Assembly: GCA_902797105.1 (NCBI GenBank)
Contig: CADBRL010000029.1
Location: 1 to 37,246 of the forward strand
Direction of reading: 5' to 3'
Source of the DNA: an uncultured Erysipelotrichaceae bacterium
GTDB taxonomy: Bacteria; Bacillota_I; Bacilli_A; RF39; UBA660
Length of the DNA: 37,246 nucleotides
In this document: in pieces, positions 1-37,246 of the stretch
Position numbering within the stretch: the first letter of the stretch is position 1
How the letters are laid out: every line of letters begins with the position of its first letter
Made by a program: the position numbers and the translations under genes
The notes under the pieces: model-generated
Told to the model about the DNA's origin: nothing
The model's input: the letters and a program-made list of their open reading frames with translations, nothing else
Database searches by the model: none

Positions 1-734
1 TTAAGTTCACTTCTATCTTGAAGCATATTTAAAAAATTCACATATTTTTCATTATCATTAAAATTAATTTCCAAGTAATCACTTGTTTCAGATATTCTAT
101 AAACACTAAATACTTGCCACATTGTATTTTGATATTCGGTTGAAAGCTTAACAACATGATTATTTTTATTGTTATACCAGTTACTTTTAAAAATATTTTT
201 TAAAGAGCCAAACATCGTTCCATCAATTCTACCATGAGCATATAAAATAGTATTTTGATTAAGAGTCTTTAAATCATTTCGATAATCCATAAATACCCAT
301 CCAGCAGAATTATATTTTTTATTAAAATCTTTCTTCAAATAATAAGTATTATTATCAGTTTGTACAAAAGGATAATTTATATTTGTACCACTTACTTGTA
401 TCCATCCCACTATTTCATTATTTTTTTCTTTTAAATTAGTAAAGTCTACATTAATTAAATTCATTTTAATATAATCCCAGTACGGATTTTCTTTTTTTAC
501 CTCTTCCTTTGATGGATTTACTATTTCTGTTTCTGTTGAATCTGTTATTTCTTTTATTTCTACTATTTCATGTATTTCTTCAATCTGTTTTTCAGTATTT
601 TTAGCATCAATTGCCCATCTAATTATATTATAACTAGAAAATAAACTCAAAAATATAAAAAATAATAAAAATAGTACTACAAAATGTTTTTTTAAAATTA
701 ACTTTTTCTTTTTTTTATGATTTTCTATTGTCAT
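1..734 (-). CDS. srtB: class B sortase, partial (C-terminus runs off the window)
   Basis: Absent from the supplied track because it is open at the window edge. Hand translation of the minus strand from ATG 734 gives MTIENHKKKKKLILKKHFVVLFLLFF (membrane anchor). It continues with GWIQVSGTNINYPFVQTDNNTYYL, AGWVFMDYRN and ILYAHGRIDGTMFGSL, which match the conserved N-terminal half of SrtB-type sortases. The catalytic Cys region lies beyond position 1. Confidence 0.7.
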   Translation of the reverse strand, partial: MTIENHKKKKKLILKKHFVVLFLLFFIFLSLFSSYNIIRWAIDAKNTEKQIEEIHEIVEIKEITDSTETEIVNPSKEEVKKENPYWDYIKMNLINVDFTNLKEKNNEIVGWIQVSGTNINYPFVQTDNNTYYLKKDFNKKYNSAGWVFMDYRNDLKTLNQNTILYAHGRIDGTMFGSLKNIFKSNWYNNKNNHVVKLSTEYQNTMWQVFSVYRISETSDYLEINFNDNEKYVNFLNMLQDRSEL

Positions 735-742
735 CACTCGCT

Positions 743-1249
743 CTATTTATCTAGTTCAATTTCTATTTTATGACCAATTTTAGTATCTAACTTACGATAA
801 GTAACTCCGCATTCATCAAATAACTTTCTTGATGCAACAAAATTTACTTCATCATGATATTTATCACTTAAATATACAACTTCTTTTATTCCACATTGAA
901 TAATTGCCTTAGCACATTCATTACATGGAAAAAGTGCTACATATATTTTAGAATTTTCTAAATCTCTTTTATTACCACGAAAATTTAATATTGCATTAAG
1001 TTCAGCATGACAAACATATAAATACTTAGTATCAAGCGGAGCACCTTCTCTATCCCAAGGAAAACAATCATCATGAAATCCATTCGGAGCACCATTATAA
1101 CCAATTGATAAAATTCTATTATCATCACTTACAATACAAGCTCCAACTTGTGTTGATGGGTCTTTACTTCTAAGTGCAGATAACTTAGCAATTCCCATGA
1201 AATATTCATCCCATGATAAATAATCAGTCCTTTGTTTCTTTATATCCAT
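743..1249 (-). CDS. comEB: dCMP deaminase (ComEB type)
   Basis: 168 aa. Carries the cytidine/deoxycytidylate deaminase zinc motifs HAELNAI and PCNECAKAI. Size is typical of ComEB. Confidence 0.85.
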
Positions 1250-1309
1250 TTTTTCACATCCTTACTTATATATTGTAACAAATTTTTCAAAAAAAAAGAA
1301 GATGTATTA

Positions 1310-2605
1310 CTACAACTTCACAATTTCTTTAACTTTTTCAGGATTTTTTAAATCAATTTCAAAATTATTTTGATTTATCATATCCTTAACAGTTACTTTA
1401 CCACTTTTAACTTCATCTTCACCAACAATTATTACATATGGGATATTTTCTCTATTAGCAAAGTCTAAACTTTTTTTAAGTTTTCTACTTTTCATTTCTA
1501 TATCAACATTATATCCATAACTTCTTAGGGTATCCGCTAAAGATAAAGCTTCCATGTCAACACCCATTGGAATTATATAAAACTTAATATCTGATGTATT
1601 TTTAAAATCATCTCTTGTTTTAAGAATTTCATAAATTGATGTTAAACCGAAACTAATACCAACTGCAGGATAAACTTCACCATCATTAATATATTCAGTG
1701 ACCATTTTATCATATCTACCGCCGCCACCGATAGAACTTGTTAAATATCCTGACTTATCATATACTTCAAAAACATTACCAGTATAATAATCTTGACCAC
1801 GAGCAAGTGTTAAATCAATTTTACAAATTTCACTAAACCCTAATTTTTCAAGATATCCCTTTAATGTATCAATTTCCTTAATACCTAAAGTAAGTTCTTC
1901 ATTTGAACTATCTTTAAACATATCCTTTATTTTATCAATATCCAATTTAAATAACATAAGAAGTTTATCGATTTGTTCATTTTCTATAGCTATTTCAATT
2001 AAATATGTTCTAAGTTCTGCTTCAGTTATCTTATTCATTTTATCAAGTATTGTTATTACTCTGCTTATTTGTTCTTCACTAACACCAGCTTCTTTTATAA
2101 GACCACGCATTAAATTTCTATTATTATATTTAATTATAATATCAATACCCAACTTTTTAAAAGCATTAATATATAAACTTAAAAGTTCTGCTTCAATAAA
2201 TTGACCTTCAATACCTACAACATCTGCATCACATTGTGTAAATTCTCTATCTCTACCAACTTTAACTGGGCCATCTCTAAATACTTTAGCTATTTCATAT
2301 CTTTTAAATGGCATTGATATATTGTTCTTATTTAGAGCAATAAACTTAGCAAATGGTACAGTTAAATCGTATCTTAATCCAAGTTCTCTTCCTCCTTGGT
2401 CACTTAACTTATAGATTTCTTTAAGTAAATCATTATTTTCATCATACTTATCTACTAGCATATCTAAGTAGCATAAAATCGGAGTTTCAATTGAACCATA
2501 ACCATATTCCATAAAAGTTTCTTTAAGTACTCCATTAATATAATTTCTAATTTTTTGTTCTTTAGGTAAAAAATCATAACCACCTTTTACATTTTGAATT
2601 TTCAT
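1310..2605 (-). CDS. hisS: histidine--tRNA ligase
   Basis: 431 aa class II aaRS. HisRS signatures LRYDLTVPFAKF, FRDGPVKVGRDREFTQCD and GGGGRYD, plus a C-terminal anticodon-binding domain. GAGGA SD lies 5 nt before the ATG. Confidence 0.95.
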   Translation of the reverse strand: MKIQNVKGGYDFLPKEQKIRNYINGVLKETFMEYGYGSIETPILCYLDMLVDKYDENNDLLKEIYKLSDQGGRELGLRYDLTVPFAKFIALNKNNISMPFKRYEIAKVFRDGPVKVGRDREFTQCDADVVGIEGQFIEAELLSLYINAFKKLGIDIIIKYNNRNLMRGLIKEAGVSEEQISRVITILDKMNKITEAELRTYLIEIAIENEQIDKLLMLFKLDIDKIKDMFKDSSNEELTLGIKEIDTLKGYLEKLGFSEICKIDLTLARGQDYYTGNVFEVYDKSGYLTSSIGGGGRYDKMVTEYINDGEVYPAVGISFGLTSIYEILKTRDDFKNTSDIKFYIIPMGVDMEALSLADTLRSYGYNVDIEMKSRKLKKSLDFANRENIPYVIIVGEDEVKSGKVTVKDMINQNNFEIDLKNPEKVKEIVKL

Positions 2606-2636
2606 ATTTTCCTCAATCCTTCCTTATAATAATTAT

Positions 2637-2672
2637 TTAAAAAAGCTATACAAGTAGTTACTTGTATAGCTT
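2637..2672 (-). terminator. intrinsic terminator (attenuator) in the hisS leader
   Basis: Minus strand reads aagctatacaagta-ac-tacttgtatagctt, a 13-14 bp perfect stem, followed by TTTTTT. It sits about 30 nt upstream of the hisS start. Confidence 0.65.
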
Positions 2673-2714
2673 AAAATATACAAGCACTACAATAAGCACT
2701 TGTATTTACAACCT

Positions 2715-2780
2715 TTAATGTCGTAAGTCCAAGTGCATGATTTTATGATGATGAACTATTCTTTCTAAATATTCTTTCAT
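2715..2780 (-). CDS. putative His-rich leader peptide (21 aa: MKEYLERIVHHHKIMHLDLRH)
   Basis: Hand translated. ATG 2780, stop 2715-2717. AAAGGA lies 9 nt upstream. 5 of 21 codons are His, including CAT CAT CAT (plus strand 2745-2753). It lies between the hisS promoter and the attenuator hairpins. An in-frame alternative ATG is at 2789. Confidence 0.4.
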   Translation of the reverse strand: MKEYLERIVHHHKIMHLDLRH

Positions 2781-2807
2781 AAAATACATTCCTTTCAAAG
2801 CAAGTAC

Positions 2808-2837
2808 ATTATAACACAACTATATTATATTTGTCAA
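2808..2837 (-). promoter_or_regulatory. sigma-A type promoter for the hisS leader
   Basis: Minus strand has TTGACA (2832-2837), an 18-nt spacer, then TGT-TATAAT (2808-2813), a near-consensus extended -10. Confidence 0.55.
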
Positions 2838-2880
2838 AACCTATATCAATATTCTAAGATTTTTAAAATATATAATCAAC

Positions 2881-2945
2881 AAAAAAATGCTTATTTGTCA
2901 TTATAAATGTTCAAATAAACATTAACACAAAAAACAAGTAAGCAT
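2881..2945 (-). terminator. long hairpin plus T7 run insulating hisS from upstream transcription
   Basis: Minus strand reads atgcttacttg ... caaataagcat: an 11-bp stem with 1 mismatch and an inner aatgtt/aacatt hairpin in the loop, followed by TTTTTTT. Confidence 0.4.
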
Positions 2946-3047
2946 CTGACATACTAAAATCAAATATTCTTTTTTTATTATATGAAATTTGTTTTCATAT
3001 ATACTTCTATCTTATTTTAATTCAAATTTCAAGCCACAAATTTTACC

Positions 3048-3082
3048 AAAAAAAATAAAGCCTACTCTATAAGCTCTATTTT
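3048..3082 (-). terminator. probable sigE terminator
   Basis: Minus strand reads aaaatagagc-ttatagagtag-gctttatttt, a 10 bp stem including one G-U pair, running into a long T tract. A second hairpin (gtgaaattgg/ccaattcac) lies just upstream at 3086-3108. Confidence 0.4.
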
Positions 3083-3208
3083 TAAGTGAATTGGAAACCA
3101 ATTTCACACTATCCCTTTTATTCTAGCTACTGCTAGCTTAATTAAATTATATGCTATAAATTTTTACTTTGCAATATATTTTACACATATATTTACAATA
3201 TCTTTACA

Positions 3209-3892
3209 TTATCTAATCATAACTTGTTTTAATTTTCTAACCACTTTCTTTTCAATTCTTGAAATATAAGATTGGCTTATCCCTAGCATTTCTGCTACTT
3301 CTTTCTGAGTATATTCCTTAGTATTATTAAGACCATATCTAAGTGTCATTATCTCTTTATCTCTATCAGGAAGGCCTTCAATTTCTTTACATAAAACCTC
3401 TTTATCCACTTGTTTTTCATATTCATTTGGTACTAAATCTATCTCTGTACCTAAGATATCTTCAAGATGAAGTTCATTGCCTTCGGCATCGTAATTTAAA
3501 GCATCTTCAAGTGATACTTCTGCTCTTTTTCTTTTATTTTTTCTTAAAAACATTAATATTTCATTAGAGATACATCTTGATGCATAAGTAGCAAGTTTAA
3601 TATTTTTATCAATCTTATAAGTATTTATACCTTTGATAAGTCCGATCGAACCTATACTTACTAAGTCTTCAATATCATAAGTGGTATTTTCATACTTTTT
3701 AGCTAAGAAAACAACTAATCTTAAGTTATGTTCAATTAAGACATTTCTAGCTTCCTCATCACCAGCTTTGGCTTTAATTAAATAAGCAAGTTCTTCATCT
3801 TTGGAAAGTGGTGGTGGTAATTTATCGGTTGCCCCCACAAAAAAAACTTCATTGTACTTACTAAATAACCATTCAATTATTTTTCTAAACAT
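3209..3892 (-). CDS. sigE: pro-sigma-E, sporulation mother-cell sigma factor
   Basis: 227 aa. EVFFVGATDKLPPPLSKDEE, IEHNLRLVVFLAKKY, KLATYASRCISNEILMFLRK and GISQSYISRIEKK align closely with my recollection of Bacillus SigE. It sits immediately after spoIIGA and overlaps it by 16 nt. Confidence 0.9.
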   Translation of the reverse strand: MFRKIIEWLFSKYNEVFFVGATDKLPPPLSKDEELAYLIKAKAGDEEARNVLIEHNLRLVVFLAKKYENTTYDIEDLVSIGSIGLIKGINTYKIDKNIKLATYASRCISNEILMFLRKNKRKRAEVSLEDALNYDAEGNELHLEDILGTEIDLVPNEYEKQVDKEVLCKEIEGLPDRDKEIMTLRYGLNNTKEYTQKEVAEMLGISQSYISRIEKKVVRKLKQVMIR

Positions 3893-4680
3893 ATATCCTC
3901 CATTAATTTATAATTAAGTAAAACATCTGCACCATTTAAGTTAAACTCATCATTACTAATGCCCACTAGATAATTAGTAAATATTTGATTATTAACTTTT
4001 AAATATTTAATTTTAAAACATTCAATTAATCCATATTTATTTAAGGCTTTATAAGGAACATACATCGGACTACGAATATTTATATAACTTGATAATAATT
4101 TCTTTGACATAATAATTACATATTTTTTAGTAACTGGGTCTTTAAGATTATTACCAGAGTCAATAAATCCTGTAGAATTTAAAACTTTACCATTATTAAA
4201 TACTATTTCAACATTACAATTAAAATTATATGATGATTTGTACTTTTTATGCTCATAAATATATAAGCCAAGTATAATCGGTCCAAGTATTAAAAGAAGC
4301 AAATAATTTATACTTAAACCATCAAAATAAAAAATTAAGCCTTCTCTTTTATAACTAAATTCAATATCTAAAAGATAAAGAAAACCACCTAGAATAACAC
4401 TACACATGTATAAATAAAGTAAATTAGTAAAGGTATACTTAATATTTTTAAATTTAAATGCCACAAGAACCATAATGACACTAACAAGTATTTTAAGTAA
4501 AAATAAAATAAATTTATTAAAAGGTAAAAACAAAATAATAAGGGACAAAGCACCAATGATACTGGCTGAAATAAGTCTTACAAAATTTTTATGTCTTTTA
4601 AGTGTTATATCTATTGTCATAAGGAGTAGTAAATCATAGATAAAATTTAGCATAAAAACTAAGTCCAAGTATATCTTCAT
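3877..4680 (-). CDS. spoIIGA: sigma-E processing peptidase SpoIIGA
   Basis: Start moved to ATG 4680 (MKIYLDLVFMLNF, as in Bacillus SpoIIGA), with GGTGA 5 nt upstream. Multi-pass N-terminal membrane domain plus the GFIDSGNNLKDP aspartic-protease motif. Confidence 0.85.
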   Translation of the reverse strand: MKIYLDLVFMLNFIYDLLLLMTIDITLKRHKNFVRLISASIIGALSLIILFLPFNKFILFLLKILVSVIMVLVAFKFKNIKYTFTNLLYLYMCSVILGGFLYLLDIEFSYKREGLIFYFDGLSINYLLLLILGPIILGLYIYEHKKYKSSYNFNCNVEIVFNNGKVLNSTGFIDSGNNLKDPVTKKYVIIMSKKLLSSYINIRSPMYVPYKALNKYGLIECFKIKYLKVNNQIFTNYLVGISNDEFNLNGADVLLNYKLMEDICLEK

Positions 4681-4752
4681 TTTTATCACCAAAATCATTA
4701 TACAAAAAAAAGCAACAATAATTTGTTGCTTTTTGTCGAACACATTTAATTT

Positions 4753-5814
4753 TTAATAATTATCGCTTCTTAAAAATGGTGGAATTTCATATTCATCGTC
4801 TACTTCAGGAGTTTGTCTTCTTTTTTGAACATGTACTTCATCACTAAATAACGCTTCTTCCCCAACTTCATCATCAAATCCTGTAGCTATTACTGTAACA
4901 ATAACTTCATCAGTTAAATTGTCATTCTTTATAGCACCGAAGATTATATTTATATCTGAGTTTGCTGCTTCTCTGACAGTTTCTACAGCATCTTCAATTT
5001 CAAATAATGTAAGATTTTTACCACCAGTTACGTTAACAATTGCATTTGTTGCACCTTCAATAGTTGCTTCCAAAAGTGAATTGGATACTGCTTGTCTAGC
5101 AGCTTCAATTGCTCTATTTTCACCAGCATTACATCCAATACCAATAATTGCTGTACCACTTTTTTCCATAACTGTCTTAACATCCGCAAAGTCTAGGTTG
5201 ATAACTCCAGTAACAGCAATTAAGTCTGAGATTGATTGAACACCTCTGTGAAGTACATTATCTACTTCTTTAAATGCATCTTCAAAACTTGTAGTTTTAT
5301 CAATTAATTCTCTTAATCTATCATTAGGTATAATAATTAAACTATCAACATGAGTTCTAAGTTCTTCAAGTCCTACTAAAGCATTTTCCATTCTCTTTTT
5401 GCCTTCAAATCTAAATGGTTTAGTAACTATACCAACTGTTAAAGCTCCCATATTTTGAGCAATTTCAGCAATAATTGGAGCAGCACCAGTACCAGTACCT
5501 CCACCAAGTCCACAAGCAACAAATACCATATCTGCTCCTTGCAATGCATCTTCTAATTCATTTTTACTTTCTAGAGCAGCACTTCTACCAACTTCTGGGT
5601 TAGCTCCAGCACCTCTTCCTCCAGTAATATTTTTACCTATTTGTATTTTATTTTGACATAAAGAAGCATTTAAAACTTGTAAGTCTGTATTTACTACATA
5701 AAATTCAACACTTTTAACTCCTTCTTCAATCATTCGGTTTACTGCGTTACATCCGCCGCCGCCTACGCCAACAACTTTAATCTTGGCTATTTGATCCATC
5801 TGTAATCCATTCAT
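4753..5814 (-). CDS. ftsZ: cell division GTPase FtsZ
   Basis: [10 protein letters not shown] and the [10 protein letters not shown] tubulin signature. C-terminal EIPPFLR peptide. GGGAGA SD 7 nt upstream. Confidence 0.97.
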
Positions 5815-5829
5815 AATTCATTCTCCCAT

Positions 5830-7071
5830 CTAGTTATCAAAAAAGTATCCAAATAATTTACCTAATAAGGAATCATCTGAAATATTAACCTTTTTATGTA
5901 TTCCACTTAATTCTTCTTGTTCATCAATATTAAATATTGAAAAATCCCTATTTCTTAATTTTAACCTACTATCATAATACTTTATTAACCCTACTCCAGT
6001 AGCATATTTATTATGTCTAGCTCCAATTTCTGTAACAACTCCTAACGTAGCATCTTTAAAAATATAATCCATTATACTTTTAAAATCTGCCATTTCTGTT
6101 ACTCCCCCTGTAACAATTATATAACTAATTTCCTTTTTTGTTAAGAGATTTATTTGTTTTTTTGCTAAATTTAGCAATTCTTCTAATCTTCCCATGACAA
6201 TTTCACTGGCATCATACTGATTTATCTTAATTTTATCACCATTTTTATTTTCTAAAATTACTGATTCATTAGGTTGAGCATTAGTTTTATTAGCAAGAGC
6301 AATTGATTCTTTTAAGTAAAGAGCATCATTCCTACTTATTTTATATACATAACCTAAATCATAATCAATAGCCTCTCCCCCCATATCAATAGCTTCTGAA
6401 CCAGTAAGTATACCTTTGTTAAATATAGCAACTGTTGTTTTAGAAGCACCAATATTTATTACAGCCCCTACTTCTTCACTATTTTTACTATTTTTAAATT
6501 CATAATAGTCACCAATAGGTCCAACTGTAACATCAACTACTGTAACTCCTATTTTTTCCAAACATTTAATTATAGAATTTACATTTTTCTTTGGCACTGT
6601 TGCCACAACTACTTTTACTTTTAATTTTTCTGCATGCATATGAAGTGGATTATTCGTTACACTACTATCATCTATTAAAAACTTAGTAGGTAAAAGTCCA
6701 ACTATTTCTCTATTATCCATAACTTTATTACATACAGCAGTTTGCATTGACTTAATAATATCTGCACCAGTTACTATATGTTCTTCATTTGTAATAGAAG
6801 CATAACCTTCACTTAAGAAACATTCTAAATCATTTGTTGGACAACTAACAATTACTTTGGTTATCTTAAGACCAATTTGTTCTTCACCTTTTTTAAAAAC
6901 ATCGCTTAAGGCTTCAATAGCACTTTCAGGGTTTACAACAAAACCTTTTTTTATGCCACGAGATGGTGTGTCTACACATGCTAAAATATTTAGTTTATTA
7001 CGCATTATTTCGCCCACTACAAGTTTAATAGTGTAACTACCGATATCTAAACTAGCTATTATCTTTCGCAT
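5830..7071 (-). CDS. ftsA: cell division protein FtsA
   Basis: Actin-like ATPase (SLDIGSYTIKLVVGE, VINIGASKTTVAIF, IVTGGVTEM). Start moved from 7128 to ATG 7071 because AGGAGA lies 7 nt upstream of it. Confidence 0.9.
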   Translation of the reverse strand: MRKIIASLDIGSYTIKLVVGEIMRNKLNILACVDTPSRGIKKGFVVNPESAIEALSDVFKKGEEQIGLKITKVIVSCPTNDLECFLSEGYASITNEEHIVTGADIIKSMQTAVCNKVMDNREIVGLLPTKFLIDDSSVTNNPLHMHAEKLKVKVVVATVPKKNVNSIIKCLEKIGVTVVDVTVGPIGDYYEFKNSKNSEEVGAVINIGASKTTVAIFNKGILTGSEAIDMGGEAIDYDLGYVYKISRNDALYLKESIALANKTNAQPNESVILENKNGDKIKINQYDASEIVMGRLEELLNLAKKQINLLTKKEISYIIVTGGVTEMADFKSIMDYIFKDATLGVVTEIGARHNKYATGVGLIKYYDSRLKLRNRDFSIFNIDEQEELSGIHKKVNISDDSLLGKLFGYFFDN

Positions 7072-7200
7072 GCAAACATCTCCTATTACCTTATAACTAA
7101 TTATATCTAAAAACAAGCTTACATGCAAGTGCTTTATAACACTTTTTTATAAACATTTTGTGATAAGACTAAGCCCCAAATGTAAAATTTACAAAGAATT

Positions 7201-7229
7201 ATAGACAAATGCCGTTTTTTTTGATATAA
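7201..7229 (+). promoter_or_regulatory. promoter for rnj
   Basis: TAGACA (7201-7206), 17-nt spacer, TGA-TATAAT (extended -10, 7224-7229). Confidence 0.45.
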
Positions 7230-7290
7230 TTAATCCAGTTCAGTAACTTTATGAATTAATTTAATTTTTAAGAAAGAAGGAATTTTTTGA

Positions 7291-8967
7291 ATGGAAAATA
7301 AAAATAATATTGCCACGAAAGTTATTGCTTTAGGTGGCTTAGGTGAAGTTGGAAAAAATATGTATGTTGTTGAACATAATGATGAACTACTAATTATTGA
7401 TGCTGGAGTTATGTTTCCAGAAGATAATTTACTTGGTGTTGATTATGTTATTCAAGATATTTCATATTTAAAGAAAAATGCTGATAAAATTAAAGGTTTA
7501 TTTATAACTCATGGGCATGAAGACCATATCGGAGGTATTCCATTTTTACTTCAAGCAATTAACATACCTGTTATCTATACACCAAAAATTGCTAAAGATT
7601 TAATTGAAAAAAAACTTGTAGAACGTAATATAAAGTATGAAAATTATCAAATAATCACATCAGATTTTAATGTTAAAACTAAGTATTTTGATATTTCATT
7701 TATTAATACTACCCACTCTATACCAGATAGTTTTGCTATTGTTATAAAGACACCAAATGGTACTATTTTTGAAACTGGGGACTTTAAATTTGATTTAACT
7801 CCAGTTGGACCAATGGCCGATATTCATAAAATGGCTAAGTTTGGTTCTGAAGGTGTTACTCTACTACTTAGTGATTCAACTAATGCTTTAACAAGTGGTT
7901 ACTCCAAAAGTGAAAGTGCTGTTGATGGAACTCTTAATGATATGATTAGTAAACATCATGGTAGAGTTATTATTGCGACATTTGCATCTAATATTTATCG
8001 TATTAAACATATTGTTGAAAGTTGTAAAAAGTATGGCAGAAAAATAATTGTTTTTGGTAGAAGTATGGATAATAGTATTGAACTTGCTTTAAGCAACGGA
8101 CTTATTAATGATAAATCAATGTTTATTGATGCAAATGAAGCTAAAAGTCTAAAGAGAAATGAAATTTGTATTTTGTGTACTGGTTCTCAAGGTGAACCAC
8201 TTGCGGCCTTATCCCGTATTGCAAATGGACAACATAAACAAATATCACTACTTAATGATGATTTAGTAATATTTTCATCTAGCCCAATACCTGGTAATGC
8301 TGAAAGCATTAATAAAATTATCAACAAACTATACTTAAAAGGTGTTCGTGTATTTACTAATTCAGAATTTAGTGATGTTCATACTTCTGGGCATGCAAAA
8401 GAAGAAGAATTAAAATGGATGCTTAGAATTATTAAACCTAAATACTTTATGCCAATGCATGGAGAATATAGAATGCTAAAAAAACATACAGAAATTGGAG
8501 TAATGTGTGGAGTAAAACCAGAAAACACATTTATATGCACTAATGGTGATGTTATAGAAATATTAAATGGTGAAGTAAAAAAAGCTGGAACAGTTCAAGC
8601 CGGAGATGTTTATGTTGATGGTTCTCGTGTCGGAGATATTGGCTCTGTGGTTATTAAAGATCGTAAACTTATGAGTCAAGATGGAATACTTATTACTATT
8701 TTAAATATTAACACATTACAACGTAAACTATTGCTTAAACCTAATGTAACTGCTCGTGGATTTGTTCTTGTTAACGAAAATCAAGAATTAATGCAAAAAA
8801 TAGAAAGAAAAATTAGTGAAATAGCAAATAATGCTTTAAGTAAAGCTCCATATAGTTATATAGATTTAAAAAATCAAATTATATTAGAATTACTTCCATT
8901 TATTAATAATTTAACTGGTAGAAAACCTATTATATTACCCGTTATTATGGAAGTAAATCAAGCATAG
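7291..8967 (+). CDS. rnj: ribonuclease J
   Basis: 558 aa. Metallo-beta-lactamase HGHEDHIGG motif, beta-CASP region, and a C-terminal domain typical of RNase J1/J2. Confidence 0.93.
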   Translation: MENKNNIATKVIALGGLGEVGKNMYVVEHNDELLIIDAGVMFPEDNLLGVDYVIQDISYLKKNADKIKGLFITHGHEDHIGGIPFLLQAINIPVIYTPKIAKDLIEKKLVERNIKYENYQIITSDFNVKTKYFDISFINTTHSIPDSFAIVIKTPNGTIFETGDFKFDLTPVGPMADIHKMAKFGSEGVTLLLSDSTNALTSGYSKSESAVDGTLNDMISKHHGRVIIATFASNIYRIKHIVESCKKYGRKIIVFGRSMDNSIELALSNGLINDKSMFIDANEAKSLKRNEICILCTGSQGEPLAALSRIANGQHKQISLLNDDLVIFSSSPIPGNAESINKIINKLYLKGVRVFTNSEFSDVHTSGHAKEEELKWMLRIIKPKYFMPMHGEYRMLKKHTEIGVMCGVKPENTFICTNGDVIEILNGEVKKAGTVQAGDVYVDGSRVGDIGSVVIKDRKLMSQDGILITILNINTLQRKLLLKPNVTARGFVLVNENQELMQKIERKISEIANNALSKAPYSYIDLKNQIILELLPFINNLTGRKPIILPVIMEVNQA

Positions 8968-8986
8968 AAAAAGAAAATTAGCTCAT

Positions 8987-9970
8987 CTAATTTTCTTTTT
9001 TTGTACTAAATTTTATTAAAAATAAACTTAGAATAAACATTATGATATCTATTATTACTTTGATTAGTATTATATGTGATTTAACTAAAGATAAAATAAT
9101 AGCACTTACTACATAATCAATTATTACATATTTTAAATTTACATGATTATTAAATATCATTTTTATTATACATGATACAATTTTACATAATAATAAGAAT
9201 AATGGTATTACATAAAATGCACTATTTATATCATAAACTTTAGCAAATATAACTGTTTCTATAATATAAGCAAGTAATGTAAATAGTATATATGATGCAA
9301 ATAAACGATATACTCTGATTGAATCTTTAACAGGATTAAAATGACTTGTTTCATTATCATTAATATAAATTGTTTCAATTACTACTTCTTTTATAGGTAT
9401 ATTTTTTAGTTTTGTTTCTATTAAGACATTTGTTTCGTACTCATATCTTTCTCCGGATACCGCAATTAACTTTTTTGCAATATCCAAACTCATTGCTCTA
9501 AGTCCTGTCTGCGTATCACTTACCTTTTGACCTACGAAAGAATATAAAACATTTCTAGTTATAACATTGCCAAATTTTGAACGTGTTGGAACATTTTTAT
9601 CTGAGAAATCTCTGACACCAAGAACTAAACTATCCATATTTTTCTTAGCAACATCACCACATTTTTTAATATCTTTAACACTATGTTGGCCATCACAATC
9701 TGCTGTTACTATAACTTTGGCATCTGGATAATTATTTAAAATATAGTTTATACCATTTTTTAAACCTCTTCCTTTACCTAAGTTAACATTATGTTTTACT
9801 ACTGGATATTTCTTAGCTAACTTCTTCATGTATTTATCATGTTTTTCACTGCATCCATCATTTATGAATACAACATTTTCAAACTTTTTAATTAACTTTT
9901 CTAAAAATGTATCCATTATCTCTTCATTCGGATCATATACTGGTATTAATACCACGATATCTTTATTCAT
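8987..9970 (-). CDS. family 2 glycosyltransferase with multi-pass membrane C-terminal region
   Basis: GT2 fold motifs (VLIPVYDPNE, TADCDGQH, ED-like region) over about 220 aa. Followed by about 100 aa of hydrophobic helices. Starts 1 nt after the upstream gene stop. Confidence 0.75.
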   Translation of the reverse strand: MNKDIVVLIPVYDPNEEIMDTFLEKLIKKFENVVFINDGCSEKHDKYMKKLAKKYPVVKHNVNLGKGRGLKNGINYILNNYPDAKVIVTADCDGQHSVKDIKKCGDVAKKNMDSLVLGVRDFSDKNVPTRSKFGNVITRNVLYSFVGQKVSDTQTGLRAMSLDIAKKLIAVSGERYEYETNVLIETKLKNIPIKEVVIETIYINDNETSHFNPVKDSIRVYRLFASYILFTLLAYIIETVIFAKVYDINSAFYVIPLFLLLCKIVSCIIKMIFNNHVNLKYVIIDYVVSAIILSLVKSHIILIKVIIDIIMFILSLFLIKFSTKKEN

Positions 9971-9971
9971 A

Positions 9972-11060
9972 TTATTCCCCTGCCTTTATATTTACCACTT
10001 TCCACGTATTATTATCTTTTATAAAATATATATAATCATGCATTGTATCTATTTGCTCTTTTCCATTTACTACCATGTGTTTATCAAGATATACTTCACA
10101 AGAAAAGGCATTCTTACTATAAACAGTAAAGTTACTTAACTTTTCATTTGTAAATGGTGGATTTTTTAATGTATGTCTACTTGTAAACATAATATCTATA
10201 TTATGAGCCCAGTTGTAAGCTCTACGATTCATTTCTGTTCCATCTATAAAATATGTTTTAATTGTATTATAACCATGAGATAAACCACTTAAATCATTTG
10301 TTAAAAATAAACTCCATTTGTGAGCAAAATCCCAGATGTCTACTTCACTACTTAGATATTCTTTAGCTTCATCATAAGTATCAAATGATAAATAATTTTT
10401 ATCTGCTTTGTATGCAAATTTATTTTTCTTTAAACTTACATCTTTTCCATACTCATTTGTTACCTTTACATCTACTTCTTTTGTTAAATTATTTACTTCA
10501 TAAGTTACTATATAAGGCATTGAGTCATTTTGATACATATAATCTAAATTTTTATATTCTTCCTTTTTAACTGGATTTTCAGCCTTTTTTCCATCTATAC
10601 TAACTTCATATGTTGATGGCACTGTTATATCATAATAGATTAATCCTCTTTCTAAATGTGGTGTTATATTAGTTATATCTCTAAGTTCATAACTAAACAT
10701 TCCAAGTTTTGTTTCAGTTTTTAAATATTTTGTTTCAACATCAAATAAAACTCTTTCATTTAATTCTACTTCAAAATTATTTTCATCTTTTTTGATAACT
10801 TTGATATCTTTATCATTTATTTGTTTTTTATATTCATCTAAAAGATTTTCATTTTGATTATTATCTTTTAAATAACCTTTTAATGTGTCATCATCTAACT
10901 TAGCTATGGTAGATTTTATAAATGTTGTTGTTTGATTTTTTTCATATGTTTTTAAAGTTACAAATATATAAATTACGAAGACAACACATAAAATTGATGC
11001 AATAATTGTATATATTAATAAACTTTTTTTAAATAATGATTTTCTTCTTGATTTTGCCAT
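9972..11060 (-). CDS. membrane-anchored protein of unknown function
   Basis: 362 aa. One N-terminal TM helix (LLIYTIIASILCVVFVIYIFV), then a large soluble part. No motif I recognise. Wedged with 1-nt gaps between two envelope genes. Confidence 0.55.
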   Translation of the reverse strand: MAKSRRKSLFKKSLLIYTIIASILCVVFVIYIFVTLKTYEKNQTTTFIKSTIAKLDDDTLKGYLKDNNQNENLLDEYKKQINDKDIKVIKKDENNFEVELNERVLFDVETKYLKTETKLGMFSYELRDITNITPHLERGLIYYDITVPSTYEVSIDGKKAENPVKKEEYKNLDYMYQNDSMPYIVTYEVNNLTKEVDVKVTNEYGKDVSLKKNKFAYKADKNYLSFDTYDEAKEYLSSEVDIWDFAHKWSLFLTNDLSGLSHGYNTIKTYFIDGTEMNRRAYNWAHNIDIMFTSRHTLKNPPFTNEKLSNFTVYSKNAFSCEVYLDKHMVVNGKEQIDTMHDYIYFIKDNNTWKVVNIKAGE

Positions 11061-11061
11061 A

Positions 11062-12096
11062 TTAATTATCCTTTACTACGAATGCTGTTGGTAATCTCCA
11101 TGATGAATTTGAATAGTAGAATGTTACACTAGTCATTAAATATTCTTTATTATAATACATTGATGATGAACTTCCGCCATCTAAGTTTGCTGCATTTACA
11201 GCACCATATTCCGCCATTATTTCAATTAAGTCAGATGCTGTTGCACCTAGATGACCATTTTTACCCCTTCCATCTGTTACAAGTATAAGTACACTTCCAT
11301 CTTTTCTTTGACCTATCGCTGTTCTGGGATTTGCACCACTACCCATTCCATTTAATTCTCTTTTTTCACCATTAATTATTAACTTAACAAAGTGATTATT
11401 TTTATCTGATGCTTCTTCTTGGAAAGATATTGCATCTCTGATTTTTTCTTCTTTTAACATTTTTTCAACTGCTGCTTTATTCATACCTTCCAAATTTATA
11501 ATACGAAGAAGATTATTTTCATCAAAACCAATTAGGTATAAACCTGAAAGTCCTAAACTTATATCTTGAACTTCACCATTACTAACAGTTACACCATAAG
11601 GTCTTCCACCTTTATTACCACTTGAATAGTAAATACCCCCATTTACACCAGCAATAGCACCTGCATCATCAACTAATACTCCAAGTTCTTTACCATATTC
11701 GCTCCATGGATATGTTGTTGCTAAACTAATTTTTGATGGGTCATTAACTATCATCATTGTTCCTTCAAAGTTATTACCACTAACTTTTTTTATTTCTATT
11801 AATTCTTTTTCTTTGTTAACTTCAGTATTAATTAAGTCAGTATCCACTTCGGCATCCATATCTTGAAGTGAATTTTTATCTACGATTTCTTGTAATTCTT
11901 CTTTGCTTAAAAAGACATTAGCTAAGAATTTTAATTGTCCAGTTTCAAGAATTGTTGTGGCAAATAATTCTTTTGCACTTTCACTTGGGCCATGACATAT
12001 CAAAGTTATTGTTAAAATTAATGCTACTAAAATCATACCCACCGTTACTCCCAAAAATGCTGCTATTTTACCTGTTACACTCAATGCTTTTTTCAT
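11062..12096 (-). CDS. phosphodiester glycosidase family protein (NAGPA / DUF2233-like)
   Basis: 344 aa. N-terminal anchor. ARTAIGQRKDGSVLILVTDGR and NLDGGSSSSM are typical of this family. Confidence 0.7.
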   Translation of the reverse strand: MKKALSVTGKIAAFLGVTVGMILVALILTITLICHGPSESAKELFATTILETGQLKFLANVFLSKEELQEIVDKNSLQDMDAEVDTDLINTEVNKEKELIEIKKVSGNNFEGTMMIVNDPSKISLATTYPWSEYGKELGVLVDDAGAIAGVNGGIYYSSGNKGGRPYGVTVSNGEVQDISLGLSGLYLIGFDENNLLRIINLEGMNKAAVEKMLKEEKIRDAISFQEEASDKNNHFVKLIINGEKRELNGMGSGANPRTAIGQRKDGSVLILVTDGRGKNGHLGATASDLIEIMAEYGAVNAANLDGGSSSSMYYNKEYLMTSVTFYYSNSSWRLPTAFVVKDN

Positions 12097-12190
12097 AATT
12101 TACTTCTTACTCCTTAATATTTTCTTATGTATTAATAATATCATAAAACACTTAAATAATAAAGCATTTTTGCATAGAAAAAGAAGAAAC

Positions 12191-13744
12191 TTATTTAGCC
12201 TCTTCTTGTACTCTTGTTTCTCTAATAACAGTTATCTTTATTGTACCAGGATATTGCATTTCATTTTCAATTTTTTCTTTAATATCCCTTGCCATTTTAT
12301 AACTTTTAGCATCATCAACTTCTTGAGGTTTTACAATAACACGTAGTTCTCTTCCAGCTTGCATTGCAAATGTCTTTTCAACACCTTCATAAGAGTTTCC
12401 AATTTCTTCAAGTTGTTCAAGTCGTTTAATGTAATTTTCTAATGAATCATTTCTAGCACCAGGTCTTGCTGCTGATAGTGTATCTGCAATTGCCACTAAA
12501 ACGGCAATTGTTGATTTAGCTTCAGTATCACCATGATGTGAAGCAATAGCGTCTAGTACAACTTCTGGTTCATGATGTCTTTTAGCAAACTCAAGACCAA
12601 TTTCCACATGGCTTCCTTCAACTTCAAAGTCAATAGCTTTACCTATGTCATGTAAAAGTCCTGCTCTTTTGGCAAGAGTTACATTCTCACCAAGTTCTGA
12701 TGCCATAAGTCCGCAAAGGTTTGCAACCTCAATTGAATGTTTTAAAGCATTTTGCCCATAACTTGTTCTAAAATTTAATTTACCTATTAATGTAACAAGT
12801 TCAGGATCCATTTTTGTAATTCCTAAATCATTAATTGTTTGATTACCAATTTGAATTATTCTAGCATTTACATCTTTAACTGTTTTGTCATATACTTCTT
12901 CAATACGTCCTGGATGTATTCTACCATCCTTAATTAAAGTTTCAATTGTAATTCTAGCTATTTCTCTTCGAAGTGGGTCAAATGATGATAAACTAATAGC
13001 TTCTGGCGTATCATCAATTATTAAATCAACACCTGTTACAGATTCAATTGTTCTAATATTTCTTCCTTCACGTCCAATTAATCTTCCCTTCATATCATCA
13101 TTTGGCAAATCAATTGTACTTACTGTTTGATTACCAACAACATCATCAGCATATCTTTCCATACTACTAACAATTAATTGTTTAGCAATTTCATGAGCTT
13201 CTAACTTAGCTTTTGCTTCTTCTTCTTTGATATAATTAGTAATTTCTAATTCCATATCATTTTCTACACGTTCCATAATTACTTTACGTGCTTTTTCTTT
13301 GCTATATCCAGCAATTTTTTCAAGTTGCGCTATTTCTTCTTTCATTAGCGCATCCATTTTGTCCTCTTTTTCTTGTAATTTTTTTTGTTTTGCTAATAAA
13401 TCATTTTCTTTTTCTTGCAGAGAATTATCTCTGTTTTGAAGCATTTCTTCTCTTTTATCAAGATTATTTTCTCTTGTTAAAAGACGGTCTTCAGATTGTA
13501 AAATTTCTGCTTTTCTTTGTTTTATTTCTGCATCTGTTTCTTGTTTAAGACGATATGATTCTTGCTTTAATTCAAGTAAAGCATCTCTCTTGTTTTTTTC
13601 TGCTTCTTTCTTAGCACCTTCGATTATATTATTAGCATTTTTCATAGTTCTTGAAGCTTTATTCGAAAGAATAAAATAAAGTACTCCACAACCAATAAGA
13701 ATTCCAACAATAAGGGATAAAATGGCGAATAATAAATTATCCAT
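12191..13744 (-). CDS. rny: ribonuclease Y
   Basis: 517 aa. N-terminal TM helix, long coiled coil, KH domain ([11 protein letters not shown]), HD domain (LLHDIGKA). Confidence 0.95.
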
Positions 13745-13850
13745 TTCAATCCTCCGTTTTTCTATAGAATATATTTTTAAATTTATATCTCTATAAATCT
13801 ATTATAAAGGTAATTTAATAAATAATCAAGAGCAAATTGATTAAACACAC

Positions 13851-14264
13851 TTATCTTTTTCTAACAATTTCACTTGGTATTTTAAGCATTATTTTTCCTT
13901 CTTTTATTAATAATAAACAAAGTAATTGATTGGATAAATTAATTAATTTTTTGCATTCATTATTTATTTCTTCTAAACTATGTTTATCATTTATTTTTTG
14001 ACTTTTTAAAGATAAACTAATAACTTCTGAATTAATTAAATTTCGTTTTTTTAATATTGCTTCAAATGATTTATTAATAAATTCATCATAATCTAACACA
14101 AAGCTAGCTTCTTTTACTTTATTTTTAATTTCATCACCTTCTATTTCAACAAAATCTATACCTAAAGTAACATCTATATAATAACTAACATCAAATGGTT
14201 TACCAAATATTAAACCTAAATCTCTTTTCTGTACACATACCTTATTATCTCTTATAATTTTCAA
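13851..14264 (-). CDS. hypothetical protein (TTG start)
   Basis: 137 aa ORF with AAGGGTGA SD 5-6 nt before the TTG. No recognisable motif and no CxxxCxxC cluster, so it is not NrdG. Confidence 0.45.
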   Translation of the reverse strand: MKIIRDNKVCVQKRDLGLIFGKPFDVSYYIDVTLGIDFVEIEGDEIKNKVKEASFVLDYDEFINKSFEAILKKRNLINSEVISLSLKSQKINDKHSLEEINNECKKLINLSNQLLCLLLIKEGKIMLKIPSEIVRKR

Positions 14265-14331
14265 CTAAATCACCCTTGTAAACAACTATTATACCTTGAT
14301 TATATGAAAAAAGCTAGCTTTTTAGCTAACT

Positions 14332-14514
14332 TTATTTACTACAAGAGCAAGTTTTAAAAGTATGTTTTACTCTATCATGTTCTTCGGCTTTTTTACCATT
14401 ATTGAAACGTTCTACTGTACCTACTAAATATCCTGTAATTCTTCTAATTCTTTCGAATTCTACTCCTTCGCCTGTTACTTTTTTTGATTTTACTTCTTCT
14501 TCAATTTTTTCCAT
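14332..14514 (-). CDS. stand-alone glycyl-radical module of class III ribonucleotide reductase
   Basis: 60 aa. RIRRITGYLVGTVERFNNGKKAEEHDRVKH matches my recollection of the NrdD C-terminal glycyl-radical signature (RRTCGYLG ... N.GK..E...RVKH in E. coli). Own AAGGAGA SD 6 nt before the ATG. Reading frame differs from the large ORF. Confidence 0.75.
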   Translation of the reverse strand: MEKIEEEVKSKKVTGEGVEFERIRRITGYLVGTVERFNNGKKAEEHDRVKHTFKTCSCSK

Positions 14515-14525
14515 ACTACTTCTCC

Positions 14526-16844
14526 TTATTCCTTTCCTTCTAATCTTTTTAGTAAATCAACACTAACTGGTTCACCAGTTTTTCTACCGCATCTTGGACA
14601 AACATCTTTAATAATTCCAACATATCCACAAACTGGATCTCTATCTACCGGATGGTTTATTGCACCATATCCAATATCACTTTCCTTCATTATTCTAACT
14701 ACACTTTCAAATGCTTCTAAGTTATCTGATGGGTCACCATCAAGTTCAATATAACTAATATGTCCAGCATTCGTAAACTTATGATATGCTCCTTCAAGTC
14801 TTAGTTTATCTGCAATTGATATATTGTAATAAACTGGAACATGGAATGAATTTGTATAATATGCTCTATCTGTTACTCCTTTAATTTTACCATAAATATC
14901 TCTATCAATATTTACAAATCTTCCAGACAATCCTTCAGCTGGTGTTGCTAATAACGTAAAATTCAAATTATACTTTTCACTATATTCGTCACATTTTGCT
15001 CTCATATGACCAATAATTTCTATTCCAAGTTTTTGTGATTCTTCAGATTCACCATGATGTTTTAATGTTAAAGCCTTTAAACATTCTGCAAGACCAATAA
15101 ACCCAATTGAAAGTGTACCATGCTTTAATACTTTCTTTAATTTATCATTTGGTTTTAACTTATCACTATCAAGCCAAACTCCTTGACCCATTAAAAATGG
15201 AAAATTATATACTCTTTTATTACATTGAATTTCATATCTTTCAAGTAATTGATCTTTTACAAGTTCCATTAATTCATCAAGTTCTTCATAAAAGCCTTCC
15301 ATATCAGCTTTATCCAAAGCATCTTTACCAACAACACCATGTTTAATACCAATTCTTGGAAGATTAATTGATGTAAATGAAAGATTTCCTCTACCTGGTG
15401 TAATTTGTTTATCAGGGTCAACCACATTACCTATAACTCTTGTACGGCATCCCATATAACCTACTTCAGTTCTATAATCTCCCTCTTTATAATAAGGTTT
15501 ATTAAATGAGCTGTCTAAGAAAGACCAATTTGGAAATAATCTCTTGGCAGAAACTCTTAAACTTAATTTAAATAAATCATAGTTAGGGTCTTCAGGATTA
15601 TAGTTAACACCTTCTTTTACTTTAAATATTGAAATTGGAAATATCGGTGTTTCACCATGTCCAAGTCCTGCTTCACTAGCAAGCATATAGTTTTTAGTAA
15701 CCATTCTACCTTCACTAGATGTATCTGTACCAAAGTTAATTGATGAAAATGGCACTTGAGCTCCAGCTCTTGAATGCATTGTATTTAAATTATGAACAAA
15801 AGCTTCCATTGCTTGATATGTTCTCTTTTCAGTTTTTTCCAAAGATTTCTTTAATGCTAAATCAAACATTCTTTTCATTAATTTTGAATCTTTATAATAT
15901 TTTTCAAAATAATCAACAGTTATATCTATTGTACTAATTTTAGCAATATCTTTTTCAATACTATTCATATTGATAAAATCATTCAAATCTTCTAAATCAA
16001 CATAATCCTTAATAGATGTTTTAACCATTTTTTTAAATGTTTTTAAAACACCTGGTGCTAAATAATAATCAAATGCCGGAATACTTTGTCCACCATGTTG
16101 ATCATTTTGATTAGATTGAACAGCTATCGCAGCAAGTGCAGAATAACTCATAATATCATTTGGTTCTCTTAAATGGCCATGACCAGTTGAAAATCCATTT
16201 TTAAATAATTTATCTAAATCAATTTGCATACATGTTGTTGTACCCATTGCTTCAAAATCCATATCATGAATATGAATATATCCTTCATCATGAGCATCCG
16301 CAAATTTTTTCTTCATTAAATATGATTTAGCAAATTCTCTAGAAACATTTGACCCAAATTGAAGCATTGTTCCCATCGCTGAGTTTCCATCTATGTTTCC
16401 ATTTTCTCTTTTGGCATCATCTTCTGCAGCACTTTTAAGAGCTAAACCTTCCAAAGTCTTTAAAAACTTATGACTTCTTTTATCATCTGTAAATGCTTCT
16501 CTTGCTTTAGTTCTATTTTCTCTATAATTAGCAAAATTTTCATAAACATCATCATATTTATCTTTTTTCAAAGTATCTTCGATTATATCTTGAATATCTT
16601 CAATCTTAATACTTGCTTTATCACTATAATCTTTTTCAATTCTTTTAATTACGTGACCATATACTTTTTGGATATCACTTGATGAATATTTTAAAATTTC
16701 ATCATCATCCTCGTTTGTAACTTTAATACTATCAAAGCCCTTTTTAATTGCCATGGCTATCTTAGTTCCATTAAAACTTACTTTAGAACCATTCCTTTTA
16801 ACCACTTTAATTGTTTCAAAAAATTCTTCTTCCTTATTTGGCAT
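14526..16844 (-). CDS. nrdD: anaerobic ribonucleoside-triphosphate reductase, large part (lacks the glycyl-radical segment)
   Basis: 772 aa. N-terminal ATP-cone (IKVVKRNGSKVSFNGTKI), class III RNR core. Ends just after the Zn-ribbon VCGYVGIIKDVCPRCG. Confidence 0.93.
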   Translation of the reverse strand: MPNKEEEFFETIKVVKRNGSKVSFNGTKIAMAIKKGFDSIKVTNEDDDEILKYSSSDIQKVYGHVIKRIEKDYSDKASIKIEDIQDIIEDTLKKDKYDDVYENFANYRENRTKAREAFTDDKRSHKFLKTLEGLALKSAAEDDAKRENGNIDGNSAMGTMLQFGSNVSREFAKSYLMKKKFADAHDEGYIHIHDMDFEAMGTTTCMQIDLDKLFKNGFSTGHGHLREPNDIMSYSALAAIAVQSNQNDQHGGQSIPAFDYYLAPGVLKTFKKMVKTSIKDYVDLEDLNDFINMNSIEKDIAKISTIDITVDYFEKYYKDSKLMKRMFDLALKKSLEKTEKRTYQAMEAFVHNLNTMHSRAGAQVPFSSINFGTDTSSEGRMVTKNYMLASEAGLGHGETPIFPISIFKVKEGVNYNPEDPNYDLFKLSLRVSAKRLFPNWSFLDSSFNKPYYKEGDYRTEVGYMGCRTRVIGNVVDPDKQITPGRGNLSFTSINLPRIGIKHGVVGKDALDKADMEGFYEELDELMELVKDQLLERYEIQCNKRVYNFPFLMGQGVWLDSDKLKPNDKLKKVLKHGTLSIGFIGLAECLKALTLKHHGESEESQKLGIEIIGHMRAKCDEYSEKYNLNFTLLATPAEGLSGRFVNIDRDIYGKIKGVTDRAYYTNSFHVPVYYNISIADKLRLEGAYHKFTNAGHISYIELDGDPSDNLEAFESVVRIMKESDIGYGAINHPVDRDPVCGYVGIIKDVCPRCGRKTGEPVSVDLLKRLEGKE

Positions 16845-16872
16845 TCTACTACTACCTTCCCTTCACAATTTC

Positions 16873-16901
16873 ATTATAGTATACTTCAAGATAATTGTCC
16901 A
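16873..16901 (-). promoter_or_regulatory. nrdD promoter
   Basis: Minus strand has TGGACA (16896-16901), 17-nt spacer, TATAAT (16873-16878). Short leader to the GGAAGG SD. Confidence 0.45.
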
Positions 16902-16922
16902 TCAATTTTTAGCTTTTTTATT

Positions 16923-16940
16923 TTTTGAAAATTTTCAAAA
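16923..16940. promoter_or_regulatory. perfect 18-bp palindrome, CRP/FNR-box-like
   Basis: ttttgaaaattttcaaaa is its own reverse complement. The core TTGAA-N4-TTCAA resembles TTGAT-N4-ATCAA. Its centre is about 33 bp upstream of the -35 centre of the nrdD promoter. Confidence 0.3.
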
Positions 16941-17161
16941 CATCATTTTTATCCTTATTTTTCGTTGTTCGTATTTTTAAACAATATTACGCAATCCCTT
17001 ATAATTTCTAATAAAAACCCACATTCTTAAAAAAATTATATTTTTTGACATTTCTTTACTTTTCGTATTTTTTATTTTTCATGAAATTGACATATCAAAA
17101 ATTTACACATTAAAAATCTTAAAAATAAATAACTAAAATTTACCAATTTTCACTCTTTTAC

Positions 17162-17189
17162 TTGCGCATTTTCTTTTATTTGCTATAAT
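17162..17189 (+). promoter_or_regulatory. murC promoter
   Basis: TTGCGC (17162-17167), 16-nt spacer, TGC-TATAAT (17184-17189). Confidence 0.5.
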
Positions 17190-17213
17190 ATGATTATGTA
17201 AGGACGTGATTTT

Positions 17214-18572
17214 ATGTTTAACAATAAAAAAATACATTTAATAGGTATCGGAGGCATCAGCATGAGTAGTATTGCTTTAATGCTTAAAAATATGAATGCT
17301 TTGGTTACTGGTAGCGATTTAACTGAAACAGACATTACTAAAAATTTAAACAAATGTGGAATTAAAGTTTTATACGGGCATCATCCCGAATTAGTTAAAG
17401 ATGCAGATATAATAGTTTATACAGCAGCCATTCATGAAGATGACCCAGAAAGAAAAGAAGCTAAAAATTTAAACAAACCAAACTTTGAACGAGCAGAATT
17501 TCTTGGCATGCTTATGAAAAAATTCAAAAATTCTTTATGTGTATCAGGAACTCATGGTAAAAGTACCACAACTGGAATGCTTAGTTTAATTTTTTTGGAA
17601 GCTGGTCTTAATCCCACAATCCAAGTCGGAGCTATAATGCCTGAAATAAATGGCAACACTCACCTTGGTAGTCACGATTATTTTGTTATGGAAGCTTGTG
17701 AATATGTTGATTCATTTTTACATTTTCATCCAACTAGTGCTATCATAACTAATATTGATAATGATCATCTTGATTATTTTAAAAATTTAGACAATATCAA
17801 AAAATCATTTTATAAATATGTTAGTTTACTTCCAGATAATGGTTATCTTGTAAAGAATAATGATGATGAAAACTCTAATGAATTAGATAAATACACTAAA
17901 GCTAAAGTAATTACCTATGGAATAAATAAAAAATCAAATTATAAGGCTAAAAATATTACATGTAATTCTCTAGGTCATTATTCTTATGATTTATACAAAG
18001 ACGATAATTTCTTACTAACTATTAATTTAAATATTAATGGATATCATAATATATATAATTCTCTAGCAGCTTTTGCACTTGCTCATGAATATATTTTAGA
18101 TGTAAATGTAATTAAAAATGCTATAGAAAAATATCATGGTGTTGGTCGAAGATTTGAATATCTTGGAAAATATAATGGCGCATACATTTATGATGATTAT
18201 GCCCACCACCCATCTGAAATTAAAACAACACTCGAAAGTGTTAAAAGTGTAAAACACAAATCTTCTTGGGCAGTATTTCAATCACATACCTATTCAAGAA
18301 CAAAAGAACACTTAGATGCTTTTGCAAATGTTCTAGCAAATTTTGACCATGTAATTATTGCCAAAATATATCCAGCTAGAGAAATTAATACTTTCAACAT
18401 TTCCGAAGAAATGTTAGTGGATAAAATAAAGGATAAAAATCCAAATGTTATTTATATAGATGACTTTGATAAAATTATAAAATATTTAAAAGAAAATGTT
18501 AAAGAAGAAGATTTAGTAATAACAATCGGAGCTGGTCCAATAAACTATGTATCAAAAAAACTTGTAGATTAA
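17214..18572 (+). CDS. murC: UDP-N-acetylmuramate--L-alanine ligase
   Basis: 452 aa. GIGGISMS N-terminal Rossmann region, GTHGKSTTT P-loop, Mur ligase middle and C-terminal domains. Confidence 0.93.
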   Translation: MFNNKKIHLIGIGGISMSSIALMLKNMNALVTGSDLTETDITKNLNKCGIKVLYGHHPELVKDADIIVYTAAIHEDDPERKEAKNLNKPNFERAEFLGMLMKKFKNSLCVSGTHGKSTTTGMLSLIFLEAGLNPTIQVGAIMPEINGNTHLGSHDYFVMEACEYVDSFLHFHPTSAIITNIDNDHLDYFKNLDNIKKSFYKYVSLLPDNGYLVKNNDDENSNELDKYTKAKVITYGINKKSNYKAKNITCNSLGHYSYDLYKDDNFLLTINLNINGYHNIYNSLAAFALAHEYILDVNVIKNAIEKYHGVGRRFEYLGKYNGAYIYDDYAHHPSEIKTTLESVKSVKHKSSWAVFQSHTYSRTKEHLDAFANVLANFDHVIIAKIYPAREINTFNISEEMLVDKIKDKNPNVIYIDDFDKIIKYLKENVKEEDLVITIGAGPINYVSKKLVD

Positions 18573-18576
18573 CTTT

Positions 18577-19560
18577 CTACAAGTTTTTTATTTGATTTCT
18601 ATAATTTTCTAAAATATTTATTATTTCTTCTCTACTTTTTCCTTTACATACTAAGTTTTTAATATTGCTTGCATCAGGCATACCTTTTAAATAGTTAAGT
18701 AGATGCATGCGCATTTCAAGTACAGCTTGTCTTTCACTTTTATCTTCACATAATTTATCTAAATGATACTCCATCATATCAAGTTTTTCATCATAACTTA
18801 TTTTTACTGGTTCTAATCCATTTTCTAAATAATTCTTGCATTCTTTAATAAGCCAAGGATTACCAAGAAGACCTCTGCCAATCATAACTGCAGCACATCC
18901 TGTTTCATCAAGCATCCTTTTAGCATCATAACATGAAAGTACATCTCCATTACCAATCACAGGAATTGATACACTTTGAACAACTTCTTTAATTACATTC
19001 CAATCTGCTTTACCAGAGTAGCCTTGAGCTCTTGTTCTAGCATGCACAGTTATAGCACTAGCTCCGCTTTCTTCACATATTTTAGCTATTTCCACAGCAT
19101 TAATACTATTTGCATCCCAACCACTTCTTATTTTAACAGTAATTGGTACATTTACAGTATTTACAACAGCTTTAACTATTTCTCCGACCTTCTCAGGATT
19201 TTTTAAAAGTGCACTTCCCGCTTGATTTTTTATTGCCACTTTAGGTACAGGACATCCCATATTTATGTCAATGATATCTGGATGCATTTTTTCTTCTACA
19301 ATTTTAGCTGCTTCCACAAAAGAATTTATATCACTTCCAAATATTTGTTGACTAATTGGTCTTTCATCATCATTCATTTTAAGAAGTTCAAAAGTCTTTT
19401 CATTTCCATAAGTTATAGCCTTATCACTTACCATTTCTGCAACAACAAATGATGCTCCCATAGTCTTACAAATTCTTCTAAAAGTCATGTTGCTTATACC
19501 GGCCATTGGTGCTACAACAATTTGTCCATTAATTTTAACATTTCCAATATAAAAACTCAT
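18577..19560 (-). CDS. dusB: tRNA-dihydrouridine synthase
   Basis: 327 aa. Dus family TIM barrel (VAPMAGISN, DINMGCPV, TVHARTRAQ). 4-nt overlap with pduL. Confidence 0.9.
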   Translation of the reverse strand: MSFYIGNVKINGQIVVAPMAGISNMTFRRICKTMGASFVVAEMVSDKAITYGNEKTFELLKMNDDERPISQQIFGSDINSFVEAAKIVEEKMHPDIIDINMGCPVPKVAIKNQAGSALLKNPEKVGEIVKAVVNTVNVPITVKIRSGWDANSINAVEIAKICEESGASAITVHARTRAQGYSGKADWNVIKEVVQSVSIPVIGNGDVLSCYDAKRMLDETGCAAVMIGRGLLGNPWLIKECKNYLENGLEPVKISYDEKLDMMEYHLDKLCEDKSERQAVLEMRMHLLNYLKGMPDASNIKNLVCKGKSREEIINILENYRNQIKNL

Positions 19561-20117
19561 TTTTTCAAAACTCCAATATCCCCCGGTGTAATTAAAAATG
19601 CATTAGCATCATCAGTATCTAAATGAGCTTCATAAAAACCATCATTACTAACTTTAGCATGAACTTCCACTTCACCTGGTTTTATTCCTCCAATTTCAAG
19701 TTTTAAAAGTTCTTCATCCTCTACTCCATATTTTAAAGCATCTGATGGACTAAAATGCACATGTCTTTCAGCAATTATTGCAAAATTTCCCATAACAGAA
19801 CCTTTATCTGTTTCAATAGTAATCATCTCTGCTCCATCTAAATTTCCACTTTTTCTAACCGGAGGTTTAATTTCTAGCATTCTTGCATCACACGCAGATA
19901 TTTCTACTTGATTATATTTTCTTTCTGGTCCAATAACTCTAACATTTTCTATTTTTTTATCACCATTTTTAATTGTAACAACTTCTTCAGCAGCATATTG
20001 ACCAACTTGATTAAGCATTCTTTTCACATGTAATGAATGTCCAAATAATTTATGTATATTTTTTTTAGTTAAATGTACATGTCTTGCACTAATATTTATT
20101 GATACTTTTTCTTCCAT
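19557..20117 (-). CDS. pduL: PduL-type phosphate acyltransferase
   Basis: 186 aa. The two PduL repeats carry SARHVHL and AERHVHFS. Confidence 0.85.
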   Translation of the reverse strand: MEEKVSINISARHVHLTKKNIHKLFGHSLHVKRMLNQVGQYAAEEVVTIKNGDKKIENVRVIGPERKYNQVEISACDARMLEIKPPVRKSGNLDGAEMITIETDKGSVMGNFAIIAERHVHFSPSDALKYGVEDEELLKLEIGGIKPGEVEVHAKVSNDGFYEAHLDTDDANAFLITPGDIGVLKK

Positions 20118-20119
20118 TT

Positions 20120-20788
20120 TTACTTCTCCATTTCTATAACACTACAATCTACAACTTTCCCTTTATCAAAACATATTTTAATAATATTTACATCTTCATT
20201 TGCATCATCTATTATAACTTTATCATTAAAACTAAGCATAAGCCTATCATCTAAATTATATCCTTTTTCAAGTTTATCCAAAAGATACCCAATAATGGCA
20301 CTTTTCTGCGTAAATATAACCAAATCCTTATTACCATTTTTCTTTATAATTCTATCAATTGCTACATTCATTCTTTTATTTACATCTAGTAAACTCTCAC
20401 CACGATTAAACTTAAAATTAAAATCTCTTTCTTGCATAAATCTAAGCATCTGAATATTTCTTCTTCCTAAGTCTCCCACTCTTAAATCATTTAAAAAAGA
20501 ATTTATTACAACATCACACTTTTTAACCGCAGCAAAATACTTAGCACTTGCAACACTTGATGCATAACTAGAAGAATAAACAATATTAGCATTAATTTTC
20601 TTAACAAGTTTTACAGCCACCTTTTCTCCTTCAATTGAAAGAGGTCTATTTACTCTTTTATTTTCTAAAGTTTCATCTGTTTCATAAACTATATTATCTA
20701 TTACTAAATTATTACTAACTAAATAAAGCACCATTATTACCACCATCATAATTTTATCAAATAAATTAATCATTGACAATACTTTCAA
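20120..20788 (-). CDS. histidine-phosphatase-fold protein, apparently catalytically degenerate (start uncertain)
   Basis: Family landmarks are present: PLSIEGEKVA, SSSYASSVASAKY, GESLLDVNKR, DLVIFTQKSAI. However, the RHG position reads SNN and the second catalytic His reads Q. N-terminal hydrophobic segment. The TTG start at 20788 is doubtful and internal ATGs are possible. Confidence 0.5.
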   Translation of the reverse strand: MKVLSMINLFDKIMMVVIMVLYLVSNNLVIDNIVYETDETLENKRVNRPLSIEGEKVAVKLVKKINANIVYSSSYASSVASAKYFAAVKKCDVVINSFLNDLRVGDLGRRNIQMLRFMQERDFNFKFNRGESLLDVNKRMNVAIDRIIKKNGNKDLVIFTQKSAIIGYLLDKLEKGYNLDDRLMLSFNDKVIIDDANEDVNIIKICFDKGKVVDCSVIEMEK

Positions 20789-20821
20789 AATAAACTATAT
20801 TAATAATGAGGGTGGTACATT

Positions 20822-23302
20822 ATGAAAAAAACATTAATTGAAATTTTTAAACCAAATCCAAAAAGCTTAACATTAAATGACATTAAAAATGCGCTTGGAT
20901 ATAAAACAATCACAAACGTTCAAAAGCGTCACATTGTCAAAAATTTACTTAAATTAGAATTAGATGGAAAAATATATTACGATTTTGTTAATAATTGTTA
21001 TTATGTGTTTCCATCTAATTTTTTTGTTTCAAAAGTAAATAAAATTACAGATAATAAAATGATTTTTGCTATTAATGGTGAGTTTCAAGAAATAGATATT
21101 AAAAATAATGAAGTTAGAAAAAAAGATTATATAATAGTAAGAAAAGAAGATGATGGATATAAACTAGTAAAAGTTATTGGCAAAGTTCAAGAACTTGATA
21201 GTGTTGATGACCTAGAAAGAATATATAATTTATTTAATCCCTATTCAGTTTCTTACACATTTAAAGAACTACTAAAAATAACTAAAGCTGATGAAAAAGA
21301 ACTACATAGTGCTTTAGAAGAACTAGAAAATGAAGGGATAGCTTATTATGACCCTGAAAATAATGTCTATAAAACTATGCCATCAAATTATTTTGTTACA
21401 ACTGCAGAAGTAACTAAAAAAAACTTTTATATTGTTAATTTTAATGGTATTACCTATACTCTACCTTATGAAAATACAACTGGAATTCTTCCCTATGATA
21501 AAGTTCTTTTAAAGAAAGAAAAGAAAAATATATCATTAGTTAAAATAATAAAAAGAGCTAATTCCGAAATAGTATGTGAAGTTTTAGAAGATGGAAAAAT
21601 CAAAATGGTTGGCAATACAAATATTAAAGTAAGATGTACGGAAGAAAAATTTTCAAAACTAAAGTTACCAGTTGGCACAAGATTTTTAGGTAAAATAAGC
21701 ACTGAACAATTTAACAATTATTATAATATTAATTTTATTGAAGTTTTGGGACATAAAAATGATGTAAATGCTGAACTTGAAGCTATAAATTATAATAATG
21801 GTTTTAAAGTTAGATATTCTAAAGAAGAAACCGACCAAGTTTATGGATTACCTACTGAAGTTACGGAAGAAGATAAAAAAGGTCGTGTTGATTTAACAGA
21901 TGAAAATATAGTTACAATTGATGGTGCCCATACTAAAGATATGGATGATGCTGTAGGTATAACAAAGAAACCAAACTGCAATTATTTATTAAAAGTATCG
22001 ATTTCCCATGTTTCACGTTATATAAAATATAATAGTCCTTTATTTATGCGAGCTTGTCATAATACAACCAGTGTTTACTTAATTGATAGTGTAAATCATA
22101 TGCTACATCCACAAGTTTCTAACGGCATTTGTTCTTTAAATCCAAATGTGGAAAGACTTACTAAAACATATCAAATTGAAATTAATCCTAAAGGTGAAAT
22201 TGTAGATTTTTCTTTCTTTGATAGTGTTATAAAATCAAAAAAGAAAATGACTTATGAAGATTGTAATGAAATATTTGAAAATAATGTTGTTCCAGAAGGT
22301 TATGATCCATTTGTAAATGATTTATTACTTATGCAAGAACTTGCACAAATTATTGAAAATCATCGTAAAGAAAATGGTGCTTTAGATTTCGGTGCTAAAG
22401 AAATTGAATTTATTTTAGATGATGAAGGAAACATAATTGATGTAACACAACGTCATCAAGGTCCTGCAGAAAAGTTAATTGAGAACTTTATGGTAATAAC
22501 TAATGAAGCTCTAGCAGAATACATGTATAACTTAGGTATTGAATTTGTGTATAGAAATCATGAAATACCATATGATGATAAAGTAAAAGAAGTTGTTAAA
22601 TTAATTACTTCAATGGGATACAGGGTTGATGCTATAGAAAATAGTGACGACCCCCATGTTATGCAATCTGTTATAAATAGTTTAAACTCTAAAGAAGAAT
22701 TCTTTATACTTTCTTCCCTACTTTTAAAATCAATGCAAAAAGCCTATTTTAGCACTGAAAACAAAGGACATTATGCTTTAGCATCAAAAGCTTATTCTCA
22801 AACTACTTCACCAATAAGAAGACTTATGGATTTAATTATTGAATATATTTTAGATAATATTGATAAAATATATGATGGAACAATTAATATGGATGAACTA
22901 AAGATTTCCCTTAATAGTTTATGTGAAAGAGCATCAATGATGGAAAGATGTGCTGATAAAGCTGAATATGAAGCAAATAAACTTTACATGATTGATTATG
23001 TTTTAAAACGTCAAGATATGGAGTTTGTTGGGTATATCGAGGATATTATGCCAAGATATATGGTTGTTAAAACTAAAGAATTAATCGAGGGTATTGTTTA
23101 TTTTGATGACATTTTGGATGGTAATTATGTTTATAATCCTGATTGTAAATGGTTAGAAAATCCGAGTACTAGACATAGACTTATAATTGGCAGTAAACTT
23201 AAACTACATTTTAAAGAAGCAAATAGAGAATACAGAATATTAAAATTTAATGCTGAAGTTAATACTTTAGAAAAAGAATTGACACTTACAAGAACAAAAT
23301 AG
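20822..23302 (+). CDS. rnr: ribonuclease R (RNB family 3'-5' exoribonuclease)
   Basis: 826 aa. RNB domain (DGAHTKDMDDAV, SPIRRLMDL) and C-terminal S1 domain. GAGGGTGG SD. Confidence 0.9.
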   Translation: MKKTLIEIFKPNPKSLTLNDIKNALGYKTITNVQKRHIVKNLLKLELDGKIYYDFVNNCYYVFPSNFFVSKVNKITDNKMIFAINGEFQEIDIKNNEVRKKDYIIVRKEDDGYKLVKVIGKVQELDSVDDLERIYNLFNPYSVSYTFKELLKITKADEKELHSALEELENEGIAYYDPENNVYKTMPSNYFVTTAEVTKKNFYIVNFNGITYTLPYENTTGILPYDKVLLKKEKKNISLVKIIKRANSEIVCEVLEDGKIKMVGNTNIKVRCTEEKFSKLKLPVGTRFLGKISTEQFNNYYNINFIEVLGHKNDVNAELEAINYNNGFKVRYSKEETDQVYGLPTEVTEEDKKGRVDLTDENIVTIDGAHTKDMDDAVGITKKPNCNYLLKVSISHVSRYIKYNSPLFMRACHNTTSVYLIDSVNHMLHPQVSNGICSLNPNVERLTKTYQIEINPKGEIVDFSFFDSVIKSKKKMTYEDCNEIFENNVVPEGYDPFVNDLLLMQELAQIIENHRKENGALDFGAKEIEFILDDEGNIIDVTQRHQGPAEKLIENFMVITNEALAEYMYNLGIEFVYRNHEIPYDDKVKEVVKLITSMGYRVDAIENSDDPHVMQSVINSLNSKEEFFILSSLLLKSMQKAYFSTENKGHYALASKAYSQTTSPIRRLMDLIIEYILDNIDKIYDGTINMDELKISLNSLCERASMMERCADKAEYEANKLYMIDYVLKRQDMEFVGYIEDIMPRYMVVKTKELIEGIVYFDDILDGNYVYNPDCKWLENPSTRHRLIIGSKLKLHFKEANREYRILKFNAEVNTLEKELTLTRTK

Positions 23303-23390
23303 CAATTTAAAAAGTGATGAACAATTGATTTTTATCACTTTTGTTAATTCATGAAATTCTAATCAGTGAATTTTGTGCTTCATTACCTTC

Positions 23391-23446
23391 TGTAAATGTC
23401 AATATAAAATGTCATAAATATTTTATATTGACATTTACAACTTTTT
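23391..23446 (+). terminator. rnr terminator (20-bp perfect inverted repeat plus T7)
   Basis: tgtaaatgtcaatataaaat (23391-23410) and attttatattgacatttaca (23420-23439), with a 9-nt loop, followed by ac-ttttttt. A smaller hairpin (aaaagtgat/atcactttt, 23310-23342) precedes it. Confidence 0.6.
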
Positions 23447-23537
23447 TTGCGTAAAATAATTTCTATTTTTTTATAAACGATGAGTAAAAATGTTGTTTTT
23501 ATAACTTTTTTATATAATTTTAGCATCTTTATAACTC

Positions 23538-23588
23538 AAAAAATGAGACAAATCGTTCAACATAGGTCGAACTATTTACCTCATTTTT
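23538..23588 (-). terminator. terminator of the secreted-protein gene
   Basis: Minus strand reads aaatgag ... ctcattt, with an inner gttcgac/gttgaac stem, followed by TTTTTT. Confidence 0.45.
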
Positions 23589-23629
23589 GCTAGGTTTTAC
23601 CGATGTTTTTTCAAAAAACTGTCCGTCAA

Positions 23630-24934
23630 TCAGTTTATCACAATCGGATCAGTGGCAGAGCCACTTCCCGATGCATAGTTCACGGAAGATGTGAGACTGA
23701 AGACTGGCCGAACAGCAACATTATAAATGTTCGGAGAATAAGAACAGATCCCTCCAATATGATTGACACAGAACACATCATAGTTATTATTATCCACATT
23801 ATGGGAAATAGTCCATTCGTCTAACCCCATATACATCCAATTGACACTTTTAATGTTTGCATCACCATAACTAGTAAGATTAGTTGTCCAAGCACTTGGG
23901 GCTGCTGCAAATCCATAATCACTTGCATACATTAACCCTATTTTTGTACTGTATTCTGTTGCTTCGTTTGTTGTAGCAGCATTTGTTATTTCATTTTGAT
24001 ATGCTATTTTGGCTGATTGACCAGCAATATTAGCATATGTATTTCCTCCAACTTTCCATGTTGTCATAGCTATTTTTTTTGTCCATTCCGCGCCTATATT
24101 TGCTATAAAATTAGTATTTAAATTAATTGTATTAAGATTCGAATATTTCCATTTATTACAATCTGAATTATTTGATATTAAAGATAACTGAGAATTAGAC
24201 AATAATTTTGTTTCGAAGTAAACATTTGGTATCGCGTTGTTCTGACTTCCACTACTGTTATGGCATACACTACCAGAAGAATTCCAATTGTAACCAGTGT
24301 CTGAAACGTAAGCACCATCAGTCCCTAGTAAAGTACTTGTAGCTTCTGTTGCTTTTATCAATTTAACTTGTCTATCAAATACTCCGATTATTCTATACAA
24401 GCTATCTGTTGGACATGGTGTTGCATCTGAGCCAAAACATACATAGTTGTTTGGATCTGCACCTGAGTATCTATAACTATTGTCACCTGCTCCTTTTGTG
24501 AGACTACTATCGTGATAATAAATATTGTTTTCCCCTTGAGTACCTGTGTATAATGATTTTACATAATCTGCTAAAGCTGGTGCTACATATATATCAAAAT
24601 ACACATAACACTTATCTGATACATTTCCACTCATTAAAACTGTTTTGTTGGCGTCATCCCAAGAAAGCTCTCCACAATTTTCACATTTTGAAAGTTCTGT
24701 ATTAAAAACATAACCATCTGTTGGCCAACTATCTCTTGTGGTCATTTCATAATTTCCAGAATTTGCTTCCGTTTCAATCATCATGGATAACATATTTTCA
24801 CGCTTTGTAATTTTGTTATTTTCATAATTATTACTACTCTCTTTTAAACCATGATTTTCATTTAACAAATACAATATAATACTACATAATAATAAAATAG
24901 TTATTATAAAAATATATTTCTTTTTGTTTTTCAT
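23630..24934 (-). CDS. secreted or membrane-anchored protein of unknown function
   Basis: Start moved to ATG 24934 (GGAGG 6 nt upstream). N-terminal hydrophobic anchor or signal (YIFIITILLLCSIILYLL), Cys-containing extracellular part. The C-terminal pattern IGLMYASDYGFA ... EWTIS ... VAVRPVFSL recalls lectin-like surface-protein modules. Noticeably higher G+C than its neighbours. Confidence 0.6.
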   Translation of the reverse strand: MKNKKKYIFIITILLLCSIILYLLNENHGLKESSNNYENNKITKRENMLSMMIETEANSGNYEMTTRDSWPTDGYVFNTELSKCENCGELSWDDANKTVLMSGNVSDKCYVYFDIYVAPALADYVKSLYTGTQGENNIYYHDSSLTKGAGDNSYRYSGADPNNYVCFGSDATPCPTDSLYRIIGVFDRQVKLIKATEATSTLLGTDGAYVSDTGYNWNSSGSVCHNSSGSQNNAIPNVYFETKLLSNSQLSLISNNSDCNKWKYSNLNTINLNTNFIANIGAEWTKKIAMTTWKVGGNTYANIAGQSAKIAYQNEITNAATTNEATEYSTKIGLMYASDYGFAAAPSAWTTNLTSYGDANIKSVNWMYMGLDEWTISHNVDNNNYDVFCVNHIGGICSYSPNIYNVAVRPVFSLTSSVNYASGSGSATDPIVIN

Positions 24935-24977
24935 AATCAACCTCCATAGTTATATTTCAACTATTATAAATATATCG

Positions 24978-24994
24978 TAGGTAAATTTTACCTA
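24978..24994. promoter_or_regulatory. 17-bp perfect palindrome in a divergent promoter region (candidate XRE operator)
   Basis: taggtaaa-t-tttaccta. It is nested inside a 21-bp imperfect inverted repeat (24945-24965 versus 25001-25021, 17 of 21 matching). Confidence 0.35.
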
Positions 24995-25045
24995 TTTGTC
25001 AATAGTTAAATTATAACTATGTTAATATTTCTACAGGTGATAAAC

Positions 25046-25273
25046 ATGAATAGATTAAAAGAATTACGAGAAGACAAAGATTTATATCAAAAAGATATTG
25101 CAAATTATTTAAAAATAGACCAATCCAACTATAGTAAATATGAATTAGAAAAAGTAAATATTCCAGTTGATTATTTAAGACTTTTAGCAGACTACTATAA
25201 TACTAGTATTGATTATATTCTTTATAGAACTGATGAAAGAAAACCATACACAAAATCAATTATGAAAAAATAA
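25046..25273 (+). CDS. XRE-family helix-turn-helix transcriptional regulator
   Basis: Start moved to ATG 25046 (AGGTGA 5 nt upstream). 75 aa. LKELREDKDLYQKDIANYLKIDQSNYSKYE is a classic Cro/C1-type HTH. Confidence 0.8.
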   Translation: MNRLKELREDKDLYQKDIANYLKIDQSNYSKYELEKVNIPVDYLRLLADYYNTSIDYILYRTDERKPYTKSIMKK

Positions 25274-25314
25274 TATGTTGACATTTAACTTATACTCAGA
25301 TACTTTTGTAATAG

Positions 25315-25350
25315 AAAATGATTGAGATTTTAATTCATCTCAATCATTTT
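25315..25350. terminator. bidirectional terminator shared by the XRE gene and rmuC
   Basis: aaaatgattgagat (25315-25328) pairs with atctcaatcatttt (25337-25350). T-runs follow on both strands. The right arm overlaps the last rmuC codons. Confidence 0.6.
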
Positions 25351-26421
25351 TTCATCTTCTTTAGAACCAATTTTATCTAAATCAACACTATTGATACTAT
25401 CAAATCTTTTAGTTATCTTTTCACTAGTTGTATGAAGTTCATCAATACTTTGATTTACTGTTTTAACACTTCTAGCAAGTTTATCCCAGCGTTCTTTATA
25501 TCTTCCAAATTCTACACTTAATTTATTTAGTTCTTCATGGATTACTTTAGCATATTTATCTCTTTCCATATTCTTAAGTATCATACTTATTATTGAAAGT
25601 GTACTTATAAGTGTTGTTGGACCAGCGATCCATACTTTTTTACTATATGCATAATTAAGAAGTTCAGGATGATAAGCATTTATTTCTGCAAATAAAGCTT
25701 CTGCTGGTAAAAACATAATAGCTTCATCAGTTGTTTCACCAGGTATTATATATTTTTCACTAATAGCATTAATATGTTTTTTTACATCTTGAACAAACAT
25801 CTTTTCATAGTATTCTCTTTCTTCTTTAGATTTTGTTCTATCGGTCATTCTTTGATAGTTTTCTAAAGGAAACTTTGAATCAATAGCAATTGTACCAAGT
25901 GGTGATGGTGCATAAAGTATAGCATCTGCTATAACCCCAGTAGATAATTTAACTTGTGTTTTATATATACCATTTCTATTACTTCCAAAAGCATTATTTA
26001 AAATATATTCTAAATTTACTTCTCCGAATGTACCACGAGTTTTCTTATCTGTTAAAACTCCTTGAAGTGATACTATTTCACCATTTAAACTATCAATTTT
26101 CTTCTGAGCTTCATCAATTTTATTAAGTCTTTCTAAAACATTCATAAATGTTTTATTACTTTTTTCAAAATTTTGATCTAGTCGCTCATTAACTCTATCA
26201 TTTATTAGTGTTAGTTTCTTTTCAATTCTTTCATTTAATAATTCAAAATCTTGAGTTAATACTTTAGAAAACCCAAATTTAAATTCACCAATTTCTTTAT
26301 TAATGTTTGCTTCAAAATGACCAAGTCTTTCTGTCATTTCACTATTATTGTTTTTTCTTAAAATTAATACTAATAAAAGTACTATAACTACTACAAGTAG
26401 TCCTATAATTACATATTCCAT
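25330..26421 (-). CDS. rmuC: DNA recombination protein RmuC
   Basis: 363 aa. N-terminal TM helix, coiled coil, then RGTFGEVNLEYIL, AIDSKFPLENY and MFLPAEALFAEI, typical of RmuC. Confidence 0.88.
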   Translation of the reverse strand: MEYVIIGLLVVVIVLLLVLILRKNNNSEMTERLGHFEANINKEIGEFKFGFSKVLTQDFELLNERIEKKLTLINDRVNERLDQNFEKSNKTFMNVLERLNKIDEAQKKIDSLNGEIVSLQGVLTDKKTRGTFGEVNLEYILNNAFGSNRNGIYKTQVKLSTGVIADAILYAPSPLGTIAIDSKFPLENYQRMTDRTKSKEEREYYEKMFVQDVKKHINAISEKYIIPGETTDEAIMFLPAEALFAEINAYHPELLNYAYSKKVWIAGPTTLISTLSIISMILKNMERDKYAKVIHEELNKLSVEFGRYKERWDKLARSVKTVNQSIDELHTTSEKITKRFDSINSVDLDKIGSKEDEKMIEMN

Positions 26422-26430
26422 ACTTCCTCC

Positions 26431-26994
26431 TTATTTTTTTATTCTTCTTAAATCCATTATTTCATCTATATATATTTGCTTTAAATCTAAATTACATAAT
26501 TCATGATAAAGTGTCATAAAATTTGCATTAAATGGATGATACAATGAACCACTATTTCTTATTCTTACTGCAACTCTACGATTATTTATATTATATTCAT
26601 TTTCCTTACCTCTATCAAAGGTAATATTTATTATATCACTAACTTTTTCTATTTTAAAAGATGGTCCAATATCAAAAGGATAATCATCGCTTTTCCATGT
26701 TATTATATTATTTTGTACTAATAAACTATAATTTGTAAGTCTACGTAATCTTTCTTTATCACTATCAAAAGGCAGTTTACAATCAATTAAATCATTATAA
26801 AGTTTATTAAATATATCATAAACTCTTACATTACTTTCATCAATTATAAATTTTTGACTTTTATTAGCACCATTAAATATAAAATATAAATCTAAATTAT
26901 TTACAAAAGATATTTCTAAATAAACTTCATCACTATTATATAGTATTATTCTGGGATATTCCCCTTCTATTATTTTTATACCTAATCTCTCCAT
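26431..26994 (-). CDS. hypothetical protein
   Basis: 187 aa soluble ORF with no motif I recognise. Packed between asnB (6-nt gap) and rmuC (9-nt gap). Confidence 0.5.
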   Translation of the reverse strand: MERLGIKIIEGEYPRIILYNSDEVYLEISFVNNLDLYFIFNGANKSQKFIIDESNVRVYDIFNKLYNDLIDCKLPFDSDKERLRRLTNYSLLVQNNIITWKSDDYPFDIGPSFKIEKVSDIINITFDRGKENEYNINNRRVAVRIRNSGSLYHPFNANFMTLYHELCNLDLKQIYIDEIMDLRRIKK

Positions 26995-27000
26995 AACCCC

Positions 27001-28818
27001 TTACTTTCCTTCAAAAAATACTTGATACCATTTTATAAATGTATATATTGTCCATATCTTACGATAATTATCTTTTTTACCATTTATATGTTCTTCAAAC
27101 ATCTTATTAATTATTTTGGTATTAAAATATTTATTTGCAACATCACTATTTAAAGTCTTTTCAACTTCTTCTTTAAAGTCACATTCCTTAATCCATTCCC
27201 TTACAGGAACTGGAAAACCTAACTTTTTCTTTTTATAAGCTTCAGTTGGTATAACTTCTTTAGCTGCTGCTCTTAAAGCTACTTTGGTATTTTCTTTTGT
27301 AACTTTATAATCAAATGGAAGATGTGATGCTACTTTAAATACTTCTTTATCAATAAATGGTACTCTTCCTTCGATAGATGATGCCATTGTCATTCTGTCT
27401 GCTTTTAAAAGTATATCTTTCATAAGCCAGAAATTTATATCAATAGCTTGCATTTTATCAATATTACTATAATTCTTAAATTCATTATAAATATCTTTAG
27501 TTGCATCGATAGCTTTTAATTCATAATTATTTTTAAGAACTTTCTTAGCCATTTTACTTGAGAAATTTCTATTAACCCCGATATAACTATTTTCTAGTTT
27601 TTCTCCGCGTCTTACTAGGAAGTTAAAGCCTCTTCCTTCAGGGAAAATACTAGCAATTTTACCAATTATATGTCTTACACAATAAGGTAATTTATTATAA
27701 AATTTATAATCTACTTCTTCTCTATAATAGTTATAACCTCCGAAGAATTCATCTGCACCTTCACCAGATAAAACTACTTTTAAATCTTTACTTGCAAGTT
27801 TGGCAACAAAATATAATGATATAGCTGCAGGATCACTCGTTGGTTCATCTAAATGATACATTATTTTACTAATGTTTTCTAAATACTCTTCTTTAGTTAT
27901 TATTTTACTTTCATTTTTTATACCTAATTTTCCTGCTAAATCTTTAGCGTACATTGTTTCATCATATTTTTTATTTTCATAACCAACTGTATATGTCTTA
28001 TCAGGTTTAGCTAAAGAAACTATATATGATGAGTCTATACCACTTGATAAAAATGAACCTACTTCAACATCCGCTATTAAGTGTTTTTCTACACTATCTT
28101 TCATAACATCACTAATATTTTTAACAGCATCTTCAAAACTCATATTTTCTTCTTTAAAGTCTAATTTAAAATATTTATTTAATTTTATTTCACCATCTTT
28201 ATATAAAAGACTGCATCCAGCATCTAAACGATGTACTCCTTTAAAGAAAGTTTCATTCGTAGGTACAAAACTAAATTCAAGATATGCCTCTAATATACTT
28301 TCATTAAATACTTTTTCAAAATCTGGAACATCTAAAAAGGCTTTAATTTCTGATGCAAACATAAATGTATCATTCATTTTAGCAAAGTATAAAGGTTTTA
28401 TGCCAAAATTATCACGAGCTAAGAATACTTCATTTTTATTCTTATCATATATAGCAAAAGCAAACATACCACGTAAATGTTTAGGTAAATCGGTATGCCA
28501 CTCTTCATAACCATGAACCAAAACTTCAGTATCACTTTTGGTTTTGAAATCATGACCAAGTGCTATTAGTTCTTCTTTTAATTCATGATAATTATAAATT
28601 TCACCATTAAAGACTGTAACAACAGAACCATCTTCATTAAACATTGGTTGATCACCGGTAGATAAATCAATAATTGAAAGACGACGATGACCTAAAGCTA
28701 CATCTCCATCTATAAAATATCCATCTCCATCTGGACCACGATGTTTTATTCTATCATTCATTAATTTAATTGTATTTTCTTTTTCTTTTTTGGTAACTAA
28801 ACCTACTATTCCACACAT
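27001..28818 (-). CDS. asnB: asparagine synthase (glutamine-hydrolysing)
   Basis: 605 aa. MCGIVG Ntn-amidotransferase N-terminus and SSGIDSS PP-loop. Its start overlaps the upstream stop (TAATG). Confidence 0.92.
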   Translation of the reverse strand: MCGIVGLVTKKEKENTIKLMNDRIKHRGPDGDGYFIDGDVALGHRRLSIIDLSTGDQPMFNEDGSVVTVFNGEIYNYHELKEELIALGHDFKTKSDTEVLVHGYEEWHTDLPKHLRGMFAFAIYDKNKNEVFLARDNFGIKPLYFAKMNDTFMFASEIKAFLDVPDFEKVFNESILEAYLEFSFVPTNETFFKGVHRLDAGCSLLYKDGEIKLNKYFKLDFKEENMSFEDAVKNISDVMKDSVEKHLIADVEVGSFLSSGIDSSYIVSLAKPDKTYTVGYENKKYDETMYAKDLAGKLGIKNESKIITKEEYLENISKIMYHLDEPTSDPAAISLYFVAKLASKDLKVVLSGEGADEFFGGYNYYREEVDYKFYNKLPYCVRHIIGKIASIFPEGRGFNFLVRRGEKLENSYIGVNRNFSSKMAKKVLKNNYELKAIDATKDIYNEFKNYSNIDKMQAIDINFWLMKDILLKADRMTMASSIEGRVPFIDKEVFKVASHLPFDYKVTKENTKVALRAAAKEVIPTEAYKKKKLGFPVPVREWIKECDFKEEVEKTLNSDVANKYFNTKIINKMFEEHINGKKDNYRKIWTIYTFIKWYQVFFEGK

Positions 28819-30779
28819 TATTTAACACCTAAAACTTTCTTATAATAATCATTTGTTAATATATTTTTACTCATAATCATTCTATTACCAACTAAACTAT
28901 TCATATAGGTTATATAGTTATTACTTACTGTTTCATTATTTTTAGAAACAAATTTACCTGACTTAGCAAAATAAGTACCTTTATCACTAACCCAACTTCT
29001 ATTTCCAAATATAGCAAGACCAGGTTCTGTACTTAATATATCTTTTCCAATAATTAATCTCGAGTCATATTTTACACCAAATAAATTATATATTGTTGGT
29101 AAAACATCTATTTGGCTTCCAACTTTATCTACATTTATAGTTTCCATTTCACTATTCCAAAGTATAAAATTACTCTTATTTACTTCAACTACACTATCTT
29201 TTTTATAACTTGCTATTTCATTTACTTCATCTATACTTAAGTAATATGGATAATGGTCCCCTACTAAGGCAATAACAGTATTATCTAATTTACCTGCTTC
29301 TTTTAACTTATTTATCAAAGTTTCTAAAGCTCTATCAAGTTCTATTTGAGCTGCCAAATAAGCAAGAGGTTTCTCACTAAACTCTAAACCTGCCACATCA
29401 CTTTGATGTTTTTTAGCCATTGCACTTTGGGTAAATGTGTAACCACCATGACCACTAACCGTAGCATAATATGTAAAGAATGGTTTATCACTATTTATAT
29501 AATCATCAAATGTAGCATTAATCATTTCTACATCAGATTCAGGCCATTGTTTACAATTTATACTTTTTTCAAGACCATTAAAGCATCCTTTAAAATTATC
29601 AAAACCTAATGCTTTTAAATATTTATATCTATCTTGAAAATATATGCTATGATCATGATAAGCAAATGTATTATAGCCAAGTTCTTTAAAGCTTGTTGCT
29701 ACTCCGAATGGAAAATAATTGTTTCCACTTTTCCATGGGCTTACAAATCCTGAGGCAGCTACCAAACCAGTAAGTTCTTGGAATTCTCCTCCAATTGTAC
29801 TTGATATCGTCGGAGTATAAAAATTATTAAATTTAAATCCAGTACTCACTAACTTATATAATGTCGGAGTTGTATCTTCTCTTACAGCTATTTCATTAAA
29901 ACTTTCTGCCATAAACAAAATTAAATTCTTTCCTTCAAAATATTTTGTATATTTATTTTGTTTAGTGCTCCTTTCATTTTTGAAATATTCATGCATACTT
30001 TTAATAGTTTTATTACTTTCACTACTTATTAAAGCATCAAAATCAATATCTAAATTATTATATTCATAAATAATTTCTTCTGGATTATCAACATTATCAC
30101 TATCACCATCATTATCTTTAATAATAATATCTATTTTTTCATCAAACCCAAATATTAATCTATAAGTATCTATAACAAATGTATCTAATACTCCGAATGT
30201 TCTAACATTTAAATCAACATTATTTACATCATAATATAGTTTATATGGTGAATTAATTTTATCTTTATTAATTTGTAAAAATAAATAAAATGAACCAACA
30301 CTAACTAAACATAAACTACTTTTAATAAGTATAGATTTTTTATTTTCTCTTTCAATTAATATTATATTATTAAAAATAGTAAATAATATAAATGGCATAA
30401 ATAGGAGGATAACTCCAATGATATTCCTAATAACTAAATCTACTCCATCACCTGCAAAAGATGCTACTTGTCCTGATGCCCCAAGTAAACCAAAATCAAA
30501 ATAAAAACTAAACATTTTAAATACACATAACTGAATACTGTAAAGTAAGCTTAATAAAAATAAATTTATAAGAAATATTATTTTATTAGTTTTCCTATTA
30601 AAAATTCTGCCAATAACATCAAAAAACAAACTAATAATTAAATTAAATATTAAAACATAAATAATATTTTTACTAAATATCACATTCCCAGTTAGTAATC
30701 TAAATGTTACTTCCATATATAATAATATTATAAAGGTTACTACCCCTAAATAAAACTTTCTTAACCTAAATTTTTTCAT
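28818..30779 (-). CDS. LTA synthase family / sulfatase-like membrane protein
   Basis: 653 aa. About 5 N-terminal TM helices plus an extracellular alkaline-phosphatase-superfamily domain (LILFMAESF, TISSTIGGEF, VGDHYPY). Confidence 0.8.
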   Translation of the reverse strand: MKKFRLRKFYLGVVTFIILLYMEVTFRLLTGNVIFSKNIIYVLIFNLIISLFFDVIGRIFNRKTNKIIFLINLFLLSLLYSIQLCVFKMFSFYFDFGLLGASGQVASFAGDGVDLVIRNIIGVILLFMPFILFTIFNNIILIERENKKSILIKSSLCLVSVGSFYLFLQINKDKINSPYKLYYDVNNVDLNVRTFGVLDTFVIDTYRLIFGFDEKIDIIIKDNDGDSDNVDNPEEIIYEYNNLDIDFDALISSESNKTIKSMHEYFKNERSTKQNKYTKYFEGKNLILFMAESFNEIAVREDTTPTLYKLVSTGFKFNNFYTPTISSTIGGEFQELTGLVAASGFVSPWKSGNNYFPFGVATSFKELGYNTFAYHDHSIYFQDRYKYLKALGFDNFKGCFNGLEKSINCKQWPESDVEMINATFDDYINSDKPFFTYYATVSGHGGYTFTQSAMAKKHQSDVAGLEFSEKPLAYLAAQIELDRALETLINKLKEAGKLDNTVIALVGDHYPYYLSIDEVNEIASYKKDSVVEVNKSNFILWNSEMETINVDKVGSQIDVLPTIYNLFGVKYDSRLIIGKDILSTEPGLAIFGNRSWVSDKGTYFAKSGKFVSKNNETVSNNYITYMNSLVGNRMIMSKNILTNDYYKKVLGVK

Positions 30780-30888
30780 AGACTACCTCTATATCAATTA
30801 TTATACCACTAATTATTAGTTTTATATATCAGATTATACATAAGTTGACACTTTCAAAGTAAATAATTAATAAATAAAAATTTTCATC

Positions 30889-30992
30889 AAAAAACTAGAT
30901 ATAAAATCTAGCTAACTTTTTTAATTTCCACTTTGGCTTGGGTACTCCCACTTTTTTATAAATCATATTTTTGAGGTTTCCCTCATCAATAT
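30889..30992 (-). ncRNA. putative orphan ToxI-like small RNA (promoter copy, hairpin, degenerate repeat, terminator)
   Basis: Downstream of the duplicated promoter, the minus strand has hairpin tgagg/cctca and then aaaagtgggagtacccaagcc-aaagtggaaatt. That stretch shares the aaagtgg core of the 36-nt units. It ends with terminator ctagat-tttat-atctag plus T6 (30889-30911). No ORF. Confidence 0.3.
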
Positions 30993-30998
30993 AGATTT

Positions 30999-31027
30999 AA
31001 TATATCATAACTTTGTGTGTTTGTAAA
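30999..31027 (-). promoter_or_regulatory. promoter, copy A (paralogue of the toxI promoter)
   Basis: Minus strand has TTTACA (31022-31027), 17-nt spacer, TATATT (30999-31004). It is part of a 55-nt block with 46/55 identity to 31761-31815. Confidence 0.4.
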
Positions 31028-31033
31028 ACTTTT

Positions 31034-31560
31034 TTAATTGGTTTGCATAATTTTTGAATATTCCTCGCACTTTTCCTTTAACAATTTGAAATTACAGCAT
31101 CTTCTAGCAATGTTATTTTCAGGAGCCAAATTCTTTAAAACATATATAATTTTTGCATTTTCAAAAATTATATTTTTGTCTATTAAATTTAACTCTTTTT
31201 CTAGTAATTTCCAATAATTTTTTTATCTCTCTGATTATCAAATATTCTAAATTCTTCAAGATTGTCAAATGTTACTTGAGTATAGTTTGATGATGTAACA
31301 GGTATCATATTATTTAAATCTATTGCTCCATATATTTTTCCAGTTTTGTAATTCATAATTTTAAAAAAGTCTAAATCGTTTTTCATGTTATCAAATTTTT
31401 TCTTATATGATGTTAATGGTGCAAAAAAATCAGTTCCATCTAACCTCAAAATAATACCTAAAAAGCATTTCATCTTGTTTTTATATTCAACATTTGGTAT
31501 AAATTTATCATATTTCTTTAAGTATTTTATGTAATCATTGTTTATTGAATACCAAAACAT
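31034..31560 (-). pseudogene. toxN: ToxN/AbiQ-family type III toxin endoribonuclease, interrupted by a 1-nt frameshift in an A7 tract
   Basis: N-terminal 112 aa carry FWYSINNDYIKYLKKYDKFIPNVEY, FLGIILRLDGTDFFAPLTSYKKKF and IDLNNMIPV. After the A7 run (plus-strand T7, 31218-31224) the annotated frame stops at 31201. The -1 frame continues NYWKLLEKELNLIDKNIIFENAKIIYVLKNLAPENNIARRCCNFKLLKEKCEEYSKIMQTN to a stop at 31034-31036, matching my recollection of the ToxN C-terminus (CNFSLLEEKY). One extra A would give a 175-aa protein. GGGGGAG SD. Confidence 0.8.
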
Positions 31561-31580
31561 TTTATCTCCCCCTAAACAAA

Positions 31581-31607
31581 GGATTATTTTCGTATAGAAA
31601 ATAATCC
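31581..31607 (-). terminator. internal terminator between antitoxin repeats and toxin gene
   Basis: ggattattttc / gaaaataatcc form an 11-bp perfect stem with a 5-nt loop, followed on the minus strand by TTTGTTT. Confidence 0.6.
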
Positions 31608-31727
31608 CACTTTTAATATCACTTTTGAACTGGATGTGAGAACCACTTTATTGTTCACTTTTGAGCTGGACGTGAGAACCACTTTATTGTTCACTTTTGA
31701 GCTGGATGTGAGAACCACTATAATGGA
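31608..31727 (-). ncRNA. toxI: ToxI/antiQ-like type III antitoxin RNA: tandem 36-nt repeats (about 3.3 units)
   Basis: Units lie head to tail with no spacers at 31620-31655, 31656-31691 and 31692-31727. Units 1 and 2 differ at 2 positions. Unit 3 differs from unit 2 at 5. A partial unit lies at 31608-31619. The array is on the same strand as the ToxN-family ORF and immediately upstream of it. Confidence 0.8.
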
Positions 31728-31777
31728 CAACAATGTTTCCATATATTTAATGAGAAATATCTCATGAATACATAACT

Positions 31778-31806
31778 AATATATCATACCATTGCGTGTT
31801 TGTAAA
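31778..31806 (-). promoter_or_regulatory. promoter, copy B (toxI-toxN promoter)
   Basis: Minus strand has TTTACA (31801-31806), 17-nt spacer, TATATT (31778-31783), followed by hairpin atgagaaatatctcat. Confidence 0.5.
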
Positions 31807-31813
31807 GCTTTTT

Positions 31814-33136
31814 TTATTTACTTTCTACTTTCTTTAAAGTATCTCCATCTAACACAAATAAATCATTTATATAGCTTTTTACTAATGGATACTTCATATC
31901 ATTATCTTTACTATATAGATAGCCAACACTTGATATCATTGGTAATTCTAATGTTTTAAATTCTTCATTTATATTATTTAAATATTTATAATATAAAACA
32001 TCACTCGCACTTTCATTTGCAATTATAATTAAATATTTATCAATAACAACAACTCTATCTACATTATCTACATCAAAGGTTATATTTTTTACTCCGATAT
32101 TATCTTCAAGTACTGCCTTATTATCTTTTTTATAAATATGATAAATAGTACCATCTTCTAGAGTGTAATTAAAATCATCATAACTATAATAATGAGTTTC
32201 AACTTGAGAAAACTCTTTTATATCATAATTGGTACATACATAATAATCTTCTGTATTTGCTCCGAATAAACCAAATAAAATATTTGATATAAAGAAAAGA
32301 GCTATAAGAATAAACATGCTATTATTATATATCTTTGTTTTCTTTTCTTCAAAAATAGATGCTGAGTAAAGCAAATAAATTAAACTTAGTATTATTGATG
32401 CAACCATACTTGCTGCTGTTATGCTAATTGGTACATTACTTACATAACCACAATCTGTTACTAGATTAACTTCATTAAGAAGTACTGAAAAATCATAGAA
32501 ACTATGAAGAAAAATCATTGCCCATACATTGCGAGTTTTATAATACACTGTACCAAAAAGAATACCTATCGCTGTTGTTTGCACAAATTGCATCATCGTT
32601 GTAAGTAAATCTTGACCAGCCAGTAAATTAGTTAAATGTACAGTACCAAATACTACCCCACTAATAATAATTGAAATAAGTATTTCTTTTTTATTACTAC
32701 TATATTTTTCTAAAAGTTCATTTTCAATTATGCCTCTAAAGAATATTTCTTCAAAGAAACCAATTAAAACAACATATATAACTAAACTTATTAAATTGTT
32801 AACATTAATATTTGTTCCAATTAATTCCGTGGCATTAGCAAGTGCTATAATAACTGATAAAACTAAAATTGGTAAACATAGTTTAATAGATTCTCCAAAA
32901 TTAATTTTCTTTTCTTTGAATATATACCATTTTTTTCTAATTATTAGTAAAACAATAGCAAAAACAAATACTACAAATTCACTAACAGCATATATAATAT
33001 ACTTACCATTTAGTAAACTAAAATATAATTTTGATGCTATTACTCTCCCTAAAATTTTAGTAAATGCTTCAAAAATTACAAATATTAATGCTACTTTAGC
33101 TATAAGTACCCAAATATTATTCTTCTTTTCGTCCAT
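31814..33136 (-). CDS. CPBP (CAAX / Abi) family intramembrane glutamic endopeptidase with extra C-terminal domain
   Basis: 440 aa. EEIFFRG, FGTVHLTN and FLHSFYDF motifs in a multi-pass membrane domain. Followed by about 150 aa of soluble, beta-rich-looking sequence of unknown function. Confidence 0.8.
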   Translation of the reverse strand: MDEKKNNIWVLIAKVALIFVIFEAFTKILGRVIASKLYFSLLNGKYIIYAVSEFVVFVFAIVLLIIRKKWYIFKEKKINFGESIKLCLPILVLSVIIALANATELIGTNINVNNLISLVIYVVLIGFFEEIFFRGIIENELLEKYSSNKKEILISIIISGVVFGTVHLTNLLAGQDLLTTMMQFVQTTAIGILFGTVYYKTRNVWAMIFLHSFYDFSVLLNEVNLVTDCGYVSNVPISITAASMVASIILSLIYLLYSASIFEEKKTKIYNNSMFILIALFFISNILFGLFGANTEDYYVCTNYDIKEFSQVETHYYSYDDFNYTLEDGTIYHIYKKDNKAVLEDNIGVKNITFDVDNVDRVVVIDKYLIIIANESASDVLYYKYLNNINEEFKTLELPMISSVGYLYSKDNDMKYPLVKSYINDLFVLDGDTLKKVESK

Positions 33137-33137
33137 A

Positions 33138-33860
33138 TTAGCCTATATTAGACACATTAGTATATATTTGTGAAACATCTTCAATATCTTCTAGAATATT
33201 ATAAAGTCTATCAAATATTTCTTTATCTTCACCTTCTAAAGTAATTTTATCTTTAGCATACATACCAACTTCATCTATTTCATAATCAACATTTGGCACT
33301 AATTTTTCTATTTCATCTTTAGCACTATTCATATCACTTGGATTTAAACTAACAGTTACATATCCATCTTCTTTTTCAATATCCACGACTTCAATGCCTG
33401 CATTAAGTAGCACTTCAAGTATTTCATCATCATTTTCATATTTAAATGAAATAATGCCTAAATGGTCATAATTATATGATACTGAATTAGTAACCCCTAA
33501 AGATTTATTAACTTTATTAAAGGCAGCTCTAACCATACCAACTGTTCTATTAACATTATCTGTTAAACATTTAATAATTAAAGTACTTGCACCAGGTCCA
33601 AAACCTTCATAAACTACTTCATGATATTCATCTTGTCCAACACCTTTAGCTTTATCAATTGCTCTTGTAATAATATCTGTTGGCACTTGATTTTTCTTAG
33701 CTTTATCAATTAATCTTTTTAAAGTTACATTTGCTTCTGGATTTGGACTTCCTTTCTTTGCTGCTAAATAGATTTCTTTAGCAAATGTTGTATAAACCTT
33801 TCCTTTTGCTGCTCCTGTTTTTTGTATACTTGCTTTTCTTACTTCATAAGCTCTTCCCAT
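33138..33860 (-). CDS. yebC: YebC/PmpR family DNA-binding transcriptional regulator
   Basis: 240 aa. MGRAYEVRKASIQKTGAAKGKVYT and the overall YebC layout. Confidence 0.92.
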   Translation of the reverse strand: MGRAYEVRKASIQKTGAAKGKVYTTFAKEIYLAAKKGSPNPEANVTLKRLIDKAKKNQVPTDIITRAIDKAKGVGQDEYHEVVYEGFGPGASTLIIKCLTDNVNRTVGMVRAAFNKVNKSLGVTNSVSYNYDHLGIISFKYENDDEILEVLLNAGIEVVDIEKEDGYVTVSLNPSDMNSAKDEIEKLVPNVDYEIDEVGMYAKDKITLEGEDKEIFDRLYNILEDIEDVSQIYTNVSNIG

Positions 33861-33875
33861 AAATAAATTCCTCCC

Positions 33876-34919
33876 TTAAACATTCATATTTTTTACAAAC
33901 TTATAAACTCCATAATCTTTATCTACATACCTTATTCTCTTTATTACATCTTTTGCTTTATAAATATTAAAATATGTAAAATTTTCTTTTTTCATCACAA
34001 ATTCTAGTGCTTTAATAACAAGTCTTTTAGCATTTTTAGTACCAAAAAACTTCATCATTTCCTCTTTTTCTTTATTATTTACACTTTTAAGTAAATATTC
34101 ATAATACCAAAGTCCTCTTTTTTTAAAGATATACTTTTTACCATCAAATTCTTTTAATACTCTTAAAGTGTCATAATACCCCATTTTTATATTATTTCTA
34201 ATATCATTTTTCTTAAAATCAAGTATACTACCAAGTTTTCTAGATGGTTTTATAACAACTATTTTCTTTTTATCACTATATGGTCTTCTTAAACCAATAG
34301 CTTGTAAATCAATGACGTATACTTTATCATAACCTTTTTCAAGCAAACTATTCGCTGGTATATAATCATGAAAACCACCATCTAAATAATAACTATCATC
34401 AATCATCTTTTCAAATTTAAATATCGGTAAAAAACAAGATGCTATTAAATAATCATTAAGCTTATCTTTAGGGATTTCTTCTTTAAATAAATATTTTGGT
34501 TTAAAATCATTAAATCTTACAGTAACTAAGCCAAAATCTTTATTACTATAATATAAATCTTTACCTATATTAAATTCTTCAAGCTTTTTTCTTAAATTAA
34601 TAGTGCTTATTCCTTTACTTATCACAATACTTTTAATATTATTAAGTATTTCATTAAGCATTTCTAAATCATAATCATTATTATTACTTTTATTTACTAA
34701 TTTTTCACTAAATCCAAGTATTTTACCTAAATCATCATTATACCAAAAATCATATAATTCTCTAAATCTTCCACTAGCACACATCGCCGCATTAAATGAA
34801 CCAATACTTGTACCAACAAAACCATCTACTTTAACATGAGCATCTAAAAAAGCTTTATAAGCTCCAACCTGATAAGCACCTCTCAGACCTCCCCCAGAAA
34901 ATGCTATTCCCCTTTTCAT
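33876..34919 (-). CDS. patatin-like phospholipase
   Basis: GGGLRG oxyanion loop, GTSIGS (GxSxG), and a DGG Asp of the catalytic dyad. 4-nt overlap with the upstream gene. Confidence 0.85.
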   Translation of the reverse strand: MKRGIAFSGGGLRGAYQVGAYKAFLDAHVKVDGFVGTSIGSFNAAMCASGRFRELYDFWYNDDLGKILGFSEKLVNKSNNNDYDLEMLNEILNNIKSIVISKGISTINLRKKLEEFNIGKDLYYSNKDFGLVTVRFNDFKPKYLFKEEIPKDKLNDYLIASCFLPIFKFEKMIDDSYYLDGGFHDYIPANSLLEKGYDKVYVIDLQAIGLRRPYSDKKKIVVIKPSRKLGSILDFKKNDIRNNIKMGYYDTLRVLKEFDGKKYIFKKRGLWYYEYLLKSVNNKEKEEMMKFFGTKNAKRLVIKALEFVMKKENFTYFNIYKAKDVIKRIRYVDKDYGVYKFVKNMNV

Positions 34920-35830
34920 TTCTTATTTACCAAAAGATTTCCTAACATTTTTTGAAATCTTCTTCCCTTATTTTTAGATTTTAATCTACTATAATAAACA
35001 TTTATATAATCATTTCTATAGTGCAACAATTCTTCAAGTTCATCTCTATCACTACATACTGGGCTATAATAATTTTTTTCTAAAAAAAACCTACTTAATA
35101 AATATTTAAAACTTAAACCATTTATTTCAAGTAACTTATCTAATAAATCCCCATATTTAATAGTTTCACTACTTGCTAAATCAAATGTTTTTTTATTTAA
35201 TTTATCACTATACTTTATTCCTTTTACAAAAGCATAAGCACAATCTTCTTTAGTTATTACATCCATTATATCATCTCTATTTCCATGATACATAAATGTT
35301 TCTTCCAGAGGATTAGATAAAACTAAAGGTATTCTATATATTGTATAATTTTTTAATTTTTCTTTAACTAATTTTTCACATTCTATCTTAGCATTTTCAA
35401 AATAATCATATTCATCTAACTTTAGTTTACTCTTAACACTAGGATTTTCTATTTGTTTATATACACTTGTAGATGATGCCAAAAACAAGTGACATTTTGG
35501 ATTATAATAACTAATTGCACGAACAATATTTTCGCACCCTCCATAGTCTATAGCCATTGCTAAACCTTTTTTCATGTTTGCAAGTGGTGGCATCGCACTA
35601 GCTAAATAAATAATATAATCTTGGTCTTTAACTAATGCTTCCATTAAAACTCTATCTGTTACATCCCCATAAAGGATATTAACTCTTTTTCTAAATCTTT
35701 TTAATCTTTTAAATACTTCTTTATTTTTTAAATCTAATATAGTTATTTCATATTTTCCTTCACTAAGTAAATATTTAACAGTATGAACTCCGATGCTACC
35801 TGCAGCACCAACAACTAGTATTTTTTTCAT
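34916..35830 (-). CDS. NAD-dependent epimerase/dehydratase family (extended SDR) protein
   Basis: Start moved to ATG 35830 (AGAGGTGG SD). N-terminal VVGAAGSIG Rossmann motif. Confidence 0.75.
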   Translation of the reverse strand: MKKILVVGAAGSIGVHTVKYLLSEGKYEITILDLKNKEVFKRLKRFRKRVNILYGDVTDRVLMEALVKDQDYIIYLASAMPPLANMKKGLAMAIDYGGCENIVRAISYYNPKCHLFLASSTSVYKQIENPSVKSKLKLDEYDYFENAKIECEKLVKEKLKNYTIYRIPLVLSNPLEETFMYHGNRDDIMDVITKEDCAYAFVKGIKYSDKLNKKTFDLASSETIKYGDLLDKLLEINGLSFKYLLSRFFLEKNYYSPVCSDRDELEELLHYRNDYINVYYSRLKSKNKGRRFQKMLGNLLVNKK

Positions 35831-35841
35831 ATGTCCACCTC

Positions 35842-36558
35842 TTATATACAATTAATTATAATTAACATTATTATACCTATTATTATACCATAAATAGTTT
35901 CTTTTTTATGTATTTCTTCATAAACTTCTTTTAAAAGTTCAAATAATAGAATATGAAGAAGCATTCCACATGTAAGGGATAAAATAATGATTTCTAAAGT
36001 TTCGCCTAAACTTCCAAATATACTAAAGATTAAACCACCAATAAAACCAGATAAAACAAGTAATATAACTAAGGTAATATTTTTTTTATTTTTAATTGAT
36101 GGAGCTATTTGAAAACCAAATGGCAAATTATGAAGTCCAATTCCTATTAACATTATTAAACCACTTTTTATATTATTTATAGATACTCCGTATAATGCCA
36201 TACCTTCGATTATATTATGAAGTAAAAGAGCAATTATTGTTATAAGACTAACGTGTTCCATATGTTCTATATGTTCTTTTTTATCTTCATCATTTTCATG
36301 GTGTTCATGTTCATGATGAGGAAGCAATTTATCTATAAAGATTAATGCAAGTAGACCAATACCTATAAAAAGTATTGACCATGAATTACTTGCCTCAATT
36401 ATTTCAGGTACCAAATCAAATGAAATAAGTCCAATTATAACCACACAAGCACATGCAATTGACATTCTAGAAAATGCAACTTTATTAGAATTTTTTCTAT
36501 AAACTATTATTCCAATCAAAAAAAATAAACCACTAAAAAACGTTAATAACAAAGCCAT
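35842..36558 (-). CDS. ZIP family metal (zinc) transporter
   Basis: Start moved to ATG 36558 (AAGAGGAG 6 nt upstream). Multi-pass membrane protein with a His-rich loop (HHEHEHHENDEDKKEHIEHMEH), LHNIIEGMA and GLHNLPFG. Confidence 0.8.
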   Translation of the reverse strand: MALLLTFFSGLFFLIGIIVYRKNSNKVAFSRMSIACACVVIIGLISFDLVPEIIEASNSWSILFIGIGLLALIFIDKLLPHHEHEHHENDEDKKEHIEHMEHVSLITIIALLLHNIIEGMALYGVSINNIKSGLIMLIGIGLHNLPFGFQIAPSIKNKKNITLVILLVLSGFIGGLIFSIFGSLGETLEIIILSLTCGMLLHILLFELLKEVYEEIHKKETIYGIIIGIIMLIIINCI

Positions 36559-36672
36559 ATTTAACTCCTCTTTTCTTAAGTATTTTATCAAAAATATTAT
36601 ATTTAATCAAGAAAATTTACACACAAAAAAACAAAAAGCACTATATTAACGCAGTTTTAAAATTTTACAAAA

Positions 36673-36703
36673 GAAAAAATGGAACATTATTTTATTATTC
36701 CAT
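36673..36703 (-). terminator. terminator of the UPF0316 gene
   Basis: Minus strand reads atggaa-taataaaataatg-ttccat followed by TTTTTT. The hairpin includes the stop codon. Confidence 0.5.
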
Positions 36704-37199
36704 TTTGTACATATTTTGTATCATTAATTACCACAAAAGCATCTGGGTCATTACTTCTAACAATATGAGTAAGAATTTTTAATTTTGATTTATTAAGTTG
36801 TATCATAAGCATAGTTTTCTTTTCATTATCTTGAGGATTTTTTAAATCCACTGCAGAAACCCCAAAACCGGCATTTCTTATTTCATCAAGCATTTTCTTA
36901 ACCCCATTTGTTTTAGTAGTTACTTGAACCCCAATTAAGCCTTCCACAAAATTATTTGAAATAAATCCTCCGATAAAAGTTCCCGTTGCATAACCGCCAG
37001 CATAACAAACAGGGATTAAAATTGATGTTACATCTGTAGTTAAAGCTTCCCTAGCCACTAAAAACCATATAAGAACTTCAAAGAAAGCAATAAAGGCGGG
37101 GGTAAATCTTCGACCTCGAACAACAAGTACTGTTCTAATCGTACCTAAAGTAACATCAATAATTCTTGCAAAAAATATTTTCAAACAAAGTAACAACAT
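36687..37199 (-). CDS. UPF0316 / DUF2179 family membrane protein
   Basis: 170 aa. N-terminal region ARIIDVTLGTIRTVLVVRG with 3 TM helices, plus a C-terminal DUF2179-like soluble domain. Confidence 0.75.
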   Translation of the reverse strand: MLLLCLKIFFARIIDVTLGTIRTVLVVRGRRFTPAFIAFFEVLIWFLVAREALTTDVTSILIPVCYAGGYATGTFIGGFISNNFVEGLIGVQVTTKTNGVKKMLDEIRNAGFGVSAVDLKNPQDNEKKTMLMIQLNKSKLKILTHIVRSNDPDAFVVINDTKYVQNGIIK

Positions 37200-37246
37200 A
37201 TTTTCACATCCTTATGTATTAATTAATATGGTCAAAATTATTAAAA

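Follow-up and report, generated by a model that had tools for sequence, protein, structure and literature searches.

In the enterobacterial his attenuator (hisL; RF00514), stalling at consecutive His codons picks among chained hairpins that include an intrinsic terminator, with the pairings A:B, C:D, and E:F set against B:C and D:E. In E. coli, an aminoacyl-tRNA synthetase operon, pheST, lies under the Phe-rich leader peptide pheM and is controlled by a terminator/antiterminator. His-leader attenuators have also been predicted in the Bacillota: in 2010 for hisZ and for a Bacillus hisS paralog, "hisS*" (Naville & Gautheret, PMC2965389), and in 2022 for the his operons of the B. cereus group, the Peptostreptococcaceae, and six Erysipelotrichales (Ashniev et al., PMC9413887). 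Among the ribosome-mediated attenuators of this phylum that have been studied experimentally are S. aureus ilv-leu (PMC5794164) and B. subtilis bmrCD (PMC4191407); yxjB, where ribosomes stall on a leader peptide, is of this type too, and NusG-dependent pausing is described as providing its coupling (PMC6851288).

Here, we describe a putative attenuator in front of hisS in a window of 37,246 nucleotides, the whole stretch of DNA that was analyzed, from an uncultured gut bacterium. The first-pass annotation of this DNA had proposed that a His-codon-rich leader ORF and a chain of mutually exclusive hairpins stand before hisS in place of a recognizable T-box, and it had called such control unusual for the phylum. 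The last point was overstated, given the earlier predictions for Bacillota (PMC2965389, PMC9413887). Like those elements as they are described, the window leader has a short ORF whose run of consecutive His codons falls within their range of three to five, and just 3' of this ORF come an attenuator hairpin, an antiterminator, and a terminator. The window leader too stands where a T-box might be expected and comes from the same host phylum, and some of its relatives are labeled Erysipelotrichaceae. The published cases are all computational predictions, and one of them has a HisRS gene as its target. That one, Bacillus hisS*, is an extra paralog beside a T-box-controlled hisS (PMC2965389), and the 2022 survey does not mention hisS, the target here (PMC9413887). 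As portrayed in their respective reports, ilv-leu, bmrCD, and yxjB likewise let translation of a leader ORF choose the RNA structure in a Gram-positive host, but they respond to branched-chain amino acids or antibiotics, and their sequences are unrelated to ours.

The window gene scored 351 bits against TIGR00442 (cut-off 287) and 181 bits against the HisZ model TIGR00443 (cut-off 272). Its best model was NF009085 (PRK12420), at 481 bits and below the cut-off of 540. Near-identical proteins carry the Pfam domains PF13393, PF03129 (the anticodon-binding domain), and PF00587. We conclude from these matches that the gene is a histidine--tRNA ligase gene and not hisZ. A protein search with this HisRS returned matches that were all at least 95% identical and came from gut metagenomes.

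The whole leader arrangement lies on the minus strand, in the order promoter, Shine-Dalgarno sequence, 21-codon ORF, five alternately complementary segments (S0 to S4), terminator, and hisS (Table 1). Every feature named in the first-pass annotation was found where it had been placed, including a near-consensus promoter with an 18-nt spacer, which proved to have the TG of an extended −10 as well, and an ORF with five His codons in all. A TTGACA/TATAAT-like pair sits at the same place in relatives. Judging by the position of the promoter, transcription would start near position 2801, about 21 nt before the ORF; from there to the terminator is about 160 nt, of which 66 nt are ORF. We considered whether the leader terminator might be the end of the upstream gene sigE and rejected this: sigE stops at 3209, a terminator-like hairpin and T-run near 3047-3080 belong to it, and the leader is served by a separate promoter matching at 12/12 positions. 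Within the window, we found no second copy of the leader module. The 15 occurrences of CAYCAYCAY in the window fall in arbitrary frames and on either strand, and they are not informative.

Table 1. Positions of the hisS gene and of its leader elements in the window
Feature	Position	Strand	Remarks
-35 hexamer TTGACA	2832..2837	(-)	With the -10, 12/12 hexamer match; 18-nt spacer
Extended -10 TGTTATAAT	2808..2816	(-)	TG precedes the second hexamer
Shine-Dalgarno GAAAGGA	2790..2796	(-)	GAAAGG-like motif at a fixed distance from the leader ATG in 16/16 aligned leaders
P0 5' arm ATTTTATG	2778..2785	(-)	Leader start codon and 5 nt upstream; RNAalifold consensus; partner 2740-2747
Leader ORF MKEYLERIVHHHKIMHLDLRH	2715..2780	(-)	21 codons and TAA; ATG at 2780, TAA at 2717-2715
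Three consecutive His codons CAT CAT CAT (HHH)	2745..2753	(-)	Proposed stall site
P0 3' arm CATAAAAT	2740..2747	(-)	Third His codon and 5 nt; RNAalifold; in the window MFE fold
S0 GCACTTG	2730..2736	(-)	Within the ORF; contains the fourth His codon, CAC
Inner hairpin TTACGAC / GTTGTAA	2706..2726	(-)	Last His codon and stop codon in loop and stem
S1 ATACAAGTGC	2696..2705	(-)	Partner of either S0 or S2
U-rich S1-S2 loop TTATTGTA	2688..2695	(-)	TTNTTT-like
S2 GTGCTTGTATA	2677..2687	(-)	Partner of either S1 or S3
S3, terminator 5' arm	2660..2672	(-)	Partner of S2 (antiterminator) or S4
S4, terminator 3' arm	2643..2655	(-)	13-bp stem with S3, 4-nt loop
Terminator T-run, six T's	2639..2644	(-)	Two T's (2644-2643) are the 3' end of S4; four unpaired
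hisS, histidine--tRNA ligase	1310..2605	(-)	431 aa; ATG at 2605

The T-box leader (RF00230) of Bacillota hisS belongs to the same gene and phylum and is expected to serve the same physiological end, raising HisRS when charged tRNA(His) runs low, through a terminator/antiterminator choice. It senses uncharged tRNA directly, without a ribosome, and its hallmarks are absent here. Could the leader nonetheless be a degenerate or very short T-box, or some other tRNA(His)-sensing leader beyond the reach of covariance models? In favor of this, hisS of Bacillus and of many Bacillota carries a T-box (PMC2965389). However, no Rfam family matched at gathering score anywhere in the window, and neither the T-box nor His_leader (RF00514) matched at E <= 10 in 2500-3300; nor did T-box, His_leader, or any other Rfam family match in the 35 related hisS loci scanned (20 close, 15 distant). 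Allowing as many as 3 mismatches, we found the T-box sequence GGGTGGTACCGCG (..GGGUGGUACCGCG..) nowhere in the window. Stem I with its specifier loop and distal-loop motifs is absent: the 5' part of the leader is the ORF, where only the weak P0 hairpin is predicted, and a leader of this length with such an ORF leaves no room for Stem I. The first-pass statement that no T-box is recognizable thus held, and we regard a hidden T-box as extremely unlikely. Weak snoRNA and sRNA matches at E <= 10 in 2500-3300 were set aside as chance matches to the hairpins. RF00514 was likewise not found in Firmicutes by Ashniev et al. (PMC9413887).

All four pairings of the chain claimed for this leader are present. 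By predicted energies, S0:S1 has 7 bp around the 7-bp inner hairpin (-17.0 kcal/mol), S1:S2 has 10-11 bp including 2 G-U pairs (-12.5 kcal/mol), S2:S3 has 10 bp (-9.6 kcal/mol), and S3:S4 has 13 bp (-15.9 kcal/mol). The leader as a whole folds at -50.3 kcal/mol (z = -5.1; 0/200 shuffles were as stable), and the scanned 1-kb region holds 1 terminator-like site where 0.1 would be expected. Folding successive prefixes, we observed that the structure alternates with each added segment, from S0:S1 to S1:S2, then to S0:S1 with S2:S3, and finally to S1:S2 with S3:S4.

The leader recurs in many genomes and metagenomes. Of the 21 closest hisS loci, 15 carry it, the least similar at 59% HisRS identity. 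A metagenome scan with a pattern for S0-S1-S2 only, in which no upstream His codon was specified, returned 120 stretches, 88 of them with an in-frame His cluster upstream. About 85 further distinct copies came from metagenomes; most of these, having been found with a pattern in which much of S0, S1, and S2 is fixed, add little independent evidence for the helices. Family counts below refer to 87 distinct members.

S0:S1 is paired in 99% of cells and S1:S2 in 96%, with 2 and 3 pairs, respectively, changed on both sides, and no shuffle equaled the covariation score of either helix. At one position the three segments covary together, S0/S1/S2 reading G/C/G in 79 members and A/T/A in 3; L012 and L019 carry the triple compensatory change. 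S2:S3 is paired in 94% of cells, but its column-based support is weak, 49/500 shuffles having matched the covariation score; its register is shifted in relatives, as in GCCTGTAT:ATACAGG and CTACTTATATAG:CTATATAAGTA. S2 is complementary to the terminator arm in 24 diverse members, and in a per-sequence duplex test this complementarity beat shuffled arms (p <= 0.05) in 12 of the 24, a moderate result. S3:S4 is paired in 91%, with a G-C to A-U change in 5 sequences, and an intrinsic terminator is present in 82 of the 85 members with enough sequence. The inner hairpin, by eye, is retained in relatives with other sequence, for example as GGCATT..AATGCC in L016.

The coding features are conserved alongside the structure. 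The leader ORF is present in 85 of the 87 members, with a peptide of 18-22 codons in 81. His occupies the three HHH positions in 79, 76, and 82 members, encoded by both CAT and CAC, while the two codons directly 5' of HHH are highly variable. Spacing is regular: 8-10 codons precede HHH in 74/87 members, the distance from HHH to the S0 His codon is exactly three codons in 81/87, and 11-17 nt lie between the end of the stop codon and CAAGT of S1 in 76/87. Among 16 aligned leaders, indels within the ORF are of 3 or 6 nt and keep the frame; downstream of it, they are of arbitrary length.

We wondered whether the ORF might go untranslated, or its translation be irrelevant, with the leader acting as an RNA-only, protein-binding, or tRNA-binding switch or as a leaky constitutive terminator. 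In favor of this, a further conserved hairpin, P0, pairs the leader start codon region with the third His codon region. In 52 of 85 members P0 reaches 7 or more uninterrupted bp, and in 33 of 85 it reaches 9 bp; shifted controls give 3 bp. It sequesters the leader start codon and has no place in the attenuator model. Since CAU and AUG are reverse complements, structure could account for some of the conservation of the His codons. But all three His positions are kept although only the third pairs with AUG, and the shifted controls reach just those 3 bp. The frame-keeping indels, the Shine-Dalgarno sequence at fixed spacing, and the conserved ORF length and stop position also speak for translation, and no Rfam family matches the leader. 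Moreover, leaders of distant HisRS relatives in Paenibacillus (about 40% identity) retain the His codons, ending in ...LHHHKKR-stop, in a wholly different RNA sequence; there, an analogous chain and terminator are built from unrelated, GC-rich sequence. We therefore hold an untranslated leader to be improbable.

If the ORF is translated, might it simply be a small gene, ending in its own terminator, whose His-rich micropeptide is functional and has nothing to do with the control of hisS? The conserved C-terminal HL..RH of the leader peptide speaks for this. However, the N-terminus is highly variable, and at the C-terminus the conserved codons are those that lie in paired RNA segments. Downstream of the ORF there is always the hairpin chain and then a gene on the same strand, which varies between genomes and may be hisS, hisG, or a peptidase, among others. 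In one relative, L004, the promoter is kept before hisS and both the ORF and the hairpins are lost. A free-standing micropeptide gene is thus highly unlikely.

Taken together, the sequence features, conservation, covariation, spacing, and predicted energies that we observed or computed point to a ribosome-mediated, histidine-sensing transcription attenuator of hisS, and we consider this reading probable. From them we infer translation of the ORF, ribosome stalling within it, a kinetic decision, and the direction in which the leader responds. The kept His codons, in-frame indels, fixed spacing, and three-way covariation all favor the first-pass proposal that such an attenuator stands in place of a T-box.

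In this attenuator, S0, which lies within the ORF three codons past HHH, would pair with S1 as the RNA emerges. Under a shortage of His-tRNA(His), the first ribosome on the leader would stall while its A site holds one of the three His codons. Counted from the first P-site nucleotide, S0 would then start 14-21 nt further downstream and lie just clear of the ribosome, so that S0:S1 would stay, S2:S3 would pair, S4 would be without a partner, and RNA polymerase would enter hisS. When His-tRNA(His) is plentiful, the ribosome would cross S0 to the stop codon, which ends 8-21 nt before the S1 core. With S0 covered and S1 not, S1:S2 would form, leaving S3 free to make the S3:S4 terminator, and transcription would stop. 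This segment logic had been set out in the first-pass annotation, and it stands with two amendments. First, the full-length MFE fold is the terminated state (S1:S2 plus S3:S4); hence, readthrough must be a kinetic, co-transcriptional outcome. As S1:S2 plus the inner hairpin is about equal in stability to S0:S1, readthrough would rest on folding kinetics and on a ribosome keeping pace with RNA polymerase. Second, no segment pairs with S0 in an untranslated leader, so readthrough is to be expected there, just as with a stalled ribosome.

The latter point separates the window leader from the enteric one. We take S0-S4 to correspond to segments B-F of the enterobacterial his attenuator. There is no RF00514 match, however, and the window leader has three consecutive His codons versus seven, placed upstream of the first segment and not within a segment A; its target is an aminoacyl-tRNA synthetase gene. 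Because an A segment is missing, a leader that is not translated should be read through and not super-attenuated, unlike in the enteric trp and his systems. The pheST operon likewise encodes an aminoacyl-tRNA synthetase, but it is proteobacterial and Phe-specific and has no sequence relation to the window leader.

The RNA polymerase of B. subtilis runs ahead of the ribosome; unless the polymerase pauses, this would count against the attenuator mechanism. The T's at T102, T105, and T106 of the S1-S2 loop are invariant in the 16 leaders found via protein. One could speculate that this loop is a pause site, after PMC11602163.

Two further His codons are conserved, CAC in S0 and CAT before the stop; a stall there would favor termination. 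Perhaps, then, the same parts work with an opposite or different polarity? With a ribosome stalled at the fourth or last His codon, S0 would be covered, S1:S2 would form, and His shortage would lower hisS. The S0 CAC is present in 86/87 members and the last-codon CAT in 66/87, and constrained folds with S0 masked by a ribosome do give S1:S2 and S3:S4. However, the ribosome meets HHH before S0; because these three consecutive His codons come first, His shortage should stall it upstream of S0. In addition, pairing fixes both CAC-TTG (in S0:S1) and CGACAT (in the inner hairpin), so their conservation can be put down to RNA structure. In one relative, L012, Tyr replaces the S0 His and the terminal His is missing, but HHH is kept. 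Finally, less HisRS, HisG, and peptidases in His shortage would be physiologically senseless. We judge a reversed polarity to be quite improbable.

The polarity originally proposed for the attenuator, with free S0 leading to readthrough, is also favored by natural variants. Besides 74 five-segment members, the family has 8 three-segment members with S0-S1-S2 only, in which a T-run follows S2 and S1:S2 is itself the terminator. Free S0 would mean readthrough in both designs.

Unlike the published elements, this module also precedes hisG (a lone short hisG among them), M20 peptidase, GNAT, and PRTase-SLOG operons. Induction of hisG and the M20 peptidases on His shortage, behind the same leader, is plausible. 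What is new here is this family of sequences, its occurrence before hisG, peptidase, and other operons as well, and the P0 hairpin; the principle is known. As this principle is textbook and similar elements were predicted before, the conceptual gain is modest.

A broader scenario can be put forward tentatively, and we think it rather unlikely as a whole: that, with this HisRS as its only, housekeeping one, a lineage of spore-forming gut Bacilli has dropped T-box control altogether and placed its histidine regulon (hisS, hisG, M20 peptidases, GNAT, and PRTase-SLOG) on one portable, default-on module. If this were true, termination would need a ribosome close behind RNA polymerase. Programmed pausing would be implied, with the TTNTTT-like S1-S2 loop and the S0:S1 hairpin as candidates, and transcription and translation would be tightly coupled in a bacterial class whose model organism is thought to be uncoupled. 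P0 would then be a gate restricting leader translation to the pioneer ribosome.

Amino-acid control in Bacillota is usually ascribed to T-boxes, riboswitches, and RNA-binding proteins. To these, the present analysis would add about 87 distinct copies of a clearly delimited leader-peptide attenuator family that no Rfam model matches. Its natural three- and five-segment versions and one natural deletion are convenient for studying kinetic decisions in relay-type attenuators, and for asking whether ribosome-polymerase coupling or pausing operates in the bacteria that bear these leaders. For the abundant uncultured Bacilli of human and animal guts, the family would improve annotation by marking certain genes as probably histidine responsive, namely M20 peptidases, a GNAT, a PRTase-like plus SLOG pair, and a lone short hisG.

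All of the leader features that the first-pass annotation had read upstream of hisS (promoter, ORF, segments and terminator) were confirmed in every detail on the minus strand. The promoter scan gave 12 of 12 hexamer matches together with an extended -10 TG. The segments S0 to S4 are chained and alternately complementary; S0 lies inside the His-rich ORF, and S1 to S4 lie between the ORF and hisS. The predicted energies were -17.0 kcal/mol for S0:S1, inside which a 7-bp inner hairpin surrounds the stop codon, and -12.5, -9.6 and -15.9 kcal/mol for S1:S2, S2:S3 and S3:S4, respectively. The leader folds far more stably than its shuffles (z = -5.1), and its terminator was the sole one found in the 1-kb region scanned, where 0.1 was expected.

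Coordinates of the hisS leader in the window and of leader loci elsewhere
Feature	Position or loci	Strand	Remark
-35 hexamer TTGACA	2837-2832	minus	promoter scan
Extended -10 TGTTATAAT	2816-2808	minus	18-nt spacer from TTGACA; TG present
GAAAGGA	2796-2790	minus	Shine-Dalgarno distance from ATG at 2780
P0 arms	2785-2778 with 2747-2740	minus	8 bp; part of window MFE fold
Leader ORF MKEYLERIVHHHKIMHLDLRH	ATG 2780 to TAA 2717-2715	minus	sequence
Three consecutive His codons	2753-2745	minus	within leader ORF
S0 GCACTTG	2736-2730	minus	within leader ORF
S1 ATACAAGTGC	2705-2696	minus	downstream of ORF
S2 GTGCTTGTATA	2687-2677	minus	downstream of S1
S3	2672-2660	minus	downstream of S2
S4, then T's	2655-2643	minus	downstream of S3
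hisS start	2605	minus	sequence
GC-rich His-leader loci	L020, L022, L023, L026, L034-L036, L040, L043		~100-200 nt upstream of hisS homolog
M20-peptidase leader loci	L089, L101, L103, L108, L149, L161, L168, L188, L194, L197
PRTase-like/SLOG leader loci	L184:1787-4700; also L100, L111, L134, L136, L138, L179, L181	plus (L184)

That annotation had also found no T-box hallmarks, and both a T-box covariance scan and a T-box sequence search allowing up to three mismatches came back empty. No Rfam family reached its threshold in the whole 37-kb window, and a permissive Rfam scan of 2500-3300 gave chance matches only, with T-box and His_leader both absent. Nor was a T-box found at the hisS loci of relatives, 20 close and 15 distant.

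The 431-aa hisS product scores 351 bits against TIGR00442, the curated HisRS model (cut-off, 287); it does not pass the model of HisZ and is closest to a PRK12420-type HisRS model. On the same strand upstream of the leader lie sigE, spoIIGA, ftsZ and ftsA, and other genes in the window encode RNase J, RNase Y, NrdD, MurC and RNase R. The window represents a housekeeping stretch of a spore-former's chromosome. Closest to it among genomes are those of uncultured gut 'Bacilli' (MAGs), Clostridium sp. CAG:609 and Firmicutes bacterium CAG:460; an Erysipelotrichaceae label is attached to some relatives, and near-identical HisRS proteins are common in gut metagenomes. After these gut Bacilli and Paenibacillus, the next-closest HisRS relatives (~35-41% identity) belong to DPANN-type archaea, namely Woesearchaeota, Nanoarchaeota and Micrarchaeota (L021, L024, L025, L029, L031-L033 and others; L-numbers denote related genome or metagenome loci), which hints that these Bacillota carry HisRS of an archaeal-like clade.

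In the intergenic stretch 3030-3200 that separates sigE from the hisS promoter, the minus strand has a promoter-like TTGCAA-17-TATAAT (3174-3146) and, besides two hairpins, a third, terminator-like one that carries a T-run. This stretch is 86-97% conserved across eight related loci, L004 among them, and had no significant Rfam match; it is possibly a small RNA or else the sigE 3' end.

The same leader was present at 15 of the 21 closest hisS loci, where the leader peptides all fit x8-10-HHH-x3-HL-x2-3-(R)H-stop. Their RNA segments align well, and gaps in this alignment (A1) are of 3 or 6 nt within the ORF and of arbitrary length downstream, a signature of leader translation. We also scanned metagenome contigs with the pattern ACTTG..CAAGTRYTNNTTNNRRTGYTTG, which covers only S0-S1-S2 and leaves the upstream His codons unspecified; 88 of the 120 stretches returned had an in-frame His cluster upstream. 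Pooling hisS loci and metagenome stretches gave 87 distinct members. At the three cluster positions, His is found in 79, 76 and 82 of the 87, respectively, encoded by CAT as well as CAC, while the two codons just before them rank among the most variable. In 81/87 members, the spacing between the cluster and the S0 His codon is exactly three codons, and the end of the stop codon lies 8-21 nt, mostly 11-17 nt, from the S1 core. The Arg codon before the last leader His (window 2721-2723) is CGA in 66/87 members of this AT-rich lineage, and CGACAT is also part of the inner hairpin. The family-wide CGA could reflect either RNA structure or a slow-decoding codon holding the ribosome over S0.

For S0:S1, 99% of alignment cells were paired, with 2 pairs changed on both sides; for S1:S2, the values were 96% and 3 pairs, and 0/500 shuffles reached the covariation score of either helix. 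In slid registers, at most 60% of cells paired for these two helices. S3:S4 (91% paired, 1 pair changed on both sides) was reached by 1/500 shuffles, and its terminator has a G-C swapped to A-U in five sequences. S2:S3 (94%, 1 pair) was reached by 49/500; this column test is weakened because relatives use different S2:S3 registers. Sequence by sequence, the S2 region was complementary to the terminator 5' arm in 24/24 diverse members and beat shuffled arms in 12 of them. We regard as the most telling structural detail a three-way change in which S0 G->A, S1 C->T and S2 G->A occur together (L012, L019 and one metagenome member). Only pairing of S1 with each of its two neighbours predicts such a change.

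Counted from the first P-site nucleotide, the ribosome's mRNA channel extends ~11-15 nt in the 3' direction. By the inferred geometry, S0 would begin at +14/+15 when the A site holds the third His codon and at ~+20 when it holds the first, so a ribosome stalled there would sit just upstream of S0 without disturbing S0:S1. Once at the stop codon, a ribosome would cover S0 and the inner hairpin but leave S1 uncovered. Predicted folds of leader prefixes flip with each added segment, from S0:S1 to S1:S2, then to S0:S1 plus S2:S3 and finally to S1:S2 plus S3:S4. Because the full-length minimum-energy fold is the terminated state, readthrough can arise only kinetically; S2:S3 would keep S3 occupied while polymerase passes over the T-run. 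Segments B-F of the enteric his attenuator correspond to S0-S4, but its His-codon-bearing segment A has no counterpart here. Hence, an untranslated leader is predicted to read through, and termination would need a ribosome close behind polymerase. In the U-rich S1-S2 loop, three T's are invariant among leaders found via protein alone; the loop resembles TTNTTT, a motif for NusG-dependent pausing in B. subtilis (PMC11602163). We speculate that a pause at this loop, stabilised by S0:S1, would give ribosome-polymerase synchrony.

Natural variants were observed. The five-segment form accounts for 74 members, and in 8 (L005, L006, L018 and five others) the chain consists of S0, S1 and S2 alone, with a T-run directly after S2; in these, S1:S2 is the predicted terminator and S0:S1 the predicted antiterminator. 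In both forms the prediction is readthrough when S0 is free and termination when it is covered, so that the predicted sign of the switch is kept despite the differing number of relay steps. L004:1300-1500 (78% HisRS identity) is a natural deletion that keeps the promoter, 5' UTR start and hisS; the leader ORF and hairpins are gone, and a terminator 3'-end remnant alone is left before hisS. At L007:1290-1469, a 1-nt change removes the leader stop (CGACATAAAAAA in place of CGACATTAAAAA), and the ORF continues across S1 as far as a TAG within the S1-S2 loop. Translation of this extended ORF should still lead to termination.

The RNAalifold consensus also contained a conserved hairpin, P0, that the first reading had not seen and that falls outside the attenuation model. 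In P0, the leader start codon together with the 4-6 nt before it pairs with the third His codon together with the 4-6 nt after it. At least 7 contiguous pairs form in 52/85 members and 9 in 33/85, and one position covaries, as A-U, U-A and G-U. Shifting the register to the first or second His codon leaves only the trivial 3 bp of AUG:CAU. P0 may limit leader translation to the first ribosome, or it may aid pausing.

The leader is not confined to hisS. At metagenome loci L107, L162 and L185, a short-form hisG (195-197 aa, PF01634) lies directly behind it, with the rest of the his operon absent. At L107, hisG is directly followed by a hisS 82% identical to that of the window, which raises the question of whether this HisRS doubles as the HisZ partner of HisG. 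Elsewhere the leader precedes M20 peptidases (~350 aa), alone or after a GNAT acetyltransferase-like protein and sometimes followed by hisS; a possible role of these peptidases is to free histidine from peptides or from acylated forms. In another operon headed by the leader, genes for a PRTase-like protein (weak PF00156 / PRTase-CE matches) and a SLOG cluster-4 protein (PF18306) precede hisS. The PRTase-like gene is apparently split or frameshifted in several contigs, and L138 has the first two genes with hisS absent within 1.7 kb of the leader. A further operon comprises genes for an uncharacterised 494-aa protein and an S66 peptidase, plus hisS. Since the leader precedes such varied genes in related organisms, we conclude that it is a lineage-wide, portable and putatively His-responsive module that is not hisS-specific.

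HisRS relatives in Paenibacillus and other Bacillota (~40% identity) have leaders ending in ...LHHHKKR-stop or ...HYYHKKR-stop, followed by a chain AGCGTTAGC / GCTAACGCT / GCGTTGGCC ... and a GC-rich terminator. Their architecture is the same as that of the window leader, but the sequence is unrelated, and Rfam did not recognise them. Naville and Gautheret (2010) predicted a histidine leader peptide before the Bacillus hisS paralog 'hisS*' and hisZ, and called it the first regular leader peptide in Firmicutes (PMC2965389). Ashniev et al. (2022) predicted His-leader attenuators before his operons of the B. cereus group, Peptostreptococcaceae and six Erysipelotrichales, with 3-5 consecutive His codons immediately 5' of the attenuator hairpin and no mention of hisS (PMC9413887). 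Judged by their published descriptions, both resemble the window leader. Ribosome-mediated attenuation as a mechanism has been studied experimentally in Bacillota, in S. aureus ilv-leu (PMC5794164) and B. subtilis bmrCD (PMC4191407) and yxjB (PMC6851288). The first-pass annotation had called such attenuation of an aminoacyl-tRNA synthetase gene unusual in this phylum; it is indeed a minority solution, but one already published as a prediction (PMC2965389).

Judged from sequence, the element is real and conserved, and it is very probably functional as a ribosome-mediated histidine attenuator of hisS. As a predicted hisS attenuator, it belongs to a kind already known computationally; its notable details, all predicted, are the relay in three- and five-segment forms, readthrough as the default, a hairpin at the start codon and the spread of the regulon.

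Follow-up and report, generated by a model that had tools for sequence, protein, structure and literature searches.

The window, i.e. the complete analysed stretch of 37,246 nucleotides of a gut bacterium, very probably contains a functional and obligate two-gene class III (anaerobic, glycyl-radical) ribonucleotide reductase (RNR), as predicted from the sequence of the locus and its relatives. The larger gene, nrdD (positions 14526-16844, minus strand), codes for a chain of 772 aa comprising an ATP-cone (residues 12-112), the catalytic barrel and the Zn site, but not the glycyl-radical loop (RxxGY), which is encoded instead by a separate ORF of 60 aa with its own ATG (14332-14514, minus strand; RIRRITGYLVGTVERFNNGKKAEEHDRVKH). 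The proposal of the earlier note that NrdD is genuinely divided, with the glycyl-radical module translated separately from the catalytic chain, is thus borne out, since the ORFs, the family matches and the relatives all agree with it.

The large ORF ends with ...CPRCGRKTGEPVSVDLLKRLEGKE and a TAA stop codon, and the ATG of the small ORF (first base at 14514) is located 11 nt past this stop in the -1 frame. A Shine-Dalgarno (SD) sequence, AAGGAG (14522-14527, minus strand), overlaps the TAA and is separated from the ATG by 7 nt. The sequence matches the initial description of an ORF stopping 19 residues past CPRCG, with an SD motif over the stop and a second ORF in a new frame, and the TGA closing the small frame 14 codons 5' of its ATG is likewise seen. 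Directly 5' of the large ORF lies a promoter-like element (TGGACA-17 nt-TATAAT, 16873-16901, minus strand), assigned by its 11/12 consensus matches, and a hairpin resembling an intrinsic terminator, with a 10-bp stem followed by a T run (14310-14333, minus strand), starts inside the stop codon of the small ORF (14332-14334). Between the two ORFs, a consensus scan revealed neither a promoter nor a terminator that would be convincing, and the pair thus appears to form a single transcription unit.

The assignment of the large chain to the NrdD family is clear from its score of 1020 bits against the NCBIfam model NF005497 (cut-off 764), covering model positions 3-711 of 746, and from its Pfam matches to PF13597 (NRDD, 626 bits) and the ATP-cone (46.5 bits). 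It aligns to residues 9-705 of the Prevotella copri enzyme (8P23), and the loop MGCRTRV around Cys466 (codon at 15447-15449, minus strand) is identical to the aligned Cys loop of P. copri NrdD, whose thiyl-radical cysteine is named Cys416 (PMC11226230). By this motif alignment, Cys466 is the predicted thiyl-radical cysteine of the window enzyme. The body of the large chain shows a dN/dS value of 0.11. Its Zn-ribbon region, DRDPVC-x9-CPRC (14589-14645, minus strand), provides Asp736, Cys739, Cys749 and Cys752, i.e. three Cys plus an Asp at the position of the first Cys in P. copri. Note that the Cys spacing is C-x9-C-x2-C, one residue shorter in the first interval than previously given. That only three Cys are present in this region had been correctly recognized, but this feature has no connection with the split, because the same Asp-for-Cys variant (DRDPVC...CPxC) also occurs in fused relatives. 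The idea that the C-terminal TCSCSK of the small protein might contribute the fourth Zn ligand was rejected: the tail is absent from several species of the genus with a split NrdD (L014, L017, L021) and is therefore unlikely to be a required ligand, and the three-Cys-plus-Asp site is found in fused enzymes as well.

For the small ORF, the match to NF005497 comprises model positions 710-744, and the alignment to 8P23 extends over residues 707-738, including the radical glycine, which is named Gly711 in P. copri NrdD (PMC11226230). The corresponding residue aligned to the ITGY glycine of 8P23 is Gly28 (codon at 14431-14433, minus strand), the predicted radical glycine. Together, the two ORFs span the whole NrdD model, and the break comes precisely after the Zn site and before the Gly loop. 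A Pfam scan of the 60-aa protein (E up to 1) returned PF13597 alone and no match to PF01228, the Gly_radical domain of the pyruvate formate-lyase (PFL) type. The small ORF is under purifying selection, with a dN/dS of 0.14 at a pS of 0.57 for the core of the protein. The exact 60-aa protein occurs in 611 indexed blocks of public assemblies, and 7766 clusters of homologues with lengths of 33-105 aa are present in the public data; the three small proteins carrying an NCBI name are all called 'hypothetical protein'.

The same two genes, coding for 772 and 60 aa, were called in all of eight independent metagenome assemblies from different samples and made with different assemblers, and the split is common to 17 genomes of the same genus. 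The survey of related NrdD loci suggested earlier indeed showed that close relatives carry the same split. Among 102 genomes of the family with a match to the NrdD Gly loop, 82 contain the split and 20 the fused form, and the split form is dominant in this family of about 100 genera; many metagenome-assembled genomes (MAGs) of Clostridia also carry a split NrdD. In a tree of the large chains, the window sequence belongs to a well-supported clade of 49 rows, 48 of which are split, and at least 4-6 changes between the fused and split states are required over the whole tree. The sole fused NrdD of the genus (genome G019) was considered as a re-fused gene, but its very long branch falls among sequences from Clostridia, and it should be regarded as a different gene copy. 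Across the split homologues, synonymous divergence amounts to about 0.5 per site, with dN/dS values of 0.11-0.28 on all parts. About half of the genomes of the family lack any match to the NrdD Gly loop, suggesting that RNR may be dispensable or replaced in some relatives, which weakens the case for the enzyme being essential. A tblastn search of phage records yielded 16 weak matches, and the small gene alone was not confirmed in that collection; the best match (MT837933, unverified) is a fused NrdD of 787 aa, and the matches in Clostridioides difficile phages fall under annotated nrdD genes.

In each of five genomes of the genus, a single NrdD locus was found, and no class I or II RNR (PF02867) was detected in these genomes, four of which are at least 92% complete. 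None of the five genomes codes for a radical loop other than that of the small protein. The gene for the activase NrdG is not adjacent, as had been observed, but is present on another contig (C40; TIGR02491, 152.9 bits, cut-off 126.1) as an intact ORF of 168 aa with a CxxxCxxC motif.

Judging from the arrangement of the locus and the known single-chain enzymes, one transcript would give rise to the 772-aa chain and, from its own SD sequence and ATG, to the 60-aa chain. The unlinked NrdG would then generate the radical at Gly28 in the small chain, whose loop would insert into the barrel beside Cys466 as the covalent C-terminus does in single-chain NrdD, and catalysis would proceed as usual. In P. 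copri NrdD, the radical domain is known to be mobile, moving out of the barrel and back into it, and regulation via the ATP-cone acts through this mobility (PMC11226230). Single-chain folding with AF2 was performed on a read-through proxy of a related in-frame locus (L045, with TAG read as Q), which gave mean pLDDT values for the body of 75.5 with 18 alignment rows and 82.4 with 84 rows; the radical segment (residues 761-816) scored about 35-55 in both runs, so that the models lend no support to docking.

The split probably goes back to a tandem duplication of the radical segment, as indicated by the tail of the large chain (GEPVSVDLLKRLEGKE, residues 757-772, 14529-14576, minus strand), which is similar to the beginning of the radical segment (GEGVEFERIRRITGYL) and seems to be a remnant of the first copy. 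In a shuffle test, the similarity between the two reached a p value of about 0.0015, and an hhalign comparison of the longer tails of relatives with the radical segment was colinear over 39 columns (E 0.0018, probability 15%), which provides modest profile support. The GxGVxFERIRRITGY motif occurs once in fused relatives. In split ones, a degenerate version of it is additionally seen in the large chain's tail, and this tail evolves in the genus with a dN/dS of 0.28. After the duplication, the first copy would have decayed into this tail and the second one would have gained a start codon.

The alternative to be taken most seriously concerns not the composition of the enzyme but the reason for its division. 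The split may represent a neutral gene fission, in which the two chains form an ordinary NrdD with no advantage over the fused form and which persists because re-fusion is improbable after a duplication and the gain of a new start. We regard this as a realistic option, though falling somewhat short of even chances. It would agree with the fact that no benefit is visible in the data, with the coexistence of fused and split forms within one family (20 vs. 82) and with the repeated changes of state on the tree. The tightly coupled junction, with 11 nt between the genes and the SD motif over the stop, also fits, as it suits production of the chains near a 1:1 ratio rather than a spare-part excess. 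However, neutrality does not readily account for the dominance of the split in the family and its recurrence in Clostridia, or for the constraint still acting on the vestigial tail. Moreover, related genomes hold additional orphan radical-loop proteins alongside full-length NrdD, suggesting that trans-acting radical loops are themselves selected.

A plausible benefit of the two-gene enzyme may lie in repair. Oxygen cleaves the chain of glycyl radical enzymes at the radical glycine, so that in the split enzyme the damage would destroy a replaceable 60-aa peptide alone instead of the whole enzyme. The loop could act as an exchangeable cartridge, with NrdG charging free 60-aa subunits that dock in the 772-aa body and are swapped after cleavage by O2 at Gly28. 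This advantage is purely inferred, and we put it forward tentatively, as an idea that may well prove wrong.

It is very improbable that the small protein serves as a GrcA-like spare part for another, complete NrdD, with the 772-aa chain being inactive or having a different role. Some other genomes do encode orphan radical loops of the NrdD type in addition to a full-length NrdD, but searches of the window's own genome and of four nearly complete ones from the genus gave no second NrdD locus. The large chain also still has its Zn site, its ATP-cone and the loop with the thiyl Cys; its score exceeds the equivalog cut-off, selection on it is strongly purifying, and the two genes lie side by side at 67 distinct junctions.

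These junctions also bear on programmed recoding, by which a -1 frameshift, or read-through in species with in-frame genes, would generate one NrdD of normal length and render the separate start irrelevant. In the window, 14 open codons precede the ATG of the small frame and overlap the end of the large ORF, with an A-rich run (CTAAAAAGA) inside the overlap. Yet this run lacks a canonical X XXY YYZ heptamer and reads CTTAAAAGA in close relatives, and no Rfam match was found at the junction. Over the 67 junctions, the relative frames 0, +1 and +2 are nearly equally represented (17/24/26) and not conserved. They differ even among species with identical small proteins: L005 and L006 have spacers of 11 and 10 nt, respectively, and hence different frames, and the same applies to L005 and L007. 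A stop codon closes off the small frame just 2 codons 5' of the ATG in L006, L007 and L008. The stop codons of the large ORF vary (45 TAA, 20 TAG, 2 TGA), as do the gaps between stop and start, which range from -1 to 284 nt, but the small ORFs start with ATG in 66 of 67 cases and are preceded by an SD-like motif of their own in 65. Recoding thus has hardly any chance of being correct, and a programmed -1 frameshift gene of the dnaX or IS3 type was ruled out on the basis of the variable frames and the unconserved A-run. An intein, intron or mobile insert was likewise ruled out by the spacer of 11 nt and the missing Rfam match; the stretches on either side of the break, a tail of about 19 aa and a head of about 17 aa, matched no family other than NRDD.

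An artefact or gene decay, i.e. an indel from assembly or sequencing or a recently broken nrdD pseudogene, can be practically dismissed: the source genome is indeed a fragmented MAG of 122 contigs and 72% completeness, but the identical gene pair in 8/8 assemblies, the maintenance of the split across genus and family at the divergence and dN/dS values given above, the failure to find another RNR gene in five genomes of the genus, and about 30 extra residue-equivalents between the Zn site and the Gly, which no single indel could convert into a normal gene, all speak against it. The earlier note had already concluded that a simple indel would not recreate a normal gene, although its linker of about 42 aa was an underestimate, since 47 residues separate the last Zn Cys from the radical Gly when both chains are counted. 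The pseudogene test proposed there turned up no other nrdD in the genome, and neither ORF has a lesion or relaxed selection. The split is neither an error nor a pseudogene nor a recoding site.

To our knowledge, all characterised glycyl radical enzymes carry the radical glycine within the catalytic polypeptide, and we know of no free radical domains other than GrcA/YfiD and Y06I, which serve as back-ups of PFL. Compared with the single-chain NrdD enzymes, which act together with NrdG and are represented by P. copri NrdD (8P23, the closest structure) and phage T4 NrdD (1H78), the window pair exhibits the same order of domains, sharing the ATP-cone, the MGCRTRV loop of the barrel, the Zn site, the RRITGY loop and the NxGKxxExxxRxxH tail. 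It differs in that the chain is interrupted after the Zn site, so that the glycine of the Gly loop is placed on a separate 60-aa product, and in some 30 extra residues around the break, where the large chain ends with 19 residues and the small chain starts with about 17. Asp takes the place of the first Zn Cys of P. copri NrdD, as it does in the fused relatives.

The resemblance to GrcA/YfiD of E. coli pointed out earlier is valid as an analogy, as is that to Y06I of phage T4: all are small, free-standing proteins in which only a glycyl-radical loop is recognisable. Free radical domains of this kind can be activated and complement a glycyl radical enzyme in trans (PMC8683613, PMC13450708), and the window protein is predicted by analogy to be activated by the activase of its parent enzyme and to act in trans on a loop-less body. 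The comparison fails, however, with respect to the loop, which is of the NrdD type (PF13597) within 60 aa instead of the PFL type within about 127 aa, and with respect to function, since no intact loop for which it could be a spare was found in the five genomes of the genus. GrcA/YfiD is a back-up, whereas the window protein is the only radical loop of its partner and is predicted to be co-transcribed and translationally coupled with it. According to a 2026 review, spare-part proteins are known only for PFL. The orphan NrdD-type loop proteins of Ruminococcus-like and other Bacillota (about 92-123 aa) share the FERIRRITGYLVGTxDRFNxxKRAEExDRVKH core with the window protein, but they are extended at the N-terminus by a further domain of about 50 aa, and their genes often lie apart from nrdD. 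As they coexist with loop-bearing full-length NrdD, they fit a true spare-part role, in contrast to the obligate protein of the window. Full-text searching of the literature revealed no description of a split NrdD, and none of the orphan NrdD-type loop proteins was found to be described in the papers searched.

The radical loop of a class III RNR is encoded here naturally, stably and widely as a separate protein of 60 aa in organisms in which no other RNR was found. For annotation, this means that a large chain without radical loop could pass for a truncated gene. The split NrdD should offer a ready-made system for asking whether the activase targets the free loop or the complex, how the loop enters the barrel, whether regulation by the ATP-cone survives, and whether oxygen damage is repaired by subunit exchange. 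If the loop does act as an exchangeable cartridge, the cell would be able to restore its only RNR for about 7% of what a newly made enzyme would cost and, considered together with the orphan loops, trans-acting radical loops would represent a general repair strategy for glycyl radical enzymes beyond PFL.

The nrdD gene lies on the minus strand as two reading frames, as the earlier note had claimed, and ORF coordinates agree on this with alignments to the NrdD equivalog model NF005497 and to the Prevotella copri NrdD structure 8P23, the closest one solved. The large ORF (772 aa, 14526-16844) ends in ...CPRCGRKTGEPVSVDLLKRLEGKE and a TAA stop, which is overlapped by the Shine-Dalgarno (SD) motif AAGGAG (14527-14522). 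The small ORF (60 aa, MEKIEEEVKSKKVTGEGVEFERIRRITGYLVGTVERFNNGKKAEEHDRVKHTFKTCSCSK) opens in the -1 frame relative to it with an ATG at 14514, seven bases past AAGGAG, and ends at 14332. The large ORF matches NF005497 with 1020 bits (cut-off 764; model positions 3-711 of 746) as well as the Pfam ATP-cone and NRDD families, and the small ORF covers model positions 710-744. Residues 9-705 of 8P23 align with the large chain, whose thiyl-cysteine loop MGCRTRV (with Cys466) is identical, and residues 707-738 with the small chain, Gly28 falling on the radical glycine. These alignments put the break point precisely between Zn site and glycyl loop.

No convincing promoter or terminator was found between the two ORFs, and the pair therefore resembles a single transcription unit, with a strong, consensus-matching promoter-like site (TGGACA-17-TATAAT, 16901-16873, minus strand) upstream of the large ORF and a terminator-like hairpin (14333-14310, minus strand) downstream of the small one; no RNA family match was found at the locus. 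A perfect 6-bp hairpin in the large-ORF tail (AACTGG-TGAA-CCAGTT, 14565-14580, minus strand), some 40 nt ahead of the stop and SD, was picked up by the terminator scan despite having no T run, and could affect coupling or be due to chance. Directly downstream of the pair, past the terminator, lies a 137-aa ORF with a TTG start and no Pfam match (13851-14264, minus strand), at whose position close relatives have another ORF, of 160 aa, for which no Pfam hit is recorded. In near relatives (loci L108-L115; genome size about 1.2 Mb), genes for SpoIIIAH, Germane and a GerE-type regulator adjoin the nrdD pair, whereas the window has RNase Y in place of these sporulation-related genes, indicating local rearrangement between close strains.

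The exact 60-aa protein was present in 611 blocks of public assemblies in an index search, and the genes of 772 and 60 aa were called side by side in all eight of eight independent metagenome contigs from different samples and assemblers. The survey of related NrdD loci that the earlier note had proposed revealed the same split in 17 of 24 same-genus genomes, the small ORF being an open frame of its own (62-77 aa); the large ORF ends at one and the same position in each of the 17 (...LEGKE or a close variant), and the small-ORF ATG follows 1-16 nt past that stop. Every part of both ORFs is under purifying selection (dN/dS 0.14 at pS 0.57 for the small ORF core, 0.11 for the large-chain body and 0.28 for its 16-codon tail), and the further lesions of a pseudogene, which the note had named as a possible objection, are not reflected in these values. 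An artefact or pseudogene is excluded by the eight assemblies, the genus-wide conservation and the purifying selection. Among 67 distinct junctions, taken from genus members plus 80 loci in other genomes, the relative frame is 0, +1 or +2 in 17, 24 and 26 cases, and the large ORF stops with TAA (45), TAG (20) or TGA (2); the small ORF starts with ATG at 66 and is preceded by an SD-like motif at 65, the median gap between the ORFs being 15 nt. Two loci, L005 and L006, encode identical small proteins in different frames because their spacers differ by one base. The variable frame and stops, together with the separate ATG and SD, are not accounted for by any single frameshift or read-through mechanism but do fit independent initiation.

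The split dominates an even draw of 201 genomes of the window's order (nearly all from one family; 98 genera; 0.7-1.6 Mb), in which 102 genomes gave a Gly-loop match: open-frame length puts 82 of these in the split class (54-80 aa) and 20 in the fused class (454-814 aa); 19 fused frames span 716-814 aa, and the lone 454-aa frame is probably cut by a contig end. Outside the family, NrdD is mostly fused among 400 genomes drawn from the phylum (in the definition used here), every one of which belongs to the class Bacilli. In one family of this draw (f12, genera g118 and g119), one-contig genomes of about 1.2 Mb have NrdD frames that seem interrupted by TGA, the open frames being about 170 aa long; lineages reading TGA as Trp, rather than split genes, would fit this, and such lineages should therefore be left out of counts by open-frame length. 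A pattern scan with one genome per species, biased towards the query, yielded 80 loci: in about 57 the gene is split and the large ORF adjoins the small one, 6 are truly fused, and in about 17 no large NrdD ORF was found directly upstream of the small protein; the split loci include many Clostridia MAGs (Oscillospiraceae, Butyricicoccus, Acutalibacteraceae). The protein database holds 7766 clusters of small-protein homologues of 33-105 aa, three of them with an NCBI name, always "hypothetical protein". In a tree of the large chains, built with the radical region excluded, the window falls inside a well-supported clade of 49 rows, 48 of them split, and at least 4-6 changes between the split and fused states are required overall. 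One genome of the window's genus (G019) has a fused NrdD with an 804-aa frame (L022, G019:C5:796-3912). Its very long branch groups with Clostridia sequences, so it should be regarded as another gene copy and not as a re-fused revertant, and it may represent horizontal replacement or bin contamination.

Fused relatives carry ...CPxCGRxExDGVxFERIRRITGY... once, whereas split loci carry the motif twice: one copy (GEGVxFERIRRITGY) stands at the head of the small protein's radical segment, and a degenerate one directly follows the Zn site in the large-chain tail. In the window, this tail copy reads GEPVSVDLLKRLEGKE before the stop; Oscillospiraceae have longer tail copies, for example GEGVPLEKLKKLGLYKNYNSTTIGYHGDQNEEADRTPNP, which is colinear with the radical segment over its full extent, as far as EExDR. 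Shuffle tests of tail against radical segment gave p values of about 0.0005-0.005 in six of nine pairs, the window's included, the weakest pair not being significant and the pairs not being independent; a profile-profile alignment (hhalign) runs end to end over 39 columns, with a single gap (E 0.0018, probability only 15%). These similarities support, without proving, an origin by tandem duplication of the radical segment, after which the first copy would have decayed or been truncated and the second would have acquired a start site.

The two conserved, selected and separately initiated genes together make up a complete NrdD, and the activase is present; very probably, to judge from the sequences, both chains form the functional enzyme, a genuine and conserved class III ribonucleotide reductase (RNR) made of two chains. 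The activase NrdG would take hydrogen from the small chain at Gly28, the radical loop would dock in the barrel beside Cys466, and catalysis would then proceed as in single-chain NrdD. This is plausible because the radical domain of P. copri NrdD moves as a unit and can become completely disordered (PMC11226230), and because GrcA/YfiD undergoes activation as a separate protein and rescues, in trans, pyruvate formate-lyase that oxygen has cleaved (PMC8683613, PMC13450708). An AF2 prediction for a read-through proxy built from a related in-frame locus gave a good model of the body but not of the radical segment. The split may be a neutral fission without functional advantage, to which we give somewhat less than an even chance: the SD over the stop implies tight coupling and argues for roughly equimolar synthesis of both chains; the presence in other genomes of orphan radical-loop proteins alongside full-length NrdD speaks for trans-acting loops having a use of their own. 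More tentatively still, the small chain might serve as an exchangeable cartridge, allowing cheap replacement of an oxygen-cleaved loop.

Apart from the Zn site, where three Cys and an Asp stand in place of four Cys, the locus has every testable feature of a class III RNR except one defining trait, the radical loop in cis, and is best regarded as an altered form of this known enzyme, predicted to work like it. The likeness to GrcA/YfiD suggested by the earlier note holds insofar as the small protein is a free radical-loop protein, but it does not match PF01228 and is no back-up, and is thus not a member of the GrcA family. A full-text literature search of incomplete coverage, which may have missed a report, found no description of a split NrdD, and according to a glycyl radical enzyme review of June 2026, formate lyases are the only enzymes for which spare-part proteins are known, their existence elsewhere being undetermined. 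Candidates for true spare parts of class III RNR are the orphan proteins of 92-123 aa, in which the NrdD radical loop follows an extra N-terminal domain (KEIDxYV...DGEYVDVxY), as in a Ruminococcus MAG (L068:2890-3186), at two further loci (L120, L121) and in six genomes of the 400-genome draw (G271, G289, G312, G375, G474, G565). Their genes do not adjoin nrdD, and a full-length NrdD with its own loop is also present in all three orphan-bearing genomes checked.

The lack of an adjacent nrdG was noted correctly, an intact nrdG being located on another contig of the window's genome, after whiA. A second, intact nrdD elsewhere, considered in the same note, was not encountered: the window's genome (a MAG 72% complete) and four near-complete genomes of the genus have one NrdD locus each, always split, and no class I or II RNR domain was found in them, so that the split enzyme appears, from the gene content of these five genomes, to be the only route to deoxynucleotides. 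A caveat is that the radical-loop match is absent from 99 of the 199 other family genomes in the order-level draw, about half the family, all but one of the family genomes drawn being at least 90% complete.

Follow-up and report, generated by a model that had tools for sequence, protein, structure and literature searches.

The ToxIN/AbiQ family of type III toxin-antitoxin (TA) systems has been known since 2009–2012, and hundreds of its members are found in Firmicutes. ToxIN of P. atrosepticum, encoded on plasmid pECA1039 (PDB entries 2xd0, 2xdb, and 2xdd), consists of a promoter, a 36-nt repeat array, a terminator, and the toxin gene, in this order. Its antitoxin RNA, ToxI_Pa, has 5.5 units with interleaved stems S1 and S2, a conserved GG/CC in S1, and A-rich tails (PMC8860590). 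The active site of the toxin, ToxN_Pa, is formed by Y29, K33, T52, S53, and K55 (PMC5086642). Two systems from Firmicutes, AbiQ/antiQ from L. lactis plasmid pSRQ900 (PDB 4glk) and ToxIN_Bt from B. thuringiensis plasmid pAW63 (PDB 4ato), have about three units each (35 nt × 2.8 and 34 nt × 2.9, respectively; PMC5086642).

Organization of the locus

The analyzed sequence is a 37,246-nt contig of an uncultured Erysipelotrichaceae bacterium (referred to as the window). With a probability of about 0.88, it carries a chromosomal ToxIN/AbiQ-family type III TA cassette that has lost its toxin, the host being an uncultured Bacilli bacterium of the human gut. This copy is probably an ordinary, dead example of a well-known type of phage-defence module and, taken alone, is of modest value as one further, broken family member. 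The site as a whole, which is also covered by about 30 further contigs from gut metagenomes, provides a natural decay series for a type III TA module in a gut commensal. The features are as follows.

31778–31806, minus strand: promoter P1, TTTACA, 17-nt spacer, TG-extended −10 TATATT (consensus scan; putative function)
31750–31765, minus strand: 5′ leader stem-loop, AUGAGAUAUUUCUCAU (sequence and folding)
31606–31721, minus strand: ToxI-like A array, three 36-nt units plus an 8-nt partial fourth (TRF, family register)
31721–31686, 31685–31650, and 31649–31614, minus strand: A units 1–3 (family register)
31613–31606, minus strand: partial fourth A unit, AAAGTGGG (family register)
31574–31608, minus strand: intrinsic terminator between array and toxin gene, 12-bp stem, 5-nt loop, U-rich tail TTTGTTT
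31566–31573, minus strand: Shine-Dalgarno sequence, AGGGGGAG (sequence reading)
31201–31560, minus strand: 5′ part of the toxN1 pseudogene, 119-aa ORF, residues 1–114 in frame (PF13958, E = 1.5e-29)
31218–31224, minus strand: A7 homopolymer, −1 frameshift site (comparison with other alleles)
31034–31217, minus strand: 3′ part of the toxN1 pseudogene, out of frame, with the C-terminal helices and the CCNFKLLKEK motif
30999–31027, minus strand: promoter P2, TTTACA-17-TATATT with TG, paralogous to P1 (scan and conservation)
30972–30985, minus strand: leader stem-loop after P2, UGAGGGAAACCUCA (−10.8 kcal/mol, z = −4.1)
30919–30954, minus strand: orphan B-type 36-nt unit, the only one left of the second cassette's antitoxin array
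30889–30917, minus strand: weak AT-rich terminator after the B unit (−8.9 kcal/mol, z = −3.3; conserved in all strains)

The original prediction had classified the locus as a type III toxIN/AbiQ system with the order promoter, array, terminator, and toxin, and every sequence-level test that was run agrees with this. The promoter, small hairpin, repeats, terminator hairpin, Shine-Dalgarno sequence, and ORF listed there were all found on the minus strand. The span given for the locus (31034–31816) holds these parts but is too narrow, as what is left of a second type III cassette lies at 31027–30889. When the locus is compared with the toxIN-family definition by Blower et al. 2012 (PMC3401426), the array and the terminator are as expected for the family, and a putative promoter precedes the array, its hexamers being at chance density for AT-rich DNA.

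Order of elements, unit length, interleaved S1/S2 stems, GG/CC in S1, and A-rich tails are shared with ToxIN of P. atrosepticum. The toxins, however, are only 28% identical (structural alignment), the window has 3.2 instead of 5.5 units, and its unit sequence is unlike that of ToxI_Pa outside the stem pattern. Furthermore, ToxIN_Pa is plasmid-borne in a proteobacterium, whereas the window locus is frameshifted and resides on the chromosome of a low-GC Gram-positive-type gut bacterium. AbiQ/antiQ and ToxIN_Bt resemble it in being from Firmicutes and in having about three units, but these are plasmid-borne and experimentally proven to act in abortive infection (Abi), while the window locus is a broken copy with a predicted Abi role. 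The flanking genes are housekeeping genes (Rce1-like protease, YebC, patatin, LTA-synthase-type sulfatase, Asn synthase). A BLASTN search (distant mode) of the locus against plasmid and phage collections returned no match, and the sequence gives no indication of a location on a catalogued mobile element.

The toxin gene and its frameshift

When one A is added to the A7 run at 31224–31218, a 175-aa frame results which ends at 31034. The similarity to ToxN_toxin, for which the original prediction had proposed an HMM search with this repaired protein, is significant: Pfam family PF13958 is matched with an E-value of 3.8e-41 and 141 bits (cut-off 25) over profile positions 2–159 of 159. Even the unrepaired 119-aa ORF scores 103.6 bits. 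No other Pfam family is matched by the repaired protein. Further matches are to AbiQ in PADLOC (5.8e-29) and to the sequences of PDB entries 2xd0 (ToxN_Pa, 6e-16), 4ato (1.1e-10), 4glk (AbiQ, 1.5e-7), and 7d8o.

An AF2 model of an intact toxN1 allele (98% identical) has a pLDDT of 93, and Foldseek aligns it to 2xd0, 4ato, 7d8o, and 4glk with query-normalised TM-scores of 0.70–0.76. For ToxN_Pa the values are 0.76/0.82 (query-/target-normalised); for 4glk and 4ato, which have a lower sequence similarity to toxN1 than ToxN_Pa, they are 0.72–0.76 (query-normalised). Residues Y26, K31, T50, S51, and K53 of toxN1 align to the five active-site residues of ToxN_Pa; in the family alignment these columns are invariant or nearly so, and the five residues, like the beta core, are contained in the in-frame residues 1–114. 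The ToxN/AbiQ motifs that had been quoted in support of the prediction proved to be genuine and map to the invariant or near-invariant alignment columns APLTS.K, NNMIPV, and CCNF.LL.EK. Membership in the cptIN/tenpIN systems, which also pair an antitoxin made of repeat RNA with an endoribonuclease toxin encoded downstream of it, was rejected; Pfam reports ToxN_toxin alone, and similarity to CptN (4rmo) is low (TM 0.55, E = 6e-3, 12% identity).

Toxins with 56%–61% identity to toxN1 are encoded in gut Bacillota metagenome loci L034, L040, and L078. These are from other species and other chromosomal sites, and the copies appear intact. Their antitoxin units are almost identical to the window A unit (for example AAAGCGGTTCTCACATCCAGTAAAAAGTGAACAAT in L034), and their spacing and terminator position are those of the window locus. 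Two relatives, P0012 (Faecalibacillus faecis) and P0031 (Erysipelotrichaceae), are labelled "type III toxin-antitoxin system ToxN/AbiQ family toxin" by NCBI.

An intact toxin reading frame is absent from toxN1 of the window. A contraction from A8 to A7 at codon 114 leads to a stop after 119 codons. The run is A8 in L010 and A6 or A7, in another local context, in L001 and L002; the intact A8 allele was assembled in L010–L012. Metagenomes ERZ28613964 and ERZ4561093 are examples that carry A8. The original prediction had treated the frameshift merely as an item to be repaired. While the repaired frame is indeed ToxN-like, the lesion is a real allele, since the identical 119-aa version occurs in at least six other independent assemblies. 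All C-terminal helices are removed by the frameshift, while the beta core and the catalytic residues are kept. The lost part includes the region by which the pseudoknot is gripped in solved complexes. Because the truncation precedes all of the C-terminal helices, the truncated product is most likely unstable and inactive, and the window copy is most likely non-functional as a toxin or Abi system. As all catalytic residues are retained, some residual activity may persist, and slippage on the A7 run may restore the frame at a low level.

The antitoxin array and its predicted expression signals

TRF detects a 36-nt tandem repeat at 31619–31719 (2.8 copies, 95% matches) with a score of 188; the runner-up in the window scores 72. 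The repeats had been predicted at 31620–31727. This is the same array, but its register is offset by 6 nt from that of the family. The A unit fits an H-type pseudoknot with S1 UGG/CCA and S2 UCAC/GUGA, an arrangement that co-varies in relatives, and it concurs with the conserved GG/CC in S1 of ToxI pseudoknots (PMC8860590). Pseudoknots were scored by a constrained two-stem search against shuffles, applied to 54 distinct units from relatives. The window A unit is by itself marginal (p = 0.09), while 33 of the 54 relative units reach p ≤ 0.05 for the same interleaved two-stem arrangement. The 54 units carry 35 different S2 strands and 22 different S1 strands, and L114 shows a compensatory change within one array. 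A MAFFT alignment of the 54 units was left unused for counting stem pairs because the stems are offset by 1–2 columns between subfamilies. Nearest-neighbour folding of a single A unit yields no structure (z = 0.26), as is expected of a pseudoknot.

Among about 125 relatives whose upstream sequence is long enough, at least 93 have arrays with a period of 33–40 nt and 2–3.2 copies ahead of the toxin ATG. This count is a lower bound because the TRF "none" calls include false negatives (two clear units in L034, two diverged units in L114). Rfam has nothing relevant at the gathering threshold (whole window) or at E ≤ 10 (30800–31900). This silence is uninformative because a control, the ToxI_Pa-like array of L135, is likewise unmatched. 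The RNA antitoxin is missed by protein-only annotation and by Rfam, and the locus illustrates how raw sequence can reveal such arrays. The repeat had been proposed to represent a new cognate specificity. It does differ in sequence from ToxI of P. atrosepticum, but its novelty is weaker than claimed: it has the pseudoknot pattern of the family, and near-identical units precede toxins with 51%–61% identity in other gut metagenomes (L034, L035, and L040). Locus-specific antitoxin units are the norm for the ToxIN family.

P1 agrees with the consensus at 10 of 12 positions and has the additional TG. Shuffled versions of this AT-rich region contain about as many hexamers resembling promoters (9.6 ± 2.6, vs. 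12 observed), and therefore the call rests on position and on conservation, P1 being kept in strains L001–L032 and paralogous to P2 and P3. The leader stem-loop, which has an equivalent at the matching position downstream of P2, possibly stabilizes the 5′ end. The terminator hairpin (−13 kcal/mol, z = −4.6) is more stable than each of 200 shuffles; it ends 13 nt upstream of the toxN1 ATG and thus directly precedes the toxin gene, as is asked of toxIN loci. An 11-bp perfect hairpin with a T-run had been described here. The terminator is present, and its stem was measured as 12 bp.

Judging from the homologous ToxIN systems of P. atrosepticum, B. thuringiensis, and E. coli and from AbiQ/antiQ, the intact allele is predicted to be transcribed, processed, toxic when uninhibited, neutralized by its RNA, and active in Abi. 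The leader hairpin and the three 36-nt units would be transcribed from a constitutive extended −10 promoter, and most transcripts would stop at the terminator, resulting in an excess of antitoxin RNA, while read-through would yield the toxN1 mRNA. The endoribonuclease ToxN1 would cut the precursor at the A-rich junctions (...ACAAU AAAG...). Every unit would fold into the H-type pseudoknot with single-stranded A-rich tails and would bridge two toxin monomers, so that a closed, inactive RNA-protein ring is formed. Upon phage infection, the supply of the labile RNA would halt, and free ToxN1 would degrade A-rich RNA and thus abort the infection.

Strain polymorphism and the second cassette

The same chromosomal site is polymorphic in the other gut metagenome contigs. 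The toxin gene toxN1 is intact in L001, L010–L012, and L021–L032, while differing lesions are found in L002, L003, L013–L015, and L016–L020. At least five different lesions occur across strains (homopolymer slips, one nonsense codon, and two deletions): L016–L020 have a nonsense codon and a 3′ deletion, L003 has a 70-bp deletion, and L002 has two slips plus an array that is reduced to one unit. Most strains in which toxN1 is broken still have a full A array, and one-unit arrays are solely found beside broken toxins (L002 and L018). This is consistent with the requirement for at least 1.8 antiQ repeats (PMC5086642). The locus has been caught while decaying toxin-first, with array, promoter, and terminator still intact, as expected for a TA module of which the toxin goes first. 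Across the strains, the toxin was hit independently at least five times while the array was retained, and single-unit arrays accompany dead toxins only, which is the sequence of events that addiction logic predicts. In a brief literature search, toxin-first decay was not found documented for RNA-antitoxin systems.

The second cassette is decayed further than the first: promoter, one RNA unit, and terminator remain, and toxN2 is absent from the window strain. Three B units together with toxN2 are present in L001, L002, and L028–L032, two B units in L010–L015, and one in the window. An argument via L148 for B being the cognate unit of toxN2 was set aside, as the L148 toxin (36% identity to toxN2) is no closer than toxN1 (35%). 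Judged by sequence, such a pairing is better argued from the nearest toxN2 relatives L071, L072, and L083 (48%), whose units are B-like and whose array is separated from the ATG by the same long gap. With two differing ToxN cassettes in tandem and with paralogous promoter modules, the site could potentially be used to test the cross-specificity of linked ToxI RNAs.

We consider it unlikely that this decay goes beyond neutral loss, with toxN1 being a phase-variable Abi toxin or with the leftover modules, including the orphan B unit, serving as ToxI-like antitoxin RNAs against incoming ToxN. Reversible off-and-on switching of a costly Abi toxin in the population, by slipped-strand mispairing at A8/A7 and the T runs of toxN1, seems decidedly unlikely, as does a low dose of full-length toxin from slippage on U AAA AAA A, either transcriptional or −1 ribosomal. 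The −1 slip does occur on two haplotype backgrounds (P0053, RIFDN; P0062, RMFDS), intact A8 counterparts exist on the RIFDN and RMFDS backgrounds (P0065 and P0063), and P0064 has an A6-to-A5 change at the slip site; T7-to-T6 and T6-to-T7 slips are seen in L002, P0056, and P0060, and three of the four toxN1 runs of at least 6 nt are altered somewhere in the population. However, runs of 6–8 nt are short for high-rate phase variation, recombination also yields shared haplotypes, and none of the structures that stimulate programmed frameshifting was seen at toxN1. Furthermore, inactivation is irreversible in L016–L020 and L003, and the combination of lesions in L002 resembles decay rather than switching. 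It is very unlikely that selection maintains the A array and the orphan B unit as independent antitoxin RNAs that confer anti-addiction or immunity against toxN from phages or plasmids. There is a precedent in a phage-encoded pseudo-ToxI which neutralizes ToxN (PMC3475682). In addition, every toxN2-less strain that still has the region retains P2 with its leader hairpin and terminator and one or more B units, and the complete A array is retained in most strains with a broken toxN1. However, the strains are about 97%–99% identical across the region and therefore persistence of orphan arrays does not require selection. The B module is in fact eroding, with units going from three to two to one, with the P2 −35 region mutated in L003 (TTTACA to ATCACA) and P2 deleted in L016–L020, and with the 3′ strand of S2 in the B unit now reading GAA in L003 and GGA in the window instead of GGG. 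A single antiQ unit is insufficient according to published data (PMC5086642).

Two further explanations question the loss of the toxin or the nature of the repeats. Homopolymers are a classic site of sequencing and assembly errors, and the window probably stems from a metagenome-assembled genome, but it is highly improbable that the frameshift is such an error and that the locus is really intact and working. The same 119-aa product was obtained from the at least six other samples with different assemblers (ERZ28615504, ERZ1029116, ERZ919323, ERR3201394, SRR33322337, and SRR33322320), the lesion occurs on another background in three further samples, and intact A8 alleles assemble without difficulty in similar data. 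The chance that the 36-nt repeats are coding repeats or a CRISPR-like array rather than an RNA antitoxin is practically negligible. Their period is divisible by three, an ATG-initiated 52-aa ORF (31742–31584) spans the array, and one gene caller extended the toxin ORF of P0005 across its array. However, the 52-aa ORF is devoid of a Shine-Dalgarno sequence, the A units are arranged head-to-tail without spacers, and the sole CRISPR-repeat match (E = 6.1) is inside the toxin ORF rather than on the array. In relatives, the arrays have periods of 33–40 nt which are mostly not multiples of three, and the variation between units keeps RNA pairing rather than codons.

Architecture of the locus and identity of its toxin

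The locus belongs to the toxIN family of type III toxin-antitoxin (TA) systems, as a previously undescribed member rather than a new kind of system. The site is polymorphic and can hold two cassettes; the window carries a pseudogenised allele of it. The original prediction of a toxIN-family locus proved right on the evidence of protein, fold, array and terminator, and the predicted promoter, hairpin, 36-nt array, terminator, Shine-Dalgarno sequence and ORF that it described are all present in that order on the minus strand. The region 30700-32100 was inspected by reading this strand.

Features of the locus in the window
31806-31778, minus: predicted promoter P1, TTTACA-17-TATATT, -10 extended by TG, consensus matched at 10 of 12 positions
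31765-31750, minus: small leader stem-loop
31721-31686, 31685-31650, 31649-31614, minus: A array, three 36-nt units, head-to-tail
31613-31606, minus: partial A unit, AAAGTGGG
31608-31574, minus: terminator hairpin of 12 bp, then UUUGUUU (-13 kcal/mol, z = -4.6, more stable than every shuffle)
between terminator and ORF, minus: Shine-Dalgarno sequence, AGGGGGAG
31560-31201, minus: ATG ORF of 119 codons, the toxin gene toxN1
31027-30999, minus: second promoter P2, just 3' of the toxN1 pseudogene
30985-30972, minus: leader hairpin after P2
30954-30919, minus: single 36-nt B unit
30917-30889, minus: weak terminator after the B unit, toxin gene absent downstream

The locus lies in densely coding housekeeping DNA of 27% GC. 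With a TRF score of 188 (95% matches), compared to 72 for the runner-up repeat in the 37-kb window, the array observation is real and far above chance. Promoter-like hexamer pairs occur near the locus at the chance density for such DNA (12 vs. 9.6 +/- 2.6 in shuffles), and P1 is predicted from its position and conservation, not from a consensus match alone.

If the A7 run at 31224-31218 is lengthened by a single A, the 119-codon ORF continues into the frame downstream of it and encodes a protein of 175 aa which ends at 31034. The HMM comparison proposed with the original prediction gave a match of this repaired protein to the whole Pfam ToxN_toxin profile (3.8e-41, 141 bits, cut-off 25), and the unrepaired 119-aa product still scores 103.6 bits. 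The repaired protein also matches the PADLOC AbiQ model (5.8e-29) and the solved ToxN/AbiQ chains 2xd0 (6e-16), 7d8o (1.6e-15), 4ato (1.1e-10) and 4glk (1.5e-7). The same four structures are the best PDB matches by Foldseek (query-normalised TM 0.70-0.76) of the AlphaFold2 model of the intact allele P0001 (98% identical, mean pLDDT 93), whereas CptN is far below them (TM 0.55). All residues of the ToxN_Pa active site (Tyr29, Lys33, Thr52, Ser53, Lys55; PMC5086642) have conserved equivalents in the HMMER alignment (Y26, K31, T50, S51, K53), which fall on invariant or near-invariant columns of the toxin family alignment. P0001, the sole "intact" 175-aa allele at NCBI, has the substitution T50R in APLTS, the near-invariant motif of the active site (contig L001, 3145-3150; ToxN_Pa Thr52), and may be inactive as well.

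The predicted antitoxin repeats

Relatives of the toxin were gathered from metagenome and IMG/VR contigs and their upstream regions surveyed. Tandem arrays (33-40 nt, 2-3.2 copies) precede the toxin in at least 93 of about 125 relatives with enough upstream sequence, a lower bound since L034 and L114, scored as lacking an array, both have one on inspection. The distance from array end to ATG is 41-145 nt in most of these arrays. A coding repeat is ruled out by the periods, most of which are not divisible by three; a CRISPR-like repeat was excluded as well. A 52-aa ATG ORF runs through the A array (31584-31742, minus) because of the 36-nt period, and for the protein P0005 one gene caller stretched the toxin ORF upstream through the repeats; both are artefacts which could mislead annotation.

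Across relatives, the units consist of an A-rich junction followed by interleaved complementary segments (S1-5', S2-5', S1-3', S2-3'), the order of the H-type pseudoknot reported for ToxI (PMC8860590). In a constrained search of 54 distinct units against mononucleotide shuffles, this arrangement was better than 95% of shuffles in 33 units and better than 90% in 42. With 35 different S2 and 22 different S1 strands among these units, the predicted pairing is preserved despite sequence change. The two diverged units of the L114 array (IMG/VR, 1378-1455), overlooked by TRF, show a compensatory S2 change within one array (GAGCG/UGCUC vs. GAUUG/CAAUC). The A unit of the window, AAAG UGG UUC UCAC AU CCA GCUCAAAA GUGA ACAAU, agrees with the scheme, though weakly when taken alone (p = 0.09 vs. 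shuffles). Its S1 contains the central GG/CC, which is conserved according to the literature (PMC8860590).

The suggestion of a new cognate specificity holds only insofar as the unit differs as is usual between loci, since in other gut metagenomes (L034, L035, L040) toxins of 51-61% identity follow units that are almost the same. Rfam had no match to the A array, and at gathering score found no family in the whole 37-kb window, thus no tRNA, riboswitch or T-box. The lack of a match to the A array carries no weight, as the 37-nt array of L135 (IMG/VR), which we take to be like the P. atrosepticum ToxI unit, is likewise unrecognised. In L135 (920-1165 and 1380-1500), the array adjoins matches to C4 antisense RNA and isrK, which are P1/P7-type phage immunity RNAs.

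For an intact allele we adopt the established ToxIN mechanism (PMC3401426, PMC5086642, PMC8860590), all steps beyond the sequence features being argued from homology. The terminator would keep antitoxin RNA in excess, the toxin would process the precursor at the A-rich junctions, and pseudoknot units would bridge the monomers of the toxin, closing them into an inactive complex; phage infection would cut the RNA supply and free the RNase.

Strain comparison and the second cassette

The window comes from an uncultured Bacilli bacterium, which is known from MAGs of the human gut (Hadza and others). The site lies in housekeeping surroundings between genes for an Rce1-like protease and an LTA-synthase-type sulfatase, and had no match in plasmid and phage collections. 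The value of the locus lies chiefly in a natural decay series and tandem cassettes, less in the window's own copy. We compared 32 contigs with the same flanks (L001-L032).

A second cassette follows toxN1 in L001, L002 and L028-32. It consists, in order (L001, 3525-4374), of P2, leader hairpin, three 36-nt B units, terminator, a further promoter (P3) and toxN2. ToxN2 (168 aa, PF13958) has just 35% identity to ToxN1. Its closest relatives in the set (48%) have B-like units and an equally long array-to-ATG gap, and the B units are thus probably its cognate antitoxin. P3 and a leader hairpin lie between array terminator and toxN2 in all these strains, so that toxN2 expression may be independent of terminator read-through; the toxN2 relative L083 has a consensus promoter, TTGACT-17-TATAAT, between terminator and toxin (1380-1480).

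P1, P2 and P3 are paralogous modules (window 31778-31815 and 30999-31036; L001 2745-2790, 3525-3570 and 3756-3800) with a common AAAAAAGCTTTACAAACACGCA...TGATATATTA core and a few positions variable among copies. The conserved stretch between -35 and -10 exceeds promoter need and may represent a duplication/recombination joint or an operator. Strains without toxN2 keep P2, hairpin and terminator with two B units (L010-15) or, as in the window, a single one; other strains have three B units and toxN2 at this position.

Probable decay of the site

State of toxN1 by contig or protein
intact: L001, L010-12, L021-32
broken, A8-to-A7: window, L004-9, L013-15
broken, A6-to-A5: P0064
broken, T7-to-T6 and T6-to-T7: L002, P0056, P0060
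broken, 70-bp deletion between direct repeats: L003, P0005
broken, CAG-to-TAG nonsense codon: L016-20, P0054, with an additional deletion between CAAAAATAT repeats (toxN1 3' end and next promoter lost)

Broken outnumber intact toxN1 contigs by roughly 51 to 18 among the 15 of 54 cluster members listed. Most strains have three A units. Two are found in L021 and L027, both with intact toxN1, and one solely in L002 and L018, both with broken toxN1, which agrees with the published requirement of at least 1.8 antiQ units (PMC5086642). The pattern is as expected for toxin-first decay of a TA module.

The frameshift in the window is real: at least six other samples, assembled independently, encode exactly this 119-aa product, the A8-to-A7 slip also occurs on a second haplotype in three further samples, and L010-12 carry the intact A8 counterpart (DKKNYW). 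A sequencing error is thereby excluded for practical purposes. Given the irreversible lesions of other strains and the short A tract, it is unlikely that this run serves for phase variation or recoding. Selection for retained orphan antitoxins is likewise unlikely and at odds with the erosion of the second-cassette remnant: L003 has a mutated -35 element in P2, L016-20 have lost P2 by deletion, and the 3' strand of S2 in the B unit, originally GGG, reads GAA in L003 and GGA in the window. This erosion argues for neutral decay.

In the P0001 model, strands lie within residues 4-95 and helices at 110-126, 129-145, 150-153 and 158-174. Through the frameshift at codon 114 the product loses essentially every helix, including the part which holds the pseudoknot in ToxIN complexes, where a kinked helix of the C-terminal region grips it (PMC8860590, PMC5086642). 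We thus infer that the truncated product would be unstable and inactive. Most likely, the A array of the window is transcribed but purposeless beside a dead toxin gene.

Depending on the strain, +/-1 slips affect three of the four toxN1 homopolymers that are 6 nt or longer (window 31423-31429, 31363-31368 and 31218-31224), the types being T7-to-T6, T6-to-T7 and A8-to-A7 / A6-to-A5. Short direct repeats flank both of the larger deletions (L003, L016).
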